Positions 1-24,000 of a DNA stretch of 24,000 nucleotides are shown piece by piece. Each line of letters begins with the position of its first letter. The stretch's first letter is position 1. Made by a program: the position numbers and the translations under genes. Origin of the DNA: an uncultured bacterium (GTDB taxonomy: Bacteria; Chloroflexota; Dehalococcoidia; Tepidiformales; Tepidiformaceae); contig CAWHVJ010000008.1 of assembly GCA_963832795.1 (NCBI GenBank), forward strand, positions 28,997 through 52,996, read 5' to 3'. A model generated the notes under the pieces. It searched no databases, was not told the DNA's origin, and worked only from the letters and a program-made list of their open reading frames with translations.

Positions 1-1095
1 TGGGGACTCCACGACGAGATGGTGCCAACGGCATACCCCGCGTCGTTCCGCGGGGAGGTAGTGCGGCGGTTCGGGAAGCACCCGTTGAGCTTCGATACGC
101 TCGAGCCGCAGTCGCCGCGCGACAAGCTGCGCATGGCGCGAGATATGGCGAAGGGCGTGGCGATGCGGGCAAAGCTCATCGAGACGCTCGCGGCGGAGGG
201 CGGGTGGGATCTCTTCGTGGTCACGTTCGGGGAGCTCCACAAGGCCGGGCACTACCTTGCGGGGCCTCAGCAGCTCGACGCGACAACCTCCAACGACGAC
301 GCGCTCGCACGGATCCTTCGCGAGCTGGACGCGGCCTGGCCGCGGATCGAGGCGGCCGCGGGGCCGCAGACCGACCTCGTTCTATTCGCCCTCCACGGGA
401 TGGCCCACCAGGTTGAGTACAGCGCCTTCGGGCCGCAGCTGATCCACCTCGTGCTTGGTGAGGAACCGGTGGATGAGGCGGCGCATCCAGACCTGCTGCG
501 GAGGTTACGCGAGGTCGTTCCGGATTCGGTGCATCGCGCTATCTGGAAACGGCTTCCCGCGCGCCTGCGCGCCGCGCGGCAGGCCACGCTGTCGGCGGGT
601 TCGATCGACACGGTTGCGAGCGGCCTCTTTCGGGTGACGCATGATGGCGCGGCGGCGGCGCGGGTGAACCTCGCTGGCCGCGAACGCGACGGCTTCGTGG
701 GACCTGCGGAGTACGAGAAGCTTCTTGGCGATCTCGCTCAACTGGCGCTCGGATCGGTGGCTGAGGATGGCCAGAAGGCGTTTGTCGAGCCCTGGCGCCA
801 GGGTTTGATGCGGGGGCCGCGTTCGCACCGCCTGCCGGACGCGCTGTTGCTGCCCAACCCCGATGTCGTGCGGACGGCCACGCTCCGTCTCGCCGACGGG
901 CGACTCCTGTCGTCCACACGCGAAGAGGCCCGCAACGGCGTACACACCGGCCAGGGGTTCTGCTTCGTGCGGCCGGCGGGCGAAGCCCGGGCGTGCGCGG
1001 ACACGGTCAACGTCCGCGACTTCGCCCCGACAGTGCTTGGGCGGTTGGGCGTGCCGGTGCCTCCCCGGCTGCAGGGCGTGCCGTTCTTGCGATGA
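1..1095 (+). CDS. Alkaline-phosphatase-superfamily protein (nucleotide pyrophosphatase/phosphodiesterase-like), 5' end outside window
   Basis: Frame 1 is open from base 1 (WGLHDEM...), so ATG 19 is probably internal. Blocks FVVTFGELHKAGH, LFALHGM, NGVHTGQG and VRDFAPTVLGRLGV fit the AlkP/NPP metalloenzyme family by eye. Stop TGA 1093-1095 overlaps the next start (ATGA). Confidence 0.65.
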   Translation, partial: WGLHDEMVPTAYPASFRGEVVRRFGKHPLSFDTLEPQSPRDKLRMARDMAKGVAMRAKLIETLAAEGGWDLFVVTFGELHKAGHYLAGPQQLDATTSNDDALARILRELDAAWPRIEAAAGPQTDLVLFALHGMAHQVEYSAFGPQLIHLVLGEEPVDEAAHPDLLRRLREVVPDSVHRAIWKRLPARLRAARQATLSAGSIDTVASGLFRVTHDGAAAARVNLAGRERDGFVGPAEYEKLLGDLAQLALGSVAEDGQKAFVEPWRQGLMRGPRSHRLPDALLLPNPDVVRTATLRLADGRLLSSTREEARNGVHTGQGFCFVRPAGEARACADTVNVRDFAPTVLGRLGVPVPPRLQGVPFLR

Positions 1096-1931
1096 AGGCG
1101 CGGCGTCTGGGCGTCATCGGCTGCGGCGCCGCGTTCGAACGGCTTTACGCGCCTGCGCTCAAGCGAGTGGATGCATTCAGCGTCTGCGGCGCGGCCGATC
1201 CGGTGGCGGTCCCGGGCGGGATCGCGCGGTTTGGGAGCGCGGAGGATCTCGTCGCGAACGCCGGCGTCGACTGCCTGCTCGTTCTCAGCCCTCCGGCTCT
1301 CCACGAAGCCCACGTCGCACTGGCGCTCAGAGCCGGCCTGCCGGTGCTCGTGGAGAAGCCGCCTGCGCTCGAGCCTGGAGCGTGCTTGGGATGGAACGAG
1401 CTGGTGACGCCGGCCTTCCCGCGGCGTTACTGGCCGCGCTATGAACGGCGTCGGGACGTGCGTGAGTGGCGCTTCGTGCTTGAGACCGACCCTCGTACGT
1501 GGGGTGCGCGACACCAGGCGGGGGCGCTGACGGATCTCCTGCCGCACGCGGTGGATCTCGCCCGGTGGTTGTCAGGGAGCGACATAACGACAACGATGGT
1601 AGCCACGGCCCTTCCTCGCGGTGCCCGCGGGGAGTTCGGCCTGGAGAGCGGCGCGACGTTTGCCTGGGAAGTACGCCACGGCGGAGGGTACGCAGAGCAG
1701 CTCGAGGCGGACGGCCGGGCTGTGCGGGCGCCGGCAGGGATCGCGACGCGGTTGGCCCGACGGCTCGGACGGAGCCCGACCGAGGACGTGGCGGCCGTGA
1801 TGGCGATGCTTTCGGACTGGAACAAGCGCCTCGCCGGCGGCGAGGCTCCGCGACTGGCGACGGCGCGCGACGCAGTCCGCTGCGTCGAAGTGCTGGCATC
1901 GGTTGGCGACCTTCTCGCTGGCGGTCGATGA
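1092..1931 (+). CDS. Gfo/Idh/MocA family NAD(P)-dependent oxidoreductase
   Basis: MKARRLGVIGCGAAFERLYAPAL is a Rossmann-type N-terminus, followed by CLLVLSPPALHEAHVALALRAGLPVLVEKP, the typical family block. Start placed at ATG 1092 (ATGA overlap with the upstream stop) rather than the track start 993, whose extra residues are Arg/Gly/Ala-rich read-through. Confidence 0.7.
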   Translation: MKARRLGVIGCGAAFERLYAPALKRVDAFSVCGAADPVAVPGGIARFGSAEDLVANAGVDCLLVLSPPALHEAHVALALRAGLPVLVEKPPALEPGACLGWNELVTPAFPRRYWPRYERRRDVREWRFVLETDPRTWGARHQAGALTDLLPHAVDLARWLSGSDITTTMVATALPRGARGEFGLESGATFAWEVRHGGGYAEQLEADGRAVRAPAGIATRLARRLGRSPTEDVAAVMAMLSDWNKRLAGGEAPRLATARDAVRCVEVLASVGDLLAGGR

Positions 1932-2917
1932 CGATGCACCGTGCCGGCGACGAGGCGGTGCCTGCGGGCGTTTCGGTCGTCATCCCGGTGAAGGACGACG
2001 AACGCGTGCTCCGCTGCGTGGCGTCGGTGCTCGGCTGTGAGCCCGCGAGCGCAGACGAGATCATCGTGGTCGACAACGGCTGCAGCCCGGCCTTCCAGGG
2101 ATGGCTGACGGGCAACCTGCCGCCGCAGGTGCGCCGCGTTAGCCTGGCCGACGCCGGGGTCTACGCTGCCCGCAACGCCGGGATCGAGTGCGCCAGTGGT
2201 GGCATGGTGCTCTTCACCGACGCCGACTGCGTCGTGGAGCCGGGGTGGATCGTGGCCGCGACCGCGATGCTCGAGAGGGGAGCGGACATCGTGCAGGGTT
2301 ACTCGGGAACGGTCCGCAGCGACCGCATTTCCTGCCTGCTGCAGTCCCGCTACGACAAGCATCTCCGGCGCGTGGCCGCCGGCCAACCGACCGAATGCGA
2401 CACGCGCAACCTGGCTGTTCGCCGCTCCGTCTTCGAGGCGGTCCGCTTCAACGCCCGGTATCGTCGCGTCGGCGATACGGAGTTCGGACTAGTCGCAGAA
2501 TCGCTGGGGCTGCGGGTGGCCTACGCCCCGGAGATGCGCGTCGAGCACGAGCACGCGCGGGACCTGCGGCTCTTCGTCGCCAAGCAATACTGCCACGGTT
2601 GGGGCGCACAGCGGCTGATGCAGAACCACCCGGAGGTGCGGTGGCACGGGGGCCACCTCTACGCGGTGTCGCACGTTTCGCGGGCAGTCCAGCGTCTGGG
2701 GACGCTGAGGCCCGTGCAGTCGGTGCTGCGGCTAACCGCCCTGACGGGGGCGACTGTCCTGCAGCGAACGGCAGATCGCTTGCCCTGGCCGGTCGCGTAC
2801 GGCGCTCTCACCGCGCTCGACAAGCTTGCGGCGCTCGCGGGCCACCTGTCGTATGCACCAGGCGGCGCTGAGCCGTCGCCGTCAACGGTGCTGGGGAGGC
2901 AATTGGCCCGCGACTGA
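1928..2917 (+). CDS. Glycosyltransferase family 2 (GT-A fold)
   Basis: VSVVIPVKDDERVL, IIVVDNGCSP and VLFTDADCVV (DxD-like) are GT2 signatures. ATG 1928 overlaps the upstream stop 1929-1931 (ATGA). The track ORF from 1499 is out-of-context read-through across the previous gene. Confidence 0.8.
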   Translation: MTMHRAGDEAVPAGVSVVIPVKDDERVLRCVASVLGCEPASADEIIVVDNGCSPAFQGWLTGNLPPQVRRVSLADAGVYAARNAGIECASGGMVLFTDADCVVEPGWIVAATAMLERGADIVQGYSGTVRSDRISCLLQSRYDKHLRRVAAGQPTECDTRNLAVRRSVFEAVRFNARYRRVGDTEFGLVAESLGLRVAYAPEMRVEHEHARDLRLFVAKQYCHGWGAQRLMQNHPEVRWHGGHLYAVSHVSRAVQRLGTLRPVQSVLRLTALTGATVLQRTADRLPWPVAYGALTALDKLAALAGHLSYAPGGAEPSPSTVLGRQLARD

Positions 2918-2980
2918 CCGTCTCATGCGCAACCCGCCAGCGCGCGTCGTAGGAGGCCCGCCGGAGCGGCTACCCTGCCG

Positions 2981-3735
2981 CTATCCCGCCTGGCGCGCGA
3001 CGGCTTCGGCGGCGGCCTTCGCGGCGGCTTCGTCTCCCAGGTACCGCGAGGAGACCCTGCGCAGGTCCGCGTCCAGCTCGTAGAGGAGGGGAATGCCGGT
3101 GGGGATGTTGAGCTCGGCGATGTCGTCGTCGCTGATCACGTCGAGGTGCTTCACGAGGGCGCGCAGGCTGTTGCCATGTGCTCCGACGAGCACATCGCCG
3201 CCCCGCTCGAAGGTCGGGGACGATGGCGTCGTACCAGTACGGCAGCGCGCGGGCAACGACGTCCTTCAGGCACTCGGTGGCCGGCAAGAGCTCGGGCGGG
3301 AGGCCCGCATAGCGGGCGTCATGGTGTGGATGGCGCTCGTCGTCCCATCCGAGTGCCGGGGGCGGCGTGTCGTAGCTGCGGCGCCACGCGAAGACCTGCT
3401 CGGGGCCGAACTTCTGTGACGTCTCCAGCTTGTTCAGCCCCTGGAGCGCGCCGTAATGGCGTTCGTTCAGCCGCCATGAGCGGCGCACCGGGAGCCAGCC
3501 CAGGCCAATCTCGTCGAGCGCGATGTTGACGGTCTGGATGGCGCGCCGGAGCAGCGACGTATGGACGACGTCGATGCGGCCCGCCTCGCGGCCGAGCGCT
3601 TGCCCGGCGGCGTGCGCTTCTTCAACGCCCGCGCTCAGAGAGGGGCACATCGTGCCAGCCGGTGAAGCGGTTTTCCTGGTTCCAGGTGCTCTCGCCGTGC
3701 CGAAGGAGGATCAGCGTGTACGTGCTCTCACCCAC
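2981..3735 (-). pseudogene. gpmA: 2,3-bisphosphoglycerate-dependent phosphoglycerate mutase, interrupted by two +1 frame breaks as sequenced
   Basis: Three minus-strand frame segments join into a complete GpmA. Segment 1: GTG 3735 ..[33 protein letters not shown]. Segment 2: [47 protein letters not shown]. Segment 3: [33 protein letters not shown].., ending at stop TAG 2981-2983. The breaks lie near 3628 (GGG run in sense) and near 3202 (GGGG run), each one extra base. 755 nt minus 2 gives 251 codons. Confidence 0.85.
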
Positions 3736-3761
3736 GTTCGCATTACACCGCTTTCAGCGAA

Positions 3762-3800
3762 AACGGGCCACCTGCGCGCCGCCGCGGCGGGGGCGGCCGT
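3762..3800 (-). terminator. Possible intrinsic terminator after the ClpX-ZnF/HTH gene
   Basis: An imperfect GC-rich stem-loop (GGCCGCC...GGTGGCC on the minus strand) lies just after stop 3803 and is followed by CGTTTTCG. The stem has mismatches and the T tract is only 4 nt. Confidence 0.25.
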
Positions 3801-3802
3801 TA

Positions 3803-4166
3803 CTACTCCTCGCCGGAGAAGCGCTCCCAGGCGGCCTGGCGGCTGATTCCGAGGGCTTCGCCGATGCGGCTCCAGGGGACGTTGCGCGAGCGGAGTTCGC
3901 GAACCTGTGCGGCTCACGCCGCGTTCGGAGGCGTGGAGGGCTTCGGCGACGGGGCGCAGGGAGGCGAGGAGTGCGTCGTCGGACATGCCGGCGAGGTCGG
4001 CGAACGGTTTGGCGGGTTCGTCGGCGAGGATGGCGTTGCAGAGGGCGACGCAGCCGTCGCAGATGTAGACGCCAGGCCCGGCGATGAGCTTTTCGACGTT
4101 GGAGGCTGGTTTGAGGCAGAAGGAGCAGTAGAGGGCGGTTTGGGTGGCAGCGGCGGCGGTGGCCAT
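3803..4166 (-). CDS. Small ClpX-type C4 zinc-ribbon protein with C-terminal helix-turn-helix (one +1 frame break as sequenced)
   Basis: N-terminus [36 protein letters not shown] matches the ClpX N-terminal zinc-binding domain pattern (CxxC..CxxC). After about 3910 the frame with G/C third positions moves +1 and reads [34 protein letters not shown], with stop TAG 3803-3805. The as-sequenced ORF 3711-4166 continues instead as Arg/Pro-rich text. GGAG lies 9 nt upstream of ATG 4166. 364 nt minus 1 gives 121 codons. Confidence 0.7.
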
Positions 4167-4196
4167 GTGCGCGACTCCGGTTTGAGATGGGCGTCA

Positions 4197-4225
4197 GGTT
4201 AAGCTTGACGCGGAGGAGGTGTCAA
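4197..4225 (-). promoter_or_regulatory. Candidate sigma-70-type promoter of the ClpX-ZnF/HTH gene
   Basis: The minus strand reads TTGACA (4225-4220), a 17-nt spacer, then TTAACC (4202-4197), about 30 nt upstream of ATG 4166. The -35 is perfect and the -10 is weak. Confidence 0.4.
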
Positions 4226-4238
4226 GCAGCGCCTTGAC
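4204..4238. promoter_or_regulatory. Three CTTGAC/GTCAAG hexamers (operator-like)
   Basis: CTTGAC 4204-4209, GTCAAG 4221-4226 and CTTGAC 4233-4238. The segment 4221-4238 is the perfect palindrome GTCAAG-N6-CTTGAC and overlaps the candidate -35. Confidence 0.35.
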
Positions 4239-4372
4239 AGTCGTCGGCGCGATGTTGAGCGTCTACGGCCGGGCGTCGTACCCGCTCACTTCGCTGCGCT
4301 GCGTTCGGGGCTCGGGTTCGTTGGGTGAGGGCCGTGGCGGTTGTGGGGTGGCGTGTGGCTGGTTCGAGCGCC

Positions 4373-4392
4373 CGCGCCCACAGTGGGGCGCG
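4373..4392 (-). terminator. GC-rich hairpin immediately after the O-methyltransferase stop (no U tract)
   Basis: CGCGCCC (4373-4379) pairs with GGGCGCG (4386-4392) around a 6-nt loop, 1 nt from the corrected stop 4394-4396. No T run follows on the minus strand, so this is at most an I-shaped terminator. Confidence 0.3.
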
Positions 4393-4393
4393 A

Positions 4394-5375
4394 CTACCGG
4401 CGTTGGAATTCGGCGATGCCGCGGCCGCTGCGGTTGGCGGCCGGCGTTGGTGAGGCGGAGGCCGGCTTCGTTGGCGAGGGCTTCGAGCTCGGAGAGCGTG
4501 CGGCCCTTGCCGCCAACGAGAACGAGCATGAGGAGTTCGGGAGAAGCGGGTTCGTCGTCGACGGGGCCGCCGACCACGACGAGGCGGCCGTTCGCGGGCA
4601 GCGCTTCGGCGCAGCGGTGGAGGATGCTGCGTGCTTCGGGATCCGGCCAGTCGCCGAGAACGCTCTTGAGCAGGTAGAGCTCGGCGCCTGCCGGCAGCGG
4701 GTCGAAGAAGCTCTGCGGGACGAGCTGGACACGGTCGGCGACACCGGCCGCCTCGAGCACCGGAGGGGCGTTGGCGATGACGCGCGGGACATCGACGAGG
4801 ATGCCGCGCAGGGCGCGGCGTGGGCGCAGGACCTCGGCGAGGAGGGAGCCTGTGCCGCCGCCGACATCGACCACGGTGGTGATGCCGTCCCAGTCGTTGT
4901 TGAGGAGGACCTGGCCGTCGGGAGTGCCGTGGCCGGGGCCCATAAGCGCGTCGAACGTTTCGGCGACGCCGGGGTTGGCCTCGAGGTCTTCCCAGAATGG
5001 GGCGCCGAACACTTCGTGGTAGGCGGGCCGGCCCGTCTGGACGGCCTTCAGGAGGCTCGCCCACGCGCCGGCCATGCGTCCGCCGATGCCATCGAGGCCG
5101 AGGCCGATACGGGCCCCCGGGTCCAGCAGCGGGCGGGCGGCGTCGTTCAGGGCGAAGTGTCTTGGCGAGGGCTCTTCGAAGATGCCTTTGCTCGCCAGGT
5201 GCCGCAGGACACGCTCAAGCGCGTCGGGGTCGCAGGCTACCTCAGCGGCGACCTCGTCGATGCTCCGTGGGCCGGTAGCGAGCGCCTCGGCGACGCCGAG
5301 CGTTGCCACGACGCGGATGGCCCAGGGTGTCTCGAGGTCCGTCAGTGCCCAGAAGTCGACCGTCTCGTGCGCCAT
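4394..5375 (-). CDS. Class I SAM-dependent O-methyltransferase (COMT/family-2 type), one +1 frame break near the 3' end as sequenced
   Basis: MAHETVDFWALTDLETPWAIRVVATLGVAEAL is the N-terminal dimerisation/wHTH part, VVDVGGGTGSLLAEVL is SAM motif I, and LLKSVLGDWPD is also present. Near 4430 the frame moves +1: ..LRLTNAGRQP then SGRGIAEFQRR, with stop TAG 4394-4396. The as-sequenced ORF runs on to 4263 with a Pro/Arg-rich tail. ATG 5375 is preferred to GTG 5441, which would overlap the upstream gene by 55 nt. Confidence 0.8.
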
Positions 5376-5386
5376 GTGGGCGGAGT

Positions 5387-6115
5387 CTATGCCCGGCGCG
5401 ACGGCTCGACCACGCGGTCCTCGGTGTCGGTCGCGGCCCACATCCCGGCGGCTCCGCCGGCCAGGAACGACCCCATCGCGATCAGCCAGGCGATCTCCGG
5501 GTAGGCCACCCAGCGCTCGATGCCGCCGTCACCCAGCCGATCGAAGATCGGCGTGACATCGCCGAGGAGGGCGAGGAACAGGCTGCCCAGCGTCACCACG
5601 CCGAGACCGATCGAGGCCCAGCGGAACATGCCGGAGATGACCGACCCGGCGAGGATCGCGGCCACGCCGCCCGATCCGAACGTGAGCAGCGCGAAGAGGC
5701 CGTGCATGGGTGCGCGGTTTCCGGGGAAGACGCCGACTCCGAAGGCTCCGATCCCCATCAAGCCCACCGAGATCCAGAGGCGCCGGGGCGTCCGAGAGCG
5801 GCGCACAAGGTACGCGGCGGCCATGATCGTCGCCCCTGACACCAGCATCGTCGCGTTGAAGATGTGGGCGGAAGGCTGGCGGATGACGCTATCGGGCGGC
5901 TTCGTGGCGCCGAGGTCGCTGATCTCGTTGTCGTGGGTCGTGTACGTGTCCGGGTATACGGCCTCCGCCGTGATGATGCCCATGAGGATCACGAAGCCCG
6001 CGAGCAGCAGGAGCATCCCCGCCAGGGTCCGCGCGCCTGCGTGTTCGACGGCGAATTCGCGAGCGCGCACAGTGTCCGTTCTCGCCGTTGGGCCGCGATA
6101 CGCTGCAGATGCCAT
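5387..6115 (-). CDS. Multi-pass membrane protein, DUF998-like
   Basis: There are several long hydrophobic segments (LAGMLLLLAGFVILMGIITA, LWISVGLMGIGAFGVGVF, GLFALLTFGSGGVAAILAG, GLGVVTLGSLFLALLG) and an ISDLG motif recalled from DUF998. GGAGG lies 6 nt upstream of ATG 6115. Confidence 0.55.
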   Translation of the reverse strand: MASAAYRGPTARTDTVRAREFAVEHAGARTLAGMLLLLAGFVILMGIITAEAVYPDTYTTHDNEISDLGATKPPDSVIRQPSAHIFNATMLVSGATIMAAAYLVRRSRTPRRLWISVGLMGIGAFGVGVFPGNRAPMHGLFALLTFGSGGVAAILAGSVISGMFRWASIGLGVVTLGSLFLALLGDVTPIFDRLGDGGIERWVAYPEIAWLIAMGSFLAGGAAGMWAATDTEDRVVEPSRRA

Positions 6116-6217
6116 GGTGAACCTCCAGCCGCTCGAGGCTCACGCTAGTCCGTTCCGTGAGTGCGGCGCAGCGGCCACGCGGACCGTTCGTATGCTCTAA
6201 CGGTCCGTTCTTGGGTC

Positions 6218-6424
6218 CTACCAGACGCCGGCGGCCTTGCTCTCGGTATCGGCCGGAGCGGTCGTCGCCGGCGCTTTCGGGCGCTTGAACACGTAGAGGA
6301 GTTGCATCGTCTGCGCGCCCTGCAGCACCGAGACCATCTCCCAGCCCTCGGCCCCCAACGCGTCGAGCGCGTCCTTCTTCGCCGGCCCGTCGCTCAACAT
6401 CGAGCAGTATTCCCACGTCGTCAT
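6218..6424 (-). CDS. DUF4177-like small protein
   Basis: MTTWEYCSML..ALGAEGWEMVSVL..LLYVFKRP matches the WEY...GWE...FKR pattern of DUF4177. Third-position G/C bias is good. 68 aa. Confidence 0.55.
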   Translation of the reverse strand: MTTWEYCSMLSDGPAKKDALDALGAEGWEMVSVLQGAQTMQLLYVFKRPKAPATTAPADTESKAAGVW

Positions 6425-6515
6425 CGAGTCACCCCATCCAACCCGGATTCGTATCCCAGTAACGCACGGCCGAAGGCCATCGATCCAGTGGTACGCGGGT
6501 CACCCCTGGCGGCGC

Positions 6516-7499
6516 TTACTGGCTGGCGGCTGCGTCGCGTTTACGGACGGCGAGCGCGCTGATGACTTCGCAGCAGACGCGGTGGGCGACTTCGGCGGTG
6601 ATGCCGGCAGGATCGTAGGGCGGCGAGACCTCGACGACGTCGAGGCCGGCGAGCGGCACCTTGAGCGCGATCTCGCGGACGGCGCGAAGCAGCTCGCGAG
6701 CAGAGAGCCCGCCCGGCTCGGGTGTGCCGGTGCCGGGAGCGAACGCGGGATCGAGGACGTCGATGTCGACGGAGAGGTAAATCATGTCCGGGCCGTCGAG
6801 CGCCTGTTCGATGGCGTCCTGGAGGACGGCGTCAAAGCCACGCTCTTCGATCTCGGACATGAAGTGGCTGCGAAGGCCGTTCTCCCGCATCCATTCGATG
6901 ACGGGTGGCGGCGGCCAGTAGCCTCGCAGGCCGACCTGGACGAAGTTCCGCCCGGCGACGTGACCGGCTTCGATGAGGCGCCGCATCGGGGTGCCGTGGC
7001 TGAGCGAGACGCCCCAGGACTCGTCGGCGGTATCGGCATGCGCGTCGAAGTGGACGATGCCGACCTTGCGGTCGTGGTGGTCGGCGACGGTGCCGGCGGA
7101 GGGGTAGGTGATTGAGTGGTCGCCGCCGAGGACGAGCGGCACGCACGCCGGGGCGGCCGCGAGCACCTCGGACATCTTCGCGCGGATGCCGTCGTGGCCG
7201 CGCTGGATGTCGCCCGGGACGCAGTAGGCGTCGCCGGCATCGATGCCCGTGATGTAGTCGAAGGGCTCGATGCGGAAGCCGAGGTGATGGAAAGAATCGA
7301 TAGTCAGGTAGCTGGCAGCCCGTATGGCGCGCGGGCCGAAGCGCGCGCCGGGGCGGTGGGTGACCGCGACGTCGAATGGCGCGCCGACGACGGCGATGTC
7401 GGGCTTCGCCTCTGCGATGGCGGCGGGCTGCCACACCCACGGGAGATGGAGGAAGGTCGAAATATCGGAATACGCAGGGTGCCCGCGGGGATGCGACAT
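6516..7499 (-). CDS. speB: Agmatinase-type ureohydrolase (arginase family)
   Basis: Manganese-ligand blocks are present: LVLGGDHSITYP, VHFDAHADT and YLSVDIDVLDPAFAPGTGTPEPGG. Start ATG 7499 is preferred (MSHPRG..); the alternative GTG 7517 adds 6 residues. There is no SD, and a TACCCT hexamer lies 9 nt upstream of ATG 7499. Confidence 0.8.
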   Translation of the reverse strand: MSHPRGHPAYSDISTFLHLPWVWQPAAIAEAKPDIAVVGAPFDVAVTHRPGARFGPRAIRAASYLTIDSFHHLGFRIEPFDYITGIDAGDAYCVPGDIQRGHDGIRAKMSEVLAAAPACVPLVLGGDHSITYPSAGTVADHHDRKVGIVHFDAHADTADESWGVSLSHGTPMRRLIEAGHVAGRNFVQVGLRGYWPPPPVIEWMRENGLRSHFMSEIEERGFDAVLQDAIEQALDGPDMIYLSVDIDVLDPAFAPGTGTPEPGGLSARELLRAVREIALKVPLAGLDVVEVSPPYDPAGITAEVAHRVCCEVISALAVRKRDAAASQ

Positions 7500-7635
7500 G
7501 GCGCGCAAAGGGTACACCGCGCGAGGCCGAACGGGTGCGCGCGGCGCTCCGGAATGGCAGGAAAGCGGCTCGTTAAAGGCTGATTGCGAAGCGCGAAATT
7601 CGGGGATTTCCCTTCCGAATGGGGGTACTCAAGGG

Positions 7636-7666
7636 TTGCCTTAGTCGCAAACGACGATGGTATAGT
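7636..7666 (+). promoter_or_regulatory. Candidate extended -10 promoter for the 7764 gene
   Basis: TTGCCT (7636-7641), a 19-nt spacer, then TGG-TATAGT (7658-7666), which is the TGn extended -10 form. About 95 nt upstream of TTG 7764. Confidence 0.4.
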
Positions 7667-7763
7667 GCCTTGGCGCCGCTCACGGGGCGTCCCGTTATGA
7701 CGGGACGGCAGCGCGCTTTCTGGGGAGGCCCGTACCTATCCTGAGAGAGAAGGACGGTCTGGT

Positions 7764-10235
7764 TTGACCGAACCACTCCAGGTCGGCCAGTTCGCGATCG
7801 TTGATCACGAGCCGGTGGACCGCGGGCCGAACGCCGGCGTTTTCCACGGCAAAGGGCCCACCGACGATCGCGCTGAGCTATTTATCGTGGCCGAAGGGAC
7901 GACGCCTGCGGGCGAGGCGTTCGCGGGCCACGTCGTCTCGGCGCTCGGCCATGCCTTCAACTCTCTCGATATGAGCCTCACGGGCGCGCTCCAGCGCCTG
8001 TTCGAAGAAGCGGAGCGGAACCTCCTTGATTGGAATCGCAAGAGCATCGCCCAACACCGCGTGAGCCTCGGGCTGAGTGCGTTCGGGCGACGCGGCACGC
8101 AGGCGGTGGTCGCGCAGGCCGGACCGTCGGCCGTGTTCCACCTGCACGACGGCGAGGTCATCGCGTACTTCGCCGACGAGGAACATGGCCGCCCGATCGG
8201 AGCTGGCCCGGTTTCGCCGCAGCTCACGCGCATCGATTTCGCGCCGGGCGACCGGCTGCTGATGATCACGACGCCCGCGTTGACGGAGCTCGATGACGAG
8301 CTGATCGGCGGGATGTTGAGGCTGCCTGAGCCCCAGGTACTGCAGGACCTCTACCACCGGCTCCGCGACCTCCGGCACCTGACGACGGTGCTCGTGACCG
8401 GCGCACCAGAGCTGCCGGCGCTGCCGCCGGGCGACGATGACTTCGTGATCGACGCGACCTCGCTGCTGCCCGAGGGCGGAGCCGACGATGCCGGAACGGA
8501 AGTGGCCATCGCCGTCCCCGAGAGCACCTACCAGCCGAGCCTCTTCGTGAGCGCCCAGGCAGAGGATGCTGTGGCGACCGCGCGCAGACTTCTGACGGAG
8601 GTCATGCCGCGGCGCCAGATGGAAGCTGCGGTACCGACACTGATGGAGGAGATGCCCGCGCCGCTGCTGCGGGTGAGTGGAGAGAGCCCCCTGGCGCAGC
8701 TCGCGGCGGAGCGGCAGGCGCGGGCATCGCTCGCGCACGCGGCGCTCGCGAATGCGGCGCTCGTCGCGCGGCAGGCACAACGGACGACCGGTGGCGGCGG
8801 GTCGCGGCCGCCGACAGATTCGCTCAGCGGTTCGACGCCGGCGCGGCGGCGGCACGACCGGCGTGACAGCTTCTCGCGCGGCCTTGTCCACGAGGAGGTG
8901 CCGGCACGGCCTTCGCCAACGGTCGAGGCCATGCCGCTGGTGGACGAGCTGGCGGCTGAGCATCGTACCCGCGCCGCGACCGTCATGCCGATGGCCCAGA
9001 CGATTGCGGGCGACACGGCGGCGACGATCAACAACGGCGGATCGCTGGTGCGCGTCCGCGGGAACATGGGCGGGCGATGGAAGTCGTCCGGCGGCGGGAC
9101 GTTCTCCCGGCGCCCCACGGCAAACGCCAGCCTGCCGCCGACCTGGCTGGTGGTGCTGACGGGCCTGGGCATCCTCCTGGGGCTTATCGGGTTCATCATG
9201 CTGCCGAAGCTGATGAGCCAGCAGTCGGGCGAGCGGTACGCCTCGCTCATCGACGGCGCGCAACAGCGGCTGAGCAATGCCCAGGTGCTCGCGGACCCCG
9301 CGGAACGGCGGACATCGCTGACAGATGCGCAGGCGATGTTGCTCGAGGCGAAGGATTCGAAGCCGAACGACGCGGCCGCAGCCCAGCTCCTCGACCAGGT
9401 GAACGCGGCCATCGCAACGATGGACAACATCAAGACGCCGGCCGCCGTGGAAGTCGTGGGCTCGCTGGAGCAGTTCGGAGACAAGCCGGTGAGCGTGGCG
9501 CGGATGGCGGTGAGCGACGACACGGCCTACATCCTGGACAACGCCTCGGGCCAGGTGATCGCGATGACGCTGGCGACGGGCGATCGAAAAGTTGTGTTCG
9601 GTCAGGACGCCGACAAGCACCAGGGCCGCCCCGTGGCGACGGCGTTCCTCGACTCGAGCGACTTCGCCGGGCCTGTGGACCTGATTGCGGACCAGTCGCA
9701 CCAGCTATGGTCGTATTCGCCGCCGAACGGGCTGGCTGCGGTGCCGTTCGCGGCCCCGGCGGGCGTGACGATCACGGACATCGCCACGAGCGGGCGTGAC
9801 CTGTACGTGCTCGATGCGAACGCGGCGGTGGTGTACCGCTTCACACAGGACGGCAACGGGTTCGCCGCCGCCCCGCAAAAGGTGCTGGAGACGCCGGACC
9901 TGGCAGCCGCGCGACGCTTGATGGTCGACGGCGACATCACCACTGCCGACGCGAACGGCGCGTTACACAGCTTCACGGGCCAGGTGGCGCTGCAACTGTC
10001 GCAGGGCGGGATCGACAAGAAACTGATCGCCGACGCGACGCCACAGACGCTGACGAAGAACGGGGAGCTCGGGTTCCTGGACGCGCCGAACGACCGGATC
10101 GTGTTCTTCCGACGCGACGGGACGTTCTCGTCGCAGTACCGGCACAAGGACTTCGCTTCGAGCAGCGCCTTCGCCGTCCGAAACGGGATCGGCTACGTGT
10201 TCAGCGGCGGGAAGCTGCGCAAGGTCAGCTTCTAA
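7764..10235 (+). CDS. Large membrane protein: degenerate PP2C-like N-terminal domain, disordered linker, one TM helix, C-terminal repeat (beta-propeller-like) domain
   Basis: An 823-codon ORF with consistent G/C third positions. TTG start at 7764 with GAGAGAAGGA 9 nt upstream. N-terminal blocks ELFIVAEGTTPAGEAFAGHVV, AVVAQAGPSAVFHLHDGEV and GDRLLMITTPALTELDDE follow the PP2C/SpoIIE block order, but the Asp/Gly metal-binding residues are replaced. TM helix WLVVLTGLGILLGLIGFIML. The C-terminus has recurring AYILDN.., LYVLDAN..VVYRF and LGFLDAPNDRIVFF strands. Confidence 0.8.
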   Translation: MTEPLQVGQFAIVDHEPVDRGPNAGVFHGKGPTDDRAELFIVAEGTTPAGEAFAGHVVSALGHAFNSLDMSLTGALQRLFEEAERNLLDWNRKSIAQHRVSLGLSAFGRRGTQAVVAQAGPSAVFHLHDGEVIAYFADEEHGRPIGAGPVSPQLTRIDFAPGDRLLMITTPALTELDDELIGGMLRLPEPQVLQDLYHRLRDLRHLTTVLVTGAPELPALPPGDDDFVIDATSLLPEGGADDAGTEVAIAVPESTYQPSLFVSAQAEDAVATARRLLTEVMPRRQMEAAVPTLMEEMPAPLLRVSGESPLAQLAAERQARASLAHAALANAALVARQAQRTTGGGGSRPPTDSLSGSTPARRRHDRRDSFSRGLVHEEVPARPSPTVEAMPLVDELAAEHRTRAATVMPMAQTIAGDTAATINNGGSLVRVRGNMGGRWKSSGGGTFSRRPTANASLPPTWLVVLTGLGILLGLIGFIMLPKLMSQQSGERYASLIDGAQQRLSNAQVLADPAERRTSLTDAQAMLLEAKDSKPNDAAAAQLLDQVNAAIATMDNIKTPAAVEVVGSLEQFGDKPVSVARMAVSDDTAYILDNASGQVIAMTLATGDRKVVFGQDADKHQGRPVATAFLDSSDFAGPVDLIADQSHQLWSYSPPNGLAAVPFAAPAGVTITDIATSGRDLYVLDANAAVVYRFTQDGNGFAAAPQKVLETPDLAAARRLMVDGDITTADANGALHSFTGQVALQLSQGGIDKKLIADATPQTLTKNGELGFLDAPNDRIVFFRRDGTFSSQYRHKDFASSSAFAVRNGIGYVFSGGKLRKVSF

Positions 10236-10275
10236 GGCGAGTGCCCGCAGCCCTGCTTCCCTGTACCCTCTGCTG

Positions 10276-11322
10276 GTGACTGAAGAGAAGGCCTACGCCG
10301 CCGCGGGCGTGGACATTGCCGCGCGGAGCAAGTTCGCAGCCAGCCTGCCCGCCATCCTGGCGCAGGCGCGCCGGCCGGAGGTCCTGAGCGATGCGGGTCC
10401 GTTCAGCGGACTGTTCCGCCTCGGAGAGAAGTACCGCGACCCGGTGCTCTCAGCGAGCGCGGACGGGATCGGGACGAAGGTGAAGCTGCTGCTGGCGGCG
10501 GACCGGCTCGACCTCTGCGGCCCGGACATCCTCGGCCACAGCGTGAACGACATCATGGCCTGCGGCGCGGAGCCGATCTTCTTCCTCGACTACATCGCCG
10601 GGAATGGGCTGACGACCGAGCAGAAACAGACAATCGTCGAGGGCGTGGCGCGCGCGTGCGCCGAGCAAGGCTGCGCGCTCCTCGGTGGCGAGACCGCCGA
10701 CATGCCCGACGTCTACGCCCCGGGCGACTTCGATCTTGCCGGCTTCATCGTGGGCGTGGTCGAGCGCGATCGAATCATCGATGGTTCGAAGATCGCGGTG
10801 GGCGACGTGCTGCTCGGTATTCCGAGCTCGGGGCTGCACACGAACGGCTACTCGCTGGCACGAAAGGTGCTGGGCGTCGGCGACGGCGAACCGATGGATG
10901 AGACACGTACACGGCTGGAGGAGCGACCGCCGGTGCTGGGCGGCAAGCGCGTGGGCGAAGCGTTGCTGGCGACGCATCGGCCGTACTACCAGATGGTCGC
11001 GCCGGTGCTCGACCGGGTGCACGGCATCGCACACATCACCGGCGGTGGCTACGTCGAGAACGTCCCGCGCATCCTGCCCGCGGGGGTGACGGCCGCCTTC
11101 GAGACGCGCTCGTGGCCCGTGCTGCCGATCTTCGAGCTCATCCAGCAGCGCGGCGAGATCTCGGCGGAGGAGATGTACGAGGTGTTCAACATGGGCATCG
11201 GGCTGGTGCTCATGGTGTCGGCCGACGATGCCGCCGACATCCGGGCGGCGATACCCGAGGCGCTCGATGTTGGGCGCATCGTGGCTGACACGGGGCGGCG
11301 GGTCGAGCTGAGGGGACTGTAG
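10276..11322 (+). CDS. purM: Phosphoribosylformylglycinamidine cyclo-ligase (AIR synthetase)
   Basis: AYAAAGVDIAA, SADGIGTKVKL, GHSVNDIMACGAEPIFFLDYIA, LLGGETADMP, SSGLHTNGYSL and AHITGGG are classic PurM blocks. GTG start at 10276 with no SD. Confidence 0.95.
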   Translation: MTEEKAYAAAGVDIAARSKFAASLPAILAQARRPEVLSDAGPFSGLFRLGEKYRDPVLSASADGIGTKVKLLLAADRLDLCGPDILGHSVNDIMACGAEPIFFLDYIAGNGLTTEQKQTIVEGVARACAEQGCALLGGETADMPDVYAPGDFDLAGFIVGVVERDRIIDGSKIAVGDVLLGIPSSGLHTNGYSLARKVLGVGDGEPMDETRTRLEERPPVLGGKRVGEALLATHRPYYQMVAPVLDRVHGIAHITGGGYVENVPRILPAGVTAAFETRSWPVLPIFELIQQRGEISAEEMYEVFNMGIGLVLMVSADDAADIRAAIPEALDVGRIVADTGRRVELRGL

Positions 11323-11331
11323 CTCCGAGCG

Positions 11332-12860
11332 ATGGCTGACGACGGGCTCATAGGTACCTGGGTAGGGCTGGTCGACGGTGGAGGCCCGTCACCGACGTTC
11401 GTGTGCGTGCGCATCGGGCTCGAGGGCGCTTCGGCCGACGTGCCGGCCGAGGGGCGATTCCGGGCACCGGCCGCCGTTGAGGGCCGAAGGCTGTTGGTGA
11501 AGGTTGGTGGAACCCAACATGCGCTGGCGCCGGGTAAGGGGTTGGAGCGAGAGCGCGCCCTGAGCGACGAGGACATGCGGCGGATCTGTGGAACCTACGT
11601 AGCGGGTGACGGGTCCACGGCGCTGGTGTCCACTCGGGGCGTTGGCGACGAGACGGTGCCGTTCGTTTTCCGCGCCGATGGCCGCGGCAGCTACGAGGCG
11701 GTGCGGTTGCACCCCGTCGGCGCCGAGCGGTTGCTGGGCGAGAGCGGCGAGGTGGTGAGCGTCGGAGCAGCGGACAGCGGCAGGCGCCCCACACTGACGT
11801 TCGATGCTGGCGGCGCAACGCGGACGTTGGAGCCCGTTGATCTGTACGACGAGGAACCGTTCGGCTGGCAGTCGGGCGACCTGTCGCTGTCGGGGACGTT
11901 GTTGTTGCCGCGAGCCGAGCGGCCGACGGCGGCCATCGTGCTGATGCACGGGACGCAACCGGGGACGCGCGACTTCTACCGGATGTTCGCGCACCACTTC
12001 GTCATGGCAGGCGTGGCTGCGCTGGTGTTCGATAAGCGCGGGTTTGGCGAGACGGGTGGCGACGCCGACTCGCTGCTGGTCGACCGCGCGAACGATGCCG
12101 CCGGAGGCGGTGCGGGCGCTCAGGCAGCACCCGCGAATCGACGCGGACCGCGTCGGGGTGTGGGCGTTCAGCAACGGATCGTGGTCGGCGGCGATGATCG
12201 CGGGCGGGACTAGAGCCCGTGCGGTTCGTGGTGCTGGTGGGACCGGCGGGCGTCTCGCCGGCGGAGGCGGAGATTCACCGGAAGCTGCAGGAACTGCGCG
12301 AGTGGAAGGTCCCGGATGAGACGCTTGCGCGGGTGCGGCGGGCCTGGACGCTCGCGTACAGCTGCGTGGTGGGGACGTGGGATCCCAAATGGGACACTGA
12401 ATACGACGAGCTCATCGGCGCGCTGCACGATGATTCCCAATTGAGATCGATCCCGCTCGCCGACTATGCCGTGCAACAGCCGTGGCTGGCGCCGGTGCCG
12501 CCACCGTTTCGGGCGTCGCAGCTGCGGGAGATGGCGTTCGGGCAGATGCCGGAGATGGGCTACGACCCGTGCGACGACCTTGCGCGTGCGACCGCGCCGG
12601 TGCTGTTCGTGATCGGGGAGGACGACACGAACACGCCCGGACGGGAGGGAGCGGCGCTCGTGGACGAGGCGCTCCAGCGCGCAGGCAACCCGGATTCTAA
12701 GGTGGTTCTTTTCCCCAACGCCGGCCACTTCCTGAATGAGACCATGCCGATCTCGGGGATGAGCGCCGCGGAGGCGGCGGGCGAACTGCACTGCCTGCGG
12801 TTCGTGCCGGGATACTTCGAGATGGTGACGGAGTGGGTGGTGGCGCGGGTGCGCGACTGA
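11332..12860 (+). pseudogene. Alpha/beta hydrolase (S9 peptidase / dienelactone-hydrolase-like), interrupted by two +1 frame breaks as sequenced
   Basis: Frame 1: ..LLLPRAERPTAAIVLMHGTQPG..ALVFDKRGFGETGG..LVDRANDAA. Frame 2 (from about 12102): EAVRALRQHPRIDADRVGVWAFSNGSWSAAMIAGG, containing the nucleophile elbow AFSNG. Frame 3 (from about 12206): LEPVRFVVLVGPAGVSP..APVLFVIGEDDTNTP..LFPNAGHFL, containing the Asp and His blocks. 1529 nt minus 2 gives 509 codons. Confidence 0.75.
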
Positions 12861-12893
12861 GGTTAGGGCCGGGTTGAGGCGGAAGGCTCTCGT

Positions 12894-12923
12894 TTCACCT
12901 ATCGGCGACGGCTAAGGTATATT
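12894..12923 (+). promoter_or_regulatory. Candidate promoter of the SDR gene
   Basis: TTCACC (12894-12899), an 18-nt spacer, then TATATT (12918-12923). GGAG lies about 9 nt upstream of ATG 12957. Confidence 0.35.
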
Positions 12924-12956
12924 TCGCGCCAATACCTCAATCCCCGGAGTGACCGC

Positions 12957-13931
12957 ATGGCCTTCAGCGTCAATCTCGAGAAGTTCCGCTTTCCCGCCGA
13001 GTTCAGCGGAGGCGTGAAGGGCAAACGCGTGCTCATCAGTGGCGCGGGCAAAGACGGCGGCCTGGGCCAGTCGTTCGCGCTGGCGGCCGGGCTGAACGGC
13101 GCGGCATCGGTCGGCGTGCATTTCCACACGAGCTACGAGGACGCCCTCGACGTCGTGGACGTGCTCACGCAGCAGGGCATCAACGCCTTCCCTGTGCAGG
13201 CGGACGTCACGAACGCAGGTGACCTCTGGGCGACGCGCAGCTACATCATCGAGCGCATGGGCGGCGCTCCGAACCTCGTCATCTGCAACTCCGGGCTGAC
13301 CGAGAAGGGCTATGCCTTCGGGCGGTCGCTGCGGGAGGTCGAAGGCGAATCGATGGCGAAGCGGCGCGCGCGCGTGCGGCAGGCGTTCATGTCGAACCTG
13401 GAAGAGACACGGGCCGTGCTCGACACGAAGGTCGACGGGTTCATGTTCATGACGCACCTCTGGGCAGGCGAGGCGGTGTACGCCGAGGAGCCGCTGCAGA
13501 TCGTCTACATCTCGTCGCGCCAGTCGATCGACCCCGGTACGAGCGTACCGGGCTATTCGATCGCGAACTGGGCCGTGTTGCAGCTGCCGAAGGTGCTCGC
13601 GGTAAACCTTGGCCGGTCGGCGAACCTCGTCTCGGCGTTCTCGGTGCTGTATCCGTTCGTGCGGACGGGCATGACGGGCGAATACGCGGAGAACCCGAAG
13701 GTATTCGGGCGCTGGCAGCCGCGCATGCTGGAGACGAACGAGGCCGCGCAGGCGTTCCTGCAGGTGCTGGCACGTCCGGCGGAAGAGACGAACCAGGGGA
13801 TGTTCGAAGTGCTGGTCGACCCGGTGGAGGGGGAGCAGGACGCCGTGCGGGTGACCTGGCACGAGGTGAAGTTCAACGTCGAGGAAGCGCCGACCGTGTG
13901 GAGCGCGGAGAAGGCGCTGACCTACAAGTAA
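12957..13931 (+). CDS. SDR-family oxidoreductase, atypical (YxxxN instead of YxxxK)
   Basis: KRVLISGAGKDGGLGQSFA is a glycine-rich dinucleotide-binding motif, and NLVICNSG is NNAG-like. In IVYISSRQS...PGYSIANWAV the catalytic Tyr is present but the +4 residue is Asn. The ORF is clean, 324 aa. Confidence 0.65.
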   Translation: MAFSVNLEKFRFPAEFSGGVKGKRVLISGAGKDGGLGQSFALAAGLNGAASVGVHFHTSYEDALDVVDVLTQQGINAFPVQADVTNAGDLWATRSYIIERMGGAPNLVICNSGLTEKGYAFGRSLREVEGESMAKRRARVRQAFMSNLEETRAVLDTKVDGFMFMTHLWAGEAVYAEEPLQIVYISSRQSIDPGTSVPGYSIANWAVLQLPKVLAVNLGRSANLVSAFSVLYPFVRTGMTGEYAENPKVFGRWQPRMLETNEAAQAFLQVLARPAEETNQGMFEVLVDPVEGEQDAVRVTWHEVKFNVEEAPTVWSAEKALTYK

Positions 13932-13967
13932 GCGGGTCCAACGAAGGCCGTAGTGTAGGATCGAGCC

Positions 13968-14051
13968 ATGGCGTCGCGTGCTGCCGACCAGCTCCTGACC
14001 GCGGAAGAGTTCGCGTGGGTGGCTCTGCGCCTCGCCGAGACCTTGGCCTGA
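13968..14051 (+). CDS. 27-codon upstream ORF, or N-terminal part of the next ORF
   Basis: ATG 13968 with AGGA 8-9 nt upstream; good G/C third positions (MASRAADQLLTAEEFAWVALRLAETLA). Its TGA overlaps the next ATG by 1 nt (TGATG at 14049-14053). Confidence 0.35.
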   Translation: MASRAADQLLTAEEFAWVALRLAETLA

Positions 14052-14275
14052 TGGCGGACGGCGACGCAGGGCAGGAGCCGCGCTACGCGGCGAACTGCCG
14101 CTACCTCCAGATGACGTTCGGGAACAATCCCGACGCGGGGCTGATCAACCTCTGCCGGCACATCATCCGCGACGGCCGAGAGTGCGTGGGCCCGTTCCTG
14201 GATGACACAGAGACGCAGTGCGGTCTGTGGGAGCAGAAGCTGAAGGGCGTGCTGCGGAGCGAGGGCTGGCGGTAA
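14051..14275 (+). CDS. Small four-cysteine hypothetical protein (74 aa)
   Basis: MADGDAGQEPRYAANCRYLQMTFGNNPDAGLINLCRHIIRDGRECVGPFLDDTETQCGLWEQKLKGVLRSEGWR. Good third-position bias; stop TAA 14273-14275. I do not recognise the family. Confidence 0.45.
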   Translation: MADGDAGQEPRYAANCRYLQMTFGNNPDAGLINLCRHIIRDGRECVGPFLDDTETQCGLWEQKLKGVLRSEGWR

Positions 14276-14310
14276 ATCCCGGTCGAACCACGGTCGCTTC
14301 GCGACTGAGG

Positions 14311-14753
14311 CTACACGACGGCGCAGGCCCAGGCTTCGCTCTGGGTCTTGAGGCCGTCGGCTTCCATGTTGACGTAGTTGCGCGAGAGCCGCGCCATAGA
14401 GGACGCCGACGAGCCCGGAGAGGCCGCCCTTCGTCTGCAGCGCGAGGCGCAGGTGCGTGCCGCCGTCCTTGCTCGGCGAGATTTCGTGGGTGGCGACGAT
14501 GCGGCCGCCGAACGCGGGGCCTTCCCACGTGAAGGACTTTTTGCGGCTCGAAGGACGATGACGGTCATGGTGCTGGCGGGGAGGCTTCGGCTGCTTCACT
14601 TTCGCCTTGCTGCCGGCGCCGAAGCGTCCGCTGCCGAGCGCGCGTGATCTTCGTCATGGACTTCGTCCATTCCGGCCAGCGTTCGACATCGGCGAGGATG
14701 GCCCAGACCTGCTCGGGGCTGGCATGGATTTCGCGCGTGACTTCGAGAAACAT
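14311..14753 (-). pseudogene. SRPBCC (polyketide cyclase/START-like) protein, interrupted by five +1 frame breaks as sequenced
   Basis: Joining the minus-strand frames gives MFLEVTREIHASPEQVWAILADVERWPEWTKSMTKIT / ALGSGRFGAGSKAKVKQPKP / PASTMTVIV / FEPQK / SFTWEGPAFGGRIVATHEISPSKDGGTHLRLALQTKGGLSGLVGVLYGAAL / RNYVNMEADGLKTQSEAWACAVV, with stop TAG 14311-14313. The breaks lie near 14641, 14579 (C4 run), 14553, 14540 (A5 run) and 14383. 443 nt minus 5 gives 146 codons. GAGGTG lies 5 nt upstream of ATG 14753. Confidence 0.75.
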
Positions 14754-14857
14754 CGAACACCTCGACGTGGAGTTGATGATCGCAGTGTGCGACGACGGTT
14801 GAGCGGTCGACACCGGCTTTGGTCGCGCAGGGTTTCCGCCAAAGGGCGGACTGGAAC

Positions 14858-14886
14858 CTGACGACACCGCCGGGGGCCGGTACTCT
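14858..14886 (+). promoter_or_regulatory. Candidate promoter giving a leaderless tsaD transcript
   Basis: CTGACG (14858-14863), a 17-nt spacer, TACTCT (14881-14886), then 7 nt to GTG 14894. There is no SD in between. Confidence 0.4.
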
Positions 14887-14893
14887 AGAGCAC

Positions 14894-15896
14894 GTGAACG
14901 TCCTTGCAATTGAATCTTCGTGTGATGAGACGGCGGCGGCCGTCGTAGTGGATGGGCGGGTGCCCCGCTCGTCGATCGTGGCCAGCCAGGTGGACCTGCA
15001 TGCCAAATATGGCGGCATCGTGCCGGAGGTGGCGAGCCGGCAGCACCTGCGCAACATCGCGCCGGTTATCCGCGAAGCGCTCGAGGCGGCGGAGTGCACG
15101 CTGGACGACATTGACGGCGTGGCCGGGACGCGCGGGCCAGGGCTCGCGGGCTCGCTGCTGGTGGGCTACAACGCCGCGAAGGCGCTCGCGTTCGGGCGCG
15201 ATCTGCCCTTCCTGGGTGTGAACCACCTGGAAGGGCACATCTACGCGAACTGGCTGGTGGAAGGGCCGGAACCGCGGTTCCCGGCGTTGTGCCTGGTGGT
15301 CTCGGGCGGGCACACGGACCTCGTGTTCATGCGCTCACATGGACAGTACGAGCGGCTCGGGGGCACGCGCGACGACGCCGCCGGGGAGGCGTTCGACAAG
15401 GTCGGGCGGTTGCTCGGGCTGCCGTTCCCCGGAGGGCCGCACGTGGCGAAGGCGGCGCTCGAAGGCGGGCAAAGTTCGCTCGATCTGCCACGCGCGTGGA
15501 TGCACGGCACGTTCGACTTCAGCTTCAGCGGTCTGAAGACAGCGGTCCTCCACGTGGTGCGCGACGGCAAGTACGACATGGCGAGCATCGCGTGGGAGTT
15601 CCAGGAGGCGGTGGTCGACGTGCTGGCCGGCAAGACCTCGCGGTTGGCGCGCGAGCTGGGGGCGACAGAGGTCCTCGTGGCCGGGGGCGTTGCGGCGAAC
15701 ACGCGGTTGCGCGAAGAACTCCAGCGGCGCTGCCCCGTGCCCGTGCGCATCCCGCCGGCAAAATTCTGCACGGACAATGCGGCGATGATCGGCGCGGTAG
15801 CCGGCCATCGTTTCGCGCTGGGCGAACGCAGCGCCGATCGACCAGGACATCTTCACGACGAACCAGTGGTCGAAGGTTTCCGCGCCGGCCGGTTGA
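14894..15896 (+). CDS. tsaD: tRNA N6-adenosine threonylcarbamoyltransferase, one +1 frame break near the 3' end as sequenced
   Basis: VNVLAIESSCDETAAAVV, GGIVPEVASRQH, GPGLAGSLLVG, VNHLEGH, VSGGHT, AAGEAFDKV and CTDNAAMIG are TsaD/Kae1 blocks. After ..ALGERS (about 15833) the as-sequenced frame has A/T-rich third positions (13 of 29 codons). The +1 frame has 20 of 23 G/C and reads PIDQDIFTTNQWSKVSAPAG, with stop TGA 15894-15896. The uncorrected ORF ends at 15913. Confidence 0.9.
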
Positions 15897-15913
15897 CGAT
15901 GGTGCAAAGATAG
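15875..15913 (+). repeat. Direct repeat copy 1 (tsaD 3' end and stop)
   Basis: GGTTTCCGCGCCGGCCGGTTGACGATGGTGCAAAGATAG is 35/39 identical to 18128-18166 in the same orientation. Confidence 0.9.
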
Positions 15914-16282
15914 CTACCCGACGGCCGAAAGCCAGCGGACAAACTGCGCGGTGGCATCAGCACGGCTGGCCGCATCCGTCTTCGCGAAGACGCTGGACAC
16001 GAGGTTACCAACGTGGCGGGACGTAATTCCGAGCAGCAGAGCCGCCTGGCGGTTGGTCTTGCCTTCGGCCAGGCACAGCAGCACGCTCCACTCTCGTGGC
16101 GACAGCCGGAGGAAGCGGTCGCTTCTGATGGGGTTCTTGCGGGAGATGTCGCGCAGCGTTTCTCCGAGGCCGCTCACCGTCATCCCTACATCCGACGCCA
16201 CCCCATCGGCAGCGCGCCCGGCCGCCAATCCGACGAGCACGCTTCGCTCGATCTCCGTCAGGTCGTCGGACGCCTGGTTCAT
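15914..16282 (-). CDS. Small LuxR/GerE-type regulator made of two tandem HTH units, no sensor domain
   Basis: Unit 1 is LTEIERSVLVGLAAGRAADGVASDVGMTVSGLGETLRDISRK. Unit 2 is LSPREWSVLLCLAEGKTNRQAALLLGITSRHVGNLVSSVFAKT. Both follow the L(T/S)xRExxVLxLxAxG...(I/V)..T(V/S)..H...I..K pattern. ATG 16282 (GGAGAGG 5 nt upstream) is preferred over the track start 16336. Confidence 0.65.
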   Translation of the reverse strand: MNQASDDLTEIERSVLVGLAAGRAADGVASDVGMTVSGLGETLRDISRKNPIRSDRFLRLSPREWSVLLCLAEGKTNRQAALLLGITSRHVGNLVSSVFAKTDAASRADATAQFVRWLSAVG

Positions 16283-16334
16283 GCCGCCTCTCCGTTCTCG
16301 GGGCCCGTCTGGCTCGCACGCAGGCGAGACCGGC

Positions 16335-16340
16335 ATTCTA
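16335..16340 (-). promoter_or_regulatory. Candidate -10 element (TAGAAT) for the LuxR-type gene
   Basis: The minus strand reads TAGAAT about 53 nt upstream of ATG 16282. No convincing -35 is present. Confidence 0.3.
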
Positions 16341-16446
16341 CGCGCCCGCGTTGAGCCGCATGTTATCTGAACCTACGGGGTCGGCGAAAGTTCCGATGGC
16401 TGTTGGCAGCGCCCTAGGGCACTGTGAGGCCGCCGCGCTGAGGCGC

Positions 16447-16478
16447 GAAAAAGGCCGGCAAACCACCGGCCTCTTTTT
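16447..16478. terminator. Bidirectional rho-independent terminator
   Basis: GAAAAA-GGCCGG-caaacca-CCGGCC-TCTTTTT. On the minus strand the 6-bp GC stem is followed by TTTTTC, about 22 nt after stop 16500-16502 of the secreted-protein gene. Confidence 0.7.
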
Positions 16479-16499
16479 CACTAGCGGCTTGGGCGAAAT

Positions 16500-17189
16500 T
16501 TACGTTGGCGAGGTCCAACTGCTGTAGTATGTCCAGTCGCTCAGGTCGTGTGGAAGCATGTACTGGCCGCGTTCGGTGAAGCATCCATAGTAGAAGCCGC
16601 TGGAGTACGGACAGTTTCCGTAGGAGTCATGCGGCACGGCGTTGTAGTCGTACCAGCTCATGATGTGAACCGGGACCGGGCAACCGGTGCTATCGAAAGA
16701 CCCGATGACCTGACTGTTCCAGTATCCCCCATAAGATAAGTTGTTTGCGTAGACGGGGAACAGGTACCCGTCATGCGTACCGGGCGAGGAATGCATGGCG
16801 TAGATGATCGCCTGGAAGTTCCACGACGAATCGTAGATCCCGACGGAGGTCGTCGCACAATAAGGCTGGCCAATTGGCTTCGCGTGGCCAATTATTGCGT
16901 GGGCCCGCGCAGTCACAGTTAGATCACCGCTAACGCCCCACGCGTTGAAATACGCGGTGGACGGGTTGTAGTTCGATACAAAGTCGAGCCCGCGGCCGTA
17001 GTTGGCGGCGCCCTCGCAATCGATGTGCCATCCGCAACTGTTCTGTGCCGACCCGTAGTCGATTGGAGGGTAGAAGTTGAACGTCGTGGCTACCGTCGCT
17101 CGCGCCGGCGCCACCGGAGACATGACTCCGAGCGCGAGGCCCACAACGGCAGCAAGGAAGGCCGTGCGGACGTAGCTCCTGATCATCAT
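16500..17189 (-). CDS. Secreted aromatic-rich, six-cysteine protein of unknown function (weak LytM/M23-like block pattern)
   Basis: MMIRSYVRTAFLAAVVGLALGVMSPVAPARA is a Sec signal with an AxA site. The mature part is rich in Y/W/N/S/G. Start ATG 17189 overlaps the upstream stop (ATGA, 17186-17189), with AAGGAG 7 nt upstream. Local G+C is 55/100 at 16500-16599. Collinear blocks YGRGLDF, IIYAMHSS and SQVIGSFDSTGCPVPVHIMSW resemble M23 blocks, but the metal ligands are only partly conserved. Confidence 0.7.
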   Translation of the reverse strand: MMIRSYVRTAFLAAVVGLALGVMSPVAPARATVATTFNFYPPIDYGSAQNSCGWHIDCEGAANYGRGLDFVSNYNPSTAYFNAWGVSGDLTVTARAHAIIGHAKPIGQPYCATTSVGIYDSSWNFQAIIYAMHSSPGTHDGYLFPVYANNLSYGGYWNSQVIGSFDSTGCPVPVHIMSWYDYNAVPHDSYGNCPYSSGFYYGCFTERGQYMLPHDLSDWTYYSSWTSPT

Positions 17190-17935
17190 TGCGTCAGCTC
17201 CTTCGCGATCGCGAGCACTTCGTTGACCGGCGAGTTCTCGCCCCGCAGCTCGGTGATTACATAGCCATCCGCAACGGGCCGGACCATCGTGATGTACGAG
17301 CCGCCCCGGCCATCCGGAATGATCGATCGAGTTACCACGGCTGCGAGTCCGCCAATTGTCATCGCCGACACTCGATCGGCGGCCCCGTAGGCGTAGTTCC
17401 AGGGCTCTGGGCGTAGCACGGTGCTGATCCCCACGGCATGACCAGTCGCCGTGACAATCACCACCCGGCCAGCCGCTATTACCTTGTCTCCACACAACGT
17501 GGCGAGCGCCGAGTCCGGCAGCTCGGGGTGGTCGGGCTTCAAACCCGCCGGCACGACGCTTCCGAAGATCGCCAGGGCGGTCCCGTCGGCAGCCGAGATG
17601 TTTTTGTGGGAGAGCCCGGCCGAACACTGGTATTCGGGTCCGTCCACGCCTTCTGATCCCGAGCGCATGGTGATTCCGTTGATCACACCCGCGAACTGCG
17701 GCTTGGCCCACTCCGCTGTAATAGTCGCGCCGGCGGCTTCGTCGGTCCCCGGAGCGTCGGCAAACGGCGTGCCGGGTGTTGGCTGGCCTTGCGCCTGTGC
17801 GTCGCCCCGCGTTACGGCGCCAGTCGCGGGGCCCCTGGCAAGCCTGGCGGCGGCGAAGGCCCCGGTTGCGACGATGGCGGCGAGGGCCGCAACGCCGAGA
17901 AAAGCCCACGGGCGAGCCCTGGTGAGGTTACGCAT
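17186..17935 (-). CDS. Secreted or N-terminally anchored protein of unknown function
   Basis: MRNLTRARPWAFLGVAALAAIVATGAFAAA is a signal/anchor, with no lipobox Cys and no twin-Arg. It is followed by an Ala/Gly/Pro-rich linker and a roughly 170-aa domain. ATG 17935 is preferred; the 86 residues upstream in the track ORF are Arg/Gly/Cys-rich and lack coding bias. It is coupled to the downstream gene. Confidence 0.6.
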   Translation of the reverse strand: MRNLTRARPWAFLGVAALAAIVATGAFAAARLARGPATGAVTRGDAQAQGQPTPGTPFADAPGTDEAAGATITAEWAKPQFAGVINGITMRSGSEGVDGPEYQCSAGLSHKNISAADGTALAIFGSVVPAGLKPDHPELPDSALATLCGDKVIAAGRVVIVTATGHAVGISTVLRPEPWNYAYGAADRVSAMTIGGLAAVVTRSIIPDGRGGSYITMVRPVADGYVITELRGENSPVNEVLAIAKELTQ

Positions 17936-18061
17936 GACACACCCCGCGCGCAGGCATCCGCGACCGGGCCGTTTCCATATTGATAGTTCGCACAGGCGTC
18001 CTCCGCATTGGTATGTGGGGCGCGTAACGCACCCTACCACCACGTTATGACGCTCCGGAAC

Positions 18062-18077
18062 CGTGGAATGTTCCACG
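18062..18077. promoter_or_regulatory. Palindrome CGTGGAA-TG-TTCCACG in the divergent intergenic region
   Basis: Perfect 7-bp arms with a 2-nt spacer. It lies about 127 nt upstream of ATG 17935 (minus strand) and about 115 nt upstream of ATG 18192 (plus strand). Confidence 0.35.
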
Positions 18078-18127
18078 TAGGCTGCTCCATCGTTTCCGCC
18101 ATGGCCAACGGCCGTGTCTGACCGCGG

Positions 18128-18166
18128 GGTGTCCCCGCCGGCCGGTTGACGAAGGTGCAAAGATGG
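18128..18166 (+). repeat. Direct repeat copy 2 (decayed tsaD 3'-end copy)
   Basis: GGTGTCCCCGCCGGCCGGTTGACGAAGGTGCAAAGATGG is 35/39 identical to 15875-15913. In the same register it reads GVSPPAG-stop versus KVSAPAG-stop in tsaD. Confidence 0.9.
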
Positions 18167-18191
18167 ATGCATCTCCCTGCTGGGGTGCGCC

Positions 18192-18662
18192 ATGCCGATT
18201 CCCGTCGCTCGTCTAAATCACGCTGTCCTCTACGTCCGCGATCTCAACCGATCGGTGGCGTTCTACCGCGAAGCGTTCGGCTTTGAGGAGATCGCGCGGG
18301 AGGGCGGAATGATGGCGTTCATGCGGGCGGCCGGTTCGACGAACCATCACGATCTCGGGCTGATGCAGGTGGGGGCAAACGCGCCGGCGCCCCCGCGCGG
18401 GGCGACCGGGCTCTACCACCTCGCGTGGGAGGTGCCGCGGATCGAGGACCTCGCCGCGGCACGGGTGACGCTGGCGGAGATGGGCGCGCTCAGCGGGCAA
18501 AGCGATCACGGCGCGACGAAGTCGCTCTACGGCGCCGACCCCGACGGCAACGAGTTCGAAGTGATGTGGATGGTGCCGCGGGAGGACTGGGGCGAGCACG
18601 AGCGGCGCGCCGTCATCGAGCCGCTGCGCATGGAGCGCGAGGTGGCGAAGTACGGCGGGTGA
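18192..18662 (+). CDS. VOC family protein (glyoxalase / extradiol dioxygenase fold)
   Basis: LNHAVLYVRDLNRSVAFYREAFGFEE, HHDLGL, LYHLAWEV and DPDGNEFEV are typical VOC beta-alpha-beta-beta-beta module motifs. Confidence 0.8.
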   Translation: MPIPVARLNHAVLYVRDLNRSVAFYREAFGFEEIAREGGMMAFMRAAGSTNHHDLGLMQVGANAPAPPRGATGLYHLAWEVPRIEDLAAARVTLAEMGALSGQSDHGATKSLYGADPDGNEFEVMWMVPREDWGEHERRAVIEPLRMEREVAKYGG

Positions 18663-18786
18663 GCGCCGGTTAGCTTGCACGCTGGTGCACGAGACCACAG
18701 ACCGCTTGCTTACCCGCGCGGCTCCATTCAACTGGGGAGCGGGCTGATGCGGTAATCTCCGCGCTACTTCCGGTGCGGGGGCCTGC

Positions 18787-19155
18787 ATGACGTTCGACGA
18801 GTTCATCGGGATGGAGCACAGCGGCAACGAGCGCGAGGCGATCGCGGTGGTGCGGATCGAGGCACATCACTGCAACCCGACCGGGAACATCAACGGCGGT
18901 GTCTTCCTGACGATGGCCGACAACATTTCGACCGGTGCGGCCAACCGGGCGTACTTCGAGAAGACGGGCGAGCGGAAGTTCCTCGTCGGGGTCGACCTCC
19001 ACGCCGTGATGCTGGCGAACCAGCAGGGCGGGACGGTGCGAGCGGTGGCGGTGCCGGTGCGCGTGGGGCGCCGGATCACGGTGGTGCGGACGCAGGTGTT
19101 CGGTGACGACGATCGGCTGCTCGCCGAAGTGACGACGACGCACGTGCCGACGTAG
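18787..19155 (+). CDS. PaaI-family hotdog-fold thioesterase
   Basis: NPTGNINGGVFLTMADNISTGAA and GRRITVVRTQVFGDDDRLLAEVTTTH follow the PaaI/4HBT pattern. 122 aa. Confidence 0.7.
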   Translation: MTFDEFIGMEHSGNEREAIAVVRIEAHHCNPTGNINGGVFLTMADNISTGAANRAYFEKTGERKFLVGVDLHAVMLANQQGGTVRAVAVPVRVGRRITVVRTQVFGDDDRLLAEVTTTHVPT

Positions 19156-19196
19156 GAGCGACGCGGGCGTCACGCCGCAGTGCGACGCGCGGAGCG

Positions 19197-20132
19197 CTAC
19201 TTGAAGTGAGGCAGCACGGTGTCGGCGAAGAGGCGGCCGGCCTCCTTCGTGTCGCGTCCGAAGAACTCCATCACGAACATCGTGCAGCCCAGGTCGATGT
19301 GCTTCTGGATCTGCTCGCGGACGCGCTGGGGGCTGCCGGCGATGGCGAGCGGGCCGGTGGGGTCGCCCATGTGGCCGCCGAAGATCTTCTTCGCAGTCTC
19401 GACCATGGGGCCGGCGCTGGCTTCGTCGGGGGCGATGGTGACCAGGCATTGCTGGCTGATGGTGACCTCTTCGAGTGGGCGGCCGACGGCAGCGCAGTGC
19501 TCCTTCAGGACGCCGACCTTGCGCTCGAGCAGGCCCTGCTGGGCGGCCAGGTTGTTCCAGATGTCCGCCTCTTTGGCGGCGAGCTTGAGCGTCACCTTTT
19601 CGCCGGCGCCACCGATGAGGAGCGGGGGCTTGCGCGCCGGCTTGGGCTCGCAGACGACGTTGTGCGCCTGGACGTACTTGCCTTCGAACGTGACCTGGGG
19701 CTCGTCGCCCCACATGCGCTTGAGGAGCGTGACCGTCTCGCGCAGCTGGCCGAGGCGCTGGCCCGTCGAGAGGAAGGGCACACCGAAGTCGGTGAACTCG
19801 CGCGGCATCCAGCCGGCTCCGAGGCCCGGGATGATGCGGCCGCCGGCGATGTTGTCGATGGTGGCGATGACCTTGCCGAGGTGTGCCGGGTTGCGCATGC
19901 CGGCGGGCGTCACGAGGGTGCCAATCTCGACCTTCGAGGTGACGGCAGCGACCGCCGAGACAAGCGACCACGCCTCGAGGATGGGGATGGTCGGCGACTG
20001 CGGGCCGTAGAGGTGGTCGCAGACCCAGAGGGAGTCATAGCCCATGGCCTCGAACTCGGTGGCCGCGCTCTTGCTCTCGTCCCAGGTGCGCTTGATCTGG
20101 GGGATGGTGACGCCGAAATGAATCTTGGGCAT
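19197..20132 (-). CDS. Luciferase-like monooxygenase (LLM) class oxidoreductase, probably F420-dependent
   Basis: HFGVTIPQ, GYDSLWVCDHL, LEAWSLVSAVAAVTSKVEIGTLVT, RNPAHLGKVIATIDNIAGGRIIPGLGAGW, PPLLIGGAGEK and ADIWN are present. GGAGG lies 5 nt upstream of ATG 20132. Confidence 0.8.
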   Translation of the reverse strand: MPKIHFGVTIPQIKRTWDESKSAATEFEAMGYDSLWVCDHLYGPQSPTIPILEAWSLVSAVAAVTSKVEIGTLVTPAGMRNPAHLGKVIATIDNIAGGRIIPGLGAGWMPREFTDFGVPFLSTGQRLGQLRETVTLLKRMWGDEPQVTFEGKYVQAHNVVCEPKPARKPPLLIGGAGEKVTLKLAAKEADIWNNLAAQQGLLERKVGVLKEHCAAVGRPLEEVTISQQCLVTIAPDEASAGPMVETAKKIFGGHMGDPTGPLAIAGSPQRVREQIQKHIDLGCTMFVMEFFGRDTKEAGRLFADTVLPHFK

Positions 20133-20189
20133 GGGCAGCCTCCGAGGGCAGGTATGTGGGCGGAAGCCTACGGCGCGGCGGGGCGGTTG

Positions 20190-20743
20190 TCAGCCTCGAG
20201 GTGTCACTGAGGCGAAGGGGTCATCGCCGCACCGGAGGGCGGCGAGGCTGGCGCGGAGCATTTCGGCGGCCGCGTCGTCGAGCGAGCCTTCGGCGGTCAG
20301 CTTTGCCTTCAGGAACGGTCTTCGTGAGGGACGCTTCGAGGACGTTAGCCGAGAGCATGGTCAGCGTTTCGCGGAGCGATTCCTGCGCGTGCGTGCCGCC
20401 GGCGGGGGCCGCGTTGAGCAGCAGCACCGGCTTGTCGATCAGTTCGCCGCTGGAGACGAGCCAGTCGAGGGCGTTCTTGAGGGAGCCGGGCACGCCGTGG
20501 GCGTACTCGGGGCTGGAGACGATGACACCGTCCGCCGCGGCAAGGATGGTGCGCAGCTCCGCCACCGCCGGATGGGCGGGCGCGCCTTCGAGGTCGTCGT
20601 CGGGGTTGAACTGTGGGAGCGTGGCGAGGCCGTCGTAGACGACGATCTCGCATGCCGGCAGGCGCCATGCGCTGCACTGCGCGCAGGAGCGCTCCGTTCG
20701 ATGACTGGGCGCGGAGGCTGCCGGAGATCGCGACGACGTTCAC
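20190..20743 (-). pseudogene. NAD(P)H-dependent FMN reductase, interrupted by two +1 frame breaks as sequenced
   Basis: Segment 1: GTG 20743 VNVVAISGSLRAQSSNGALLRAVQRMAPAGM. Segment 2: EIVVYDGLATLPQFNPDDD..ADGVIVSSPEYAHGVPGSLKNALDWLV..KPVLLLNA..VLEASLTKT. Segment 3: FLKAKLTAEGSLDDAAAAEMLRASLAAL.., ending at stop TGA 20190-20192. The breaks lie near 20650 and 20317. 554 nt minus 2 gives 184 codons. The start overlaps the upstream stop (GTGA, 20740-20743). Confidence 0.8.
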
Positions 20744-21927
20744 GGAGACTTGCGATCGCGTTGCTTCGGCGAGGCCTCCTCGGCTTCGCCGGGCGTCCCG
20801 GCGACGCGGCCGATGAACTCCCGGACGGCTGCCTCGTAGCGCTCGCGCTCGACGTTCCACGAGCGGACGTGACCGGCGGCGGCCACGCGTTCGTAGGTGA
20901 CGAGCTCCGGGTTGGCGGCGGCGAAGGCGTCACTCAGGGCGACGGGAATGACGCGGTCGGCGTCGCCGTGGAAGAGGAGGATGGGCACGCGGAGGTGGCC
21001 CGCGCGGGAGGCGTAATCGAGCTCGTCCCACTGCAGGCCGTAGCGTGCAGAGGCGATGCGATTGCTGACGGCGAGGAAGCGCACCGGCAGGCCAAGCTGC
21101 GCGGCGCCGTGGGAGACCGTCGTGCGCAGGTCGAGCATCGGCGCGTCGAGGATGAGACCGGCGACGCGTTCGGCGAGGGGCGAGCGGGCCATGAAGCTGA
21201 GCGTGATGCCGCCGCCCATGCTGTAGCCAACGATGAGGAGCCGTTCGGCGCCGTTGGAGAGGGCGTAGTGCGCGGCGGCTTCGAGGTCTTCCCACTCGGT
21301 GCGGCCGTAGGCATAGCGGCCGTCGGGGTCGGACGGGCCCTCGACGTCGTTGCGGTAGGTAATGGCGAGGCACGGGAGGGCCGCGGCATGGAGGACGGGG
21401 ATGATGCGCAGGGCCTCGCGCCGGTTGGCGCCTTTGCCGTGGACGAGGATGACCCAGGTGTCGGAGCGGCCGGGCACGAGCCACGCCGGCAGTTCGCCCA
21501 GCGTGGACGGAATGCGGACGTGTTCGAAGCCGAGCCCGTGCGCGGTATGAGGGTCGGCCGGGTGAGCGAAGGTATCCATGCGCACGAGATCGCCGATGCG
21601 GGTCGCGCCCTGCACCGGGAGGAACTCGCGGACGATGTCGTGGCCGCGGCGTTCGAGCACGGCGCCGACCTGGTCGTAGCCGTGGATGCTTTCGATTCCC
21701 CAGACCCCTGGTTCGTCGGCTGCGTTGCGCGGGCGGCGGGCGGCAGCGCGGAGCGTGATAGTGGCGTCGGTCAGCTCGACGACTTCGAGGTCGTGCGGGT
21801 CGGGGCCGCGATCGGTTTCGGGCTCGAGGCCGCCGACACGGAGCATCCGGGCGAGCAGCAGCCCGAACGCGCCGACGAGGGCGACGACGCCCCGCGCTGC
21901 AAGCAGCCGTCCAGCGAGCCACTTCAT
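20740..21927 (-). CDS. Membrane-anchored alpha/beta hydrolase
   Basis: N-terminal TM helix GVVALVGAFGLLLA; oxyanion region VILVHGKGANR; nucleophile elbow LIVGYSMGGG; PILLFHGDADRVIP and AAGHV supply the Asp and His. GAGG is upstream of ATG 21927. Confidence 0.8.
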   Translation of the reverse strand: MKWLAGRLLAARGVVALVGAFGLLLARMLRVGGLEPETDRGPDPHDLEVVELTDATITLRAAARRPRNAADEPGVWGIESIHGYDQVGAVLERRGHDIVREFLPVQGATRIGDLVRMDTFAHPADPHTAHGLGFEHVRIPSTLGELPAWLVPGRSDTWVILVHGKGANRREALRIIPVLHAAALPCLAITYRNDVEGPSDPDGRYAYGRTEWEDLEAAAHYALSNGAERLLIVGYSMGGGITLSFMARSPLAERVAGLILDAPMLDLRTTVSHGAAQLGLPVRFLAVSNRIASARYGLQWDELDYASRAGHLRVPILLFHGDADRVIPVALSDAFAAANPELVTYERVAAAGHVRSWNVERERYEAAVREFIGRVAGTPGEAEEASPKQRDRKSP

Positions 21928-21939
21928 GACTAGGACGCC

Positions 21940-23163
21940 TCACGGCGTGGCAGCCATCTCGGCGCGCACACCCAGGACGCCCTGTGCAGCGAGCGCTTCG
22001 ATACCCGAGGCGTCCATGCCCAGCTCCGCCTGCAGGACGGCGGCGGTGTCGGCGCCAAGGAGCGGCGCCGCGACCATATCGACGTCGCTGTCGCTCATGT
22101 GGATCGGCGGAGCGAGCATCTCGACGTCGCCGCGGATGGGGTGATGGACGGTGCGGACCTGGTTGCGCGCGTGGAGGTGCTTGTCGGTGAGGACGTCGAC
22201 GCTGTCGTAGACGGCGCCGCAGGGCACGCCGCAGGCGGCGAGATGCTCCATCGCCTCGAACTTCGTGTGCTGGCGCGTCCAGTCGGAAACGATCTCCTGG
22301 ATGAGGTCCCAGTTCTGGGCGCGGGCGCCAATGGTGTTGAAGCGGTCGTCGGCGCCCATCTCGGGGCGGCCAATGCCGATGCAGAGCGAGTCCCACATGC
22401 GCTCGGTGACGATGTGCATGTAGATGTAGTCGTTGGGGCCGCCGGGCGCGCAGGGATAGAGGCCGGTGGCGGGCATGCCCGACGAGCGCGAGCCGCGGCG
22501 CGGAACCGGGCCATCCGGGAACCGCTCGCGGATGGACATCGGCATGCGCATGAAGTTGGTGACGGTCTCCTGCATGGCGATCTCGATCATCTGGCCGCGG
22601 CCGGTCGTGCCCCGCTGGATGATCGCCGCGAGGATGCCCATGGCGAGGTGCATGCCGGAGCCGGTGTCGGCGACCGTCGCGCCGGGCTTGACGGGTGGGC
22701 CGTCGGCCTCGCCGGTGACGCTGAAGGAACCGCCCGTAGCCTGCGCCACCCAGTCGAAGCACTTGAACGAGCTGTACGGGCCGTACGTGCCGAAGCCTTT
22801 GATCGTCCCGTAGATGACGCGCGGGTTCGCCGCCTGCAGAACGTCGTAGCCGAGGCCGAGCTTCTCCATGGTGCCGAGCGAAAAGTTCTCGATGACCACG
22901 TCGAAGCGGGGGACGAGCTGAAGGAACAGGTCGCGGCCCTTGGGCGTGGACAGGTCGATGGCGGCGCTGCGCTTGTTGTGGTTGAAGGAGAGGAAGTAGA
23001 GCGAGTCGCGATCGCCGGCTTCCGTCATGCGGCCGGGGTCGCCGCGGCCCGGCGGCTCGATCTTGACGACGTCGGCGCCGAACCAGGCGAGGTACTGGCC
23101 GCAACTGGTGCCGGCCTCGTACTGGGTGAGATCGAGAACCCTGATGCCATCGAGCGCAGGCAT
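21940..23163 (-). CDS. Family III CoA-transferase (CaiB/BaiF/Frc type)
   Basis: MPALDGIRVLDLTQYEAGTSCGQYLAWFGADVVKIEPPGRGDPGR, DVVIENFSLGTMEKLGLGYD and NPRVIYGTIKGFG are classic family III blocks. The 270 extra N-terminal residues in the track ORF (to 23982) are wrong-frame read-through of the cupin and CMD genes. Confidence 0.85.
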   Translation of the reverse strand: MPALDGIRVLDLTQYEAGTSCGQYLAWFGADVVKIEPPGRGDPGRMTEAGDRDSLYFLSFNHNKRSAAIDLSTPKGRDLFLQLVPRFDVVIENFSLGTMEKLGLGYDVLQAANPRVIYGTIKGFGTYGPYSSFKCFDWVAQATGGSFSVTGEADGPPVKPGATVADTGSGMHLAMGILAAIIQRGTTGRGQMIEIAMQETVTNFMRMPMSIRERFPDGPVPRRGSRSSGMPATGLYPCAPGGPNDYIYMHIVTERMWDSLCIGIGRPEMGADDRFNTIGARAQNWDLIQEIVSDWTRQHTKFEAMEHLAACGVPCGAVYDSVDVLTDKHLHARNQVRTVHHPIRGDVEMLAPPIHMSDSDVDMVAAPLLGADTAAVLQAELGMDASGIEALAAQGVLGVRAEMAATP

Positions 23164-23205
23164 GGTGCACCCCCGGGGAAAGCGATGGGACGAGTGTACA
23201 AGACA

Positions 23206-23265
23206 GGGAACGGGGAACGGGGAACCGGACGAAAGGGAGAATGGGAGAACGGGAGAATGGGGGAC
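23206..23265. repeat. Short tandem repeats: 3 x GGGAAC(G/C) then 3 x GGGAGAA(T/C) (purine-rich on + strand)
   Basis: GGGAACG GGGAACG GGGAACC occupies 23206-23226. GGGAGAAT GGGAGAAC GGGAGAAT occupies 23235-23258, followed by GGGGGAC. The array lies in the intergenic region between the cupin stop and the CoA-transferase start. Confidence 0.85.
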
Positions 23266-23273
23266 GGCGGTGG

Positions 23274-23619
23274 CTAGTCCGCGGCGACTATGTCGACCGA
23301 GATTTCCACCGCCGGGATGGTTCCGCGGTTTTCGAGCCAGTGCATGGTGTTGCGGTCCTCGGGCCAGCCGACGCCGGGGCCGTAGTCCGTCGCGACGCCG
23401 TCGCGGTGGTCGGTGATTGTGCCCTGGAGGATGTAGACGGTGCCCGGCCTGCCTTTGTGGTCGTGCAGCGGACCGAAGACGGCGCCTGGGGCGAAGGTGA
23501 ACATGCGCATGCGAAGCTGGCGGCCTTCCATCCCCGCTATCTCCGGGCCAAGGTCGACGGTCGCAAGTACTTGCGACGTGACGCCCTGTGTCTCGGGCAC
23601 GTACCTCTTCGTTGCTCAT
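23274..23619 (-). CDS. Cupin domain protein (probable +1 frame break just after the start as sequenced)
   Basis: RMRMFTFAPGAVFGPLHDHKGRPGTVYILQGTI..MHWLEN is the cupin motif with HxH. ATG 23619 has AGGAGA 6 nt upstream and reads MSNEEV, then the frame moves +1 near 23600 into PETQGVTSQVLATVDLG... The alternative without a break is GTG 23600 (108 aa). 346 nt minus 1 gives 115 codons. Confidence 0.7.
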
Positions 23620-23632
23620 GGTGCTCTCCTCG

Positions 23633-23670
23633 CTGTTCCCCGTTCCCTGCTCCTGCTCCCTGTTCCCCGG
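23633..23670. repeat. Short tandem repeats, pyrimidine-rich on + strand (GTTCCCC/GTTCCCT/GCTCCT/GCTCCCT/GTTCCCC)
   Basis: CTGTTCCCCGTTCCCTGCTCCTGCTCCCTGTTCCCCGG lies between the CMD stop and the cupin start. The segment 23635-23649 is the exact reverse complement of 23204-23218. Confidence 0.85.
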
Positions 23671-23671
23671 C

Positions 23672-24000
23672 TCAGCCTTCGCGCTTGAACGGCGGGTCCT
23701 GGCCGGGAGCGACCTTCGACTTCGAAGGCGTTGAGGGTCATCGAGACGAGGGTGTAGTAGCCGATCACGGCCATGATCTCCGCGAGGCCGCGTTCGCCCC
23801 ACTGCGCGACGGCCTTGCGGTAGAGCTCGATGGGCAGCCGGTGCTCGGTGTGCATCGTCATGCAGACGTCGTACATGAGGCCGCATTCGGGCGGGTCGGC
23901 GGGCCGCTTGCCGGCGTAGACCTCGTCGACGACCGACTGGGGGATGCCGAACTCGACGGCGCGTGGCGCGTGGGCAGCCCATTCGACGTTTGCTTCCCAG
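23672..24000 (-). CDS. Carboxymuconolactone decarboxylase (CMD/AhpD-like) family protein, 5' end outside window, one +1 frame break near the 3' end as sequenced
   Basis: The minus-strand frame from 23999 reads WEANVEWAAHAPRAVEFGIPQSVVDEVYAGKRP..HRLPIELYRKAVAQWGERGLAEIMAVIGYYTLVSMTLNAFEV. Near 23714 the G/C third-position frame moves +1 to VAPGQDPPFKREG, with stop TGA 23672-23674. The as-sequenced ORF runs to 23616 with an Arg/Ser/Gly-rich tail. Confidence 0.65.

Follow-up and report, generated by a model that had tools for sequence, protein, structure and literature searches.

The 24-kb stretch of DNA analysed here (the window) belongs to an uncultured member of the Tepidiformaceae (Chloroflexota), and in it a discrete insert has landed in the short gap, a few dozen bases wide, that separates the tsaD end from the promoter region of a VOC gene. 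On the left, tsaD (14894–15896, plus strand; Pfam TsaD, E = 3.6e-93), encoding the tRNA t6A threonylcarbamoyltransferase, ends in ...NQWSKVSAPAG followed by TGA at 15894–15896. An extra G at 15833 shifts the frame in the window, so that the open reading frame as given runs to 15913; alignment to the sister strain L001 and comparison with the C-termini of 80 relatives revealed the frameshift, and L001, L084, L085 and L168 all lack the extra base. The reading of KVSAPAG-stop as the end of tsaD in an earlier note on this DNA is therefore the true one, though the given frame differs; in most Tepidiformaceae, TsaD ends in ...WARV*. The right flank is the VOC gene (glyoxalase/dioxygenase superfamily; 18192–18662, plus strand; Pfam Glyoxalase, E = 4.9e-17). 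What lies between is very probably a 2.2-kb non-autonomous accessory islet, composed of a LuxR-type regulator and a two-gene operon for a membrane-anchored and a secreted protein.

All three insert genes lie on the minus strand, and the stop codon of the small LuxR/GerE-type HTH regulator (15914–16336, minus strand; Pfam GerE, E = 8.9e-12; GC3 0.81) occupies 15914–15916, the first triplet of the insert, exactly where the earlier note had the segment begin. This regulator, of 140 aa, or 122 aa from an MNQ start, shows no differences from its L001 counterpart. A terminator scan found a G+C-rich hairpin with T/A runs on both sides (16447–16482, stem 16452–16472), which is likely the terminator of the other two genes and sets them apart from the LuxR gene. 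P229 (16500–17189, minus strand) is a predicted secreted protein with a signal peptide, rich in Cys and aromatic residues; P250 (17186–17938, minus strand) has an N-terminal membrane anchor, a Pro/Ala/Thr-rich linker and a beta-rich extracytoplasmic domain. The P250 stop overlaps the P229 start (ATGA), and the two are therefore assigned to one operon. Neither had a match in Pfam, NCBIfam or PHROG, and the P229 family is very rare: a search of 5.8e9 proteins gave 3 homologues, and one of 1.84e9 representatives gave 17 clusters; P250 has 7 homologues. The P229 structure model was unusable (pLDDT 31), while the C-terminal domain of the P250 model (pLDDT about 75–88) resembles PsbP/DcrB/LpqN-like folds, all weak matches (E > 1e-3). 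Upstream of P250, the palindrome CGTGGAATGTTCCACG (18062–18077) is a candidate operator of the cargo operon; ACGTGGAACATTCCAC also precedes a P250 homologue by about 130 nt in an unrelated context (L170), and in both L082 and L170 the P250/P229 homologues adjoin an enoyl-CoA hydratase gene and carry the same promoter palindrome. The LuxR protein may regulate the P250–P229 operon, in which case the cargo would be a self-regulated envelope/secreted protein pair of an extremely rare family, and a candidate strain-specific adaptive trait.

The insert genes carry a foreign signature in their lower GC3 (0.76–0.81 versus 0.86–0.93 in neighbouring genes), and the insert as a whole has 63.7% GC compared with 68% in the flanks. 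The lower G+C described in the earlier note stands as far as its counts (55/100 and 66/100) are concerned, and GC3 is reduced in all three genes; the overall drop, however, is concentrated in P229 (58.6% GC, GC3 0.76, GC1 0.49), whose low GC1 is due to its amino-acid composition.

The insert is bracketed by a direct repeat, R, with copy 1 (attL-like) at 15875–15913 and copy 2 (attR-like) at 18128–18166, both on the plus strand and identical at 35 of 39 positions; count and coordinates agree with those first reported for it. A repeat-finding program set slightly narrower boundaries (15875–15911 and 18128–18164, 34/37). CGCCGGCCGGTTGACGA is the sole exact direct repeat of at least 17 nt in the window (0 expected by chance), and the 29-mer core of R occurs exactly twice in the 24 kb, with 0 matches in 100 shuffles. 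R combines the tsaD end, six codons and the stop, with the conserved region upstream of VOC: copy 1 holds the codons for V-S-A-P-A-G, the stop and then CGATGGTGCAAAGAT, and abuts the insert, while copy 2 is in the native position upstream of VOC and contains TGCAAAGAT, an extended -10-like motif 31–35 nt before the VOC start. The identity block begins at the last conserved codon of tsaD (Val), and the similarity ends exactly at the insert borders; the duplicated tsaD part is thus the Val codon, a lineage-specific five-codon extension and the stop, not conserved coding sequence. Upstream of VOC, the block ACGA-GGTGC-AAGATGGA is kept in L084, L085, L086 and L166–168 regardless of the DNA further upstream, and the right half of R is probably the VOC promoter. 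With the duplication, the stop and C-terminal extension of tsaD are preserved in copy 1 and the upstream control region of VOC in copy 2, which allows insertion without harm to either neighbour.

The earlier note had gone further and taken copy 2 for a decayed duplicate of at least 80 nt of the tsaD end, which our comparisons do not bear out. Similarity outside the 37-mer is at chance level (score 12.5 versus 11.1±2.0 for genomic controls, with 57/238 equal or higher), and leftward extension anchored at the repeat scored 0. The 10-mer CCATCGTTTC cited for the longer duplication does occur at 15805 and 18087; it is missing from tsaD of L001, L084 and L085, which have CACCGC instead, and the DNA beside its copy-2 occurrence is the cargo's own promoter region, conserved in L170. 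This chance-level upstream similarity and the lineage-specific nature of the duplicated codons speak against a substitute tsaD 3′ end supplied by the element.

An empty site, predicted to join about 15913 to about 18167, was found in the metagenomic contig L084, where tsaD runs directly into VOC with one R between them. Positions 1–397 of this contig align to 15514–15911 and positions 361–897 to 18128–18663, the two alignments overlapping on the single R copy, which aligns to both copies of the window; the flanking genes are orthologous (TsaD 94%, VOC 92% and 4HBT 90% amino-acid identity), and the empty site is represented by this one short contig (1270 nt, about 17% diverged). It agrees with the view of the insert as a discrete segment bracketed by a target duplication. 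The join between tsaD and R is placed identically in copy 1 and in the lone R of L084 (Val codon + TCx xCG CCG GCx Gxx TGA), and therefore an empty configuration preceded insertion. The two window copies also share states unlike L084 (C7, C16 and G18), which traces both to the junction of this clade and not to a distant attP. That the repeat might have no recombinational meaning, being a chance match, two independent copies of a regulatory motif or an assembly artefact, is highly improbable. The -10-like motif in the right half of R, the similar TGCTAAGATGG upstream of clpS in L085, and the indel errors carried by both assemblies (28 indels in 15.8 kb in the comparison of the window with L001) would be in its favour, yet this reading is largely refuted by the shuffle test and the single-copy empty site. 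Moreover, the similarity spans the tsaD coding end as well as the motif and stops exactly at the borders, a promoter in copy 1 would have nothing to drive, since the gene it faces is convergent and presents its 3′ end, and two assemblies made independently from different strains (the window and L001) both show the R-insert-R structure. Nor is R a dispersed repeat, the alternative raised in the earlier note: across 1.3 Mb of related loci it was found only upstream of VOC.

Other relatives carry different genes at the same place. The clade's basic junction reads V-stop-CGAxGGTGCxAAGATGG in L168; between tsaD and VOC there are no genes in L084, three in the window and L001, one in L085 and two in L168. 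The L085 occupant is a 1.5-kb minus-strand insert with one lipoprotein-like gene, that of L168, L166 and L167 spans 1.1 kb and encodes two membrane proteins (on the minus strand in L168), and L086 has a glycosyltransferase-like gene. With different inserts at one junction across relatives, the tsaD–VOC junction is therefore a hotspot, at which the same flanking genes enclose different accessory genes and the flanks bear signs of recombination. The other inserts have different breakpoints, with no repeat in L085 and about 8 nt (6/8) in L168, a pattern that a recombination hotspot constrained by selection explains no worse than a dedicated att site would. Accordingly, of the earlier proposal of integration into a gene 3′ end, the discrete insertion stands, and a replacement end from an integrase-type event would be conjectural, given the differing breakpoints of L085 and L168. 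We consider it improbable that the three genes are ancestral here, with L084 a secondary deletion between the R copies and the L085 and L168 contents replacements. The structure of L084 is just what would result if two 37-bp direct repeats recombined and lost the DNA between them, and polarity is unreadable from four roughly equidistant relatives (78–83% nucleotide identity); against this, two R copies still need a duplicating insertion, which is only shifted back in time, the GC3 of the insert genes is atypical, and the cargo family is extremely rare and found in other contexts elsewhere. In addition, these three genes were seen beside tsaD in no relative other than L001, and between the two strains the insert is far less diverged than the flanks, which argues for recent presence.

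In line with the earlier note, profile searches detected no integrase or transposase in the segment; none was found in the 24-kb window, within ±10 kb in L001, or, in 54 relatives, among the top 25 families represented by 141 ORFs downstream of tsaD. No tRNA was found, positions 14500–19500 had no Rfam match, the islet had no terminal inverted repeats, and it had no plasmid or phage similarity. An integrase-type island or prophage remnant was rejected for want of a tyrosine or serine recombinase beside the att-like site and of phage or plasmid similarity, and a transposon, IS or MITE for want of terminal inverted repeats and transposase, the duplication being 37–39 bp compared with the usual 2–14 bp. 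Integron gene cassettes end in an attC hairpin site and follow intI and attI; R is a direct repeat without the imperfect inverted-repeat structure of such a site, and there was no integrase or Rfam match. An IMEX is flanked by 28-bp dif-like sites at the replication terminus, and the dif consensus has an 11-6-11 organisation; such an element was rejected because R lacks this organisation and the cumulative GC skew keeps climbing over the whole window, with no switch of the kind that marks a terminus. The islet does show two features of a CIME, namely flanking direct repeats (35/39) and no integration or transfer genes.

Comparison with L001 delimits a block of low divergence at 15866–18610 that comprises the insert, copy 2 and VOC, with 10 differences in 2745 nt compared with 343 in 13069 nt elsewhere, a 7-fold lower divergence than in the flanks. 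VOC, though it is the right flank, belongs to the same block as the insert, with 1 difference in 471 nt versus about 2.6% in the flanks, as expected if it was the homologous anchor or moved with the insert. The edges are sharp: on the left, 15865 is the last position to differ, 10 nt short of copy 1, and on the right the strains begin to differ again at 18685, just past the VOC stop.

The islet may have integrated by recombination through R, driven by homology or carried out by a recombinase supplied in trans. Taking all of this together, we tentatively favour, with somewhat less than even confidence, an islet that duplicated a 37–39 bp target at a hotspot and arrived through host recombination. 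The arrival step, which we would likewise put slightly short of an even chance, is pictured as recombination of an incoming R copy and VOC homology with the chromosome. The incoming DNA would have originated at the same hotspot in a related strain and so already have carried one R, and its R and adjacent VOC homology would have recombined with their chromosomal counterparts by the host's own functions, either in a Campbell-type single exchange of a circularised fragment or with one homologous end in VOC and a short-homology or illegitimate join at R. Either option would leave R on both sides of the insert, and R-insert-R-VOC would since then have been one unit of recent common ancestry between the strains. 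Several observations weigh against this route. At 37 bp, R is barely long enough for RecA-type exchange, 37-bp duplications are an unusual outcome of illegitimate joins, and random crossovers in long flanks alone would not give such sharp block edges. Site-specific integration classically leaves just such a footprint, an imperfect 37–39-bp repeat at the 3′ end of a housekeeping gene and a clean empty site, and the recombinase search of this genome covered 24 kb, so that a recombinase may be encoded elsewhere. The two R copies differ at 3/37 positions, above the 0.36% divergence inside the block, which means either that the duplication is old or that the copies were never identical.

CIMEs retain attL and attR and are without integration and transfer genes (ICEberg 2.0, PMC6323972), and the 13-kb microcin H47 island of E. 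coli has extensive imperfect direct repeats, several crossover segments and no recombinase of its own, with recA-independent excision and integration shown experimentally (PMC3191183). With these as precedents, R could be a true attachment site for a tyrosine recombinase encoded elsewhere in the genome or on a related integrative element, with copies 1 and 2 as attL and attR and the islet integrated and excised in trans, a reading we regard as rather unlikely. It would account for an imperfect 37–39-bp repeat at a conserved-gene 3′ end with both flanking functions intact, for a clean empty site with one copy, for an islet without its own recombinase, for a block whose left edge lies within 10 nt of copy 1 and whose right edge lies within about 25 nt of an R-like sequence after VOC, and for the R-like sequences around VOC in L085. 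Against it, neither the window nor L001 nor the top families of the 54 related loci showed an integrase-bearing element at or near tsaD, the other inserts have their own breakpoints and lack a comparable repeat, and R, as read from its sequence, has no inverted core-type binding sites around a central overlap; its right half is also conserved wherever VOC occurs, for which a promoter role accounts. The islet resembles the CIMEs of Streptococcus and other Firmicutes in being a small segment with attL/attR-type repeats at a housekeeping-gene 3′ end and no integrase or transfer genes, and it too would need functions in trans. CIMEs, however, have att sites in common with a cognate ICE or IME that occupies the same locus, and no such integrase-bearing partner was found here; inserts at this junction are only 1–2 kb, and other occupants lack repeats. 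The microcin H47 island is alike in its small size, imperfect direct repeats and lack of its own integrase or excisionase, its mobility depending on what the host context provides, but that mobility is demonstrated and its cargo known, whereas the present islet is known from sequence alone.

Returning to host recombination, homology-facilitated illegitimate recombination is known from experiments on E. coli conjugation and on a handful of competent species (PMC3240628). It shares with our favoured account one homology-anchored end (here VOC) and another with short or no homology, and it inserts foreign genes without an element-encoded enzyme, although a 37-bp duplication is not its typical product. 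Hotspots of horizontal gene transfer without recognisable mobile elements occur between conserved flanking genes (Oliveira et al. 2017, PMC5635113), and the tsaD–VOC junction resembles them in its different accessory genes between the same flanks, lack of mobility genes and evidence of recombination at the flanks; they are usually without target duplication, while here one occupant has a 37–39-bp repeat and a sharp-edged block of low divergence. Macrococcus prophages lie between tsaD and an ABC-transporter gene with 23–32-nt att repeats (PMC6008420, Table 3) and similarly use the region just downstream of tsaD for repeat-flanked insertion; at 40–50 kb, with their own integrase and in Firmicutes, they have no sequence or cargo kinship to the islet. 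The islet is of an already known type, an ordinary genomic islet that lacks mobility genes of its own and duplicated its target at a hotspot next to tsaD. With occupied, empty and alternative sites, it offers a clean metagenome-only example of accessory gene entry in uncultured Chloroflexota, and it marks the DNA just after the essential tsaD as a hotspot of gene turnover in this clade.

A possible third, degenerate R-like sequence lies directly after the VOC stop (18663–18689, plus strand), at the right edge of the low-divergence block. Its local alignment to copy 1 scored 12, at about the 97th percentile of window controls (p about 0.03, borderline for chance), and its match to copy 2 was not significant. 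If genuine, it would extend the trans-mobilised reading to a tandem accretion, R-[3 genes]-R-[VOC]-R′. It would also suit a bolder idea, to which we give little credence, that R is the site of an unrecognised trans-acting cassette system in Tepidiformaceae that targets the tsaD stop-codon region, has its recombinase elsewhere and stacks small promoter-carrying antisense cassettes in tandem (R-[LuxR, P229, P250]-R-[VOC]-R′). That would amount to an integron-like or accretion-type gene-capture platform in Chloroflexota, and the present evidence does not require such a new site-specific capture system. In L085, too, R-like sequences flank VOC on both sides (score 11, with 0/81 controls equal or higher).

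Comparison with close relatives establishes that the three minus-strand genes between tsaD and the downstream VOC (glyoxalase/dioxygenase-superfamily) gene form a discrete insertion, made at a hotspot and accompanied by a duplication of 37-39 bp of the target. The locus begins with tsaD on the plus strand, followed on the minus strand by genes for a 140-aa GerE/LuxR-type regulator (15914-16336), P229 (16500-17189), which has a signal peptide, and P250 (17186-17938), which has a membrane anchor and whose stop overlaps the P229 start; the VOC/glyoxalase gene (18192-18662) and a 4HBT thioesterase gene then follow on the plus strand and a luciferase-like monooxygenase gene on the minus strand. The direct repeat described in the earlier note, here called R, was recovered at 15875-15913 and 18128-18166 with 35 of 39 positions identical, and a repeat finder delimited it to 15875-15911 versus 18128-18164 (34/37 identical, spacing 2253). 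The 24 kb contain its 29-nt core, CGCCGGCCGGTTGACGAWGGTGCAAAGAT, at exactly two places, none of 100 dinucleotide-preserving shuffles contains it, and a 17-nt exact stretch within this core is the window's sole exact direct repeat of such length. The note's positions for a 10-mer upstream of both copies, its GC counts and its placement of the LuxR stop at 15914 were all correct.

The same note had tsaD ending in KVSAPAG and a stop. In the window as given, the ORF extends to 15913 through one extra G at 15833, a base that is absent from the sister-strain contig L001 (ENA ERZ25039539 contig_32985, 581 kb, 97.8% identical to the window) and from all relatives, and ...NQWSKVSAPAG-TGA, with the stop at 15894-15896, is therefore the true end, in line with the note's reading. 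As the window and L001 assemblies are separated by 28 indels in 15.8 kb, the frameshift is probably a sequencing error. The L001 tsaD has a frameshift of its own, from one extra C (matching window 15361) that splits its gene call to 185 aa, and the indels of the two assemblies look like long-read errors and not like a biological signal. An SRPBCC/polyketide-cyclase-like ORF on the minus strand (14160-14910) also appears fragmented, with Pfam Polyketide_cyc2 matching residues 56-98 only; indels and substitutions against L001 are at their densest in this stretch (17 differences in 14501-14750).

Among the relatives compared, most Tepidiformaceae TsaD proteins end in ...W[AS][RK]V, and comparison with L168, a relative bearing VOC, identifies SAPAG (STPAD in L084, another such relative) as a 15-nt in-frame addition ahead of the original tsaD stop. 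The clade's basic junction reads V-stop-CGAxGGTGCxAAGATGG-(about 30 nt)-VOC start, so R consists of the Val codon, the five-codon extension, the stop and a VOC-upstream block. This right-hand block is kept upstream of VOC regardless of what precedes it and contains TGCAAAGAT (counterparts TGCGAAGAT in L168 and TGGCAAGAT in the VOC-bearing contig L086), which we infer to be an extended -10 element 31-35 nt ahead of the VOC start codon with a putative promoter role. A consensus scan of 15700-18300 found no sigma-70 -35/-10 pair, and TTGACG in R was rejected as a -35 for AAAGAT because the spacing is merely 7 nt, leaving just the extended -10-like reading. Nor is R a dispersed repeat, the alternative that the earlier note had raised: in 1.3 Mb of related loci it was found upstream of VOC only, apart from copy 1 of the window and of L001. 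JGI metagenomes scanned for the exact pattern of the right half of R gave no match, nor did viral contigs scanned for the 29-mer.

The central prediction had been that a related genome would join tsaD directly to VOC. Among GTDB species representatives, the best 80 tsaD loci come from MAGs of Tepidiformaceae or Dehalococcoidia (Chloroflexota), the closest with 90% amino acid identity, and 0/80 carry VOC, 4HBT or insert genes beside tsaD. Such representatives are therefore too remote for an empty site to be seen, and informative relatives were obtained via the contexts of close VOC homologues. In a VOC-protein scan of metagenomes, L086 alone was close among the 80 loci listed, on a contig that stops before any tsaD. 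The predicted empty site was found in L084 (Logan ERR11748454, 1270 nt; amino acid identity 94% for TsaD, 92% for VOC and 90% for 4HBT), where tsaD leads directly into VOC through a single R copy. Positions 1-397 of this contig align to window 15514-15911 and positions 361-897 to 18128-18663, and the 37 bases common to both alignments are one copy of R.

Other relatives carry different genes at the same junction. The tsaD-VOC interval of L085 (TsaD 89%, VOC 88%) holds a different segment of ~1.5 kb with a minus-strand lipoprotein-like gene and no flanking repeat, the tsaD tail differing (WARVGEREQGKSPRKAATA and stop) and the right side retaining only GATGGTGCAAAGATGG; a run of N between an exact 55-nt duplication (2156-2365) is a scaffold gap artefact, so the lipoprotein-like gene is incompletely known. 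A third insert of ~1.1 kb, with two minus-strand membrane-protein genes, is found in L168, L166 and L167 (TsaD 91%, VOC 86%), in which the canonical tsaD end ...WAKV-TAA-CGAAG and the right junction TTTACGAGGGTGCGAAGATGG allow at most an 8-nt imperfect repeat. In L086 (VOC 90%), a decayed R is preceded by a glycosyltransferase-like gene on the minus strand, and the contig's likeness to the L084 junction begins where copy 2 has its left border. Across the window and the relatives examined, all genes in the tsaD-VOC interval, or immediately before VOC, oppose the tsaD/VOC strand (window 15914-17938; L085 1459-2630; L168 522-1417; L086 1-370; L169 3-215). Downstream of tsaD in more distant Tepidiformaceae (L028-L049) lie conserved Band_7/SPFH, DUF454 and metallophosphoesterase genes, and thus the hotspot behaviour is confined to the window's closer relatives; upstream of tsaD these loci have a luciferase-like monooxygenase 70-73% identical to that of the window.

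Divergence from L001 is strongly uneven: 343 of 13,069 positions differ outside 15866-18610 (2.6%) versus 10 of 2,745 inside (0.36%), and this block contains the three longest stretches of the entire alignment without a difference. Its left edge is sharp, with the last difference at 15865, 10 nt before copy 1, and it runs past copy 2 over the whole VOC gene (1 difference in 471 nt), which is not unusually conserved among other relatives; differences resume at 18685, directly beyond the VOC stop. What the two strains share by recent common ancestry is therefore the unit R-insert-R-VOC. This pattern fits a recent transfer of that unit between strains, and also fits a strain-specific block that persisted clonally while recombination with the wider population scrambled the core flanks; consensus effects from mixed-strain assembly are less likely.

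As the earlier note had it, no integrase or transposase is present in the window, and the same is true of L001 ±10 kb and of the 25 commonest families of the 141 ORFs downstream of tsaD in 54 relatives. Searches of the locus for tRNA, tmRNA and Rfam families found none, the insert lacks terminal inverted repeats, and it had no match in plasmid and phage collections. We favour insertion by recombination through R and the neighbouring stretch of VOC homology, in which incoming DNA from a related strain's hotspot would be exchanged with the chromosome at these sequences by host functions, because both R copies carry the clade's own sequence states, the shared block takes in copy 2 and VOC, other occupants have different breakpoints without a comparable repeat, and no recombinase is seen. 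Breakpoints are clustered in a 40-nt zone, as selection would yield, since tsaD is an essential gene and VOC depends on the region upstream of it. The last two of the four points also weigh against the main rival, a CIME-like element mobilised in trans, which we consider rather unlikely even though the classical att-like footprint, the sharp block edges and known precedents (PMC6323972, PMC3191183) speak for it. The att-like repeat recalls both CIMEs (PMC6323972) and the microcin H47 island (PMC3191183); in Macrococcus, the region downstream of tsaD is a prophage att site (PMC6008420), a like location in an unrelated case. The locus is a small integrase-less islet in a horizontal transfer hotspot without mobile elements, of the kind described in PMC5635113; the insertion is real and its kind is known; the phylum is little studied.

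One earlier claim, that a decayed tsaD end of at least 80 nt precedes copy 2, was rejected. With the 37-mer left out, the tsaD 3′ end and the DNA before copy 2 gave a local score of 12.5, at chance level (genomic controls 11.1±2.0; 57/238 reach 12.5), and extension anchored at the left edge of R scored 0. The 10-mer is missing from tsaD of L001, L084 and L085, which read CACCGC, and the DNA neighbouring its second occurrence belongs to the cargo, including a palindrome, CGTGGAATGTTCCACG, conserved in L170, an unrelated context of a P250 homologue. Window tsaD has five synonymous differences from L001 within 13 nt (15799-15811; GTA GCC GGC CAT CGT versus GTC GCG GGG CAC CGC), and four to five of the window states match sequence upstream of copy 2 (GTAG..CCATCGTTTC); this patch could be a short gene conversion or coincidence.

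Immediately behind the VOC stop lies a weak, degenerate R-like sequence (18663-18689; score 12, ~97th percentile), a lead to a possible third copy that is borderline against copy 1 (p about 0.03) and not significant against copy 2. As part of the same lead, VOC in L085 is flanked on both sides by ~35-nt R-like sequences (2736-2771 and 3270-3300) with a score of 11, reached by 0/81 controls. What lies to the right of VOC varies between relatives, with 4HBT in L084 as in the window, an 81-aa ORF and a response regulator in L168, and clpS in L085, so VOC may itself be cassette-like. Between VOC and 4HBT, the window and L001 have a spacer of 124 nt (window 18663-18786), against 30 nt in L084 (897-926); the extra ~94 nt could not be aligned.

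The insert looks foreign. GC3 of its three genes is 0.81, 0.76 and 0.76, compared with 0.86-0.93 for eight neighbours, and its low overall G+C owes mostly to P229 (58.6%, GC1 0.49). Neither P229 nor P250 matched Pfam, NCBIfam or PHROG, and a model of the P250 C-terminal domain bears a weak likeness to PsbP/DcrB/LpqN-type folds. Homologues are rare, with 3 for P229 among 5.8e9 proteins (17 clusters among 1.84e9 representatives) and 7 for P250. A P250-P229 pair, or two tandem P250 paralogues, adjoins an enoyl-CoA hydratase gene in L082 and L170, and a pair lies beside a different gene in L083; the LuxR gene is absent from all three contexts. The perfect palindrome CGTGGAATGTTCCACG (18062-18077), a likely operator of the P250-P229 operon, is located about 120-130 nt ahead of P250 and also about 130 nt before the P250 homologue in L170 (~3273-3292). 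The tandem L170 paralogues (3416-5109; 254 and 252 aa, 62-63% identical to P250) have near-identical upstream regions and adjoin the enoyl-CoA hydratase gene; because L082 has P250-P229 where L170 has two P250 genes, the second gene of the pair is exchangeable.
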